Shown here in pieces: positions 1 through 64,000 of a DNA stretch of 64,000 bases (its first letter is position 1; the number at the start of each line of letters is the position of its first letter). The position numbers were made by a program, and so were the translations under genes. Location of the stretch: sequence record NC_054930.1. One strand, 5' to 3'. The notes under the pieces were generated by a model. The model saw only the letters and a list, made by a program, of their open reading frames with translations, was not told the origin of the DNA and made no database searches. Origin of the DNA: Escherichia phage PP01.

Positions 1-244
1 TTTTTTCATCTTCAACTGTATTAACAAAGTCGTCAAATGAATCAAATTTAGCATGAGATTTATTATACAGTTTTCCATCTACTGCATAATTATATCCTTG
101 TACATCCATCTCAACTTCTGTACCATCATCTAATACAGCAGTAATTTTCTGTCCTTTTTTAAATTTCAAAAGATCAGTAAAAGATTCAGCAATAATTTGA
201 GAATTAATAGCTGCTTCAGTAATAAATTCTTGATATGTTTTCAT
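1..244 (-). CDS. Internal head protein-like gene, N-terminal part only (gene runs off the window start)
   Basis: ATG at 242-244 (reverse); translated N-terminus MKTYQEFITEAAINSQ matches the T4 internal-protein capsid-targeting sequence MKTYQEFIAE; downstream of gene e as ipIII/ipII are in T4. Confidence 0.55.
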   Translation of the reverse strand, partial: MKTYQEFITEAAINSQIIAESFTDLLKFKKGQKITAVLDDGTEVEMDVQGYNYAVDGKLYNKSHAKFDSFDDFVNTVEDEK

Positions 245-260
245 GTGTATCCTTTAATTT

Positions 261-578
261 TTATTCTTTAGGGAAGTTTTTAGAATATGCATCATAAAGC
301 TTATTTCCAATACGGCGGAAAACTCTAGCCGCAAAACGATTTTCTGGGTTTTTAATCATGATTTGCATCATATAAGTACCCGCGTCAGAAAGAGCTTCTT
401 CATAGTACCCGTTAATTTCTTTAAGAGTCCTACGTTTACCGCCAGGACCATCAACAGTGATTTTCCATTTACCTGTAGAAGTGCGACTTGGCGGCTCAAC
501 TTGTTCAATCCAGATATAACCGCCTTCTACACGTTGTCCTGCAGCAGATTCTGCAATAAATTCTTGATAGGTTTTCAT
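261..578 (-). CDS. Internal head protein-like (105 aa) with capsid-targeting sequence
   Basis: ORF begins MKTYQEFIAESAAG, the canonical CTS ending in the L/I-x-E motif cut by prohead protease; position corresponds to the T4 ipIII/ipII locus but length and body differ from what I recall for T4. Confidence 0.6.
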   Translation of the reverse strand: MKTYQEFIAESAAGQRVEGGYIWIEQVEPPSRTSTGKWKITVDGPGGKRRTLKEINGYYEEALSDAGTYMMQIMIKNPENRFAARVFRRIGNKLYDAYSKNFPKE

Positions 579-632
579 GTGTTTCCTTTAAATATTTTAA
601 TTAGTAATTTGTCTCTTCAAGCAACTGTGAAT

Positions 633-662
633 ATACTATCACAATTCCAAGAGAAAGTAAAC
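633..662 (-). promoter_or_regulatory. T4 early-type sigma70 promoter (-35 GTTTAC, extended -10 TGaTAGTAT)
   Basis: Minus-strand read GTTTAC-N18-TAGTAT with TG upstream of the -10; same architecture recurs at three other sites in the window. Confidence 0.4.
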
Positions 663-666
663 AGCT

Positions 667-1635
<969 letters not shown>

Positions 1636-1654
<19 letters not shown>

Positions 1655-1998
1655 TCACTCACAAACTCTTTCATTGATTCATTTTCAATATAAGACATGT
1701 AGCTATTATATTCTTTTAATTGTATTTTGTAATCCTTTTTTCTTTGCCAATTTATTTTAAAATTATCATAATGAAAATATAACATGGTACCAAAGAATGA
1801 AAATAATGAAATAATTTTAGTATAGTGAAGTTCACTCCAAACTTCTGTTATATTTACTGTGCCGTCGATGTTTAAAATAAGACAGTCAATTAACAATCCA
1901 AAAAGACTACCCGCAAGAGCTGCAGCCAACGCCACAGCAAAAATTAAAAATGACTCAGGAAGCGAATATTTGGCTTTATTTAGTTTTGGCTTTTGCAT
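1636..1998 (-). CDS. Hypothetical small membrane protein (e.2-e.8 region)
   Basis: 120 aa ORF with a hydrophobic stretch (FLIFAVALAAALAGSLFGLLI); overlaps neighbours by a few codons in T4 style. Confidence 0.5.
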
Positions 1999-2393
1999 CG
2001 TGATTCCTTAACAAATTTCATAATTTCATCAAATTCATACGCAGCAAGTTTAAGCTGATATTCCTTTTTAATCTTTTTACACTGTGCTTTCCAATCACGT
2101 ACGCGTTTACGATAATGCCTTCCTTGATACCAGTATCCTACCCAATTTACAGGTACTAATAAAAATGGAACTATTAATGGAAGAATTAGCATTAATACAA
2201 GTATTTCGCCAGAATCAATATCAGTCATAACATCTAAAACACCTCCAATAATCAATAGAATTACAAATGATATGAGTATAACAGGACCTATTAATACATC
2301 AGTAGAAATTAGCTGGCGCTTTAATTCATACTTCAAAGGTTTACTTGGAAGGTATAGTGATGGCTTTGACATATTCTCTACATTCCTTAACAA
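1980..2393 (-). CDS. Hypothetical membrane protein, two predicted TM helices
   Basis: 137 aa; hydrophobic segments VLIGPVILISFVILLIIGGVL and ILVLMLILPLIVPFLLVPV; true start may be an internal Met. Confidence 0.45.
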   Translation of the reverse strand: MLRNVENMSKPSLYLPSKPLKYELKRQLISTDVLIGPVILISFVILLIIGGVLDVMTDIDSGEILVLMLILPLIVPFLLVPVNWVGYWYQGRHYRKRVRDWKAQCKKIKKEYQLKLAAYEFDEIMKFVKESRCKSQN

Positions 2394-2949
2394 ATTTTTC
2401 TAGTAATAAATCGCTTTCAAAATTAGGATTTTCCACGAATTTATCAAAAAGATCATCAACGATAGTTAAGATATTCTTTTTATTAAGAATACGCTTATTT
2501 TCATATTTTGTTTCAGAATCAACTATAAGAGTAAAGAAATATTTCTTGCCCCGAAATTTTACAGTAGTATCAATATAGAATAAATTTGACTTTTGTAAAT
2601 TACGTTTAAACCATGCATCACTTAAACTATAAACGCCGAGATAATCATAATCGTCGTTTAAATAACAGACCGTCCATTCAGGAGAAACAAAATCAGTAAA
2701 TTCAACGTCAAAATCGCATGTTAATAAATGAATTGATTCAATGCTGTTAATAAGTATTCCAGGACGTATTAAAGACTTTTTACCTCTAGAAAATCTTCCA
2801 GAAAGACTTTCATCAGTTTCATATGAAGAACCCCAATAATAATTACGCCCTTCTGCCATACGTTTAAGAGCATTTAGTAATTGGTCTGGAACATCAACCT
2901 GTCTTTGGAACTCTTCAAACATTGAATTGAAATCACTTTGCATTTTCAT
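2341..2949 (-). CDS. Hypothetical protein
   Basis: 202 aa ORF in the operon frame and orientation of the e-proximal early region. Confidence 0.5.
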   Translation of the reverse strand: MKMQSDFNSMFEEFQRQVDVPDQLLNALKRMAEGRNYYWGSSYETDESLSGRFSRGKKSLIRPGILINSIESIHLLTCDFDVEFTDFVSPEWTVCYLNDDYDYLGVYSLSDAWFKRNLQKSNLFYIDTTVKFRGKKYFFTLIVDSETKYENKRILNKKNILTIVDDLFDKFVENPNFESDLLLEKFVKECREYVKAITIPSK

Positions 2950-2970
2950 TCCTATTTACTCCAAGTAATA

Positions 2971-2984
2971 GGGGCCGAAGCCCC
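2971..2984 (-). terminator. GC hairpin (ggggccGAAGcccc) between ORFs, possible terminator or RNA-stability stem-loop
   Basis: Perfect 5-bp G/C stem with GAAG loop; the same hairpin family recurs at 34131, 44441 and 48131. Confidence 0.35.
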
Positions 2985-2990
2985 TTATCA

Positions 2991-3584
2991 TTATTTCAGA
3001 GAATTAATATATTCCTGAACATCGGCAGAGGTAGTTTCAACCCCAGAAATATTACCATTAAAGGTTTCAACTCGAGCAAGGGTATCTTCAATATCAACCT
3101 TAGTCAGTGCTGCAATTTCAACTACATCATCAGCAGTACTAATTCCAAGGGCATTTGCTGCGCGAGTTTCACGGATATATTCCAATTTAACTGCGAGTTC
3201 TTGACGAGCATCATCTAACTCAACTACTTTCTTGGCGATTTCAATTCGCATTTCAGCATAACCGTCAGCTTTAGTAGTCAACTGCTCAGCTGTTCGACGA
3301 TATAGTAAACCGAGTTTAGCATGCATTGTTACATCTTGACCTTCGGAAAGAAGTTTACGAATTTCACGCTCTTTTGATTCGGCTTGTCGATTCTTTTCGA
3401 CAATAAGTTCACGAATACGCTTTTCTTCATTAATAGATTTAACGGAAGCAGTTTTTAGATCTTTAATCTTATCAAGTAGTTTTGCTGCCGCAGCAGTATA
3501 CTGTTCTTCAACAGATAGATTTTTAGCCATAGCAGAACCAAGTTTAGTGCGAATAAACTCAACAATTTTCTTCAGTGTGTTCAT
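2991..3584 (-). CDS. Hypothetical coiled-coil protein (possibly PspA/IM30-like)
   Basis: 197 aa, heptad-like charged/Leu-rich sequence ([14 protein letters not shown]...[20 protein letters not shown]); PspA resemblance is by eye only. Confidence 0.5.
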
Positions 3585-3640
3585 AGTATTTCCTTAGGTT
3601 GGTATAATTAGATAATATCACGTTTTAATAGATTGTAAAC

Positions 3641-3976
3641 TTATTCTTCGTCTAGCTCGTCGATAAAGACGTTGATGGCCTCGATAACGGCATCATTGAT
3701 AGCCAATAAAATAAAATCATCGTCAGTACCTTTAGAAGATTCTAAAGCATTGATATATGCTTGGTTGGCGAGTTCCCAAGCCTTTTTAAAATAAGGAGCT
3801 TCATCATCAGGACAAATATCCCGCACGCCTTCAAAGATACGTTTGGCATAATCTAACACCCATTGTACAGGCATGTTTTGAGAACGTTCGTTAAACTCTT
3901 TAAAGTCCTTAGATTCAAAAAGCTCTTCAGGATAATTATTTCTATTACAAAAAGCTTTACTAAAGTTACGTTTCAT
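3641..3976 (-). CDS. Hypothetical protein
   Basis: 111 aa ORF, acidic C-terminus. Confidence 0.5.
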   Translation of the reverse strand: MKRNFSKAFCNRNNYPEELFESKDFKEFNERSQNMPVQWVLDYAKRIFEGVRDICPDDEAPYFKKAWELANQAYINALESSKGTDDDFILLAINDAVIEAINVFIDELDEE

Positions 3977-4032
3977 AATGTTTTCCTCATTTGTATAGGC
4001 TCATAATATCTCAATCATGAGCCTATGTAAAC

Positions 4033-4308
4033 TTATTTCATATTATTGAAATATTCTTCTGCGATTTCGTCGTTATCATGGTAAACTTTAGAAGACAGTT
4101 TAACATAACTTTCAGCAGTGAACATGTTAATCACAACCTTTACAGTATACCACTGACCGTCTTCATTGCCCATTACCGCATAAGTTTCAAACATCGGATG
4201 ATCAGGACCGATAACTTTAATATCATTCACTGTACGACCGAAATCTTCTGAAACACATTTCATAAAGAAGTTGAACAGTTCGCCGTAATTATCCATTTCG
4301 TTCTCCAA
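4033..4308 (-). CDS. Hypothetical protein
   Basis: 91 aa ORF directly downstream of an early-promoter copy. Confidence 0.5.
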   Translation of the reverse strand: MENEMDNYGELFNFFMKCVSEDFGRTVNDIKVIGPDHPMFETYAVMGNEDGQWYTVKVVINMFTAESYVKLSSKVYHDNDEIAEEYFNNMK

Positions 4309-4339
4309 GTTGTTTTCTGTATCAGTAGTTGATAGTTGT

Positions 4340-4369
4340 ATAGTACCATGGAAGAACAGGGATGTAAAC
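4340..4369 (-). promoter_or_regulatory. T4 early-type promoter (GTTTAC -35, TGgTACTAT -10)
   Basis: Minus-strand tttcacaaaactGTTTAC-N18-TACTAT, about 30 nt upstream of the ORF starting at 4308. Confidence 0.4.
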
Positions 4370-4501
4370 AGTTTTGTGAAAAATTTTTAAAAAATTTTAG
4401 AGAATTCTAGGGTCAGGAGGGGCAATTAAAAGGTAGGATAATATATTATAAAGGGTATAAACCAAATGATGCCTAGAGAGGCCCGGAAAGGCCTAGATAC
4501 C

Positions 4502-4529
4502 AAAAAGCCCCAACCTTTCGGCTGGGGCT
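4502..4529 (-). terminator. Rho-independent terminator (copy 1 of a duplicated 30-nt element)
   Basis: Plus strand aaaaagccccaacctttcggctggggct; on the minus strand a GC hairpin followed by a U-run, immediately after the stop of the 4537..5010 gene. Confidence 0.55.
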
Positions 4530-4536
4530 AAGAATG

Positions 4537-5010
4537 TTATTTGATTTGTTTAGCAGACCAAATGCGGTCTTTAATAATTTTTTGGATGTCTTCAACATAC
4601 TCTAGGTCATGAGCATGTGGATTATCTTTGAAACTATAAGCACGAGCTAGCTTTTGGCCTTCAGTTTTGATTACTAAAAGCTCTTTAAGGATAGCTTCAT
4701 ATCTGGAGATAATTCCTTTAACAATATTTTTTTCTTGTGCAGCTTTAGGATCTGCTTTAGGAGCAGGTTTACCCGAAGCCTTTGCAAAAGCAGCGCCAGT
4801 AGCAACTAGACTTTTCCAGGCCATACTAACCGCATTTCCTGTAAATCCTTCTGCTTTCATGCCGCGAGCAAATTGGAATCGCGATTCGTCAGAAGCATCT
4901 TTATAAGAATATTTACCCGCTGCAATGGCTGCTTTTGCGACAGCTTGAATTTCGGTGCTAGATGCTTCATTTAACACCGCTTCATTTAAAAATTGAGTAT
5001 ATGATTTCAT
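4537..5010 (-). CDS. Internal-protein-like gene with a variant capsid-targeting sequence (158 aa)
   Basis: The track ORF (to 5187) runs through a terminator; the realistic start is ATG at 5008-5010 giving MKSYTQFLNEA, similar to the CTS MKTYQEFIAE with the L-x-E cleavage motif; own late promoter upstream; Ala/Lys-rich body. Confidence 0.55.
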   Translation of the reverse strand: MKSYTQFLNEAVLNEASSTEIQAVAKAAIAAGKYSYKDASDESRFQFARGMKAEGFTGNAVSMAWKSLVATGAAFAKASGKPAPKADPKAAQEKNIVKGIISRYEAILKELLVIKTEGQKLARAYSFKDNPHAHDLEYVEDIQKIIKDRIWSAKQIK

Positions 5011-5048
5011 CTTATTTCCTGTTTTAATTCGTGGATTTAATATACTAA

Positions 5049-5056
5049 TATTTATA
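5049..5056 (-). promoter_or_regulatory. T4 late promoter TATAAATA
   Basis: Plus-strand tatttata; on the coding strand TATAAATA about 39 nt upstream of the ATG at 5010. Confidence 0.5.
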
Positions 5057-5058
5057 CT

Positions 5059-5087
5059 AAAAAGCCCCAACCTTTCGGTCGGGGCTA
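5059..5087 (-). terminator. Rho-independent terminator (copy 2 of the duplicated 30-nt element)
   Basis: aaaaagccccaacctttcggtcggggct, near-identical to 4502-4529; lies downstream of the stable-RNA region. Confidence 0.55.
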
Positions 5088-5089
5088 AG

Positions 5090-5400
5090 CCTTGCGGCAA
5101 CCTTGTCGGGGTTCCACCTGCTAAGGCAAGTGTTTGTACGAAACGCCGGGATTCGAACCCGGTTATTAAGTAGTTGACGCTACTCAATATTTTTAAAAGG
5201 CCATATCTCGACCATATCCGAACGTTCCGTCAAAAACGCTACTCGGCTTATGGCAAAGATATTTCCTCGAATCGATAATTCGGTGCGCCGTTTCTGCTGT
5301 GATATAAGGGGGCATTAACAAAACATAAAGATTTATTAATGCCAGTCCTTACCCAGGGAACATCAGTCCGACGACTTACCGGTAGCGACCCGGTTTCTTG
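5090..5400 (-). ncRNA. Candidate small stable RNA gene(s), T4 RNA C / RNA D-like region
   Basis: No ORF; contains a tRNA-like T-arm (ccgggTTCGAATcccgg, reverse strand) and several stems; position next to tRNA-Arg matches where T4 encodes its two stable RNAs; boundaries not resolved. Confidence 0.3.
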
Positions 5401-5402
5401 TT

Positions 5403-5479
<77 letters not shown>

Positions 5480-5482
5480 TAA

Positions 5483-6148
5483 TTAAAATTTCATTTTTCG
5501 ACCTTTAAACCATCCTTCTGGAATTGGGTCAGTTTTCTTAATACGTTTAGAAACTTTTTCATCCAATGAATGAATCCACATCATGCCAAATTGGGAATTC
5601 TTTTCACCTTGTTGGTGTTTATTTCTGGCGTGAGATTCTTTCATTTTATTAATAGTTTCAGGAGTATGGGTCTTACCCAAGAAAGATTTAGTATTTAAAA
5701 ATTTCTCTCTATACTTAGGATTATCCCAAAGCTGTTTAAACCTTTCTGAACCCATTTTACGATATTTTTCTTTAAGGTCTGGGTCGTTCTCAAATCTGGT
5801 TTTAAAAGCGGCAGCTCCTTTTAAGGAAGCTTCTTTCTTTTTATCCAAATATTCTTTAGTGTTTAAATGGTCCCAACCACCTTCACCACCTAATTTCAGA
5901 TTATAAACATCAGGGCGCTTTAAAAACTCTTCAGTCACAATATTCTTTTCTGACTCAAACATAGAGGTTTTATCGTCAAAGAACTCTAATATTTCTTTAG
6001 AAAAATTTTCTATACCATATTTATCTTGGGCTCTTTTTAATAATTTACCAGAACCCATATATCCATCATCTAAATTTTCGGTAGAATGAGCGCCTATATA
6101 GATTTTATTATTAATTTTATTTGTTATTTTATAAATGTAATGGAACAT
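5483..6148 (-). CDS. segB: GIY-YIG homing endonuclease SegB
   Basis: 221 aa; N-terminal GIY-YIG module (YIYKITNKINNKIYIGAHS...GYMGSG); embedded in the tRNA cluster as T4 segB is. Confidence 0.88.
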   Translation of the reverse strand: MFHYIYKITNKINNKIYIGAHSTENLDDGYMGSGKLLKRAQDKYGIENFSKEILEFFDDKTSMFESEKNIVTEEFLKRPDVYNLKLGGEGGWDHLNTKEYLDKKKEASLKGAAAFKTRFENDPDLKEKYRKMGSERFKQLWDNPKYREKFLNTKSFLGKTHTPETINKMKESHARNKHQQGEKNSQFGMMWIHSLDEKVSKRIKKTDPIPEGWFKGRKMKF

Positions 6149-6189
6149 AAATATCTCCTATTTCTAAGAGTATTTATGTTCCCAAAATA

Positions 6190-6261
6190 TGGCCCTGGGT
6201 GGAATTGAACCACCATCTGGCGATTATGAGTCGCTTGCTTGAACCTTCCAGCTACAGGGCC
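6190..6261 (-). tRNA. tRNA with CAU anticodon (T4 tRNA-Ile type)
   Basis: Acceptor GGCCCTG/CAGGGCC, T-arm GGTGG-TTCAATT-CCACC, anticodon loop CTCATAA; T4 encodes a CAU-anticodon tRNA-Ile that is modified to read AUA. Confidence 0.75.
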
Positions 6262-6267
6262 TTGATA

Positions 6268-6340
6268 TGCTGATTGACGGAATCGAACCGCCGACGTCCT
6301 CATTACAAGTGAGGTGCTCTACCTACTGAGCTAAATCAGC
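6268..6340 (-). tRNA. tRNA-Thr (UGU)
   Basis: Canonical cloverleaf GCTGATT-TA-GCTC..GAGC-CCTCA-CTTGTAA-TGAGG..GGCGG-TTCGATT-CCGTC-AATCAGC. Confidence 0.85.
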
Positions 6341-6347
6341 GAAATTA

Positions 6348-6434
6348 CGGAGGCGATAGGATTTGAACCTATGAGTCGCCGGAGCGACTGCCGGTTTTCA
6401 AGACCGGTGCATTAAACCACTCTGCCACGCCTCC
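6348..6434 (-). tRNA. tRNA-Ser (UGA), long variable arm
   Basis: GGAGGCG acceptor, anticodon loop CTTGAAA, extended variable arm, T-arm CATAGG-TTCAAAT-CCTAT. Confidence 0.85.
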
Positions 6435-6436
6435 AG

Positions 6437-6510
6437 TCTCCGCGGCAGGATTTGAACCTGCGACATTCTGCTCCCAAAGCAGACGCTCTACCAAACTGAG
6501 CTACACGGAG
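6437..6510 (-). tRNA. tRNA-Pro (UGG)
   Basis: CTCCGTG-TA-GCTC-AGTTTGGTA-GAGC-TCTGC-TTTGGGA-GCAGA..GCAGG-TTCAAAT-CCTGC-CGCGGAG. Confidence 0.88.
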
Positions 6511-6522
6511 TAAATTAAATTT

Positions 6523-6594
<72 letters not shown>

Positions 6595-6600
6595 AAACTT

Positions 6601-6687
6601 TGGTACGAGAAGTGGGACTCGAACCCACAAGGAAATCATTCCGCAGCATTTTAAGTGCTGTGCCTTTACCAATTTGACCATTCTCGC
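6601..6687 (-). tRNA. tRNA-Leu (UAA), long variable arm, CCA encoded
   Basis: GCGAGAA acceptor, anticodon loop CTTAAAA, variable arm CGGAATGATTTCCTT, T-arm GTGGG-TTCGAGT-CCCAC, 3' ACCA. Confidence 0.85.
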
Positions 6688-6688
6688 G

Positions 6689-6761
6689 CTGGGAATAAAG
6701 GACTCGAACCTTTGCATCCTGGAATCAAAATCCAGTGCCTTACCAACTTGGCTAATTCCCA
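6689..6761 (-). tRNA. tRNA-Gln (UUG)
   Basis: TGGGAAT-TA-GCCA..GGCA-CTGGA-TTTTGAT-TCCAG..AAAGG-TTCGAGT-CCTTT-ATTCCCA; first in the T4 order Gln-Leu-Gly-Pro-Ser-Thr-Ile-Arg. Confidence 0.85.
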
Positions 6762-6858
6762 ATTATTAACAAAGGCTCTCTAACAAGAACCCTTGATGAT
6801 AGAGGGTATTAATCAGTGCGGTATGAGTTAATAATAACAAATAATTCTTAAAGCATAT

Positions 6859-7146
6859 TTACCATTTATGATAATACATATTTACGATGCATTCAAGACC
6901 TAAAGGATTCTTGAAAATATCATATTCAAGAGGACCTTTTTCCGTTTCAATAAAGAAATCAAAGTTAACTGTATTAAATTTACGGTCTTCCTTCACTAAT
7001 TTAACTTGAGAAGATGAACGGTCAATGTAAACCTTTTCAACTTCAAAACATGTTAAAACGCCATAATCATCAATCAAGGCTTTAGCCGCGTCTTGATCAT
7101 ATTTATATCCATTTTCAATGGACGATACTTTAGCATAAAGAATCAT
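6859..7146 (-). CDS. Hypothetical protein
   Basis: 95 aa ORF; its ATG sits 3 nt after the stop of the upstream frameshifted ORF. Confidence 0.5.
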   Translation of the reverse strand: MILYAKVSSIENGYKYDQDAAKALIDDYGVLTCFEVEKVYIDRSSSQVKLVKEDRKFNTVNFDFFIETEKGPLEYDIFKNPLGLECIVNMYYHKW

Positions 7147-7148
7147 TA

Positions 7149-7558
7149 TCAGCCTTCATCAACAATAGTATGAGTGTGGGCATTTACGATTTGCCACCAG
7201 TCGAAACGATTGGAACCATAATCTGGTTTATTTTCATTTTCTTTAATGATATCACGCAGTTTATCTTCTGTTTCAGCATACGCAATTAAATCATCATATC
7301 CGCCACAAGGATAATAATTATCACCTGCGAATAAAAGAAAATTTACCTTAGATGGATTTACGTAATAATGGTCTTTAGGATATTTAGTTCCTCTCCAATC
7401 AGTTACTTCAACATAACGGTAAGAAAATCCATTTTTACTTTCAATCCAACTCCACGCTTCAAAAGGAGTATTAAAAACTTTATCAGGTATTAAATTACCT
7501 TCAAAATGAGAAGGATTTGCATAATCCCAGCATAAACATAGTATTCGTTAATACTCAT
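7149..7558 (-). pseudogene. Frameshifted ORF (about 135 codons), absent from the ATG-based track
   Basis: ATG at 7556-7558 opens a frame that stops after 22 codons; a different frame continues stop-free for about 130 codons (WDYANPSHFEG...GDNYYPCGGYDDLIAY...WWQIVNAHTHTIVDEG) to a stop at 7149-7151 but has no ATG/GTG/TTG start. Confidence 0.4.
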
Positions 7559-7744
7559 CTATTCACCTTTAGAAATTTTATCCATAACGATAGCGATTAA
7601 ACCAATTAAAAATGCTACTACAAGCGAAAACACATTTTCTGCTGTAGTTAATAATCCGCATATAAATCCAACAAACATTGAAAAACTAAAAGCGGAAGCA
7701 GAAATTGCAATAGCAACATTTCGAATTAATTCACAACGTTTCAT
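7559..7744 (-). CDS. Small hydrophobic membrane protein (61 aa)
   Basis: Start taken at the internal ATG (7742-7744) preceded by GAGGAG; the track ORF begins at a TTG; sequence MKRCELIRNVAIAISASAFSFSMFVGFICGLL is strongly hydrophobic. Confidence 0.45.
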   Translation of the reverse strand: MKRCELIRNVAIAISASAFSFSMFVGFICGLLTTAENVFSLVVAFLIGLIAIVMDKISKGE

Positions 7745-7772
7745 TTTATTCTCCTCAGTAGTTGATAGGGTA

Positions 7773-7802
7773 ATAGTATCACTACTAAAACCCCGTGTAA
7801 AC
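7773..7802 (-). promoter_or_regulatory. T4 early-type promoter copy (GTTTAC -35, gTGaTACTAT -10) overlapping an inverted repeat
   Basis: Minus strand aaataatttcacaaagttGTTTACacgggg...gtgaTACTAT; 49-nt block shared with the copy at 8104-8133. Confidence 0.4.
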
Positions 7803-7814
7803 AACTTTGTGAAA

Positions 7815-8072
7815 TTATTTTAAATCTTCTAATCGTTTCTTCATCTTAGAACCATTTTTAGCGATTTCTCCTGCGTCAGAGCATAATGCTAAAAGTGCTT
7901 TAACTTTAGTTTGGTCTCCTTTAAAAGACGAAGGATCGACTGCAGCAGCAAGTTCTTTAATACGAGAGAAAAGACGCTCAGCTTCAGCTAAAGCCATTCC
8001 AAGCTTTACTTCCATACCATGAGAAGATTCAGTGATAATAGTTTCTGTAGCAAACTCTTTATAAGTTTTCAT
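7815..8072 (-). CDS. Internal protein I-like (85 aa) with CTS
   Basis: MKTYKEFATE N-terminus (CTS variant); adjacent to 57B as ipI is in T4; the body differs from what I recall of T4 IPI. Confidence 0.65.
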   Translation of the reverse strand: MKTYKEFATETIITESSHGMEVKLGMALAEAERLFSRIKELAAAVDPSSFKGDQTKVKALLALCSDAGEIAKNGSKMKKRLEDLK

Positions 8073-8103
8073 TTTATTTTTCCTAATTAATTTTGATGAG
8101 GTA

Positions 8104-8133
8104 ATAGTATCACTACCTCATCAGTGTGTAAAC
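8104..8133 (-). promoter_or_regulatory. T4 early-type promoter copy (GTTTAC -35, gTGaTACTAT -10)
   Basis: Same 49-nt block as at 7773-7802; hairpin ctgatgaggta...tacctcatcag overlaps the -10; drives the ipI-like gene. Confidence 0.4.
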
Positions 8134-8145
8134 AACTTTGTGAAA

Positions 8146-8842
<697 letters not shown>

Positions 8843-8843
<1 letters not shown>

Positions 8844-9568
8844 TATAGTACCTTTAGTGTATTTTTAATTTTAGAAAAAAGTTCTTCAAGAGAACCATCG
8901 TTTGTAATTACTAAATCGCCATCACGAATTGGCAATCCAGCTTCTGTAATATGTGTATCATTGGATTTTTGACCAGGACGAACTACATGAATTACTGTAG
9001 CACCCATCGCCCTAGCCGCATCCATTTCATGATCTTGACGGGTATCAGGAACGATATAATAATCATAACCTGAGTTAAATTTATCAAGATAATCTAAAGC
9101 AAATAATTTTACCCAGTACATGCGGTCGAAGTTATTAACAATCAAATCCGTACCTAGGGCTTGCATCAGACGACGGACTGACCATTGATCTTCAATATTA
9201 TTTATAACGTCAATAATCTTGTTAAATGCTACGAAATTAACTGATTCTTGTCCTTCGTCATCAAAAACAAACACACCTTTAATTGGGCTTTTACCATTAA
9301 GATAGCAAAATGCTTGTTCCATAATGGTGATTACTTCTAATTTAGTCAGATTTAAATTAGTCTCACGATCATAGTCAATTCCTTCAAACTCTTTACGAGT
9401 TAAGCAAGGATAGTCAGTGTTTGCTGCAAATACTCCCCATGCATAAGCCAATGCATCCTTAATAGGACCAGCAAGTTGATATTTAACTGCAGAATAATTA
9501 TTCATAATAAAATCTGCAGTAGTATCTTTTCCACTACGCTTTACACCACTTAAAAAGATTAGTTTCAT
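8843..9568 (-). CDS. 1: Deoxynucleoside monophosphate kinase (gene 1)
   Basis: Start at ATG 9566-9568 gives 241 aa as in T4; P-loop GVKRSGKDT near the N-terminus. Confidence 0.88.
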
Positions 9569-9617
9569 ATGTTTCTCCTCAAATTTAATTAAGATTATAA
9601 CACACAAAACTGAAGCA

Positions 9618-10148
9618 TTAAACTTCTGCTATAATTTTTCCATCTTTTTCTACTTGAAAATACGTATAAGGAATCGTTGCTGTACATACTAAAGCCGGGT
9701 CTGAATCTTCTGTGTAGCTAAATTCTACTTCAGACAGGTCAGAAACCCAGGGCTTATAAAAATTTATTGACATCACGATTTCAGTTTTACTATTATCTAA
9801 AATGTAAAGCGTAATGTATTCAGGACCTGTTTTTTGGGCAGTATTTTCGCCTGTAAGATAGTTACTAGTTCCTAGCATCCATTCATACATTCCTATCCAT
9901 GACTTAAGCTCTTCATCAACTATAAATCTCACGATGAGTGGATCATACTCGAATGTAACACCTGGACGTTGTGCTCGGCCCAGTCCAAACGGCCCAGTCA
10001 CGGTATCAGTAACAGGTATTCTAATTCCTGGAATAGGAACTGACTGAGCATTTAAAGTAAAAGCAGATGTAGTATTACTATGTGGTATTGATACTACAAA
10101 GTTAGTTGTATTTGCTTGGTTAAAAATTTGTTGCAGAGCTTGCGACAT
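9618..10148 (-). CDS. 3: gp3 tail tube terminator / sheath stabiliser
   Basis: Start at internal ATG (10146-10148) gives 176 aa as in T4; between genes 1 and 2. Confidence 0.82.
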   Translation of the reverse strand: MSQALQQIFNQANTTNFVVSIPHSNTTSAFTLNAQSVPIPGIRIPVTDTVTGPFGLGRAQRPGVTFEYDPLIVRFIVDEELKSWIGMYEWMLGTSNYLTGENTAQKTGPEYITLYILDNSKTEIVMSINFYKPWVSDLSEVEFSYTEDSDPALVCTATIPYTYFQVEKDGKIIAEV

Positions 10149-10254
10149 ATATTCCTCATAATGCTTTATAACTGTTGGTGGTATAATGGGTCTAAGTCCC
10201 TTCCATTCAATTCCATTTAGAACAAACAACAGAAAAGAATGGAAGATAATAGAA

Positions 10255-11079
10255 TTAGATATTTGACCAGACTTTGTTTGCAGAGAAACGTTTTCCTTTT
10301 GAAACGAACTGCTGAAGTGGCATCAACACAACGTTCGCCCAGTCTTTCGGGGCGATTTCAACAAGGCTACCCATAATATTACCAGGTATATATGCCTTAA
10401 TCATTTGGTCTGCACCCCTAAATCCTTTCACTTGACTCCAATCAATTTTTAATTTCGTTTTATTAGTAATAGTAGGTGTATTTGAATATTGCTTTAAAAG
10501 CTCTTCTAGGAATTGCTGACGAGCTTTAGGTGGAATATAGTGCAAGTTTAATCCGTACATTAAATTATGCTTACCTAAACCAAGGTAAATTATCAAAGGA
10601 AATTTATCCCAGTAAGGAAGAGTTTCCTTGTGTTTAGCATCATAAGCAAAAGCATATATTCGTCCCGGCTGCGGGCGAACAACTTTATGCCCTTTTACTT
10701 GCTTAATAGTTTCAGCAAACCACTTTCTGGTTTTATTATTAATTGCTGCGCCTTCATTACGAATTTTATCGCGCAATGTTTGTCTGAATGAATTTATCAT
10801 AAGCAGTTGTCTTTCTTGCTTATTGAGTTTATTCATTGGTTTTGATTCAAGCTTTTGAATCTTTTCAGCCGTTTTAATTCCTGAAGCATATTTTGACATT
10901 GCTGAAGTAAACGTAGAGTATTTGATTCCTCTTTCTTCAGCAAATTGCTTTCCTGTCATTCCTTTTGCTTTGGCCTTTTTATATTCAAGACCTATCTGAA
11001 TCCATTTCTTTTCGTTTAATGATTGCTTAACCTTTGGAACTTGAGGAGTGCTTTCATTAATTATTTGAAAAATAGCCAT
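10255..11079 (-). CDS. 2: gp2 DNA end-protector protein
   Basis: 274 aa as in T4, basic protein, position between 3 and 4. Confidence 0.88.
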
Positions 11080-11531
11080 TATGCCCCCTTAAAGCCAAGA
11101 GCTCGTAATCCATCTTCTGTTAGAATTCTAAATTTTATTCCACGCTTTTCAGCTAAAGATTGTGCTGCTTTCCATTTGTCAGTATTAACAGAATATGTAT
11201 AAATTTCATTCATAAATCTTTTCTTCGCTGCAGTTGTTAGATGTGCCGGTTTAACTGGTGGTTGTGTTTCTTTTTTAGGTTTTATTTCAATAAAAAATTC
11301 TTGTCCAGAAGAATCTTTCATCCAAATATCCATGAAGTATCTACGTTTTTTCCCTTCTGCATTACAAAAATAAGGAATTACTGCTGTTTCACTACCCCAT
11401 GCAATAATTTCTGGATTTTTATCTAACCATTCAAAAAAGAATTTTTCCCAATTTGATCTATACGTAATTTTTTTAGGGTCACCTCTATACTTTGATATAT
11501 TTTTAGGAACCCATTTTCCAGAATATGCCAT
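11079..11531 (-). CDS. 4: gp4 head completion protein
   Basis: 150 aa as in T4; divergent from gene 53. Confidence 0.88.
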
Positions 11532-11542
11532 TGGATTCTCCT

Positions 11543-11550
11543 TATAAATA
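11543..11550 (+). promoter_or_regulatory. Late promoter TATAAATA for gene 53
   Basis: Exact TATAAATA 29 nt upstream of the gene 53 ATG. Confidence 0.6.
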
Positions 11551-11557
11551 GATAATA

Positions 11558-11565
11558 TATTTATA
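11558..11565 (-). promoter_or_regulatory. Late promoter TATAAATA for gene 4 (divergent)
   Basis: Plus-strand tatttata, i.e. TATAAATA on the minus strand 27 nt upstream of the gene 4 ATG. Confidence 0.6.
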
Positions 11566-11578
11566 AACAGGAGGGCCC

Positions 11579-12169
11579 ATGCTCTTTACATTTTTTGATC
11601 CGATTGAATATGCGGCCAAAACGGTGAATAAAAACGCGCCGACTATTCCTATGACAGATATTTTTAGAAACTATAAAGACTATTTTAAACGCGCTCTTGC
11701 GGGATACCGCTTACGTACTTATTATATCAAAGGTTCACCACGCCCGGAAGAATTAGCAAATACTATATATGGAAATCCACAGTTGTATTGGGTTTTATTG
11801 ATGTGTAATGATAATTATGATCCATATTATGGATGGATTACTTCGCAAGAAGCTGCTTATCAAGCATCTATACAAAAATACAAAAATGTAGGTGGAGATC
11901 AAATAGTATATCACGTGAATGAGAATGGTGAAAAATTTTATAATTTAATATCATACGATGATAATCCATATGTTTGGTATGACAAAGGTGATAAAGCTAG
12001 AAAATATCCTCAATATGAAGGAGCACTTGCTGCGGTCGATACGTATGAAGCGGCTGTTCTTGAAAATGAAAAACTTCGTCAAATAAAAATAATAGCAAAA
12101 TCAGACATCAATTCATTTATGAACGACCTTATACGTATAATGGAGAAATCTTATGGAAATGATAAGTAA
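11579..12169 (+). CDS. 53: gp53 baseplate wedge protein
   Basis: 196 aa as in T4; precedes gene 5. Confidence 0.9.
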   Translation: MLFTFFDPIEYAAKTVNKNAPTIPMTDIFRNYKDYFKRALAGYRLRTYYIKGSPRPEELANTIYGNPQLYWVLLMCNDNYDPYYGWITSQEAAYQASIQKYKNVGGDQIVYHVNENGEKFYNLISYDDNPYVWYDKGDKARKYPQYEGALAAVDTYEAAVLENEKLRQIKIIAKSDINSFMNDLIRIMEKSYGNDK

Positions 12170-13880
12170 TAACCTTAATTGGTTTGTTGGTGTTGTTGAA
12201 GATAGAATGGACCCATTAAAATTAGGTCGTGTTCGTGTTCGTGTGGTTGGTCTGCATCCACCTCAAAGAGCACAAGGTGATGTAATGGGTATTCCAACTG
12301 AAAAATTACCATGGATGTCAGTTATTCAACCTATAACTTCTGCAGCAATGTCAGGAATTGGAGGTTCTGTTACAGGGCCAGTAGAAGGAACTAGAGTTTA
12401 TGGTCATTTTTTAGACAAATGGAAAACTAACGGAATTGTCCTTGGCACGTATGGTGGAATAGTTCGCGAAAAACCGAATAGACTTGAAGGATTTTCTGAC
12501 CCAACTGGGCAGTATCCTAGACGTTTAGGAAATGATACTAACGTACTAAACCAAGGCGGAGAAGTAGGATATGATTCCTCTTCTAACGTTATTCAAGATA
12601 GTAACTTAGACACCGCAATAAATCCCGATGATAGACCACTATCAGAGATTCCAACCGATGATAATCCAAATATGTCAATGGCTGAAATGCTTCGCCGTGA
12701 TGAAGGATTAAGATTAAAAGTTTATTGGGATACCGAAGGATATCCGACAATTGGTATTGGTCATCTTATCATGAAACAGCCAGTTCGTGATATGGCTCAA
12801 ATTAATAAAGTTTTATCAAAACAAGTTGGTCGTGAAATTACTGGAAACCCAGGTTCTATTACGATGGAAGAGGCGACGACTTTATTTGAGCGTGATTTGG
12901 CTGATATGCAACGTGATATTAAATCACATTCTAAAGTAGGACCAGTCTGGCAAGCTGTCAACCGTTCTCGTCAAATGGCGTTAGAAAATATGGCATTTCA
13001 GATGGGTGTTGGTGGTGTAGCTAAATTTAACACAATGTTAACTGCTATGTTAGCAGGAGATTGGGAAAAAGCATATAAAGCCGGTCGTGATTCATTGTGG
13101 TATCAACAAACAAAAGGCCGTGCATCCCGTGTTACTATGATTATTCTTACGGGAAATTTGGAATCATATGGTGTTGAAGTGAAAACCCCAGCTAGGTCTC
13201 TATCAGCAATGGCTGCTACTGTAGCTAAATCTTCTGACCCTGCTGACCCTCCTATTCCAAATGACTCGAGAATTTTATTCAAAGAACCAGTTTCTTCATA
13301 TAAAGGTGAATATCCATATGTTCACACAATGGAAACTGAAAGCGGTCATATTCAAGAATTTGATGATACCCCTGGGCAAGAACGATACAGATTAGTTCAT
13401 CCGACAGGAACATATGAGGAAGTATCACCGTCAGGAAGAAGAACAAGAAAAACTGTTGATAATTTGTATGATATAACCAACGCTGATGGTAATTTTTTGG
13501 TAGCCGGTGATAAAAAGACTAACGTCGGTGGATCAGAAATTTATTACAACATGGATAATCGTCTTCACCAAATAGATGGAAGCAATACAATATTTGTACG
13601 TGGCGACGAAACTAAGACGGTTGAAGGTAATGGAACTATCCTAGTTAAAGGTAATGTTACTATTGTAGTTGAAGGCAATGCTGACATTACAGTTAAAGGA
13701 GATGCTACCACTTTAGTTGAAGGAAATCAAACTAACACAGTAAATGGAAATCTTTCTTGGAAAGTTGCTGGGACAGTTGATTGGGACGTTGGTGGCGATT
13801 GGACGGAAAAAATGGCATCTATGAGTTCTATTTCATCTGGTCAATACACAATTGATGGATCGAGGATTGACATTGGCTAA
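12153..13880 (+). CDS. 5: gp5 baseplate hub / cell-puncturing protein with lysozyme domain
   Basis: 575 aa as in T4; N-terminal OB domain, central lysozyme domain (MAEMLRRDEGLRLKVYWDTEGYPTIGIGH), C-terminal beta-helix VxGxxxxx repeats. Confidence 0.97.
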   Translation: MEMISNNLNWFVGVVEDRMDPLKLGRVRVRVVGLHPPQRAQGDVMGIPTEKLPWMSVIQPITSAAMSGIGGSVTGPVEGTRVYGHFLDKWKTNGIVLGTYGGIVREKPNRLEGFSDPTGQYPRRLGNDTNVLNQGGEVGYDSSSNVIQDSNLDTAINPDDRPLSEIPTDDNPNMSMAEMLRRDEGLRLKVYWDTEGYPTIGIGHLIMKQPVRDMAQINKVLSKQVGREITGNPGSITMEEATTLFERDLADMQRDIKSHSKVGPVWQAVNRSRQMALENMAFQMGVGGVAKFNTMLTAMLAGDWEKAYKAGRDSLWYQQTKGRASRVTMIILTGNLESYGVEVKTPARSLSAMAATVAKSSDPADPPIPNDSRILFKEPVSSYKGEYPYVHTMETESGHIQEFDDTPGQERYRLVHPTGTYEEVSPSGRRTRKTVDNLYDITNADGNFLVAGDKKTNVGGSEIYYNMDNRLHQIDGSNTIFVRGDETKTVEGNGTILVKGNVTIVVEGNADITVKGDATTLVEGNQTNTVNGNLSWKVAGTVDWDVGGDWTEKMASMSSISSGQYTIDGSRIDIG

Positions 13881-13914
13881 TATACTTCCAATGAGCGCTG
13901 ATTTAGGAGAATCC

Positions 13915-14409
13915 ATGGAAGGTTCTTCTATCGACGTCACCTTTACCGCTCAATTAGAAACAGGTGAAACGTTAGTATCTATAAATATAACTAGTTACGA
14001 AGAAACTCCTGGGGTTTTAGTAGAAGAAAATCGCTTATATGGAACATATGAATCTGTATTTGGTTTCGGAAATGACGCGTTGAAATATCGTTTAGGCGAT
14101 GAATTTAAAACTGCTGCTTCATGGGAAGAACTTCCTACTGATTCTGATACTCAGCTGTATTTGTGGAAAGCTCCTCAAAATCTCCAGAAGACATTCACTT
14201 ACGAAGTAACATTAATATATGACTACCAAGAACAAAGTGAATCTGGAGGTTCTGGCAGTAATTCTAGGTCATCTTCTGATACTACTGAACCGACAGATCC
14301 TCCTGCTCCAGTAAGAAAAACACTTGTTAAAAATTATACTAAAACTATAGTTGGAAATTGGAGTCGTTGGGCTAATAAATTGAGAAGCTATGTATATGAG
14401 AGGCCATAA
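13915..14409 (+). CDS. gp5.1-like protein
   Basis: Start chosen at ATG 13915 with SD AGGAGA 4 nt upstream (the track ORF begins at an upstream TTG inside gene 5); between 5 and 5.4. Confidence 0.6.
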   Translation: MEGSSIDVTFTAQLETGETLVSINITSYEETPGVLVEENRLYGTYESVFGFGNDALKYRLGDEFKTAASWEELPTDSDTQLYLWKAPQNLQKTFTYEVTLIYDYQEQSESGGSGSNSRSSSDTTEPTDPPAPVRKTLVKNYTKTIVGNWSRWANKLRSYVYERP

Positions 14410-14703
14410 ATGTCAGGATTAAGTTATGATAAGTGTGTTACTGCTGGCCATGAAGCTTGGCCTCCAACAGCTGTGAATGCCACACAAAGTAAAGTATTCA
14501 CTGGAGGAATTGCTGTTCTAGTAGCAGGCGATCCAATTACAGAACATACAGAAATTAAAAAGCCATATGAAACACATGGCGGAGTGACACAACCTAGAAC
14601 TTCTAAGGTATATGTCACTGGAAAGAAAGCTGTTCAAATGGCTGATCCAATATCATGCGGTGATACTGTGGCTCAGGCATCATCTAAAGTATTCATTAAA
14701 TAG
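14410..14703 (+). CDS. 5.4: gp5.4 PAAR-repeat spike tip protein
   Basis: 97 aa as in T4 gp5.4; small Cys/His-containing protein directly after the gene 5 module. Confidence 0.8.
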
Positions 14704-14711
14704 GATTTAAA

Positions 14712-16694
14712 ATGGCAAATACCCCTGTAAATTATCAATTAACAAGAACAGCAAATGCTATTCCCGAGATATTCGTCGGGGGTACGTTTGCTGAAATAAA
14801 ACAAAACCTCATTGAATGGCTTAATGGCCAAAATGAATTTTTGGATTATGATTTTGAAGGCTCAAGATTAAACGTTCTGTGTGACCTTTTGGCTTATAAT
14901 ACGCTGTACATTCAACAGTTTGGTAATGCTGCTGTATATGAAAGCTTTATGCGTACTGCTAACTTACGAAGTTCAGTTGTTCAAGCTGCACAAGATAACG
15001 GATATTTACCTACGTCAAAATCTGCTGCGCAGACCGAAATTATGTTAACATGCACTGACGCATTGAATAGGAATTACATTACAATTCCTCGCGGAACTCG
15101 CTTTTTAGCATATGCAAAAGATACTTCTGTTAATCCATATAACTTCGTTTCTACCGAAGACGTTATTGCTATTCGTGATAAAAATAACCAATATTTTCCG
15201 CGTTTAAAATTGGCCCAGGGACGTATAGTAAGAACTGAAATCATTTATGATAAATTAACGCCTATTATCATTTATGATAAAAATATTGATAGAAACCAGG
15301 TTAAATTATATGTTGATGGAGCGGAATGGATTAACTGGACGAGAAAGTCAATGGTTCATGCTGGTTCAACATCAACGATTTATTATATGAGTGAAACTAT
15401 TGATGGAAACACTGAATTCTATTTTGGTGAAGGTGAAATTTCTGTTAATGCTTCTGAAGGAGCTTTGACCGCTAATTATATTGGAGGTCTTAAACCTACT
15501 CAGAACTCTACGATTGTTATTGAGTACATCAGTACTAATGGTGCTGACGCGAACGGAGCAGTCGGATTTTCATACGCAGATACATTAACAAATATAACTG
15601 TCATCAATATTAATGAAAATCCAAACGGTGACCCAGATTTTGTTGGGGCAGATGGAGGCGGTGATCCAGAAGATATTGAGCGTATTCGCGAATTGGGTAC
15701 TATTAAACGCGAAACCCAGCAACGATGCGTAACTGCGACTGACTATGATACATTCGTTTCAGAGAGATTCGGTTCTATTATTCAGGCAGTTCAGACTTTC
15801 ACTGATTCTACTAAACCTGGGTATGCATTTATTGCTGCTAAACCTAAATCAGGTCTGTATTTAACTACCGTACAGCGTGAAGATATTAAAAATTATCTCA
15901 AAGACTATAATTTGGCTCCTATTACACCATCAATTATTTCTCCTAATTATCTTTTTATTAAGACTAATTTAAAAGTCACATATGCTTTAAATAAACTGCA
16001 AGAATCCGAGCAGTGGCTTGAAGGTCAAATAATTGATAAAATTGATCGCTATTATACCGAAGATGTAGAAATTTTTAACTCGTCTTTCGCTAAATCTAAG
16101 ATGTTAACTTATGTAGATGATGCAGATCATTCTGTCATTGGTTCATCAGCGACTATTCAAATGGTTCGTGAAGTACAAAACTTCTATAAAACACCTGAAG
16201 CAGGTATTAAATACAATAATCAAATAAAAGATCGTTCTATGGAATCTAATACGTTTTCATTTAATTCTGGACGAAAGGTTGTAAATCCTGATACTGGTTT
16301 AGAAGAAGATGTATTATATGACGTTCGTATAGTATCAACAGACCGAGATTCTAAAGGAATTGGTAAAGTTATTATTGGTCCATTTGCTTCTGGCGATGTT
16401 ACAGAAAATGAAAACATTCAGCCATATACAGGCAATGATTTTAATAAATTAGCAAATTCTGATGGACGCGACAAATACTATGTTATCGGTGAAATAAATT
16501 ATCCGGCTGACATGATTTATTGGAATATCGCTAAAATTAATTTAACATCTGAAAAATTTGAGGTTCAGACTATTGAATTATATTCTGACCCAACCGATGA
16601 TGTTATCTTTACTCGCGATGGTTCACTGATTGTATTTGAAAATGACTTACGTCCACAATACTTAACTATCGATTTGGAGCCTATATCACAATGA
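14712..16694 (+). CDS. 6: gp6 baseplate wedge protein
   Basis: 660 aa as in T4; gene order. Confidence 0.93.
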   Translation: MANTPVNYQLTRTANAIPEIFVGGTFAEIKQNLIEWLNGQNEFLDYDFEGSRLNVLCDLLAYNTLYIQQFGNAAVYESFMRTANLRSSVVQAAQDNGYLPTSKSAAQTEIMLTCTDALNRNYITIPRGTRFLAYAKDTSVNPYNFVSTEDVIAIRDKNNQYFPRLKLAQGRIVRTEIIYDKLTPIIIYDKNIDRNQVKLYVDGAEWINWTRKSMVHAGSTSTIYYMSETIDGNTEFYFGEGEISVNASEGALTANYIGGLKPTQNSTIVIEYISTNGADANGAVGFSYADTLTNITVININENPNGDPDFVGADGGGDPEDIERIRELGTIKRETQQRCVTATDYDTFVSERFGSIIQAVQTFTDSTKPGYAFIAAKPKSGLYLTTVQREDIKNYLKDYNLAPITPSIISPNYLFIKTNLKVTYALNKLQESEQWLEGQIIDKIDRYYTEDVEIFNSSFAKSKMLTYVDDADHSVIGSSATIQMVREVQNFYKTPEAGIKYNNQIKDRSMESNTFSFNSGRKVVNPDTGLEEDVLYDVRIVSTDRDSKGIGKVIIGPFASGDVTENENIQPYTGNDFNKLANSDGRDKYYVIGEINYPADMIYWNIAKINLTSEKFEVQTIELYSDPTDDVIFTRDGSLIVFENDLRPQYLTIDLEPISQ

Positions 16695-19600
16695 CAGTAA
16701 AAGCACCTTCAGTCACTAGTCTCAGAATTTCCAAGTTATCCGCAAATCAGGTGCAAGTACGCTGGGATGACGTTGGTGCTAATTTCTACTATTTTGTAGA
16801 AATCGCTGAGACAAAAACAGACTCGGGGGAAAATCTCCCGAGCAATCAATACCGATGGATTAATTTAGGATATACAGCAAATAATAGTTTCTTTTTTGAT
16901 GATGCTGATCCACTAACATCATACATCATTAGAGTAGCTACGGCGGCGCAAGATTTTGAGCAGTCTGATTGGGTTTATACAGAAGAGTTTGAAACTTTTG
17001 CTACGAATGCTTATACATTTCAAAACATGATTGAAATGCAATTAGCCAATAAATTCATTCAGGAAAAATTTACTCTTAATAATTCTGATTATGTTAATTT
17101 TAATAATGATACTATAATGGCTGCATTGATGAATGAATCGTTCCAATTCAGCCCATCATATGTTGATGTTTCATCAATCAGTAATTTTATTATTGGTGAA
17201 AATGAGTATCATGAAATACAAGGTTCCATTCAGCAAGTATGTAAGGATATTAACCGAGTTTATTTGATGGAATCAGAAGGGATTCTATATCTTTTTGAGC
17301 GCTATCAACCCGTAGTTAAAGTATCTAATGATAAAGGACAAACCTGGAAAGCTGTAAAGCTCTTCAATGACCGTGTAGGATATCCTTTATCTAAGACAGT
17401 ATATTACCAATCTGCAAACACAACATACGTTCTAGGATACGACAAGATTTTCTACGGCCGCAAATCTACTGATGTTAGATGGTCAGCTGATGATGTCAGA
17501 TTTAGTTCACAGGATATAACATTCGCTAAACTTGGCGACCAATTACATCTAGGATTTGATGTAGAAATTTTTGCCACTTATGCGACTTTACCAGCGAATG
17601 TATACCGCATCGCAGAAGCTATTACTTGCACCGATGATTACATTTACGTTGTCGCCAGAGACAAAGTTAGATACATAAAAACGAGTAATGCACCTATAGA
17701 TTCTGATCCATTATCTCCGACATATTCGGAAAGACTTTTTGAACCTGATACCATGACTATAACCGGAAATCCTAAAGCAGTATGCTATAAAATGGATTCT
17801 ATCGGTGATAAAGTTTTTGCTCTTATTATTGGTGAAGTTGAAACATTAAATGCTAATCCGAGAACTTCAAAAATAATTGATTCTGTTGATAAAGGAGTAT
17901 ATGTTTTAAATCATGACGAAAAAACATGGAAAAGAGTTTTCGGTAATACCGAAGAAGAAAGAAGACGTATTCAACCCGGATATGCGAATATGTCAACTGA
18001 CGGTAAATTAGTTTCTCTATCTTCGAGTAATTTTAAATTTTTAAGTGATAACATTGTTAATGACCCTGAAACTGTGGTGAAATACCAGTTAATCGGTGCT
18101 GTTAAATATGAATTTCCTCGTGAATGGTTAGCTGATAAGCATTATCATATGATGGCATTTATAGCGGATGAAAAATCTGATTGGGAGACTTTTACTCCTC
18201 AACCAATGAAATACTACGCAGAACCGTTCTTTAACTGGTCTAAAAAATCTAACACACGTTGTTGGATAAACAACTCTGATAGAGCTGTAGTAGTTTATGC
18301 TGATTTAAAATACACCAAAGTTATAGAAAATATTCCGGAAACATCACCAGATAGATTAGTTCATGAATATTGGGATGATGGTGATTGTACTATAGTAATG
18401 CCAAATGTTAAATTCACTGGATTTAAAAAATACGCATCAGGAATGCTTTTCTACAAATCCTCTGGTGAAATAATTTCTTACTATGATTTTAACTATCGTG
18501 TGAGAGATACAGTAGAAATTATTTGGAAGCCAACTGGTGTATTTTTAAAAGCATTTTTACAAAACCAAGAGCATGAGACTCCTTGGTCACCAGAAGAAGA
18601 GCATGGATTAGCTGATCCTGATTTAAGACCATTGATTGGCACAATGATGCCTGATTCTTATTTGCTACAGGATTCGAATTTTGAGGCATTTTGCGAAGCA
18701 TATATTCAGTATCTTTCTGATGGATATGGAACTCAGTATAACAATTTACGAAATTTAATTCGTAATCAGTATCCACGAGAAGAGCATGCATGGGAATATT
18801 TGTGGTCAGAGATATATAAAAGAAACATTTATTTAAATGCTGACAAACGTGATGCTGTTGCGAGATTCTTTGAATCGCGTAGCTATGATTTTTATTCTAC
18901 TAAAGGAATTGAAGCATCATACAAGTTTCTTTTTAAAGTTCTTTATAATGAAGAAGTTGAAATTGAAATTGAATCTGGGGCTGGTACTGAATATGACATA
19001 ATCGTTCAATCTGATTCTTTAACTGAAGATTTAGTAGGACAAACGATTTATACAGCCACAGGAAGATGTAATGTTACTTATATAGAAAGAAGTTATTCTA
19101 ATGGTAAATTGCAATGGACCGTAACTATTCATAATCTTTTGGGAAGATTAATTGCTGGTCAAGAAGTTAAAGCAGAAAGACTCCCTAGTTTTGAAGGCGA
19201 AATTATTCGTGGGGTTAAAGGAAAGGATTTGCTTCAAAACAATATAGACTATATTAATAGAAGTAGATCATACTATGTAATGAAAATTAAATCCAATTTA
19301 CCTTCTTCCCGCTGGAAATCTGACGTTATTCGTTTTGTTCATCCAGTAGGATTTGGATTTATAGCAATTACTCTTTTAACGATGTTTATTAATGTTGGTT
19401 TAACTCTTAAACACACAGAGACTATAATTAATAAATACAAAAACTATAAATGGGATTCTGGATTACCTACTGAATATGCTGATAGAGTAGCTAAATTAAC
19501 TCCAACCGGTGAAATTGAGCATGATTCAGTAACAGGCGAAGCAATTTATGAGCCTGGCCCAATGGCTGGTGTAGAATATCCTCTTCCTGATGACTATAAT

Positions 19601-19789
19601 GCTGAAAATAATAATTCAATATTTCAAGGTCAATTGCCGTCTGAACGACGTAAATTAATGAGTCCTCTATTTGATGCTTCTGGAACAACATTTGCGCAAT
19701 TTAGAGATTTAGTTAATAAACGTCTAAAAGACAATATAGGAAATCCAAGAGACCCTGAAAATCCAACACAGGTTAAAATAGATGAATGA
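16691..19789 (+). CDS. 7: gp7 baseplate wedge protein
   Basis: 1032 aa as in T4; gene order. Confidence 0.93.
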   Translation: MTVKAPSVTSLRISKLSANQVQVRWDDVGANFYYFVEIAETKTDSGENLPSNQYRWINLGYTANNSFFFDDADPLTSYIIRVATAAQDFEQSDWVYTEEFETFATNAYTFQNMIEMQLANKFIQEKFTLNNSDYVNFNNDTIMAALMNESFQFSPSYVDVSSISNFIIGENEYHEIQGSIQQVCKDINRVYLMESEGILYLFERYQPVVKVSNDKGQTWKAVKLFNDRVGYPLSKTVYYQSANTTYVLGYDKIFYGRKSTDVRWSADDVRFSSQDITFAKLGDQLHLGFDVEIFATYATLPANVYRIAEAITCTDDYIYVVARDKVRYIKTSNAPIDSDPLSPTYSERLFEPDTMTITGNPKAVCYKMDSIGDKVFALIIGEVETLNANPRTSKIIDSVDKGVYVLNHDEKTWKRVFGNTEEERRRIQPGYANMSTDGKLVSLSSSNFKFLSDNIVNDPETVVKYQLIGAVKYEFPREWLADKHYHMMAFIADEKSDWETFTPQPMKYYAEPFFNWSKKSNTRCWINNSDRAVVVYADLKYTKVIENIPETSPDRLVHEYWDDGDCTIVMPNVKFTGFKKYASGMLFYKSSGEIISYYDFNYRVRDTVEIIWKPTGVFLKAFLQNQEHETPWSPEEEHGLADPDLRPLIGTMMPDSYLLQDSNFEAFCEAYIQYLSDGYGTQYNNLRNLIRNQYPREEHAWEYLWSEIYKRNIYLNADKRDAVARFFESRSYDFYSTKGIEASYKFLFKVLYNEEVEIEIESGAGTEYDIIVQSDSLTEDLVGQTIYTATGRCNVTYIERSYSNGKLQWTVTIHNLLGRLIAGQEVKAERLPSFEGEIIRGVKGKDLLQNNIDYINRSRSYYVMKIKSNLPSSRWKSDVIRFVHPVGFGFIAITLLTMFINVGLTLKHTETIINKYKNYKWDSGLPTEYADRVAKLTPTGEIEHDSVTGEAIYEPGPMAGVEYPLPDDYNAENNNSIFQGQLPSERRKLMSPLFDASGTTFAQFRDLVNKRLKDNIGNPRDPENPTQVKIDE

Positions 19790-20786
19790 TTCAAGTGTTA
19801 TCTATCGTGCGATAGTTACTTCAAAATTTAGAACAGAAAAAATGTTGAATTTTTATAATTCAATTGGAAGTGGTCCGGATAAAAACACTATCTTTATCAC
19901 ATTTGGAAGATCAGAACCGTGGTCATCAAATGAAAATGAGGTGGGCTTTGCCCCACCTTATCCAACCGATTCTGTATTAGGAGTAACTGACATGTGGACG
20001 CATATGATGGGAACAGTAAAAGTTCTTCCATCAATGCTTGATGCAGTTATTCCTCGTCGAGATTGGGGAGATACTAGATATCCGGATCCGTATACATTTA
20101 GAATTAACGATATTGTAGTGTGTAACTCAGCTCCTTACAACGCTACTGAATCAGGCGCAGGCTGGTTAGTATATCGTTGTTTAGATGTTCCTGATACCGG
20201 AATGTGCTCAATAGCATCTTTAACTGATAAGGATGAATGCCTTAAATTAGGCGGAAAATGGACACCTTCTGTTAGGTCAATGACTCCTCCTGAAGGTCGA
20301 GGAGATGCTGAAGGAACAATTGAACCTGGGGACGGGTATGTATGGGAATATCTTTTTGAGATTCCGCCTGATGTATCTATAAATAGATGCACGAATGAAT
20401 ATATCGTGGTTCCTTGGCCTGAGGAATTAAAAGAAGACCCGACTAGATGGGGATATGAAGATAATCTCACTTGGCAACAAGATGATTTTGGATTAATTTA
20501 CCGTGTTAAGGCAAATACTATCCGTTTTAAAGCATATTTAGATTCAGTTTATTTTCCTGAAGCTGCATTGCCAGGAAATAAAGGATTTAGACAAATATCA
20601 ATAATCACGAATCCTCTTGAAGCTAAAGCTCATCCAAATGACCCAAACGTTAAAGCTGAAAAGGATTATTATGACCCAGAAGATTTAATGAGGCATTCGG
20701 GCGAAATGATTTATATGGAAAATAGGCCACCTATTATTATGGCAATGGATCAAACAGAAGAAATCAATATTCTGTTTACATTTTAA
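19782..20786 (+). CDS. 8: gp8 baseplate wedge protein
   Basis: 334 aa as in T4. Confidence 0.93.
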   Translation: MNDSSVIYRAIVTSKFRTEKMLNFYNSIGSGPDKNTIFITFGRSEPWSSNENEVGFAPPYPTDSVLGVTDMWTHMMGTVKVLPSMLDAVIPRRDWGDTRYPDPYTFRINDIVVCNSAPYNATESGAGWLVYRCLDVPDTGMCSIASLTDKDECLKLGGKWTPSVRSMTPPEGRGDAEGTIEPGDGYVWEYLFEIPPDVSINRCTNEYIVVPWPEELKEDPTRWGYEDNLTWQQDDFGLIYRVKANTIRFKAYLDSVYFPEAALPGNKGFRQISIITNPLEAKAHPNDPNVKAEKDYYDPEDLMRHSGEMIYMENRPPIIMAMDQTEEINILFTF

Positions 20787-20791
20787 ATTAA

Positions 20792-20816
20792 GGGAGCCCA
20801 TGGGCTCCCTTTTTTC
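20792..20816 (+). terminator. Rho-independent terminator after gene 8
   Basis: gggagcccatgggctccc hairpin followed by TTTTTT. Confidence 0.7.
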
Positions 20817-20818
20817 TT

Positions 20819-20826
20819 TATAAATA
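20819..20826 (+). promoter_or_regulatory. Late promoter TATAAATA for gene 9
   Basis: Exact TATAAATA 25 nt upstream of the gene 9 ATG, directly after the terminator. Confidence 0.6.
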
Positions 20827-20850
20827 TTATAAACTCATAAGGAAACCGCT

Positions 20851-21717
20851 ATGTTCATTCAAGAACCAAAGAAATTGATTGATACCGGCGAAATTGGTAA
20901 CGCTTCTACTGGTGATATCTTATTCGACGGTGGTAATAAAATTAATAGTGATTTTAACGCAATTTATAATGCGTTTGGCGATCAGCGTAAAATGGCAGTA
21001 GCAAATGGCACCGGAGCTGATGGTCAAATTATCCATGCTACTGGATATTATCAAAAACACTCTATTGCTGAGTATGCAACTCCAGTAAAAGTTGGCACTA
21101 GACATGATATTGATACCTCTACTGTAGGTGTTAAAGTTATTATTGAAAGAGGAGAACTTGGCGATTGTGTTGAATTCATTAACTCTAATGGATCAATATC
21201 AGTTACTAATCCTTTAACGATTCAGGCTATTGATTCAATTAAAGGTGTTTCAGGTAATTTAGTAGTAACTACTCCATATAGTAAAGTTACTTTACGCTGT
21301 ATTTCATCTGATAATTCTACGTCGGTTTGGAATTATTCTATTGAAAGCATGTTTGGTCAAAGGGAATCACCAGCTGAAGGTACATGGAATATTTCTACAT
21401 CCGGATCAGTTGATATTCCACTATTTCATCGCACTGAATACAATATGGCTAAATTGTTAGTTACATGCCAGTCAGCAGATGGAAGAAAAATTAAAACAGC
21501 AGAAATAAATATTCTTGTAGATATTATTAATTCAGAGGTCATTTCTTCTGAATATGCTGTCATGCGAGTTGGGAATGAAACCGAAGAAGACGAAATCGCT
21601 AATATTGCATTTAGTATTAAAGAAAATTATGTAACGGCGACTATAAGTTCTTCAACTGTCGGTATGAGAGCAGCAGTTAAAGTTATCGCTACGCAGAAAA
21701 TCGGGGTGGCTCAATAA
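20851..21717 (+). CDS. 9: gp9 baseplate protein (long tail fibre socket)
   Basis: 288 aa as in T4. Confidence 0.93.
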   Translation: MFIQEPKKLIDTGEIGNASTGDILFDGGNKINSDFNAIYNAFGDQRKMAVANGTGADGQIIHATGYYQKHSIAEYATPVKVGTRHDIDTSTVGVKVIIERGELGDCVEFINSNGSISVTNPLTIQAIDSIKGVSGNLVVTTPYSKVTLRCISSDNSTSVWNYSIESMFGQRESPAEGTWNISTSGSVDIPLFHRTEYNMAKLLVTCQSADGRKIKTAEINILVDIINSEVISSEYAVMRVGNETEEDEIANIAFSIKENYVTATISSSTVGMRAAVKVIATQKIGVAQ

Positions 21718-23522
21718 TGAAACAAAATATTAATATCGGTAATGTTGTAGATGATGGTACCGGTGACTACCTGCGTAAAGGTGGTATAAAAATAAATGAA
21801 AACTTTGATGAGCTTTATTACGAGCTTGGTGACGGTAATGTTCCATATTCAGCTGGTGCCTGGAAAACTTATAATGCTTCATCAGGACAAACATTAACAG
21901 CAGAATGGGGAAAATCATATGCCATTAACACTTCATCTGGAAGAGTAATTCTACAACTTCCTAAAGGAACTGTTAATGATTATAATAAAGTAATTAAAGC
22001 TAGGGATGTATTTGCAACATGGAATGTTAATCCAGTTACTCTAGTAGCCGCTTCCGGTGATACTATTAAAGGATCATCGTCATCAGTTGAAATTAATGTT
22101 CAATTTAGCGATTTAGAATTAGTTTATTGTGCTCCAGGACGTTGGGAATATGTCAAAAACAAACAAATTGACAAAATTATTAGTTCAGATATTAGTAATG
22201 TAGCACGTAAAGAATTTTTAGTCGAAGTTCAAGGACAAACAGACTTTTTAGATGTTTTCCGTGGAACTAGCTATAATGTTAATAACATCCGAGTAAAACA
22301 CCGCGGTAATGAATTATATTATGGCGATGTATTTAGTGAAAACAGTGACTTTGGCTCTCCTGGGGAAAATGAAGGAGAATTGATTCCTCTTGATGGATTT
22401 AATATTAGGTTAAGACAGCCTTGTAATATTGGTGACACTGTTCAAATTGAAACATTTATGGATGGTGTATCACAATGGAGAAGTTCATATACAAGACGCC
22501 AAATAAAAGTATTAGATTCAAAATTAACGTCAAAAACTTCTTTAGAAGGAAGTATTTACGTTACTGATTTATCAACAATGAAATCAATTCCATTCTCTGC
22601 ATTTGGATTAATTCCTGGAGAACCTATTAATCCTAATTCTCTTGAAGTTCGTTTTAATGGAATTTTACAGCAACAAGCTGGAACAGCCGGATATCCTCTG
22701 TTTTTGTGTGAAGGTGCTAATTCAGATACGCAAGCAGGATGTATATCTCTTGGTGGTGAATGGAAAGAATCGAATACAGATTATTCTATAGAATATGAAG
22801 ATGGAAAACCTGTCAGTCTTTTATTTGATAGAAAATTTGAATCCGGCGATATAATCGTTATAACATGGTTCAATAATGATTTAGGAACTCTTTTAGAAAA
22901 AGATGACATTATTGAATTAACTGATGACCGTTATGTTAGTAAAGGATCATCTACTGAAGTTACTGGTGATGTAGCCTTAACAGATTTTGATAAAATCGGT
23001 TGGCCAAATGTTGAAAAAGTTGATTCTTATACTAGAACGTATAATTCAATATCATCTATTTTCGATAGCATTTATCCTGTTGGTTCAATTTATGAAAATG
23101 CTATAAATCCAAATAATCCAGTGACTTATATGGGATTTGGTTCATGGAAATTATTTGGTAAAGGGCAGGTTTTAGTAGGATGGAATGATGATGTTACAGA
23201 TCCAAACTTTGCATTAAACAATAATGATTTAGATTCTAGCGGAAATCCTTCACATACCGCCGGTGGAACAGTTGGTACAACATCAGTAACGCTTGAAAAC
23301 GCAAATCTTCCTGCGACTAAAACTGATGAAAGAGTTTTAATTGAAGACGAAAATGGATCAGTTATTATTGGAGGATGTCAATATGACCCAGACGAAACTG
23401 GTCCTATATATACAAAATATCGTGAAGACTACGCAACAACAAACTCTTCACATACTCCTCCTGCTAATATTAGTAATATTCAACCGTCTATTACTGTATA
23501 CCGTTGGATAAGGATTGCATAA
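21717..23522 (+). CDS. 10: gp10 baseplate wedge / short-fibre attachment protein
   Basis: 601 aa (T4 602). Confidence 0.93.
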
Positions 23523-24181
23523 TGAGTTTACTTAATAATAAAGCGGGAGTTATTTCCCGCTTAGCAGATTTTCTTGGTTTTAGAACTAAGAAAAATGATA
23601 TTTCGGTTATGAATAATCAGCCGGTAGGCGCTGTAACAATTTCACAAATAGCAAAAGGTTTTTATGACCCAAATGTAGAATCTGCTATCAATGATGTTAG
23701 AAATATGGCAGAGCAACAGGTTGGAGCTGTATTAATTAATATAAGTGGCGTATCTCCTACCGGAGTGCAACAAACAGACTATTGGTCATTTGAAGGAACT
23801 GTTACTGATACTTCAGCCAAACCAGGTGACCCAGTTATTGTTAACATGTTTGGTATTCCAGTTAAAGCTACTAACGGAATGACTTCAATTGAATTTACCA
23901 GTGCCGTTAGAATAGCTCTACAGGAAATGGTTGCAAAATTTATTGCAATTGATTCATTTGAAGACCATCCTACCATAGGAAATAAAATACAAGTTAAGTA
24001 TTTGGATAACCAAGAACATATCTTAGAGCAATACTCTGATAAAGGAATTACTTTCAAACAAGAAATAATTTCTCCTTCTAAACCTGGATATGGAACTTGG
24101 CAATTATTAGGTGCGCAAACTGTCACGTTAGATAGTCACACACAACCTACAGTATTTTATTATTTTGAGAGAATAGCATGA
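23522..24181 (+). CDS. 11: gp11 baseplate wedge protein
   Basis: Start at ATG 23522 (TAATG overlap with the gene 10 stop) gives 219 aa as in T4; begins [20 protein letters not shown]. Confidence 0.92.
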
Positions 24182-25734
24182 GTAATAATACATATCAGCA
24201 CGTATCAAATGAATCAAAATATGTTAAATTCGATCCAGTGGGATCGAATTTTCCTGACACTGTTACGACGGTGCAGTCTGCATTATCAAAAATAAGTAAT
24301 ATCGGCGTAAATGGTATTCCTGATGCATCTATGGAAGTTAAAGGAATAGCAATGATTGCATCAGAGCAAGAGGTTTTAGATGGAACAAATAATTCTAAAA
24401 TCGTTACACCAGCTACATTAGCAACAAGATTATTGTATCCAAATGCTACTGAAACTAAATATGGTTTAACGCGTTATTCAACAAATGAAGAAACATTAGA
24501 AGGCTCAGATAATAATTCATCAATAACACCGCAAAAACTGAAATACCATACTGATGATGTGTTCCAAAATAGATATTCGTCTGAGTCGTCAAACGGGGTT
24601 ATTAAAATATCATCTACACCTGCAGCTTTGGCTGGAGTTGATGATACTACGGCAATGACTCCATTAAAAACCCAAAAACTTGCAATAAAATTAATTTCAC
24701 AAATAGCTCCTTCCGAAGATACTGCATCAGAATCTGTGAGAGGTGTAGTTCAATTATCTACTGTTGCGCAAACTCGTCAAGGAACTCTCCGCGAAGGATA
24801 TGCAATTTCTCCGTATACCTTTATGAATTCTGTTGCAACACAAGAATATAAGGGTGTTATACGTTTAGGAACACAATCGGAAATTAACAGTAATTTAGGA
24901 GATGTTGCAGTAACAGGTGAAACACTAAATGGTCGAGGAGCTACTGGTTCTATGCGTGGAGTCGTCAAATTAACGACGCAGGCCGGTATTGCCCCCGAAG
25001 GTGATAGCTCTGGAGCATTAGCATGGAACGCAGATGTAATTAATACTCGCGGTGGACAAACTATTAATGGTTCTTTAAATTTAGATCATCTTACAGCAAA
25101 CGGAATCTGGTCGCGCGGCGGAATGTGGAAAAATGGCGATCAACCTGTTGCCACTGAAAGATATGCGTCAGAAAGGGTTCCAGTTGGAACTATTATGATG
25201 TTTGCGGGAGATTCAGCACCTCCGGGTTGGATTATGTGCCACGGTGGAACAGTGTCAGGAGATCAATATCCTGATTATAGAAACACAGTTGGAACAAGAT
25301 TTGGTGGTGATTGGAATAATCCAGGGATTCCTGATATGCGAGGTCTTTTCGTCAGAGGAGCGGGCACCGGCGGTCATATTTTAAATCAACGAGGACAAGA
25401 TGGTTATGGGAAGGATAGACTTGGTGTAGGATGTGATGGAATGCATGTTGGCGGTGTTCAAGCACAACAAATATCATACCATAAACATGCTGGTGCCTGG
25501 GGTGAAAATGGAAATAACAGAGGTTATGCACCGTTTGGCGCATCTAATGGCAGTGGATATTTAGGCAATGGTAGAAGCGCCGACTGGGACAACCATTTGT
25601 TCTTTACTAATGACGGATTTGAAATGGGTGGTCCTCGTGACTCGTTCGGCACGTTAAATCGCGAAGGATTAATTGGTTATGAAACTAGACCATGGAATAT
25701 ATCATTAAACTATATTATTAAAATTCATTACTAA
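24178..25734 (+). CDS. 12: gp12 short tail fibre
   Basis: 518 aa (T4 527); Gly/Ser/Thr-rich fibre repeats and a His-rich C-terminal receptor-binding region. Confidence 0.92.
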
Positions 25735-25743
25735 GGATTACAA

Positions 25744-27201
25744 ATGATTGAATTAAAAGATTTACCTTTTGTTGATAGCGTTCCTGGCGAAGGTCAGGAA
25801 CGTATTTCATGGATTAAAAATGGTGAAGAAATACTAGGAGCTAGTACTAAGTATGGAAACGATGGATCAATGAATAGACCAACTGTTTCCGTGTTTAAAA
25901 ATGTCGAAGTTCTTGATGAAAATGTGGGAATTCTTAAAACTGCCGTTGAAACATCACAGGAAGATATTAAAACAATTCAAGGCATTTTAGATGTATCAGG
26001 AGATATAGAAGCACTATCGCAGATCAGCGTTAATAAAAATGATATATCAAATTTAAAGACACTCACAAATGAACACACTGATATATTAAATGGTACAAAT
26101 ACTACAGTTGATCGCATTCTTTCTGATATAGGTCCATTTAATGAGCAAGCAAATTCAGTTTATAGAACGATTAGAAATGATTTGCTGTGGATTAAAAGGG
26201 AATTAGGACAATATGCTGGACAAGATATTAATGGTCTTCCTGTTGTAGGAAATAGCAGCACGGGAATGAAGCATCGTATCATTAATAATACAGATGCTAT
26301 AACTTCCCAAGGAATACGTCTAAGCGATTTGGAAGAAAAATTTATTGAATCTGATGTAGGTTCACTGACAATTGAAGTCGGAAATCTTAGACAAGAACTT
26401 GGACAAAGACCATCTTCATTCAGTGAAAGCATATATTCACGTGTGCATAATTTAGATCAATCTCAGATTAATCTTAGTTCCGAAATTAAATCTATCAAAA
26501 CTTCTATTGGATATCCAGGAAATACTTCAATAATCACAGATGTCAATGTCAATAGTCAAGAAATTTCAGCTTTAAATGATGAACTAAATAAAAGCGGAGG
26601 TGTTAAACAACGATTAACTATTATTGAAACATCGATTGGTTCAGATGATATTCCTTCTAGTATTAAAGGTCGAATTAAAGATAATACTACTTCTATTGAA
26701 TCTTTAAATGGAATTGTAGGTGAAAACACCTCGTCTGGTTTAAGAGCCAATGTTTCATGGTTAAACCAAATTGTTGGAACTGATTCTAGCGGTGGACAAC
26801 CTTCTCCTCCTGGGTCTCTTTTAAATAGAATTTCAACAGTTGAAACTTCCGTTAATAGATTGAACAATGATGTTCAAAACTTACAAGTTGAAATTGGTAA
26901 TAACAATTCCGGAATTAAAGGACAAGTTGTAGCATTAAATAAATTAGTAAATGGAACAAATCCAAATGGCTCAACTGTCGAAGAACGCGGATTGACTAAT
27001 TCAATAAAAGCTAATGAGACTAACATTGCTTCAATTAATCAAGAGATTCGTAGCATTAAAAGCGATGTATCTTCATTACAAAGGGATGTCCAGACTTTAC
27101 AGGAAGCCGGTTATATTCCTGAAGCTCCAAGAGATGGGCAAGCTTACGTTCGTAAAGACGGCGAATGGGTATTGCTTTCTACCTTTTTATCACCAGCATA
27201 A
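25744..27201 (+). CDS. wac: Fibritin (whisker antigen control)
   Basis: 485 aa; coiled-coil repeats and C-terminal foldon [27 protein letters not shown]. Confidence 0.95.
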
Positions 27202-27204
27202 CAT

Positions 27205-27220
27205 GGGGCCGCAAGGCCCC
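27205..27220 (+). other. GC stem-loop (ggggccGCAAggcccc) after wac
   Basis: Perfect 6-bp stem; not followed by a clean U-run, so possibly a processing or stability element rather than a terminator. Confidence 0.35.
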
Positions 27221-27232
27221 AAAGGATTTTAA

Positions 27233-28934
<1,702 letters not shown>

Positions 28935-28975
28935 TAAATATTATAAACTAATTAAAGCCCAGATTAGGAGAAGTC

Positions 28976-32116
<3,141 letters not shown>

Positions 32117-32144
32117 TATTAAAGCATATTAAAGAGGATTAAAA

Positions 32145-34124
32145 ATGACTTTATTATCTCCGGGCATTGAGCTCAAAGAAACTACGGTTCAAAGCACCGT
32201 GGTTAATAACTCTACTGGTACAGCAGCTTTGGCCGGTAAATTCCAGTGGGGTCCTGCTTTTCAGATTAAACAGGTTACAAACGAAGTAGATTTAGTTAAT
32301 ACTTTTGGTCAACCAACCGCTGAAACTGCTGACTATTTTATGTCTGCGATGAATTTCTTACAGTACGGAAATGACTTACGAGTAGTTCGTGCTGTTGATA
32401 GAGATACCGCTAAAAACTCATCTCCGATTGCTGGTAATATTGAATACACAATTTCTACCCCAGGTAGTAACTACGCGGTTGGAGATAAAATCACGGTCAA
32501 ATATGTTTCAGATGATATTGAAACTGAAGGTAAAATTACTGAAGTAGACGCAGATGGAAAAATTAAGAAAATTAATATTCCTACTGCAAAAATTATCGCT
32601 AAAGCGAAAGAAGTAGGTGAATATCCAACACTAGGTTCTAACTGGACTGCGGAAATTTCTTCATCTTCCTCTGGTTTAGCTGCAGTAATAACTCTTGGAA
32701 AAATTATTACTGATTCTGGTATTTTATTAGCTGAAATTGAAAATGCTGAAGCTGCTATGACAGCGGTTGACTTTCAAGCAAATCTCGAAAAATACGGAAT
32801 TCCAGGAGTAGTAGCTCTTTATCCAGGCGAATTAGGCGATAAAATTGAAATTGAAATCGTATCTAAAGCTGACTATGCAAAAGGAGCTTCTGCATTACTC
32901 CCAATTTATCCAGGTGGTGGTACTCGTGCATCTACTGCCAAAGCAGTGTTTGGATATGGACCACAAACTGATTCACAGTATGCTATTATAGTTCGTCGTA
33001 ATGATGCTATTGTTCAAAGCGTTGTTCTTTCAACTAAGCGCGGTGAAAAAGATATTTACGATAGTAACATCTATATCGATGACTTTTTCGCAAAAGGCGG
33101 CTCAGAATATATTTTTGCAACTGCACAAAACTGGCCAGAAGGCTTCTCTGGAATTTTAACTCTGTCTGGTGGATTATCATCAAATGCTGAAGTAACAGCA
33201 GGAGATTTGATGGAAGCTTGGGACTTCTTTGCTGACCGTGAATCTGTTGACGTTCAGCTGTTTATTGCGGGTTCTTGTGCCGGTGAATCTTTAGAAACAG
33301 CATCTACTGTTCAAAAACACGTCGTTTCAATTGGGGATGCTCGCCAAGATTGCTTAGTATTGTGCTCTCCTCCGCGTGAAACTGTAGTTGGAATTCCTGT
33401 AACTCGTGCTGTTGATAACTTAGTCAATTGGAGAACTGCAGCAGGTTCATACACTGATAATAACTTTAATATCAGTTCAACCTACGCAGCAATTGATGGT
33501 AACTACAAGTATCAGTATGACAAATATAATGATGTGAATCGTTGGGTTCCATTAGCAGCTGATATTGCTGGTTTATGTGCAAGAACTGATAACGTTTCTC
33601 AGACTTGGATGTCACCAGCTGGTTATAATCGTGGCCAAATTTTGAACGTTATTAAACTGGCTATTGAAACTCGCCAGGCTCAGCGCGACCGTTTATACCA
33701 AGAAGCTATCAACCCAGTAACTGGTACAGGTGGTGATGGTTACGTATTGTATGGTGATAAAACAGCTACTTCTGTTCCTTCTCCATTTGATCGTATTAAC
33801 GTTCGTCGTCTGTTTAATATGTTGAAAACGAACATCGGACGTAGTTCAAAATATCGTTTGTTCGAATTAAACAACGCGTTTACTCGTTCATCATTCCGCA
33901 CAGAAACTGCCCAGTACTTACAGGGAATTAAAGCTCTCGGTGGAATTTATGAATATCGTGTAGTTTGCGATACAACAAATAACACTCCGTCAGTAATTGA
34001 TAGAAATGAGTTTGTTGCAACATTCTACATCCAACCGGCTCGTAGTATAAATTATATCCAACTTAATTTCGTCGCAACTGCTACTGGTGCAGATTTTGAT
34101 GAGTTAACTGGTCTTGCAGGTTAA
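32145..34124 (+). CDS. 18: gp18 contractile tail sheath protein
   Basis: 659 aa as in T4. Confidence 0.96.
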   Translation: MTLLSPGIELKETTVQSTVVNNSTGTAALAGKFQWGPAFQIKQVTNEVDLVNTFGQPTAETADYFMSAMNFLQYGNDLRVVRAVDRDTAKNSSPIAGNIEYTISTPGSNYAVGDKITVKYVSDDIETEGKITEVDADGKIKKINIPTAKIIAKAKEVGEYPTLGSNWTAEISSSSSGLAAVITLGKIITDSGILLAEIENAEAAMTAVDFQANLEKYGIPGVVALYPGELGDKIEIEIVSKADYAKGASALLPIYPGGGTRASTAKAVFGYGPQTDSQYAIIVRRNDAIVQSVVLSTKRGEKDIYDSNIYIDDFFAKGGSEYIFATAQNWPEGFSGILTLSGGLSSNAEVTAGDLMEAWDFFADRESVDVQLFIAGSCAGESLETASTVQKHVVSIGDARQDCLVLCSPPRETVVGIPVTRAVDNLVNWRTAAGSYTDNNFNISSTYAAIDGNYKYQYDKYNDVNRWVPLAADIAGLCARTDNVSQTWMSPAGYNRGQILNVIKLAIETRQAQRDRLYQEAINPVTGTGGDGYVLYGDKTATSVPSPFDRINVRRLFNMLKTNIGRSSKYRLFELNNAFTRSSFRTETAQYLQGIKALGGIYEYRVVCDTTNNTPSVIDRNEFVATFYIQPARSINYIQLNFVATATGADFDELTGLAG

Positions 34125-34130
34125 TTGATA

Positions 34131-34146
34131 AGGGGCTTCGGCCCCT
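34131..34146 (+). other. GC stem-loop with UUCG loop (aggggcTTCGgcccct) after gene 18
   Basis: Perfect 6-bp stem, UUCG tetraloop; marks the upstream edge of the HNH insertion. Confidence 0.4.
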
Positions 34147-34162
34147 ATTCTCGAGGAATCAA

Positions 34163-34768
34163 GTGATTATTTCTAAGTTTGTTACAATAAAACCAAGAAA
34201 TCATTCAAAAATGTGGTCGACAATTCTGGGATATAAAGTATCATATCATGATACAGTATCTGTTCCAATAGAATTAATGCCAAAGAATAGTAATAAAATA
34301 GTTGACGCTAAATGTGATTTGTGTGGTATTAAATTTAGTAGAAGCATTCAGCTTTTAAATAGAACACCAACGCATGCATGTAGAAAATGTAGCATTAAAC
34401 AAGTTGCTATTAAAAATTCGGAAGTTCAATCTGGAATAAGTAGACCATGGCAAAGAGGTGATAAACATCCTCGATGGACTGGTAAAAGAAAAGAGTTTGC
34501 ATTATATGCTAGTAGAGTTCATTCTATAACTAAGTCAGCTAAAATAAGAAAAATCTGGTCAAAATGGCCAAATGCTGATAAAATAGGAGTGTGTGGCGTA
34601 GAAGGTGCTTACCAACTCGATCATAAAGTATCTATCAAATATGGATTTGATAATTTAATTCCGCCGGAAATTATAGCAAGCGTAAAAAATTTAGAAATAA
34701 TCACTTGGGAATCTAACCGAGAAAAATCAAAAAGAAATAGCGTAGATCTTTGGGATTTACTAGAATGA
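34163..34768 (+). CDS. Freestanding HNH homing endonuclease
   Basis: 201 aa; GTG start with SD GAGGA 5 nt upstream; Cys-pairs (CDLCG, CRKC) and C-terminal HNH-type motif YQLDHKVSIKYGFDN...NLEIITWESNREKS; T4 has no gene between 18 and 19. Confidence 0.7.
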   Translation: MIISKFVTIKPRNHSKMWSTILGYKVSYHDTVSVPIELMPKNSNKIVDAKCDLCGIKFSRSIQLLNRTPTHACRKCSIKQVAIKNSEVQSGISRPWQRGDKHPRWTGKRKEFALYASRVHSITKSAKIRKIWSKWPNADKIGVCGVEGAYQLDHKVSIKYGFDNLIPPEIIASVKNLEIITWESNREKSKRNSVDLWDLLE

Positions 34769-34775
34769 TTCTAAA

Positions 34776-34802
34776 GGCCTGTTTCGGCAGGCCATATAAA
34801 TA
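34776..34802 (+). promoter_or_regulatory. Hairpin plus late promoter TATAAATA (first of two upstream of gene 19)
   Basis: ggcctgtttcggcaggcc hairpin followed at once by TATAAATA (34795-34802). Confidence 0.5.
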
Positions 34803-34834
34803 CACTATATCCTTAATTCTTTAATTCTATATGC

Positions 34835-34861
34835 CCTAGGTTAAACATAGGGATATAAATA
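34835..34861 (+). promoter_or_regulatory. Hairpin plus late promoter TATAAATA (second, proximal to gene 19)
   Basis: ccctaggttaaacataggg stem-loop followed by TATAAATA (34854-34861), 15 nt before the gene 19 ATG. Confidence 0.55.
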
Positions 34862-34875
34862 CTACAGAGGCTAAT

Positions 34876-35367
34876 ATGTTTGTAGATGATGTAACACGAG
34901 CGTTTGAATCTGGTGATTTTGCTCGACCTAACTTATTCCAAGTAGAAATTTCTTATCTTGGACAAAATTTTACGTTTCAATGTAAAGCCACTGCTTTACC
35001 AGCTGGTATTGTAGAAAAAATTCCAGTTGGATTTATGAACCGTAAAATTAACGTAGCAGGCGATCGTACATTCGATGACTGGACTGTTACAGTAATGAAC
35101 GATGAAGCTCATGATGCTCGCCAGAAGTTCGTTGATTGGCAAAGCATTGCTGCGGGGCAAGGAAACGAAATTACTGGTGGAAAACCTGCAGAGTATAAAA
35201 AGAGCGCTATCGTTCGTCAATATGCTCGTGACGCTAAAACAGTAACAAAAGAAATTGAAATTAAAGGTCTGTGGCCTACTAACGTGGGTGAACTTCAATT
35301 AGATTGGGATTCAAACAACGAAATCCAAACATTTGAAGTAACTCTTGCTCTCGATTATTGGGAATAA
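34876..35367 (+). CDS. 19: gp19 tail tube protein
   Basis: 163 aa as in T4. Confidence 0.95.
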   Translation: MFVDDVTRAFESGDFARPNLFQVEISYLGQNFTFQCKATALPAGIVEKIPVGFMNRKINVAGDRTFDDWTVTVMNDEAHDARQKFVDWQSIAAGQGNEITGGKPAEYKKSAIVRQYARDAKTVTKEIEIKGLWPTNVGELQLDWDSNNEIQTFEVTLALDYWE

Positions 35368-35372
35368 AATGA

Positions 35373-35390
35373 ATGGGGAGAAATCCCCAT
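35373..35390 (+). other. Stem-loop after gene 19 (atggggaGAAAtccccat)
   Basis: 7-bp stem with GAAA loop; followed by the gene 20 late promoter. Confidence 0.4.
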
Positions 35391-35399
35391 CCTGCTTAA

Positions 35400-37024
<1,625 letters not shown>

Positions 37025-37025
<1 letters not shown>

Positions 37026-37264
37026 TGGAAGGTTTAATTGAAGCTATTAAATCAAACGACCTCGTAGCCGCTCGTAAATTATTTGCTGAAGCCATGGCTG
37101 CAAGAACGATTGATTTAATTAAAGAAGAAAAAATCGCTATCGCTCGTAATTTCTTAATCGAAGGTGAAGAACCTGAAGACGAGGATGAAGATGATGACGA
37201 AGATAGCGATGATAAAGACGACAAAAAAGACAAAGACTCTGACGAAGACGAGGATGATGAATAA
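37025..37264 (+). CDS. 67: gp67 prohead core protein
   Basis: 79 aa with a highly acidic C-terminus; between 20 and 68 as in T4. Confidence 0.85.
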
Positions 37265-37689
37265 TGCTTCTGATCCCTGAAACTCATGAATTAGTTCTCG
37301 AGAATGTCGAAGCACTTATTCCTGAAGCACAGGGTCGCTTTGACGAATTGTCTTCTGCTTTAAATAAAGACGATATAAATACAATTGTCGAGAATATGCT
37401 TGATGATGAAACTGATTTAGCGGTTGCATTAGCTTCTATTAATGAAAATATGCCGTTAAATGAATTCATCGTTAAACATGTTTCTGCCCGTGGTGAAATT
37501 ACTCGCACTAAAGATCGCAAAACCCGCGAACGAAATGCATTTCAAACCACTGGGTTGTCTAAAGCAAAACGTAGACAAATTGCTCGTAAAGCTACCAAAA
37601 CGAAGATTGCCAATCCAGCAGGTCAATCTCGTGCTCAGCGTAAGCGTAAAAAAGCTCTTAAACGCCGTAAAGCATTAGGATTAAGCTAA
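37264..37689 (+). CDS. 68: gp68 prohead core protein
   Basis: 141 aa as in T4; basic C-terminus. Confidence 0.85.
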
Positions 37690-38327
37690 TGAATGAACCC
37701 CAATTACTAATTGAAACTTGGGGTCAACCTGGCGAAATTATTGATGGCGTACCAATGCTTGAATCTCATGATGGAAAAGACTTAGGTTTAAAACCGGGTT
37801 TATACATCGAAGGAATATTCATGCAAGCGGAAGTCGTCAATAGAAATAAACGTCTTTATCCAAAACGTATATTAGAAAAAGCGGTAAAAGACTATATTAA
37901 TGAGCAAGTTTTAACTAAACAAGCTCTCGGAGAATTAAATCATCCTCCACGCGCTAATGTTGACCCGATGCAAGCCGCTATCATTATAGAAGATATGTGG
38001 TGGAAAGGAAATGACGTATACGGACGAGCTCGTGTTATTGAAGGTGACCATGGTCCTGGAGATAAATTAGCAGCTAATATTCGTGCCGGATGGATTCCAG
38101 GAGTTTCTTCTCGTGGATTAGGTTCATTGACTGACACAAATAAAGGTTATCGTATCGTAAACGAAGGATTCAAATTAACTGTAGGTGTTGATGCAGTATG
38201 GGGTCCAAGTGCTCCAGATGCATGGGTAACTCCTAAGGAAATTACCGAATCACAGACGGCGGAAGCCGATACAAGTGCCGATGACGCCTATATGGCTCTC
38301 GCAGAGGCCATGAAAAAAGCGTTATAA
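37689..38327 (+). CDS. 21: gp21 prohead core scaffold protein and protease
   Basis: 212 aa as in T4. Confidence 0.95.
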   Translation: MNEPQLLIETWGQPGEIIDGVPMLESHDGKDLGLKPGLYIEGIFMQAEVVNRNKRLYPKRILEKAVKDYINEQVLTKQALGELNHPPRANVDPMQAAIIIEDMWWKGNDVYGRARVIEGDHGPGDKLAANIRAGWIPGVSSRGLGSLTDTNKGYRIVNEGFKLTVGVDAVWGPSAPDAWVTPKEITESQTAEADTSADDAYMALAEAMKKAL

Positions 38328-38330
38328 ATA
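38323..38330 (+). promoter_or_regulatory. Late promoter TATAAATA for gene 22
   Basis: Exact TATAAATA overlapping the gene 21 stop, 28 nt before the gene 22 ATG. Confidence 0.55.
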
Positions 38331-38357
38331 TTATTATCTAAACAACAGGACTACAAA

Positions 38358-39167
38358 ATGCTTAAAGAACAACTGATTGCCGAAGCACAGAAAATTGATG
38401 CTTCCGTTGCTCTTGATAGTATTTTCGAATCAGTTAATATTTCTCCGGAAGCAAAAGAAACTTTCGGCACTGTATTCGAAGCTACCGTCAAGCAGCACGC
38501 CGTTAAATTAGCTGAATCTCATATCGCTAAAATTGCTGAAAAAGCAGAAGAAGAAGTAGAAAAAAATAAAGAAGAAGCCGAAGAAAAAGCTGAGAAGAAA
38601 ATCGCTGAGCAAGCTTCTAAATTCATTGACCATCTTGCAAAAGAATGGCTCGCTGAAAATAAATTAGCAGTTGATAAAGGCATCAAAGCCGAACTGTTTG
38701 AATCCATGCTTGGTGGATTAAAAGAGCTCTTTGTTGAACACAACGTTGTTGTTCCAGAAGAATCAGTTGATGTTGTAGCTGAAATGGAAGAAGAGCTGCA
38801 AGAACATAAAGAAGAATCAGCTCGTCTGTTCGAAGAACTCAATATGCGCGACGCATATATCAATTATGTGCAGCGTGAAGTGGCATTGAGCGAAAGTACT
38901 AAAGATCTGACTGAGTCTCAAAAAGAAAAAGTCTCTGCTCTGGTCGAAGGTATGGATTATTCAGATGCATTCTCAAGTAAATTGAGTGCAATCGTAGAAA
39001 TGGTGAAGAAATCTAATAAAGATGAAAGCACTATTACTGAGGGTATAAATACTCCTGATACTGAAGCAGCCGGACTAAATTTCGTCACTGAAGCTGTAGA
39101 AGATAAAGCTGCACAGGGTGCAGAAGATATTGTAAGTGTATATGCGAAAGTCGCATCTCGTTTCTAA
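38358..39167 (+). CDS. 22: gp22 major prohead scaffolding core protein
   Basis: 269 aa as in T4; Glu/Lys-rich coiled coil. Confidence 0.95.
   Translation: MLKEQLIAEAQKIDASVALDSIFESVNISPEAKETFGTVFEATVKQHAVKLAESHIAKIAEKAEEEVEKNKEEAEEKAEKKIAEQASKFIDHLAKEWLAENKLAVDKGIKAELFESMLGGLKELFVEHNVVVPEESVDVVAEMEEELQEHKEESARLFEELNMRDAYINYVQREVALSESTKDLTESQKEKVSALVEGMDYSDAFSSKLSAIVEMVKKSNKDESTITEGINTPDTEAAGLNFVTEAVEDKAAQGAEDIVSVYAKVASRF
39044..39051 (+). promoter_or_regulatory. Late promoter TATAAATA inside the 3' end of gene 22 (candidate gene 23 promoter)
   Basis: Exact TATAAATA about 135 nt upstream of the gene 23 ATG. Confidence 0.4.
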
Positions 39168-39185
39168 TTTTAAAGGTTAACACAA

Positions 39186-40751
39186 ATGACTATCAAAACT
39201 AAAGCTGAACTTTTGAACAAATGGAAGCCATTACTGGAAGGTGAAGGTTTACCGGAAATTGCTAATAGCAAACAAGCGATTATCGCTAAAATCTTTGAAA
39301 ACCAGGAAAAAGATTTCCAGACAGCTCCGGAATATAAAGACGAAAAAATTGCTCAGGCATTCGGTTCTTTCTTAACAGAAGCTGAAATCGGTGGTGACCA
39401 CGGTTACAATGCTACTAACATCGCTGCAGGTCAGACTTCTGGCGCAGTAACTCAGATTGGCCCAGCTGTTATGGGTATGGTACGTCGTGCTATTCCTAAC
39501 CTGATTGCTTTCGATATTTGCGGTGTTCAGCCGATGAACAGCCCGACTGGCCAGGTATTCGCACTGCGCGCAGTATATGGTAAAGATCCAATCGCTTCCG
39601 GTGCTAAAGAAGCATTCCACCCAATGTATGGTCCAGATGCAATGTTCTCTGGTCAGGGTGCTGCTAAGAAATTCCCAGCTCTGGCTGCTAGCACACAAAC
39701 CGTTGTAGGTGATATCTATACTCACTTCTTCCAGGAAACTGGTACCGTGTATCTGCAAGCTTCAGCTGTAGTAACAATCGATGCTGGTGCGACTGATGCT
39801 GCTAAATTAGATGCCGAAGTTAAGAAACAAATGGAAGCTGGTGTACTGGTAGAAATCGCTGAAGGTATGGCTACTTCTATCGCTGAACTTCAGGAAGGTT
39901 TCAACGGTTCTACCGATAACCCATGGAATGAAATGGGCTTCCGTATCGATAAACAAGTTATCGAAGCTAAATCTCGTCAGCTGAAAGCTGCTTACTCTAT
40001 CGAATTAGCACAAGACCTCCGCGCTGTTCACGGTATGGATGCTGATGCTGAACTGTCTGGTATTCTGGCTACAGAAATTATGCTGGAAATTAACCGTGAA
40101 GTTGTTGATTGGATTAACTACTCAGCTCAGGTTGGTAAATCTGGTATGACCCTGACTCCGGGTTCTAAAGCTGGTGTATTTGACTTCCAGGACCCAATCG
40201 ATATTCGTGGTGCTCGCTGGGCAGGTGAATCCTTTAAAGCTCTGTTGTTCCAGATTGACAAAGAAGCAGTTGAAATTGCTCGTCAGACTGGTCGCGGCGA
40301 AGGTAATTTCATTATCGCTTCCCGTAACGTAGTTAACGTTCTGGCTTCAGTTGATACTGGCATTTCTTATGCTGCACAGGGTCTGGCTACCGGCTTCAAC
40401 ACTGATACTACCAAGTCAGTATTTGCTGGTGTTCTGGGTGGTAAATACCGCGTATATATCGACCAATATGCTAAACAGGATTATTTCACTGTAGGTTATA
40501 AAGGTCCGAACGAAATGGATGCTGGTATTTACTATGCTCCATATGTAGCTCTGACTCCACTGCGTGGTTCTGATCCGAAGAACTTCCAACCGGTAATGGG
40601 ATTCAAAACTCGTTACGGTATCGGTATCAACCCATTTGCAGAATCCGCTGCTCAGGCTCCGGCTTCTCGCATCCAGAGCGGTATGCCTTCTATTCTGAAT
40701 AGCCTTGGTAAAAACGCTTACTTTAGACGTGTATATGTTAAAGGTATCTAA
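39186..40751 (+). CDS. 23: gp23 major capsid protein
   Basis: 521 aa as in T4; codon usage typical of a highly expressed gene. Confidence 0.98.
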   Translation: MTIKTKAELLNKWKPLLEGEGLPEIANSKQAIIAKIFENQEKDFQTAPEYKDEKIAQAFGSFLTEAEIGGDHGYNATNIAAGQTSGAVTQIGPAVMGMVRRAIPNLIAFDICGVQPMNSPTGQVFALRAVYGKDPIASGAKEAFHPMYGPDAMFSGQGAAKKFPALAASTQTVVGDIYTHFFQETGTVYLQASAVVTIDAGATDAAKLDAEVKKQMEAGVLVEIAEGMATSIAELQEGFNGSTDNPWNEMGFRIDKQVIEAKSRQLKAAYSIELAQDLRAVHGMDADAELSGILATEIMLEINREVVDWINYSAQVGKSGMTLTPGSKAGVFDFQDPIDIRGARWAGESFKALLFQIDKEAVEIARQTGRGEGNFIIASRNVVNVLASVDTGISYAAQGLATGFNTDTTKSVFAGVLGGKYRVYIDQYAKQDYFTVGYKGPNEMDAGIYYAPYVALTPLRGSDPKNFQPVMGFKTRYGIGINPFAESAAQAPASRIQSGMPSILNSLGKNAYFRRVYVKGI

Positions 40752-40777
40752 TCTCTAACGATAGAAACACAATTTTA

Positions 40778-40800
40778 GGGAACCTTCGGGTTCCCTTTTT
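40778..40800 (+). terminator. Rho-independent terminator after gene 23
   Basis: gggaaccttcgggttccc hairpin followed by TTTTT. Confidence 0.75.
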
Positions 40801-41501
40801 CTATTTTATACGATAGCAATCAGGCATATCATCCGCATTTATCCAATTGCGAATAGTTTTAGGACTAACTTTAAAATGCTCCGCTGCGTAATCAGGATTA
40901 TCAAATTTAACGCCCTTTATACATATTGGAATAAATTTTTTAATACCACCAAGTTTTTCAGAAATAGCTTTACGGTGTGAAATCGATATAGGTTTATTTT
41001 TTCGTGGATGAACATGTGTTTTATAATATTCATTGCGCCCTTTAACTCGCTTCGCAATAGTTTCATCAGATTGCTTAACGCCTGTTTTTGCCTTTGATAT
41101 TTTTCGTTTAGCTTCCACAGTCATTCCTTCTTTTGTTCGTATTGATAACATATTACGATATGAAGGATCTTGCAAATGAACTATAACTGGATTTCCTCTG
41201 CCACCAATAGCAGCATTATAGGTATCAGTTCTCATAACGAATTCCTCATTGACTAGTAAAGCTTCCATTTTATACATCTCCTCAGATGAGGAGAAAGAAT
41301 AAAGAATTTCTTTTTAAAGTTATGAATACCATATTTTTTGATGGATTTTTTGATGTTTACGCCAGAACCCATATAACCATCGTTTTCGTCAAGAGTAGCA
41401 TGAGCTCCGATGTAAATTTTTCCATTGATGATATTAGTAATTTGATATATTAAATATTTCATTTTAAACATCGCTCCGTTTGTATATGAATATAATATCA
41501 T
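40801..41501 (-). pseudogene. segD: segD GIY-YIG homing endonuclease gene split by a frameshift
   Basis: 82-aa ORF (41253..41501) carries the GIY-YIG module [21 protein letters not shown]...GYMGSG and ends [10 protein letters not shown]; the 158-aa ORF (40801..41277) continues in another frame; the frame switch sits in the run ctttaaaaagaaattc, where SegB reads NFSKEIL. Confidence 0.6.
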
Positions 41502-41526
41502 ATTACTTTGGTCTTGTAAATAACTT

Positions 41527-41534
41527 TATAAATA
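41527..41534 (+). promoter_or_regulatory. Late promoter TATAAATA for gene 24
   Basis: Exact TATAAATA 28 nt upstream of the gene 24 ATG. Confidence 0.6.
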
Positions 41535-41561
41535 GTATTATATTTCAACAAGGAAAATACA

Positions 41562-42845
41562 ATGGCTAAAATCAACGAACTTCTGCGCGAATCAACCACA
41601 ACGAATAGCAACTCAATCGGTCGCCCAAATCTCGTTGCTTTGACTCGCGCTACCACTAAATTAATATATTCTGACATTGTAGCAACGCAAAGAACTAATC
41701 AACCTGTTGCTGCTTTTTATGGTATCAAATACCTTAACCCAGACAACGAATTTACATTTAAAACTGGTGCTACTTACGCTGGCGAAGCCGGATATGTAGA
41801 CCGAGAACAAATCACAGAATTAACAGAAGAGTCTAAATTAACTCTCAATAAAGGCGATTTATTCAAATATAATAATATCGTTTATAAAGTATTAGAAGAT
41901 ACTCCATTTGCTGATATTGAAGAAAGCGACTTAGAGTTAGCTCTTCAGATTGCAATTGTTCTTTTAAAGGTTCGTCTATTTTCTGACGCAGCGTCAACAA
42001 GCAAATTTGAAAGCTCTGATAGTGAAATTGCGGATGCTAGATTCCAGATTAATAAATGGCAAACCGCGGTTAAATCTCGTAAACTTAAAACTGGCATCAC
42101 AGTTGAATTAGCGCAAGATTTAGAAGCAAATGGATTCGATGCTCCTAATTTCTTGGAAGATTTGCTTGCAACTGAAATGGCAGATGAAATCAATAAAGAT
42201 ATTCTGCAGTCTTTGATTACAGTGTCAAAACGCTATAAAGTTACAGGAATTACTGATAGTGGATTCATCGATTTGAGTTATGCATCTGCACCTGAAGCGG
42301 GTCGTTCATTATATCGAATGGTATGTGAAATGGTTTCGCATATCCAAAAAGAATCAACTTATACAGCAACGTTCTGTGTTGCTTCAGCTCGTGCCGCTGC
42401 GATTCTTGCTGCATCAGGTTGGTTAAAACATAAACCAGAAGATGATAAATATCTTTCACAAAATGCCTACGGGTTCTTAGCTAATGGTTTACCGCTTTAT
42501 TGCGATACTAACAGTCCATTAGATTATGTAATCGTTGGCGTAGTAGAAAATATCGGCGAAAAAGAAATTGTTGGATCAATTTTCTATGCTCCGTATACAG
42601 AAGGTCTCGACTTAGATGACCCTGAACATGTAGGTGCATTTAAAGTTGTTGTTGATCCAGAAAGCTTACAACCGTCTATCGGTTTATTAGTTAGATATGC
42701 TTTATCAGCAAATCCTTATACCGTAGCAAAAGATGAAAAAGAAGCAAGAATAATTGATGGTGGAGACATGGATAAAATGGCGGGTCGTTCAGATTTGTCT
42801 GTTTTATTAGGTGTTAAATTACCAAAAATTATTATTGATGAATAA
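41562..42845 (+). CDS. 24: gp24 capsid vertex protein
   Basis: 427 aa as in T4; gp23-like fold. Confidence 0.95.
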   Translation: MAKINELLRESTTTNSNSIGRPNLVALTRATTKLIYSDIVATQRTNQPVAAFYGIKYLNPDNEFTFKTGATYAGEAGYVDREQITELTEESKLTLNKGDLFKYNNIVYKVLEDTPFADIEESDLELALQIAIVLLKVRLFSDAASTSKFESSDSEIADARFQINKWQTAVKSRKLKTGITVELAQDLEANGFDAPNFLEDLLATEMADEINKDILQSLITVSKRYKVTGITDSGFIDLSYASAPEAGRSLYRMVCEMVSHIQKESTYTATFCVASARAAAILAASGWLKHKPEDDKYLSQNAYGFLANGLPLYCDTNSPLDYVIVGVVENIGEKEIVGSIFYAPYTEGLDLDDPEHVGAFKVVVDPESLQPSIGLLVRYALSANPYTVAKDEKEARIIDGGDMDKMAGRSDLSVLLGVKLPKIIIDE

Positions 42846-42850
42846 AACAA

Positions 42851-42873
42851 AGGGACCGAAAGGTCCCTTTTTA
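42851..42873. terminator. Bidirectional terminator between gene 24 and rnlB
   Basis: agggaccgaaaggtccct hairpin flanked by an A-run upstream and a T-run downstream. Confidence 0.7.
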
Positions 42874-42874
42874 T

Positions 42875-43882
42875 TTAGCTCACCAACTCAATCCAAGCTG
42901 GACGAAGTACATCTTGTACCATTTTAACTAATTCCTTTTTAATCAAAGAAGGATTATCTGCTTGAGTTAGAGTAATACCTTCACGAGAAGTTTCTTCCAA
43001 AATATCTTGAACAGTTAGCCCCATCACCTTTCCAAAATCCTTTGGACCAATTTCGCCAATTTTAGAAATAACGTTATTTACGCGGTTTAGTGTAACGTAA
43101 CAAGCTAAAATTCCAACCAATTTGTTATCAGCTTCTGATAGTTCAACTTTAGCTTTAATAGGCTTATCAGACTTTTTCTTTTCACTAAATTTAGAGTTCT
43201 TGCATTTAATCGCTACACGAGCACCGTTTGGCAGCCATTTAGGGAAACAAGGCTTCAGAACATAACCTTCTGCAGTATTATCACCAATAACATTAGCATC
43301 AAATACACAATTATTTGCTTCGACAAGGTCTTCCGATGCCGTAACGTTATAAGCGGCTAAGACGGAATCAAGGTCGTTTGGAATCATGATAAGAGCATCA
43401 AATGTTCCACGTCCAAGCATTGGTGCCATTTTAAAACCAAACGTATTACAGAAATCTTGCATTTCGTAATCACTCATGTAATAAGTATCACCGCTTTCCG
43501 TGTTTATGATGATATCGAATACATAGAAATCTTTTTCACCGTAGTCAACACCTTTCTGAATTCCACCACCAGCGAATTCACCAAAGACTTGATATGTCAC
43601 CGGCACTGAAGTTGAAATACTGTCCATGACTTCTTGAACGCCTTTAATAGCTTTATCATACTTTTTGAGTACTATTTCATAGCCATAAAAATCTTCTGCT
43701 GGAAGAATAGGGCCAGTACGTTTAGCGCAAGTTACTTTATCACGCTCAATAATCAATGAGAAATTTGTACCATGAATCTTTTCACGAGCTACCCACTCCC
43801 CACCAGTCAATCCCAAGCTATAAAGTTTTTCAATAAATTTAGAGTTGTAATGATTTTCAAGACTGCTATACTTTTTAAACAT
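42875..43882 (-). CDS. rnlB: RNA ligase 2
   Basis: 335 aa; N-terminus [43 protein letters not shown] matches T4 Rnl2 including the KxHGxN adenylation motif. Confidence 0.96.
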
Positions 43883-43891
43883 AATTAATCC

Positions 43892-44170
43892 TCAAAATGT
43901 AATTTCTAACCAATCACCATCACGCTGATCACTATTGACTTTAAAGCTGAATCCTTCTTTTCTCAGCCAATCACCAATTTCTTCAGTAATCAATTTATCA
44001 CGAGCAATACAATAATAATTAAAATGTGTTTTACCTTGTTCAGCTGCTTTATTAGCAAGTTCCGAAAAATCTTTAATAAAACATTCTAGCTTAAACTGTT
44101 TACTTTTGAATGCTTTTTCGCGTAATTGATTAGCAAAAGATTCATTTTCATAAAGATCATACTGTTCCAT
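43892..44170 (-). CDS. Hypothetical protein (24.2-like position)
   Basis: 92 aa ORF between rnlB and hoc. Confidence 0.5.
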   Translation of the reverse strand: MEQYDLYENESFANQLREKAFKSKQFKLECFIKDFSELANKAAEQGKTHFNYYCIARDKLITEEIGDWLRKEGFSFKVNSDQRDGDWLEITF

Positions 44171-44372
44171 TTTTCACCTTTTTATTGATATGTCTTTTTC
44201 TATAGACAACTTTTTCTCGAGTTTCAAATTTATTCTTAGCAGTCATAGCTCGAGCCCATAATACAGCCACTTCTTTTGCCTGTAAGTTCAATTCACGAGC
44301 AATTTCAATGAATGACTTTCCAGACTCATGGAGTGTAAACACCACAACCTCAGTTCTCATAATCAATCTCAT
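44157..44372 (-). CDS. Hypothetical small basic protein (24.3-like position)
   Basis: 71 aa ORF; possible helix-turn-helix (GKSFIEIARELNLQAKEVAVLW). Confidence 0.45.
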   Translation of the reverse strand: MRLIMRTEVVVFTLHESGKSFIEIARELNLQAKEVAVLWARAMTAKNKFETREKVVYRKRHINKKVKNGTV

Positions 44373-44430
44373 GTTATCGAGTTGATGCCATTATATACAC
44401 CGTTTTCTGATTGTGTTTTATGTGCTTTCA

Positions 44431-44456
44431 AAATGAAGAAAGGGGCCGAAGCCCCT
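44431..44456 (-). terminator. Terminator after hoc
   Basis: aggggccgaagcccct hairpin with a U-run on the minus strand (plus-strand gaagaaa). Confidence 0.55.
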
Positions 44457-44460
44457 GAGA

Positions 44461-45879
44461 TTATGGATAGGTATAGATGATACCAGTTTCTAAAGCAGTT
44501 TTATGAATGATGTATCCATTGCGCGATTCTTGAACATCAACTTCTGGATAGTCTTTCATCATCTTCTGAAGAGTGTAACGATGCAAGTAGTATTTACTAT
44601 CTGGATCTTCAGTTTTCCAATCTTTACCTTCTTCAGTCATTTTTTGGATTTCATCCATAACCCACCAACCGCACCAGATATAAGCTGAGCTACGATGTGG
44701 AAGAGGATGAACATAAGGTAATTCACCTTCTGGTTCCGGAGCAACTTTATCAGTCACTTGAACTTGACCTGTGGCTTTAACTGTTTTACTATCATAGTCA
44801 GTTGCTGTAACGACAGCAGTAACTTCAATAGTTTGACTTCCAATAGATGATGTATCAACGGTGTATACATTAGTTGACCCTTCTACAGGAGAAGAATCTT
44901 TCTTCCATGAATACGTAATTTGTGCTTCTTCCGGAGCATCCGTAACGTTAGCAGTAAATGTAGCCGAAGCATCTTGCTGAACATTAATAGAAGGAGGAGT
45001 CAATGTAACCTGTGGATTCATTGTCTTCTTATTAACTGTCAATGATACTTCATTGGAAGTAACTTCCTTTTCATTATAATTTTCTGCAGTTACTTGGGCT
45101 ACGCATTTAATTCTTTTTACTCCACTTGTAGTTGGAGTATAGTTAAATGTAGAGTTAGTTTCTCCACCAACTTGTGAATCATCTACATACCACTGATACG
45201 TGGCAGACGCTCCATCGGGTTGAGAAGCTAAGGCAGCAGTAAATTGAACCGGAGTTCCAATTACTCCAGCAGCAGGACTAGCAGGAGTTACTGCCAAGGT
45301 AGTTGTCTGCGTCTTTTTATTAACCGTCAATGATACTTCATTAGAAGTAACGCTCAATGCATCATAATCTGTCGCAGTTACTTGAGCTACACACTTGATT
45401 TTTTTAACTCCGCTTGTGGAAGGAGTGTAATTGAATGTAGCGTCAGTTGCTTCGTCTACAGGAGAACCGTCAACATACCATTGATACGTAGCAGATGCGC
45501 CCGATGGCTGTGAAGCTAAGGCAGCAGTAAATTCAACGGCTGTTCCGATTACTCCTTCTGGAGGACTATTAGGAGTTACAGCTAAGGTAGTTGTCTGTGT
45601 CTTATTTTGAACTGTGATAGTTGTACTAATTTCAGCTGTTTCAGCTTCAGCTTCTGGAACTGTATTTGTTGCAACCACTTTAATAGTCTTTTGACCAGCA
45701 GGTCCTTTTAATACATAATTAAAGGTTGCTTCAGCTCCATCCTGTGGAACATTATCTACGCTCCAAGCATAGGTAATAGTTCCACCTCCAGTTTCACCAC
45801 TGGGTGTAGCAGTAAACTGCTTGGTTTCATCAATAACCCCTGTTGGTGTTTTAGGAGTTATATCAACTGTAAAAGCCAT
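44461..45879 (-). CDS. hoc: Hoc outer capsid decoration protein, extended (472 aa)
   Basis: Ig-like domain repeats and the C-terminal capsid-binding region ...WCGWWVMDEIQKMTEEGKDWK...; about 96 aa longer than T4 Hoc (376 aa) owing to a tandem domain duplication. Confidence 0.9.
   Translation of the reverse strand: MAFTVDITPKTPTGVIDETKQFTATPSGETGGGTITYAWSVDNVPQDGAEATFNYVLKGPAGQKTIKVVATNTVPEAEAETAEISTTITVQNKTQTTTLAVTPNSPPEGVIGTAVEFTAALASQPSGASATYQWYVDGSPVDEATDATFNYTPSTSGVKKIKCVAQVTATDYDALSVTSNEVSLTVNKKTQTTTLAVTPASPAAGVIGTPVQFTAALASQPDGASATYQWYVDDSQVGGETNSTFNYTPTTSGVKRIKCVAQVTAENYNEKEVTSNEVSLTVNKKTMNPQVTLTPPSINVQQDASATFTANVTDAPEEAQITYSWKKDSSPVEGSTNVYTVDTSSIGSQTIEVTAVVTATDYDSKTVKATGQVQVTDKVAPEPEGELPYVHPLPHRSSAYIWCGWWVMDEIQKMTEEGKDWKTEDPDSKYYLHRYTLQKMMKDYPEVDVQESRNGYIIHKTALETGIIYTYP
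45028..45603 (-). repeat. Tandem direct repeat, 2 x 288 bp, inside hoc (duplicated Ig-like domain)
   Basis: Two consecutive 96-codon units with highly similar protein sequence (NKKTQTTTLAVTP.SP..GVIGT.V.FTAALASQP.GASATYQWYVD...FNYTP.TSGVK.IKCVAQVTA...VTSNEVSLTV). Confidence 0.8.
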
Positions 45880-45888
45880 AAGTTATCC

Positions 45889-46569
45889 TTATTTTAATGT
45901 TACGAAAGAAGAATTGCGTGTTTCACGAATTAGAACTGATCCGTCACGATTAATGTAGTAAATTAAGCTAAACAAAGTTTGATGCGCAGATGCATGTTCA
46001 AAACTAGTTGGGTGAGATTTCCAATTCGGAGTTTCAGCAATCCACTGGTAAATCCACCAAGGAACAGTGCAGAATCCTGGATTTTTTCCAATCAACTGAA
46101 GATTCGGACTAAAGTTTTCCGGAAGAGTGAATACAGACGGCTTTTCAGATTCAATAATCTCAGCTACAGCCTGTTCGAATTTTTCTTCAACAAAAGGAGT
46201 ATCTTCAATCAAAACATCGGTATTTTCGGGAATTTTATCCGTTTCTACTACTTCAATTTTAATGTCAGATTTAACCGGAGAATCAATCAGAAGTGCTGCT
46301 TCTGGATTGACCTCTTCATCGTCATATTTTAACCCCTCTGCAGCATCAGCAGCATCGATTAAGTCTTTAATAGATAACCCATCAGTCTCTGGCATAGGTT
46401 CATTAGCGAGCTTCTGGAGGGCTTCTTCAATATCAATAACGATATTATCAAAAGATTTATTCTTTTTGACCTTTATACCAAACTGTTCAGCATATTCAGC
46501 TAATTTAGCCTTAGCTTCTTTATTATCATCAAGAGCCTTCAGCTCTGCAATATAATCTTTATCTATCAT
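45889..46569 (-). CDS. inh: Inh, inhibitor of prohead protease
   Basis: 226 aa as in T4; adjacent to hoc. Confidence 0.85.
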   Translation of the reverse strand: MIDKDYIAELKALDDNKEAKAKLAEYAEQFGIKVKKNKSFDNIVIDIEEALQKLANEPMPETDGLSIKDLIDAADAAEGLKYDDEEVNPEAALLIDSPVKSDIKIEVVETDKIPENTDVLIEDTPFVEEKFEQAVAEIIESEKPSVFTLPENFSPNLQLIGKNPGFCTVPWWIYQWIAETPNWKSHPTSFEHASAHQTLFSLIYYINRDGSVLIRETRNSSFVTLK

Positions 46570-46582
46570 AATATTTCCTCAG

Positions 46583-46590
46583 TATAAATA
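46583..46590 (+). promoter_or_regulatory. Late promoter TATAAATA for uvsW
   Basis: Exact TATAAATA 30 nt upstream of the uvsW ATG. Confidence 0.55.
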
Positions 46591-46619
46591 TAGATATATT
46601 TATTACATGGTATTTAGAC

Positions 46620-48131
46620 ATGACTGACATTAAAGTACATTTTTACGATTTTAGTCACGTGAGAATTGATTGTGAAGAAAGTACATTTCATGAACTCCGT
46701 GATTTCTTTAGCTTTGAAGCTGATGGGTATCGTTTTAATCCGAAATACAAATATGGTCACTGGGATGGACGAATCCGTCTTTTAGATTATAATCGCCTTC
46801 TTCCATTCGGTTTAGTTGGGCAAATTAAAAAGTTCTGTGATAACTTTGGCTATAAAGCCTGGATTGACCCGCAAATTAATGAAAAAGAAGAATTATCAAG
46901 AAAAGATTTTGATGAATGGATTTCTAAATTAGAAATCTATTCAGGAAATAAAAGAATTGAACCACACTGGTATCAAAAAGATGCAGTGTTCGAAGGATTA
47001 GTTAATCGTCGTAGAATTCTTAATCTTCCAACATCCGCAGGTAAATCTTTAATTCAAGCTTTGCTTGCACGTTATTATTTGGAAAATTATGAAGGTAAAA
47101 TTCTTATCATTGTTCCAACAACTGCTTTAACAACTCAGATGGCTGATGACTTTGTTGACTATCGTTTATTCAGTCATGCAATGATAAAGAAAATCGGTGG
47201 TGGAGCATCAAAAGATGATAAATATAAAAATGATGCACCAGTCGTTGTGGGTACATGGCAAACTGTAGTAAAACAACCAAAAGAATGGTTTTCCCAATTT
47301 GGTATGATGATGAATGATGAATGCCATCTTGCTACAGGAAAAAGTATTTCATCTATCATATCGGGTTTAAATAACTGCATGTTCAAATTCGGTTTGTCTG
47401 GTTCATTACGTGATGGAAAAGCCAATATCATGCAGTATGTTGGAATGTTTGGTGAAATATTTAAGCCAGTAACGACTTCTAAATTAATGGAAGATGGGCA
47501 AGTAACTGAGCTAAAAATTAATAGTATTTTTCTTCGCTATCCTGATGAGTTCACTACTAAATTAAAGGGAAAAACTTACCAAGAAGAAATAAAAATTATT
47601 ACTGGACTCAGTAAAAGAAATAAATGGATTGCTAAATTAGCTATTAAACTTGCACAAAAAGATGAAAACGCTTTTGTCATGTTTAAGCATGTATCACATG
47701 GTAAAGCTATTTTCGATTTAATTAAAAATGAATACGATAAAGTTTATTACGTATCAGGGGAAGTTGATACCGAAACACGCAACGTAATGAAAACCTTAGC
47801 TGAAAACGGTAAAGGAATAATTATAGTAGCTAGTTATGGTGTATTTTCTACTGGTATTTCAGTTAAAAATCTGCATCACGTTATTTTAGCGCACGGTGTT
47901 AAATCTAAAATTATTGTATTGCAAACAATAGGTCGCGTATTACGTAAGCATGGTTCTAAAACAATCGCAACGGTCTGGGACCTCATAGATGATTGTGGTG
48001 TTAAGCCAAAATCTGCTAATACGAAAAAGAAATATGTTCATTTGAACTATCTTTTAAAACACGGCATTGATCGTATTCAGCGCTACGCAGATGAAAAATT
48101 TAATTACGTAATGAAAACAGTTAATTTATAA
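46620..48131 (+). CDS. uvsW: UvsW RNA-DNA / DNA helicase
   Basis: 503 aa; SF2 helicase motifs (PTSAGKS Walker A, DECH box); matches T4 UvsW. Confidence 0.96.
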   Translation: MTDIKVHFYDFSHVRIDCEESTFHELRDFFSFEADGYRFNPKYKYGHWDGRIRLLDYNRLLPFGLVGQIKKFCDNFGYKAWIDPQINEKEELSRKDFDEWISKLEIYSGNKRIEPHWYQKDAVFEGLVNRRRILNLPTSAGKSLIQALLARYYLENYEGKILIIVPTTALTTQMADDFVDYRLFSHAMIKKIGGGASKDDKYKNDAPVVVGTWQTVVKQPKEWFSQFGMMMNDECHLATGKSISSIISGLNNCMFKFGLSGSLRDGKANIMQYVGMFGEIFKPVTTSKLMEDGQVTELKINSIFLRYPDEFTTKLKGKTYQEEIKIITGLSKRNKWIAKLAIKLAQKDENAFVMFKHVSHGKAIFDLIKNEYDKVYYVSGEVDTETRNVMKTLAENGKGIIIVASYGVFSTGISVKNLHHVILAHGVKSKIIVLQTIGRVLRKHGSKTIATVWDLIDDCGVKPKSANTKKKYVHLNYLLKHGIDRIQRYADEKFNYVMKTVNL

Positions 48132-48144
48132 GGGCTTCGGCCCT
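48131..48144 (+). other. GC stem-loop (agggcTTCGgccct) between uvsW and uvsW.1
   Basis: 5-bp G/C stem with UUCG loop. Confidence 0.35.
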
Positions 48145-48387
48145 TTGGAGAAAAAGATGTTACTAGAATTTAAACAATTTCTTTATGAAGCTTCTATTGA
48201 TGAATTTATGGGTAAAATTGCCTCTTGTCAAACATTAGAAGGTTTAGAAGAACTTGAAGCTTATTATAAGAAAAGAGTCAAAGAAACTGAATTAAAAGAT
48301 ACTGATGACATCTCTGTGAGAGATGCTTTGGCAGGAAAAAGAGCTGAATTAGAAGATTCAGATGATGAAGTAGAAGAAAGCTTTTAA
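48145..48387 (+). CDS. uvsW.1: UvsW.1
   Basis: 80 aa acidic protein immediately after uvsW as in T4. Confidence 0.8.
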   Translation: MEKKMLLEFKQFLYEASIDEFMGKIASCQTLEGLEELEAYYKKRVKETELKDTDDISVRDALAGKRAELEDSDDEVEESF

Positions 48388-48442
48388 ATTAAAAAAGGCC
48401 CAACCAAAAAGGAAGGGCCAAAACTATAGACTAAAGGTCACA

Positions 48443-48610
48443 CTATAGCAAAAGTTGTGTTTCATTTAATTGTTCTTCCGAACTTTCTGAAACTGGTAGT
48501 TCTTTAATGTAATTATAGCAAGGCCCAGGATGTACAGGACCTTTGTCTGTTTCAACAACCAATGCAGAATCGATTGGAGTTTTACAGACAACACAAATCT
48601 TATCTGACAT
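48443..48610 (-). CDS. Small Cys-containing protein (55 aa), below the ORF-track length cutoff
   Basis: ATG at 48608-48610, stop at 48443-48445; MSDKICVVCKTPIDSALVVETDKGPVHPGPCYNY has a CxxC ... PC zinc-ribbon-like arrangement. Confidence 0.4.
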   Translation of the reverse strand: MSDKICVVCKTPIDSALVVETDKGPVHPGPCYNYIKELPVSESSEEQLNETQLLL

Positions 48611-48733
48611 GATTGTCTCCTCTGAATTATATATCTATTTATAACCCCATCTTAAAACGCATTTCTTGTACACGCTTTAAACATGCTTCCATTTCTGCTA
48701 AAAGTCTAAATACTTCTTTATAATTTGTCATAT

Positions 48734-48961
48734 TTACCCCATATCTCTCATATGCATATCAATGCCCATATCTTTAGAATAAAAATATTCATCAAGATAT
48801 CCGGCAAATTTTCCTTTAATATAAAGGACATCTTCACCACACGGGTGGTCGGCCAGGATACGAATATCCTGACGCTTGAGATTATACTTTTTCATTAAGA
48901 ATTGAATTTCCGTTTCAAATTCTTCTTCATAATTAAAAGCATCATCAATGCTATATCTCAT
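48734..48961 (-). CDS. Hypothetical protein (uvsY.-2 position)
   Basis: 75 aa ORF whose start overlaps the uvsY stop. Confidence 0.6.
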   Translation of the reverse strand: MRYSIDDAFNYEEEFETEIQFLMKKYNLKRQDIRILADHPCGEDVLYIKGKFAGYLDEYFYSKDMGIDMHMRDMG

Positions 48962-49374
48962 TATTTTCCAGCCTCAAATGCTCGCATGTCTTGAATATGC
49001 TTAATAGCAAATCCACGTGATTTAATAGCATCAAGAGCTCCGCTACAGAAATCTAATAAAATCCCCCAATACTGTAACGAGGTATCAACCTTTAAAACAT
49101 CCTTATCAGCTGATAGAACTGTCTTCATTTCTGATTTCTCGTAACGATCCATACTAAATTCATCACCATCTCCTCGTCCCGAGTAGTAGTCTAATTTAGC
49201 TTTAAGAGCAACTTTTTTCTGTGCTTCAATTCTAAGCATTTCCTTTTTAATACTTGAATGCTTATTAAGCCATTTACTATATAACATCACATTATTAGCT
49301 GCTTCATATTGTAATTTAGTCGAATCTATAAACACATCTTTCTTCAATTCTTCTTGAAGATCTTCTAATTTCAT
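48961..49374 (-). CDS. uvsY: UvsY recombination mediator
   Basis: 137 aa as in T4. Confidence 0.93.
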   Translation of the reverse strand: MKLEDLQEELKKDVFIDSTKLQYEAANNVMLYSKWLNKHSSIKKEMLRIEAQKKVALKAKLDYYSGRGDGDEFSMDRYEKSEMKTVLSADKDVLKVDTSLQYWGILLDFCSGALDAIKSRGFAIKHIQDMRAFEAGK

Positions 49375-49440
49375 ACTGTTCTCTATTCAATTGTTATTGG
49401 ATGGACTTAGATTCATTATACCACGTTTATACGTGAAGCA

Positions 49441-49839
49441 TTATACTCTATTACTGGAAGCCAGTTGCAGTTTTATCTGCTCAATATCATCAGGGTTATC
49501 AATGACCGAAAAGCGTATTTCTACTATCAGAGTATAATCATCATAAACCGGTATTACATTAACTGCTAATTTATCAATACGTGGCTCATAGTTTCTTACT
49601 GCGCTTTCGATGTTACGCTCAACCGTATCAGCAGTAAGAGGAGTCATATTTTCAAAAAGCTGATCTGATAAATCACATCCAAATTCAGGGTCAAACGGTC
49701 TTGAACCTTTTCTTGTTGTAATAATTCCTAAAAGACTGTTTTTAATTGACCTTAATCCAAGCGATCTGGAAACGTCTTTGTTCCAATCCATTTTCATTTC
49801 CGGGTCAATGTCAGAATAAAGCTTATTAATATTTGCCAT
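49441..49839 (-). CDS. 25: gp25 baseplate wedge protein (lysozyme-fold)
   Basis: 132 aa as in T4. Confidence 0.93.
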   Translation of the reverse strand: MANINKLYSDIDPEMKMDWNKDVSRSLGLRSIKNSLLGIITTRKGSRPFDPEFGCDLSDQLFENMTPLTADTVERNIESAVRNYEPRIDKLAVNVIPVYDDYTLIVEIRFSVIDNPDDIEQIKLQLASSNRV

Positions 49840-50465
49840 TATAGTAACTCAAAGAACTCTTTGAGGCCTCTTATTACGTGAGCATGGGTTTTTCCACACT
49901 CTGGACACTTAATTGGAACAGCCAAATAAACGGTAGGTTTTAAAAGCATATCTTTTATAGCTACAATATCTGACTCTGTGATGATAGAATATAAATCTTC
50001 TAGTTCCTTTTCATTTAAGTCTTCAACTGGAATGCTTTCCCCGTTAGCATGAATCGTTTCTATGCATGATACTATCATGTGGGCTATATTTTTATCATCA
50101 AAAATTTTAGGGTATCGGAATTTAATTTTAATGTCACCCAGTGTATACCAGAGGTCTTCTGGTGCATCTATTTGTGTATGTAATAGATTTATATGGGTTG
50201 GTATTTCAGTTCCACAGGTGCACTTCCAGGAGTTTTCGTGATTAACTTCGCCGAGAGAATGTGCCCATAAATGAATCAACAATAGTTCTGATTCTTGGCG
50301 GTTTAAATCTTTTGCATTTGTGCAGTCTTTGATTAGCTTTTTAACAATTACTTCTACGGAACCATTATTTTTGGCAGTAATAAGTTCTAGATATTCTTTA
50401 AGCGTGAATGCGCGACAATTGATTATTTTAGAACCAACTCTCACATCAAATTTGTATTCATACAT
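49839..50465 (-). CDS. 26: gp26 baseplate hub protein
   Basis: 208 aa as in T4. Confidence 0.9.
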
Positions 50466-50487
50466 ATTTTAGCTCCTTTATTTATCA

Positions 50488-50495
50488 TATTTATA
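50488..50495 (-). promoter_or_regulatory. Late promoter TATAAATA for genes 26-25 (divergent)
   Basis: Plus-strand tatttata, 23 nt upstream of the gene 26 ATG on the minus strand. Confidence 0.55.
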
Positions 50496-50499
50496 AATA
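50492..50499 (+). promoter_or_regulatory. Late promoter TATAAATA for gene 51
   Basis: Exact TATAAATA 18 nt upstream of the gene 51 ATG; overlaps the divergent minus-strand box. Confidence 0.55.
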
Positions 50500-50516
50500 G
50501 AATAAAAGGAGCATCT

Positions 50517-51266
50517 ATGGCAAACATTATTCGTTGTAAATTACCAGATGGTGTTCATCGTTTTAAACCATTTACGGTAGAAGATTATCGAGATTTTTTG
50601 TTAGTTCGAAACGATATAGAACATCGGTCACCACAAGAACAAAAAGAAATAATTACTGATTTAATTGATGATTATTTTGGAGACTATCCGAAGACTTGGC
50701 AACCATTTATATTTTTGCAGGTATTTGTAGGGTCAATAGGTAAAACTAAAGTACCGGTCACATTTGTATGTCCAAAATGTAAAAAAGAAAAGACAGTTCC
50801 ATTTGAAATATATCAAAAAGAATTAAAGGAACCTGTTTTTGATGTAGCTAATGTTAAAATTAAATTAAAGTTTCCTTCTGAGTTTTATGAAAATAAAGCA
50901 AAGATGATTACTGAAAATATTCATTCCGTCCAAGTAGATGAAATTTGGTATGATTGGAAGGAAATTAGCGAGTCCAGTCAAATAGAACTAGTTGACGCCA
51001 TCGAGATAGAAACATTAGAAAAAATTCTCGATGCAATGAATCCTATTAATTTAACTCTACATATGTCATGCTGTAATAAGTACATTAAAAAATACACTGA
51101 TATAGTAGACGTGTTTAAGCTATTAGTTAACCCAGATGAGATATTTACTTTTTATCAAATTAATCACACACTCGTAAAAAGTAATTATAGCTTAAATTCA
51201 ATAATGAAAATGATTCCTGCCGAGCGCGGATTCGTATTAAAACTGATTGAGAAGGATAAACAATAA
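50517..51266 (+). CDS. 51: gp51 baseplate hub assembly protein
   Basis: 249 aa as in T4. Confidence 0.9.
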
Positions 51267-52441
51267 TGAGTATGTTGCAACGCCCCGGATATCCAAATCT
51301 CAGCGTTAAATTATTTGATAGCTACGACGCTTGGAGTAATAATAGATTTGTTGAATTAGCTGCTACTATTACCACATTAACTATGCGGGATTCTCTTTAT
51401 GGCCGAAATGAAGGAATGCTGCAGTTTTATGATTCTAAAAACATCCATACAAAAATGGATGGAAATGAAATAATTCAGATTTCTGTAGCTAATGCAAACG
51501 ATATTAATAATGTTAAAACAAGAGTTTATGGATGTAAGCATTTTTCCGTGTCAGTAGATTCAAAGGGTGATAACATCATTGCTATTGAATTGGGAACTAT
51601 TCATTCTATAGAAAATCTTAAATTTGGTAGACCGTTTTTCCCTGATGCAGGTGAATCTATAAAGGAAATGCTTGGCGTCATTTATCAAGATCGCACATTA
51701 TTAACTCCAGCAATAAATGCTATAAATGCTTATGTTCCTGATATTCCGTGGACTAGCACATTTGAAAACTATTTGTCATATGTCAGAGAAGTTGCTCTAG
51801 CTGTAGGAAGTGACAAATTTGTATTTGTATGGCAAGACATCATGGGAGTTAACATGATGGACTATGATATGATGATAAATCAAGAACCGTATCCAATGAT
51901 TGTCGGTGAGCCATCTTTAATAGGTCAATTCATCCAAGAATTAAAATATCCATTGGCATATGATTTCGTTTGGTTGACTAAATCGAATCCTCACAAACGT
52001 GACCCAATGAAAAATGCTACTATCTATGCGCATTCATTTTTAGATTCTTCAATACCAATGATTACTACAGGAAAGGGTGAAAACTCTATTGTAGTGTCAA
52101 GGTCAGGTGCTTATTCTGAAATGACTTATAGGAATGGATATGAAGAAGCTATTCGTCTTCAAACTATGGCACAATATGACGGCTATGCTAAATGTTCTAC
52201 TGTCGGTAATTTTAACTTGACTCCTGGTGTTAAAATTATTTTTAATGATAGTAAAAACCAATTTAAAACAGAATTTTACGTTGATGAAGTTATTCATGAA
52301 TTATCCAATAATAATTCAGTAACTCATCTATATATGTTCACTAATGCAACGAAACTGGAAACAATAGACCCAGTTAAGGTTAAAAATGAATTTAAATCTG
52401 ATACTACCACTGAAGAAAGTAGTTCTTCCAATAAGCAATAA
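51266..52441 (+). CDS. 27: gp27 baseplate hub protein
   Basis: 391 aa as in T4. Confidence 0.95.
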
Positions 52442-52919
52442 AGAAGTTTCTATTCCTAAAATGGGTCTTAAACACTATAACATTTTAAAAGATGTTAAAG
52501 GACCTGATGAAAATTTAAAACTTCTTATTGATTCTATTTGTCCGAATTTATCACCGGCAGAAGTTGATTTCGTTTCTATTCATTTATTGGAATTTAATGG
52601 AAAGATTAAATCTCGTAAAGAAATAGATGGCTATACTTATGACATTAATGATGTTTATGTGTGCCAAAGATTAGAATTTCAATACCAAGGAAATACATTT
52701 TATTTTAGACCTCCTGGAAAATTTGAACAATTTTTAACGGTGAGCGATATGTTATCCAAGTGCTTGCTTAAGGTCAATAATGAAGTTAAAGAAATTAATT
52801 TTCTTGAGATGCCAGCATTCGTTTTAAAATGGGCAAATGACATTTTTACAACTTTAGCAATTCCTGGCCCTAATGGTCCAATAACCGGAATTGGCAATAT
52901 TATTGGATTATTTGAATGA
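52386..52919 (+). CDS. 28: gp28 baseplate hub distal protein
   Basis: 177 aa as in T4; overlaps the 3' end of gene 27. Confidence 0.85.
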
Positions 52920-54688
52920 AAAAGCCACAAGAAATGCAAACGATGCGTAGAAAAGTTATTTCAGATAATAAACCAACACAGGAAGCGGCTAAATCCGCTT
53001 CCAATACTTTATCTGGACTTAACGATATATCTACGAAATTGGATGATGCTCAAGCTGCTTCTGAATTAATTGCTCAAACTGTCGAAGAAAAATCGAATGA
53101 AATAATTGGAGCAATTGACAATGTAGAAAGCGCAGTGAGTGATACTACTGCTGGTTCTGAGTTAATTGCTGAAACTGTTGAAATTGGCAACAATATTAAT
53201 AAAGAAATCGGTGAATCGCTCGGGAGTAAATTAGATAAATTAACGAGTTTATTAGAGCAAAAAATTCAGACAGCTGGAATTCAACAAACAGGAACCAGTT
53301 TAGCCACTGTTGAAAGCGCTATTCCTGTTAAAGTTGTTGAGGATGATACAGCTGAATCTGTGGGTCCTTTATTACCGGCTCCTGAAGCAGTTAATAATGA
53401 TCCTGACGCTGATTTTTTCCCTACCCCTCAGCCAGTTGAACCTAAACAAGAATCACCAGAAGAAAAACAGAAAAAAGACGCATTTAACTTAAAATTATCT
53501 CAAGCTTTAGATAAATTAACAAAGACTGTTGATTTTGGATTTAAGAAATCCATTTCAATTACTGATAAAATATCAAGCATGTTATTTAAGTATACCGTCA
53601 GTGCTGCTATTGAAGCCGCTAAAATGACTGCAATGATATTGGCTGTTGTTGTTGGAATAGACCTGTTGATGGTTCATTTCAAATATTGGTCAGATAAATT
53701 TTCGCAGGCTTGGGATTTGTTTAGTACAGACTTTACTAAATTCTCTAGCGAAACCGGAACATGGGGTCCTTTATTACAGAGCATCTTTAGTTCTATTGAT
53801 GAAATTAAAAAATTCTGGGAAGCGGGAGATTGGGGCGGTTTGACAGTAGCTATTGTAGAAGGACTTGGAAAGGTTCTTTATAATTTAGGTGAACTTATTC
53901 AACTTGGAATGGCTAAATTATCTGCTGCAATTCTTCGAGTCATTCCTGGAATGAAGGATACTGCTGATGAAGTAGAAGGAAGAGCACTAGAAAATTTCCA
54001 AAATTCTACTGGAGCATCTCTCAATAAAGAAGACCAGGAAAAAGTTGCAAATTATCAAGATAAACGAATGAATGGAGACCTCGGTCCAATAGCAGAAGGA
54101 CTAGATAAAATTGCGAACTGGAAAACTCGTGCATCTAACTGGATTCGTGGTGTTGATAATAAAGAAGCACTAACTACCGACGAAGAACGTGCAGCGGAAG
54201 AAGAAAAATTAAAGCAACTTTCGCCGGAAGAAAGAAAAAATGCTTTAATGAAGGCTAATGAAGCTCGTGCCGCGATGATTCGCTTTGAAAAATATGCTGA
54301 TTCAGCTGATATGAGTAAAGACTCAACGGTTAAATCAGTTGAAGCTGCCTATGAAGACCTTAAAAAACGGATGGATGACCCGGATTTAAATAATTCACCG
54401 GCAGTTAAAAAAGAACTTGCTGCTAGATTTTCTAAAATTGATGCTACTTATCAAGAACTCAAGAAAAATCAGCCTAATGCCAAACCTGAAACTTCTGCTA
54501 AATCGCCAGAAGCAAAACAAGTCCAGGTTATTGAAAAGAACAAAGCACAACAAGCTCCTGTTCAACAAGCATCTCCTTCAATCAATAATACTAATAATGT
54601 TATTAAGAAAAATACTGTCGTTCATAATATGACACCCGTAACGAGCACGACTGCTCCTGGTGTATTTGATGCGACTGGAGTTAATTAA
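52916..54688 (+). CDS. 29: gp29 tail tape-measure / baseplate hub protein
   Basis: 590 aa as in T4. Confidence 0.93.
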   Translation: MKKPQEMQTMRRKVISDNKPTQEAAKSASNTLSGLNDISTKLDDAQAASELIAQTVEEKSNEIIGAIDNVESAVSDTTAGSELIAETVEIGNNINKEIGESLGSKLDKLTSLLEQKIQTAGIQQTGTSLATVESAIPVKVVEDDTAESVGPLLPAPEAVNNDPDADFFPTPQPVEPKQESPEEKQKKDAFNLKLSQALDKLTKTVDFGFKKSISITDKISSMLFKYTVSAAIEAAKMTAMILAVVVGIDLLMVHFKYWSDKFSQAWDLFSTDFTKFSSETGTWGPLLQSIFSSIDEIKKFWEAGDWGGLTVAIVEGLGKVLYNLGELIQLGMAKLSAAILRVIPGMKDTADEVEGRALENFQNSTGASLNKEDQEKVANYQDKRMNGDLGPIAEGLDKIANWKTRASNWIRGVDNKEALTTDEERAAEEEKLKQLSPEERKNALMKANEARAAMIRFEKYADSADMSKDSTVKSVEAAYEDLKKRMDDPDLNNSPAVKKELAARFSKIDATYQELKKNQPNAKPETSAKSPEAKQVQVIEKNKAQQAPVQQASPSINNTNNVIKKNTVVHNMTPVTSTTAPGVFDATGVN

Positions 54689-54696
54689 GGAATAAT

Positions 54697-55791
54697 ATGG
54701 CAATTGTTAAAGAAATAACTGCTGATTTAATTAAAAAGTCCGGTGAGAAAATTTCAGCCGGACAGAGTACTAAATCAGAAGTAGGAACTAAAACATACAC
54801 AGCCCAGTTTCCAACTGGGCGTGCTAGTGGTAATGACACTACAGGGGACTTCCAGGTAACAGATCTATATAAGAATGGATTATTATTTACTGCATACAAT
54901 ATGTCATCTAGGGATTCTGGAAGTCTTAGATCGATGAGATCTAACTACTCTTCTTCATCTTCGAGTATTTTACGTACAGCCAGAAACACTATCAGTAATA
55001 CAGTATCAAAACTGTCAAATGGATTAATATCAGATAATAATTCAGGAACAATAAGTAAAGCCCCTGTTGCAAATATTCTTTTACCAAGATCTAAATCTGA
55101 TGTTGATACATCATCACATAGATTTAATGATGTTCAAGAAAGTCTTATCAGCAGAGGCGGAGGTACTGCTACTGGTGTGCTAAGTAATATTGCTTCAACT
55201 GCAGTATTTGGAGCACTGGAAAGTATAACACAAGGTATAATGGCTGATAATAATGAACAGATTTATACGACAGCCAGAAGTATGTATGGCGGCGCTGAGA
55301 ATAGAACTAAAGTGTTTACATGGGATTTGACTCCACGTTCAACAGAAGATTTAATGGCTATTATTAATATCTATCAATATTTTAACTATTTTTCTTATGG
55401 TGAAACGGGTAAATCTCAATACGCTGCTGAAATAAAGGGGTATTTAGATGATTGGTATCGTTCTACGTTAATTGAACCTTTATCTCCGGAAGACGCAGCT
55501 AAAAATAAAACACTATTTGAGAAAATGACATCGAGTTTAACTAACGTCCTAGTAGTTTCAAACCCGACAATTTGGATGGTGAAAAACTTTGGTGCAACAT
55601 CTAAGTTTGATGGAAAAACGGAAATATTTGGCCCATGCCAAATACAGAGCATCAGATTTGATAAAACACCTAATGGTAACTTTAACGGATTAGCTATTGC
55701 TCCAAACCTCCCTAGTACATTTACTCTTGAGATTACTATGAGAGAAATTATCACGTTAAACCGTGCTTCTTTATATGCGGGGACTTTTTAA
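54697..55791 (+). CDS. 48: gp48 baseplate / tail tube junction protein
   Basis: 364 aa as in T4. Confidence 0.93.
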   Translation: MAIVKEITADLIKKSGEKISAGQSTKSEVGTKTYTAQFPTGRASGNDTTGDFQVTDLYKNGLLFTAYNMSSRDSGSLRSMRSNYSSSSSSILRTARNTISNTVSKLSNGLISDNNSGTISKAPVANILLPRSKSDVDTSSHRFNDVQESLISRGGGTATGVLSNIASTAVFGALESITQGIMADNNEQIYTTARSMYGGAENRTKVFTWDLTPRSTEDLMAIINIYQYFNYFSYGETGKSQYAAEIKGYLDDWYRSTLIEPLSPEDAAKNKTLFEKMTSSLTNVLVVSNPTIWMVKNFGATSKFDGKTEIFGPCQIQSIRFDKTPNGNFNGLAIAPNLPSTFTLEITMREIITLNRASLYAGTF

Positions 55792-56756
55792 TGTATTCTT
55801 TAGAGGAATTTAATAATCAAGCAATAAACGCAGATTTCCAACGTAATAATATGTTTAGCTGCGTTTTTGCGACAACTCCATCAACTAAAAGCTCTTCGTT
55901 GATAAGTTCAATTAGCAACTTTTCTTATAATAACTTGGGTCTAAATTCAGATTGGTTAGGATTGACTCAAGGCGATATTAATCAGGGAATTACCACGCTA
56001 ATTACAGCTGGCACACAAAAACTGATAAGAAAATCAGGGGTTAGTAAATATCTTATTGGTGCCATGAGTCAACGTACAGTTCAAAGTTTATTAGGCTCAT
56101 TTACAGTTGGTACATATTTAATTGACTTCTTTAACATGGCATATAACTCATCTGGATTGATGATATACTCCGTAAAAATGCCAGAGAATAGATTATCCTA
56201 TGAAACTGACTGGAACTATAATTCTCCTAATATTCGTATAACTGGGAGAGAATTAGACCCTTTGGTTATTTCATTTAGGATGGATTCAGAAGCATGTAAC
56301 TATCGTGCAATGCAAGACTGGGTTAACGCTGTTCAAGACCCAGTAACTGGACTGCGTGCTTTGCCACAAGATGTCGAGGCAGACATTCAAGTTAATCTTC
56401 ATGCTCGTAATGGATTACCTCATACTGCTGTGATGTTCACCGGATGCATTCCAGTGTCAGTGAGCGCTCCTGAGTTATCATATGATGGAGATAATCAAAT
56501 AACTACATTTGATGTTACTTTTGCGTATAGAGTCATGCAGGCTGGAGCAGTTGATAGACAAGCTGCGCTTGAATGGCTTGAATCTGCTGCTATAAATGGC
56601 ATTCAAAGCGTTCTCGGAAATAGTGGAGGTGTTACTGGACTATCTAATTCGCTTTCACGACTTAGTAGATTAGGAGGAACTGCAGGAAGCATTTCAAACA
56701 TTAATACTATGACGGGAATTGTCAACTCGCAAAGTAAAATATTAGGAGCAATATAA
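55791..56756 (+). CDS. 54: gp54 baseplate / tail tube initiator protein
   Basis: 321 aa (T4 320). Confidence 0.93.
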   Translation: MYSLEEFNNQAINADFQRNNMFSCVFATTPSTKSSSLISSISNFSYNNLGLNSDWLGLTQGDINQGITTLITAGTQKLIRKSGVSKYLIGAMSQRTVQSLLGSFTVGTYLIDFFNMAYNSSGLMIYSVKMPENRLSYETDWNYNSPNIRITGRELDPLVISFRMDSEACNYRAMQDWVNAVQDPVTGLRALPQDVEADIQVNLHARNGLPHTAVMFTGCIPVSVSAPELSYDGDNQITTFDVTFAYRVMQAGAVDRQAALEWLESAAINGIQSVLGNSGGVTGLSNSLSRLSRLGGTAGSISNINTMTGIVNSQSKILGAI

Positions 56757-56760
56757 CAAT

Positions 56761-56790
56761 GGGGACCTTTCGGTCCCCGTGTTTTTATTT
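56761..56790 (+). terminator. Rho-independent terminator after gene 54
   Basis: ggggacctttcggtcccc hairpin followed by gtgtttttattt. Confidence 0.7.
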
Positions 56791-57075
56791 ACGGAATGAA
56801 ATAAAAGCAGCAACTGAAGCAACTAAACTGTCTTCAATATAAACTTCAATTTTTACCGGAGCTTCTGACTCAAATTTACCTGTTACTACACCTTGGAAAA
56901 TGCTTTCAGTCTGCTCTGGCTTTGAAAAATTTTCAGAAGGAAAAATTCCGAACTTTTTATCTGTTCCAAAAATTTTGATAAATTCATCATAAACTGCTTC
57001 ATTAAAAGCGTTATCAGCAGGAATAACGCCTTCAACTACGAGTTCTTGACCTAAAAAGCGCAAAGAAGATTTCAT
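56785..57075 (-). CDS. Hypothetical protein downstream of the alt pair
   Basis: 96 aa ORF, last gene of the minus-strand alt transcription unit. Confidence 0.5.
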   Translation of the reverse strand: MKSSLRFLGQELVVEGVIPADNAFNEAVYDEFIKIFGTDKKFGIFPSENFSKPEQTESIFQGVVTGKFESEAPVKIEVYIEDSLVASVAAFISFRK

Positions 57076-57135
57076 TTTGTGTTCCTCATGTTATGTCAGT
57101 AAGATTATTATAACACAACACGAGGGACTTGTAAA

Positions 57136-59193
57136 CTACATTTTGAACTTTTTAGACATTCCGTTGATGTTAACCAAAGAAGCCAAGATTTGAGAAACTT
57201 CATTTTCCTCTTCTTTTGATTCTTCTACAAGGAATTGATTAAATCCAGCCATTGGACGAACTTCACCAGTTTCCATTAGATGGTCGCCATCATATACCGA
57301 TTCTTTTAATTGTTCAGAAGGAGGAACGATTGTGCCTTCGATTAAATACTTATTATAAGCAGTTTCTTTCATCATGTACGTACTCACTTTATTAATCTTC
57401 AGCAAAATTCCACGCGGTAAAATAACTTCAGCTTCTGACGGAAATCCTGATAAATGCCCTGGAACGATAACTTTGATTCGCTCAGCTCCTTTAATTACCA
57501 TACCCACGCTAGTTTCAGCATCTTCATTCGCATAAGCAGAATGACTGCCCATATGCATTAAATCTTCAGCATCAACGGAACCTTCTCCTTCACCAGAAAA
57601 TACTGCACCGGAATCATCTAGAGCCATATAGTTTTTACCATACTCACCGAAGATATTTGGTTTAAGCGATGTGGATACGAAGTTCTTGAAATAGAACATT
57701 TTATTTTCAATATTATGACGTAAAGTTTTAAAGGTAACTTCTTGTCCACGGTAAAGTGTAGTTCCTGGAGGAAGAACTGATCCTTTGGCAAAGGCAGAAT
57801 CCATTGTCTCGATGTGTTTAATAGCTCGTTCCATGTATTCTTCACGTGTAGAATCCGGTTTACCTAAAAGGAACGAGTTCATTTCAACATATGAATCTGC
57901 ACAATAATCTTCAATTACATCAGACTCAGCCTGAGTTAATCCTTTTGGAGTTACTTCAGTACTTGCATATTCATACGCTTGAGAAGCAGACTCATTAATC
58001 AATTTATAAACGCCATTCATGACAAATTGAATAATAGCTACCTTTTCATCTGGCGTGGCTTTAGAACCTTTAACTAAATCATTGACGATTTTCTTAATAA
58101 CATCAAAGCTATTAGAAATATTAATGTCAGCAAGATCGCTTAAAATTTTATCAGTTTTATAATCAAAAAATTCTTTATTCTTTAAATATTCTTGAGAACC
58201 TTGATATGTTATATCGCTCTGTAACTTGATAGATGGATCACGTAAACGTGCATGAGCCAATGCAATATGATTTCGGAAGCTTTCTAGTTCATAATCACTA
58301 GATTTAAAACGAGAAGCACTTCTCATACCACCGATAGCTCCTTTGCTGAAGTTTGAACCAACCTGAATAACGCCGGAGTTCATTGGTCCTTCTGCTTTAT
58401 ATACCGGAACTTTAGATTCAAACTCTTGGTATTTCTTAGCAGCGAAGCTATCACCCTGAAGTGAAGCATCGACGGTAGAGTATTGAGCTTGTGCTGCTAA
58501 TCGACGACTAATTTTAGTTTTCTGAATAACAGCTTGATCCGTGCGCTTATCATTTTCTAAAGCAATAGAAGCGGCAACAGCGACAGCTTTAGGAACAGCA
58601 TTACCTGTTTTAACATCTACATAAACATCACCAACCTTTGATTCAACTTTTGTGAATAACTCAGTTGAAATAGGAGGTACACCTGGAATGTCTTCTAAAT
58701 TGGCATTTTTACGGTAAACCATAATATATGCATATTTCTTATCATAGTCCCAGATTTCCTTTAAAAGAACATATCGACCTGCTCCTTTAGTACGTACTAA
58801 ACGGTCGGCAATAACTTGCATTTGACGAGCTGCGCCATTTGTTTTACTCTTTAGTACGCGGAATAAGCATGCGTCAATTTTGTACTGTTTCATTGTCTGA
58901 AGAGCAGTATCAAAAACCGCATTAATGACACCAATTGGATTTCCACCCAAGTTTTTAAGTTTAACTAATGATAGTTTCTCATTAACACCTATCATTACGA
59001 TATGCATCATTTTATCGCCTGGCTTAACGTTTTTATTCGTATCACCGCCAGAGGTGTATGTACAAAATCTAAATCCAGGAAGCACGCTTTCTTCGCCTGC
59101 TTGAATAGCAAAAATTTGAGGTATTTTATGCTTAGGATTTAAGTTAACAACCGGCGCCGAAGCGCCGTCAAATAATTCTGTAATAAGTTCCAT
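57136..59193 (-). CDS. Alt-like ADP-ribosyltransferase, second tandem paralogue (685 aa)
   Basis: N-terminus MELITELFDGASAPVVNLNPKHKIPQIFAIQ parallels the upstream paralogue; C-terminal ART signature: Arg (LYRGQ), STS motif (FVSTSL), Glu-rich catalytic region (EAEVILPRG). Confidence 0.8.
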   Translation of the reverse strand: MELITELFDGASAPVVNLNPKHKIPQIFAIQAGEESVLPGFRFCTYTSGGDTNKNVKPGDKMMHIVMIGVNEKLSLVKLKNLGGNPIGVINAVFDTALQTMKQYKIDACLFRVLKSKTNGAARQMQVIADRLVRTKGAGRYVLLKEIWDYDKKYAYIMVYRKNANLEDIPGVPPISTELFTKVESKVGDVYVDVKTGNAVPKAVAVAASIALENDKRTDQAVIQKTKISRRLAAQAQYSTVDASLQGDSFAAKKYQEFESKVPVYKAEGPMNSGVIQVGSNFSKGAIGGMRSASRFKSSDYELESFRNHIALAHARLRDPSIKLQSDITYQGSQEYLKNKEFFDYKTDKILSDLADINISNSFDVIKKIVNDLVKGSKATPDEKVAIIQFVMNGVYKLINESASQAYEYASTEVTPKGLTQAESDVIEDYCADSYVEMNSFLLGKPDSTREEYMERAIKHIETMDSAFAKGSVLPPGTTLYRGQEVTFKTLRHNIENKMFYFKNFVSTSLKPNIFGEYGKNYMALDDSGAVFSGEGEGSVDAEDLMHMGSHSAYANEDAETSVGMVIKGAERIKVIVPGHLSGFPSEAEVILPRGILLKINKVSTYMMKETAYNKYLIEGTIVPPSEQLKESVYDGDHLMETGEVRPMAGFNQFLVEESKEEENEVSQILASLVNINGMSKKFKM

Positions 59194-59196
59194 GAT

Positions 59197-61293
59197 TTAT
59201 CCTTGAACGAACTTGTAAGGCATGTTTGTAATATCTATGCAAGACGCAATAATTCCAAGAGATGATTCTACTTTCTGTTTAATATTTGATGAAACAAATG
59301 ATGCAAAGTCAACTCTGTCTTCTATTTCAATATCATCTGTCATTGCAACTACTTCGCCGGTTTCCATTAGACGGTCACCGTCATAAATTACTGATTCGGT
59401 GAGTTCTTCCGTAGTCATAACTTCAGCTTGAATGAGTTTTGTATTATTAGATGTTGTTCCGTCATTATTAGAAGCATCAGTTATTTTATTAACTTTGACC
59501 ATCAATCCGCGTGGTAGAATAACTTCAGCTTCTGTTGCTATTCCGAGACTTCCTGGATATACAACATTAACTTTATGAGCTCCATCAATTGCCCATCCTA
59601 TTTGAACTTTAACGTATTCAGGATTTTCTTTATACGCTCTTATTTCGTTTGGATTGATAGTTATTCCTTCTTCATTTTTATCAACTGTTAATTCATTACG
59701 AGCTTCTGGTTCTAAAAGACCTATACCAGCATGTGTAATTCCAAAACGTCCAAAAATGATAGGAGTTAAAGAAGTAGATACAAAATTTCTGAAATAGAAC
59801 ACTTTATTTTTAACTAGTGCTTCGTATATAGGAGCAGTCATGCTTTGAGCACGATAAACTGTAATGCCTTCTGGTATACGGTCACCATTTTCAAAAGCTG
59901 AATCTAAATTATTTATCGCAGATTCAATTTCTTTTTCACTCATTACATCATATCGTTCTGGATTGTAGCGGCCTAAAAGAAGATTATTGATGTCAGTATA
60001 TCCTGATCCACAATACTCTCTAATGCCGCGCTTTTGCGATGGAGTATATTTAGAACCATCACGTGCAATGGTAATATCAATCATTGGACCTGCACCAATT
60101 CCAGAAAAGCTATAAATCATTCGTTTGAGGAATTTAGTTTTTGCTGCGTTCCAGGAATTTTTAGTTATTTCTTCCCAGACTTCATCTGGCTGCCCTTTAC
60201 GAGTTTTATTATGTTTATCAAGCCAATTATCTTTATATTCTTCAAAGAATTGATTAACAGCTGCTGCGTATTTCTCTAAACATTTTATTGAAGTAGTTGG
60301 TTCATTTTTAATCGCATTAAGAATTACATCTTTAATTTTTTCAGAAACTTCATTAACCTCACTTTTTGAAAAGAATTTATAATCATAGTGAAGTTCATCT
60401 GCAGTTCCTTCAGCAATAATTTTTGCTGCCTTAGTTTTAGAAGCTAATGAATTAATTCCAAGTTTCATTTCTTCTGCTTCAGGAATTAAAGGAGCTGTAG
60501 CAGGTTTATTGAAATTAGCTGCGGTAGATTCATACTTCTGGAATAATTCACTTTCAAATCTAGAAGATTCTAATGATTGACTTTGCGCAATTGCTCTACG
60601 GGAAATTTTAACTTTAACGATTACAGCTTGGTCAGAACGTTTATCATTTTCTTGTGCAATAGAAGCAGCAATTGCCTCATTTTTAGTTACTTGAGCTCCA
60701 GTATCTTTATTAATATAAACATCGCCGACTTTCGATTCAACTTTAGTAAAGAGCTCGGTACTAATTTCCGGAACTCCTGGAATGTCTTCTAGTGATACAT
60801 TTTTGCGATGTATAAGAATATATGCATACTTTTTATCATAATCCCAGAGTTCCTTAAGAAGGACGTATCTGCCACCTGAACGACTACGGATAAGTCTATC
60901 AGCAATAACTTGAATTTGTCGAGCTTGACCAGCAGTTTTAGACTTAAGAATACGAAGCATGCAGGCATCAATTTTATACTGACGCATTGTTTGCATTGCA
61001 ATAGTAAAAACTGAATTGATATAATTAATTGGGCTTGGACCGAGACCTTTTAATTTAGCAATTGAACCTTTAGCAGTTAATGTAAAAGGAACAATATGCA
61101 TCATTTTATCGCCCATTTTTAAATCGCGATTAGTATCACCTCCAGATGTATAGGTACATAAACGAAAGCCTGGTTGTTCAATTGCGTCATCAACGTGAAC
61201 TGAAAAAATTTGTGGTATTTTCTTCTTTGGATTTAAGTTTGTAATCGGAAGAGTAGTATCTTCGTCAAATAATTCTGTAATAAGTTCCATCAT
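59197..61293 (-). CDS. alt: Alt ADP-ribosyltransferase (698 aa), packaged head protein
   Basis: N-terminus MMELITELFDEDTTLPITNL... as I recall for T4 Alt; ART signature VYRAQ, FVSTSL, EAEVILPRG; own late promoter. Confidence 0.8.
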   Translation of the reverse strand: MMELITELFDEDTTLPITNLNPKKKIPQIFSVHVDDAIEQPGFRLCTYTSGGDTNRDLKMGDKMMHIVPFTLTAKGSIAKLKGLGPSPINYINSVFTIAMQTMRQYKIDACMLRILKSKTAGQARQIQVIADRLIRSRSGGRYVLLKELWDYDKKYAYILIHRKNVSLEDIPGVPEISTELFTKVESKVGDVYINKDTGAQVTKNEAIAASIAQENDKRSDQAVIVKVKISRRAIAQSQSLESSRFESELFQKYESTAANFNKPATAPLIPEAEEMKLGINSLASKTKAAKIIAEGTADELHYDYKFFSKSEVNEVSEKIKDVILNAIKNEPTTSIKCLEKYAAAVNQFFEEYKDNWLDKHNKTRKGQPDEVWEEITKNSWNAAKTKFLKRMIYSFSGIGAGPMIDITIARDGSKYTPSQKRGIREYCGSGYTDINNLLLGRYNPERYDVMSEKEIESAINNLDSAFENGDRIPEGITVYRAQSMTAPIYEALVKNKVFYFRNFVSTSLTPIIFGRFGITHAGIGLLEPEARNELTVDKNEEGITINPNEIRAYKENPEYVKVQIGWAIDGAHKVNVVYPGSLGIATEAEVILPRGLMVKVNKITDASNNDGTTSNNTKLIQAEVMTTEELTESVIYDGDRLMETGEVVAMTDDIEIEDRVDFASFVSSNIKQKVESSLGIIASCIDITNMPYKFVQG

Positions 61294-61313
61294 ATCCTCT
61301 CTAGTGTTTATTC

Positions 61314-61321
61314 TATTTATA
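61314..61321 (-). promoter_or_regulatory. Late promoter TATAAATA for the alt operon
   Basis: Plus-strand tatttata, 21 nt upstream of the ATG at 61293. Confidence 0.55.
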
Positions 61322-61325
61322 AAAT

Positions 61326-61343
61326 TAAAGGCCCGAAGGCCTT
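61326..61343 (-). terminator. Hairpin terminator between the 61343..61531 ORF and alt
   Basis: aaaggcccgaaggccttt hairpin with a U-rich tract on the minus strand. Confidence 0.5.
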
Positions 61344-61531
61344 TAATAATCTAGTGGTAAGAGAGTACGGTATATTTCAAACTTTGGCCCTTTTTCATAG
61401 GCATCAAATGTTTCTGTAAATTTATTATAAGCATACGCATCTACAAATTCGAGAATGACTTGCGATACCGAAGTAGAAACATCTCCACCTTCTTTTTGAG
61501 CTATAACAATTGTTTCTAAGTAAGCTTTCAT
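61343..61531 (-). CDS. Hypothetical small protein (30.9-like position)
   Basis: 62 aa ORF whose start overlaps the ligase stop (ATGA). Confidence 0.5.
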   Translation of the reverse strand: MKAYLETIVIAQKEGGDVSTSVSQVILEFVDAYAYNKFTETFDAYEKGPKFEIYRTLLPLDY

Positions 61532-62988
61532 AGACCAGTTACCTCATGAAAATCACCAAATACATCCTCGAATGTATTAGCTTTAGTTTTATCTTCACGT
61601 AAACGAATCGCAATCGGAAGAAATAATTTAACGTAATCAGTGCGGCCATCAGATTTTAACCAACCATTGCATTCGCACTCTAGAATTTTTCCAATATAAT
61701 AATTTTGGTTTTCCATAATGCGAGTACGGTCAAGTTCATGTGATTTTACACCGGCTTTATCTTTTAAGCCTGAACCTGCATTTACTTTAATTTTTCCACA
61801 CTCTGATTCAAGAATAAATCCACCCGCTTTAGTAGGGTCTTTACGGTGAGGATAAATTCCTACAATTTTTAAATCAACATCAATTACTTCTTTAAATTTA
61901 TAGAGATTTTTTGAACGAGCATTTTCCCACAATCCATCGGTATTTTTGAGAATAATACCTTCAAGACCTTGGTCAATATATTTTTTATAAATTACCTTAG
62001 CTTCATCTAGGTTATTTACTACCTGGTTTTCAATTAAAATTACTTTATCATATCCTGATGCCATTTGTTCTAGTTTAGAAAAACGTACATCATATTTTAA
62101 ACGAAACGCCGGAAGACCGTATATTTCTACCAACGGAACATAATCCCAGACCTGAAACTTCATGCATTTGGCTTCTTTTTCTGAAATAGTTCCCTTTAAA
62201 GATTTATTGGCGATTCCATTAGAAGCAGTACGAGATTCAGCTACTTCGGCAAACTCTTTAGCTTTACTGATTTCAGGAGCATCAAAAAGAAAATCTAGGC
62301 CTTCTGGTTCCTTTTCAACTTGCTCATGGTATACCAATTCGCCATCAATTAACACACCTTCTGGATGAATCTGGCGGGCTTCAGCAGTCATTTTGATTAA
62401 CTCTTCCTTAAGAAGATCTAATCCTAAATATTCATTACCAGCTCGCGATAAAAGACGAACATCATCTAATTCATCGCCTCGGACTTCAGCAAAACACCGA
62501 GCTCCATCAGCTTTTAACTGTGCAAAAGCTGGAAACTTGATATTCTTACTAATGCCTTTTTCATCATAAGAACTTGCAAGCATTTGAGGTTGTTCAGGAA
62601 TTAAACCTGGCCAAACTTTGTTTGCAATAGATACTGAAGCACCGCATTCAAGGTCTCGCATCATAACTCGACGCAAAACTTCAACATCATCCTTTTTACC
62701 ATCGGTGATATATCCAGTTAATTCCTCAATTGCTGCATTGCCAGTTAATTTCCGAGTAGCTAACGTGAATTCAATGAAGTCAAGCATATCGGTAATAGTC
62801 AACATTCCAAAACTCTGGGTAGCAATACCAGGTTTAGGCCATTTCTTGATATAATATTGTAACCCACGAGAATAAGTCAGACGATATACTCGTTTAAGCA
62901 ATTCATTATCTTTATTCTTTTCAAGAATTGCTTGCTTCTGTTTAGTTGATCCAATAGATGCTATTTCATTCAGAATTTTAAGAATCAT
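61528..62988 (-). CDS. 30: ATP-dependent DNA ligase (gene 30)
   Basis: 486 aa; N-terminus MILKILNEIASIGSTKQKQAILEKNKDNELLKRVYRLTY matches T4 DNA ligase; adenylation Lys in AQLKADGAR. Confidence 0.96.
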   Translation of the reverse strand: MILKILNEIASIGSTKQKQAILEKNKDNELLKRVYRLTYSRGLQYYIKKWPKPGIATQSFGMLTITDMLDFIEFTLATRKLTGNAAIEELTGYITDGKKDDVEVLRRVMMRDLECGASVSIANKVWPGLIPEQPQMLASSYDEKGISKNIKFPAFAQLKADGARCFAEVRGDELDDVRLLSRAGNEYLGLDLLKEELIKMTAEARQIHPEGVLIDGELVYHEQVEKEPEGLDFLFDAPEISKAKEFAEVAESRTASNGIANKSLKGTISEKEAKCMKFQVWDYVPLVEIYGLPAFRLKYDVRFSKLEQMASGYDKVILIENQVVNNLDEAKVIYKKYIDQGLEGIILKNTDGLWENARSKNLYKFKEVIDVDLKIVGIYPHRKDPTKAGGFILESECGKIKVNAGSGLKDKAGVKSHELDRTRIMENQNYYIGKILECECNGWLKSDGRTDYVKLFLPIAIRLREDKTKANTFEDVFGDFHEVTGL

Positions 62989-63254
62989 TGCTCATCCTTC
63001 AAGGTTTGGTTTACAGCTCTATTATAAATCAATTCATCATTAAGCTCAGGCAAAGACTTATGATATGTAGTTCTAACTTTATTTCCTTGCATCCAGTGCT
63101 TGACGTAAATGAAACCTTGCTCTACACATTTTTTAAAAATTCGTTCGTCTTTTTGAGCTCGGAATTCTGGATTGCATCTAAAAAATTGATTTACGTGACC
63201 GTAATCACGTGTAGTATTACCTTCATTTTCATAAATAGTGTGAACGACAAACAT
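62985..63254 (-). CDS. Hypothetical protein (30.1 position)
   Basis: 89 aa ORF immediately upstream of ligase in the same operon. Confidence 0.6.
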   Translation of the reverse strand: MFVVHTIYENEGNTTRDYGHVNQFFRCNPEFRAQKDERIFKKCVEQGFIYVKHWMQGNKVRTTYHKSLPELNDELIYNRAVNQTLKDEQ

Positions 63255-63985
63255 TAGAATGCTCCTTGAAAAATATTATCACCACTAGTAGGTCTATTAT
63301 ACAAATACTCTATGCCACCAGGTTTAATATAGTTCCATGTCTGAAACGGATGTGTCTGATATGGATGATATGGATGATTATAAGGATTAAATCCAGGCGT
63401 TCTCCAGGTAGTGTTCCAAGGAAAAGAATCGTTTTTAACCATCTTCTCAATTACATCTTTTATAGCTTTTTCACTATCAAAACTTTCTTTATTTTCCTTT
63501 GGTGAAAAAAGCTTATTTTCTACATCATTCCATGTATAAACTCGCTGCGCAGTTTTTGGAATATTGTCACGCTCTCCTCGAGCCATCCAATAAACTGGAA
63601 CATTTAATATTTCACTCGCATGATCGCAGTGATGAGCGAGATCGTCAATATAACAAATTACGTTATATTTCTCTTTTGCCTTTTTGAACAGCTCTTCTTT
63701 TGAAGAATCATGACCACACATCATTACTTCTGAGAAGGCACCGGGAAAAAGAGCATTCAAATTAAATTGACGATTCAACAGAGCGTCAATAGAATCACCC
63801 AATGCTGTAACAGCTACAAAATTATAATCTTCCTTTAATTTGTTAATTACACACAGGGCATCTTTATACGGAGACAAGTAACGAATAAAATCTGAACGAT
63901 TGTATTTTTCAATTAACTTGACGCCAAGTTCTTCGTCACAATTAAAGAGTTTACCTGGAGAAATAAATTTCTCATCTTGGATCAT
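63254..63985 (-). CDS. Hypothetical protein (30.2 position)
   Basis: 243 aa ORF; His/Pro/Tyr-rich segment NPYNHPYHPYQTHPFQTW near the C-terminus. Confidence 0.6.
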   Translation of the reverse strand: MIQDEKFISPGKLFNCDEELGVKLIEKYNRSDFIRYLSPYKDALCVINKLKEDYNFVAVTALGDSIDALLNRQFNLNALFPGAFSEVMMCGHDSSKEELFKKAKEKYNVICYIDDLAHHCDHASEILNVPVYWMARGERDNIPKTAQRVYTWNDVENKLFSPKENKESFDSEKAIKDVIEKMVKNDSFPWNTTWRTPGFNPYNHPYHPYQTHPFQTWNYIKPGGIEYLYNRPTSGDNIFQGAF

Positions 63986-64000
63986 TTTTAAAATATGTTC

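Follow-up and report, generated by a model that had tools for sequence, protein, structure and literature searches.

The alt and alt2 genes of Escherichia phage PP01: a common T-even tandem of Alt-type ADP-ribosyltransferase genes, reduced to one gene and a remnant in T4

The ADP-ribosyltransferase (ART) Alt, the textbook case of a phage-injected enzyme, has been studied almost exclusively in T4. About 40 copies of T4 Alt are contained in the capsid and injected together with the DNA (PMC9026906, PMC5694885). The T4 protein is processed by gp21 at two sites mapped by mass spectrometry, ITE-6 and LTE-619, yielding a mature mass of 68.2 kDa (PMC5694885), a value which was also obtained when the mass was recomputed from these sites. 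The gene is non-essential in the laboratory (PMC9026906). A pair of Alt enzymes is already known as well: bas37_0033 and bas37_0032 of phage Bas37 (Escherichia phage KarlGJung, MZ501089) are labelled 'Alt' and 'ADP-ribosyltransferase Alt2' in GenBank, and about 400 Tequatrovirus records, T2 and T6 among them, carry both genes. The Bas37 locus is effectively the one described here, with the same gene order, gene lengths, late promoter and terminator; five (Alt) and nine (Alt2) amino acid substitutions are the only differences in the proteins. The locus is an ordinary one with an existing annotation, while the second enzyme merits experimental study. Added by the present analysis are the origin of the T4 remnant, the strength of selection on both genes, the exchange of the ART "cargo" between phages and, from published transposon data for Bas37, the non-redundancy of the two genes.

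In the analysed window (64,000 nt of the PP01 genome, NC_054930.1), alt and alt2 are arranged in tandem on the minus strand between baseplate gene 54 and DNA ligase gene 30, preceded by a late promoter motif (Table 1), an arrangement syntenic with that in T2, G50, Bas37 and PSD2002. The start codon of alt2, with the ribosome-binding site AAGGA, follows the stop codon of alt after a gap of 3 nt. Both reading frames were found exactly where the earlier note had placed them (59197..61293 and 57136..59193). The length of 698 aa given there for the first product has to be reduced by one residue, since the frame opens with a double ATG, the second of which is used in T4 Alt and in the G50 annotation.

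Table 1. Features of the alt-alt2 locus (positions refer to the window)
Feature	Position	Strand	Remarks
alt (Alt1)	59197..61290	-	697 aa; T4 Alt orthologue; alternative ORF start 61293 (698 aa)
alt2 (Alt2)	57136..59193	-	685 aa; second Alt-family ART
alt.-3	56785..57075	-	96 aa; DUF5498, PF17602 match 1.4e-64; T4 alt.-3 counterpart
Late promoter motif, T4-type, TATAAATA	61314..61321	-	about 21 nt 5' of the alt start codon; putative promoter
Terminator-like hairpin AAAGGCC-TTCG-GGCCTTT, then AATTTT	61327..61344	-	read from sequence
Early (sigma-70/T4-early type) promoter-like site GTTTACA-17-TATAAT, extended TG	57107..57135	-	precedes alt.-3
GC-rich hairpin GGGGACC-GAAA-GGTCCCC	56761..56778	-	putative bidirectional terminator shared with gp54; annotated terminator in G50
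alt2 stretch lost in T4	57147..58854	-	imperfect direct repeats CTAAAGAGT (58854-58846) and CTAAAAAGT (57155-57147)

The single late promoter proposed for the pair is borne out as far as the motif is concerned. The copy of TATAAATA in front of alt is the only exact one upstream of or within the two genes (23 sites in the whole window, 10 expected), and it may serve both. The hairpin upstream of this motif is terminator-like and would insulate alt from transcripts of alt.1 and gene 30; it was absent from the output of a simple terminator scan, is identical in Bas37 and is annotated as 'putative transcriptional terminator' at the equivalent position in G50. The 96-aa frame reported to follow the pair exists, but it is not merely the tail of the late operon, because it has a strong early-type promoter-like site of its own. 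This site matches in 11 of 12 positions, the best score in the region, and its -35 element starts within the alt2 stop codon; the early -35 consensus of T4 is GTTTAC (PMC1524935). There is no terminator between alt2 and alt.-3, and the transcripts of all three genes are predicted to end at the GC-rich hairpin. The alt.-3 gene is a neighbour of the pair and not an Alt paralogue. Escape mutations from CmdTAC were mapped to alt.-3, and in Bas37 the gene is conditionally important on CFT073.

Alt1 and Alt2 show 41% amino acid sequence identity (BLASTP, E = 8e-157), compared with the >95% by which the earlier note would have recognized a simple duplication. Identity amounts to 67–68% in residues 1–238, 12–16% in residues 239–410, 33–34% in the ART core and 42–44% in the C-terminal tail. 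Neither chance resemblance nor a recent duplication accounts for these values, and the tandem of related Alt-type genes described in the earlier note is confirmed. Both proteins match PF03496 (ADPrib_exo_Tox; 1.8e-37 for Alt1 and 2.5e-20 for Alt2) and, from end to end, PHROG 802, 'Alt-like RNA polymerase ADP-ribosyltransferase' (2.8e-272 and 2.7e-255). PF26846 is found in precomputed matches on all homologues, and the combination of PF03496 and PF26846 is family-wide.

The R-S-E signature is complete in both copies, as had been claimed. The catalytic motifs are VYR480, VS505TS and E587-A-E589 in Alt1 and LYR482, VS507TS and E587-A-E589 in Alt2. In an alignment of 36 Alt sequences, R480, S505, E587 and E589 of Alt1 and E6, R482, S507, E587 and E589 of Alt2 are invariant, and E631 of Alt2 is nearly so. 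Structure prediction, suggested in the earlier note for the C-terminal domains, gave a C3/VIP2-like R-S-E ART fold in both proteins, with matches to arginine-specific and related enzymes (Vis, C3, CDTa, iota, VIP2). The models are of moderate confidence (pLDDT 77.2 for Alt1, with a match to the ART fold); the 67–78-residue insert between STS and ExE in Alt proteins falls below a pLDDT of 50 at residues 518–554 of Alt2.

Most likely, the locus represents the standard alt-alt2 tandem of T-even phages, encoding two packaged ARTs with different jobs, the second of which was lost in T4. Both genes would be transcribed from the one late promoter and translated back to back. The products appear to share a frame consisting of a propeptide of six residues (MELITE), a basic N-domain (about 230 residues, pI around 9.5) and an acidic C-propeptide, which encloses a variable cargo formed by a helical region and a C3/VIP2-type ART domain with R-S-ExE motifs. 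By analogy with T4 Alt, precursors of 78.0 kDa (Alt1) and 75.9 kDa (Alt2) would enter the prohead core and be trimmed by gp21 after ITE6 and after the L-T/K-E motif (residue 632 in Alt1, 631 in Alt2) to approximately 70.2 and 69.1 kDa, respectively. After injection along with the DNA, both would modify host proteins by mono-ADP-ribosylation of arginines, with NAD+ as donor. The cargos are anciently diverged: evasion of Mokosh type I requires Alt but not Alt2, which would serve its own set of substrates.

The MELITE propeptide is identical in Alt1 and Alt2, with gp21 cleavage predicted after ITE6 and, at the C-terminus, at LTE632/SVIYDGD and LKE631/SVYDGD, respectively. In Bas37, K630E at P2 changes the latter site from LKE to LEE, which still satisfies L-x-E. 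Since Alt2 retains both MELITE and the L-x-E/SV(I)YDGD motif, its co-packaging with Alt is plausible; we infer packaging and cleavage of Alt2, its arginine specificity and its distinct targets. Alternatively, Alt2 might be a functional ART outside the virion, acting late in the producing cell on proteins of the host or the phage, or its main function might be to compete with Alt for packaging or to regulate this step. Late production from the promoter shared with alt is compatible with such a role, no evidence for Alt2 in particles was found in the literature searched, and the enrichment of Alt2 insertions under Mokosh selection would fit an Alt2 that limits the packaged dose of Alt or antagonizes it. 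However, Alt2 and its Dhakavirus orthologues keep MELITE with the invariant E6 as well as the basic N-domain and the C-terminal site, a conservation difficult to account for unless the proteins are targeted to the prohead and processed by gp21. Furthermore, the only Alt of phage PST is a hybrid, alt1(codons 1 to ~100)::alt2, in which an alt2 cargo is attached to an alt1 N-terminus. An Alt2 of either kind is therefore considered unlikely.

A genome-wide HIDEN-SEQ transposon screen has been published for Bas37, whose Alt and Alt2 share 99.3% and 98.7% identity, respectively, with the window proteins. With Mokosh type I, the value for Alt dropped from 213.1 to 0.0 (log2FC -7.74, adjusted p ~0), while that for Alt2 rose from 41.6 to 105.3 (log2FC +1.32, adjusted p ~0). 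On CFE331, the values were -1.56 for Alt and +0.12 for Alt2. In the reference library, Alt2 was classified as 'Intermediate' (insertions in 116 of 164 TA sites, mean ~44) and Alt as 'Non-essential' (164 of 179 TA sites, mean ~204). These values may be affected by toxic truncation products or by polarity, the latter because alt is located upstream of alt2 in one operon. A conditional requirement for Alt2 was not seen on CFT073, CFE299, CFE331 or CFE336 or with Mokosh. Ectopic T4 Alt rescues Mokosh-sensitive phages, whereas ectopic Bas37 Alt does not. The role in countering host defences which the earlier note suspected is thus supported for Alt by the Mokosh type I experiments and was not seen for Alt2 in the conditions screened; genetic support for a host-directed function exists for the first gene only. 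The difference between Alt and Alt2 is visible in the published tables, although the authors did not comment on this difference.

Based on their opposite HIDEN-SEQ phenotypes, Alt and Alt2 are functionally non-redundant in Bas37. That the two are redundant copies raising the dose of one activity is very improbable, even though they have architecture, catalytic motifs and operon in common and T4 manages with a single copy: Alt2 cannot substitute for Alt against Mokosh type I, the signs are opposite within one screen, and the low identity of the ART core and particularly of the helical region is accompanied by distinct lineages across genera. From these comparisons, Alt1 and Alt2 are read as ancient paralogues, each kept as a separate lineage.

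Catalytic alt2 DNA occurs in 400 phage records, with a single copy per record (T2, T6, AR1 and RB7 are among them), and at least 80% of the gene is found in 398 records; the protein clusters of Alt2 and Alt1 comprise 772 and 641 member sequences, respectively. In the Dhakavirus PSD2002, an alt1-type gene (ART 95% identical) is followed by an alt2-type gene (ART 56%, C-propeptide 67%) and an alt.-3 homologue. The tandem is thus common in T-even phages and probably their ancestral state. The phages lacking alt2 are T4 and about 100 others. In T4, 1,699 bp between the CTAAA(G/A)AGT repeats are missing, including the whole ART domain, and the alt.-1/alt.-2 ORFs show about 95% DNA identity to the first 348 nt of the window alt2, with a 1-nt deletion splitting the frame. 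In about 98 further records, alt2 likewise breaks off at nt 348. The T4 ORFs alt.-1 and alt.-2 are therefore the frameshifted stump of a full-length alt2. A GenBank note explains them as an ancient duplication of the beginning of alt, whereas the present comparison shows that they derive from a full-length paralogue. With the pair in about 400 genomes, the same synteny in Dhakavirus and a deletion remnant in T4, the "expanded" effector set of the earlier note does not hold.

Strong purifying selection acts on both genes, with dN/dS values of 0.03–0.06 including the catalytic region (window, G50, T2 and VEc20 compared). A decaying or catalytically dead Alt2, as in T4, might be suspected from the records with only a stump and from the dispensability of Alt itself in the laboratory, but it is hardly credible in view of the full-length ORF in about 400 records, these dN/dS values, the invariant catalytic residues and the under-representation of insertions in the Bas37 library. 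An assembly artefact or very recent duplication, suggested by nothing beyond the tandem layout, can practically be dismissed at 41% identity with saturated synonymous sites (dS 1.0–1.5) and a layout recurring in hundreds of independent genomes.

The frame of Alt1 and Alt2 is interchangeable, as in the PST hybrid, and the ART cargo is swapped between phages while the frame is conserved. More tentatively, the alt locus might be a cargo-swapping effector platform, with ART cargos recombining within and between T-even genera on a lineage-specific packaging frame, in which the paralogues compete for a fixed number of prohead sites, and Alt2 limits the dose of Alt and modifies a separate host target in E. 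coli K-12; this is possible, but clearly less probable than the standard tandem alone. A limited dose of injected Alt would explain the fitness gain of Alt2 knock-outs under Mokosh type I, and a target important in K-12 would explain the 'Intermediate' essentiality. With alt2 absent from T4, such a target would have escaped notice.

On this analysis, T4 has lost the second enzyme by deletion, which accounts for the absence of Alt2 from the classical literature, while roughly three quarters of the sequenced Tequatroviruses, T2 and T6 included, retain alt2. Its retention under strong purifying selection marks Alt2 as a conserved enzyme of wide distribution, which is probably injected and would modify host proteins. 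The literature searched contained no biochemical assay of Alt2. Given the contrast in the published transposon tables, a targeted experiment could be designed at little cost. The swapping of cargos bears on how T-even phages diversify the effectors they inject to counter Mokosh and other defences.

Among known systems, T4 Alt (gpAlt, NP_049811) is the positional orthologue of Alt1, with gp21 sites, late expression and R-S-ExE motifs in common. Its N-domain (1–246) is about 99% identical to that of Alt1 and 67% to that of Alt2, and its C-propeptide about 91% identical to that of Alt1. The cargo is a different allele, the helical region being 32–33% and the ART 66% identical; its dS values are 1.1–1.35, compared to 0.15 in the N-domain. 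Alt2 resembles T4 Alt in architecture at 42% identity. ModA and ModB of T4 belong to the same R-S-E clade, and R, S and ExE can be aligned; however, both have a length of about 200 aa, map elsewhere in the T4 genome and lack the Alt N-domain and the propeptides. Significant similarity to them was absent (BLASTP E = 0.45 for ModA and 2.1 for ModB), and an identity of the window proteins as early ARTs of this type was rejected on these values and on their multi-domain build of 685–697 aa. C3/VIP2-like toxins (Vis, C3bot, CDTa, iota Ia, VIP2, Certhrax) show 14–25% sequence identity to the Alt proteins, which differ by the STS-ExE insert, the phage-specific N-domain and the propeptides. The internal proteins IPI–IPIII of T4 and the hypervariable ip locus are likewise targeted to the prohead, processed by gp21 and injected, with variable cargo and a retained targeting signal (PMC9026906); Bas37_0260 is cited as a further instance of this pattern. 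While the T4 internal proteins are small, non-enzymatic and equipped with a capsid-targeting sequence of 10 residues, the Alt proteins possess a domain of about 230 residues, and their C-terminus is processed, too (PMC5694885).

The window encodes two distinct Alt-family ADP-ribosyltransferases (ARTs), Alt1 and Alt2, in a T4-like (Tequatrovirus) segment in which the gene pair has the baseplate genes 48/54 on one side and the DNA ligase gene 30 on the other. The two minus-strand ORFs of 698 and 685 aa described in the earlier note were found exactly where it had placed them. The alt ORF opens with two consecutive ATG codons (61288-61293, minus strand), and, as in T4 and G50, the gene most likely starts at the second of these, for a length of 697 aa; the start varies in public records (Bas37, 698 aa; G50 and T2, 697 aa; the T4 protein begins MELITE). 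The alt stop and the alt2 start are 3 nt apart, and an AAGGA ribosome-binding site is present. The pair had been assigned a single late promoter, and TATAAATA is the sole exact motif upstream of or inside it; a motif scan for a second late promoter serving alt2 gave no exact TATAAATA and, inside alt1, only one-mismatch variants. The 96-aa ORF noted behind the pair is present and corresponds to alt.-3, but has its own near-consensus early promoter. Mutations in T4 that escape CmdTAC defence are C-terminal extensions of Alt.-3 (PMC11618068). The last 4 nt of the DNA ligase gene are shared with alt.1. Neither NCBIfam nor PADLOC gave a match for Alt1, Alt2 or alt.-3.

Features of the alt-alt2 locus (window positions, except for the last line)
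Feature	Position	Strand	Remarks
alt.1	61343-61531	minus	62 aa; upstream of alt; PF24647 'Phage_blade', full length, 1.9e-29
Late-promoter motif TATAAATA	61314-61321	minus (coding strand of the pair)	just past the hairpin behind alt.1
alt ORF	59197..61293	minus	698 aa read from the first ATG
alt cargo, allele differing from that of T4	59400-60570	minus	helical region and ART between near-identical flanks
alt2 ORF	57136..59193	minus	685 aa
Imperfect repeat CTAAAGAGT	58854-58846	minus	one flank of the segment absent from T4
Imperfect repeat CTAAAAAGT	57155-57147	minus	other flank of the segment absent from T4
alt.-3 early promoter	57135-57107	minus	near-consensus GTTTACA-17-TATAAT; sequence match
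alt.-3	56785-57075	minus	96 aa, DUF5498
Strong terminator	56761-56778		behind alt.-3; hairpin read from sequence
Triple Alt array, Pseudomonas phage PspYZU05	L010 4978, 6977, 8969		own TATAAATA ~25 nt upstream of each copy

Alt1 and Alt2 share 41% overall identity (pairwise BLASTP, E = 8e-157), so that the pair is diverged, as the earlier note had held, rather than >95% identical. Identity amounts to approximately 67-68% in residues 1-238, 12-16% in residues 239-410, 33-34% in the ART core and 42-44% in the C-terminal tail. Both proteins match Pfam PF03496 and, end to end, PHROG 802 ('Alt-like RNA polymerase ADP-ribosyltransferase'). The complete R-S-E signature reported for each copy is borne out by the catalytic Arg, STS and ExE, which are present in both and invariant across a 36-sequence family alignment. 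ModA and ModB, which had been proposed for comparison, are not close relatives, their pairwise similarity not being significant. Pairwise dN/dS of alt2 between the window, G50 and T2 is 0.03-0.06, the catalytic half included, with the same values for alt1. AlphaFold models of Alt1 and Alt2 (pLDDT 77.2 and 76.8, respectively) have one architecture, combining a long helical region with an alpha/beta N-domain and an ART beta-core, with low-confidence termini at the known propeptide positions. Fold matches of both models are Vis, C3, CDTa, iota Ia, VIP2 and Certhrax; a PDB sequence search with Alt2 gave zero matches, and no solved Alt structure was found. The biggest structural difference between the models is the STS-ExE insert of 67-78 residues, which in Alt1 is modelled as helical with fair confidence, and in Alt2 is acidic and of low confidence.

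The full 4.9-kb locus is covered to at least 80% in 336 phage records, and at least 80% of alt2 is held by 398. In 400 records, T2, T6, AR1, wV7 and RB7 among them, the alt2 catalytic region is present exactly once per record. The protein clusters of Alt2 and Alt1 comprise 772 and 641 member sequences, respectively, and Alt N-domains were located at 1,816 sites in 1,200 Straboviridae records. The last 129 nt (32042-32170) of the 32-kb record of Staphylococcus phage SAJK-IND (MG010123.1) code for 43 residues with 97.7% identity to T-even coliphage Alt2, most likely through contamination or chimeric assembly of that record.

Other arrangements were also found. VEc20 carries alt1 of the window type and a stump of the T4 type. 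Yersinia phage PST harbors a lone 686-aa alt (L004 3741-5801), annotated merely as 'Alt', which switches from alt1 to alt2 near nt 300; a single crossover fits 309 of the 327 informative sites, and by its sequence the gene is an unequal crossing-over product of the paralogous N-domains. Three tandem alt copies are present in Dhakavirus and Jiangsuvirus phages. Those of Dhakavirus PSD2002 (L009 5012-11124) are of a third type, alt1-type and alt2-type, followed by an alt.-3 homologue; this order is that of the window, and the alt1/alt2 split is therefore older than these genera. The exact TATAAATA is absent from the PSD2002 array region; in the window there is one motif for two genes. The alt2-type copy of PSD2002 is 56% (ART), 48% (helical region) and 67% (tail) identical to the window alt2, and the ART of its alt1-type copy 95% identical to that of the window. 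Between the window alt and the middle Alt of Dhakavirus phages, identity is 94-95% in the ART but only 46-47% in the N-domain, and dS of the Dhakavirus alt1-type ART is 0.57 compared to >1.9 in the rest of the gene, which indicates, at the sequence level, a recent exchange of this module between genera.

While the cargos (helical region and ART domain) group by type, the N-domains group by genome (67% identity in Tequatrovirus, 62-67% in Dhakavirus and 78-80% in Jiangsuvirus). This pattern may result either from ancient conversion or from repeated cargo replacement. A recent gene conversion homogenising the alt1 and alt2 N-domains is ruled out by their saturated dS (1.53; cargo 1.0-1.2).

The prohead core of T4 contains ~40 copies of Alt (PMC9026906), which the prohead protease gp21 cuts after ITE-6 and LTE-619 to a 68.2-kDa mature protein (PMC5694885); the mass computed for these cuts is likewise 68.2 kDa. 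Alt2 has an identical MELITE start and, at the equivalent C-terminal position, L-K-E631/SVYDGD. Of the putative gp21-site residues, E6 is conserved without exception in the family and E631 almost without exception. For the mature proteins, masses of 70.2 kDa (Alt1) and 69.1 kDa (Alt2) are predicted. In T4 Alt, Alt1 and Alt2 the pI is ~9.5 for the N-domain, ~5.3 for the cargo and 4.1-4.6 for the C-propeptide. In PST, an alt1 N-terminus bears the alt2 cargo in the only Alt of the phage. Given the shared gp21 sites, the pI pattern and the PST hybrid, Alt1 and Alt2 are likely co-packaged. In the fD1 virion proteome data set, many non-structural proteins appear as particle-associated.

The same locus is found in phage Bas37 (KarlGJung, MZ501089, BASEL), the proteins of which are 99.3% and 98.7% identical to those of the window and the second gene of which is explicitly annotated as 'ADP-ribosyltransferase Alt2'. 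According to the available part of the HIDEN-SEQ preprint (10.1101/2025.11.20.689424), T4 Alt is required for evasion of Mokosh type I, alt of Bas37 becomes conditionally essential in the face of Mokosh, and ectopically supplied Bas37 Alt, which is of the window Alt1 type, is no substitute for T4 Alt against Mokosh type I. Alt2 appears in its supplementary tables and is not discussed in the available text.

Bas37 transposon data (HIDEN-SEQ) for the locus, from the available part of the source (log2FC for the comparisons; n.s., not significant)
Sample	Alt (bas37_0033)	Alt2 (bas37_0032)	alt.-3 (bas37_0031)
Reference library, TA sites hit	164/179	116/164	19/20
Reference library, mean	~204	~44	
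Reference library, class	'Non-essential'	'Intermediate'	'Non-essential'
K-12 ΔRM vs Mokosh type I	213.1 -> 0.0; -7.74, adj. p ≈ 0	41.6 -> 105.3; +1.32, adj. p ≈ 0	-0.18, n.s.
K-12 vs CFE331	-1.56, adj. p ≈ 0	+0.12, n.s.	+0.24, n.s.
K-12 vs UPEC CFT073	+0.01, n.s.	+0.11, n.s.	-2.70, adj. p 0.02
K-12 vs CFE299	-0.06, n.s.	+0.19, n.s.	+0.34, n.s.
K-12 vs CFE336	+0.11, n.s.	+0.36, n.s.	+0.23, n.s.

Since the outcomes for Alt and Alt2 differ, the paralogues are not redundant in Bas37, with the caveat that alt insertions are possibly polar on alt2. The anti-defence role suggested in the earlier note is thus documented for Alt (Mokosh type I) and was not seen for Alt2 in the tabulated conditions. That Alt2 knock-outs are enriched under Mokosh may be due to competition of both proteins for limited core sites, loss of Alt2 raising the Alt dose, or Alt2 activity may aggravate Mokosh. 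Most likely, alt and alt2 would be co-transcribed late and both precursors translated, enter the prohead core via their shared frame (MELITE propeptide, basic N-domain and acidic C-propeptide), be trimmed by gp21 at both ends and be injected, whereupon each enzyme would modify its own set of host proteins by mono-ADP-ribosylation of arginines.

The alt-alt2 locus is already known and annotated. Alt paralogy is found in the T4 genome annotation and in Nolan et al. 2006 (PMC1524935), and two Alt-like genes are annotated in hundreds of GenBank records. A literature search for Alt2, a second Alt or an alt paralogue gave nothing relevant; a paper on T-series stocks contains, regarding alt, only a T4 alt SNP, and one on injected-protein anti-restriction does not mention Alt. 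The remaining interest lies in Alt2, an enzyme that is widespread, conserved, probably injected, absent from T4 and uncharacterised. Of the original reading, two distinct functional effectors are retained, whereas the expansion and a defence role for the second gene are not.

Of the window pair, the upstream gene is orthologous to T4 alt and forms a mosaic of it. T4 Alt and Alt1 are ~99% identical in the N-domain and ~91% in the C-terminal tail, whereas the helical region is only 32-33% and the ART 66% identical. Since dS between T4 alt and alt1 amounts to 0.15 and 0.22 for the conserved flanks and to 1.1-1.35 for the cargo, the alt cargo was exchanged by recombination. To Alt2, T4 Alt is 42% identical, and an intact alt2 counterpart is lacking in T4. 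The small T4 ORFs alt.-1 and alt.-2, which the T4 GenBank record puts down to an old duplication of the initial part of alt, align to the first 348 nt of alt2 (~95% DNA identity), lack 1 nt of an A-run and then jump directly to the last bases of alt2. The 1,699 bp between CTAAAGAGT and CTAAAAAGT are absent from T4, and from this gap and the stump alignment T4 is therefore a deletion derivative of the two-gene state, with an alt2 end point common to ~98 other records. Together with the 398 records with alt2 and the Dhakavirus synteny, this makes the gene pair the common and probably ancestral state, from which T4 deviates, instead of an expanded effector set.
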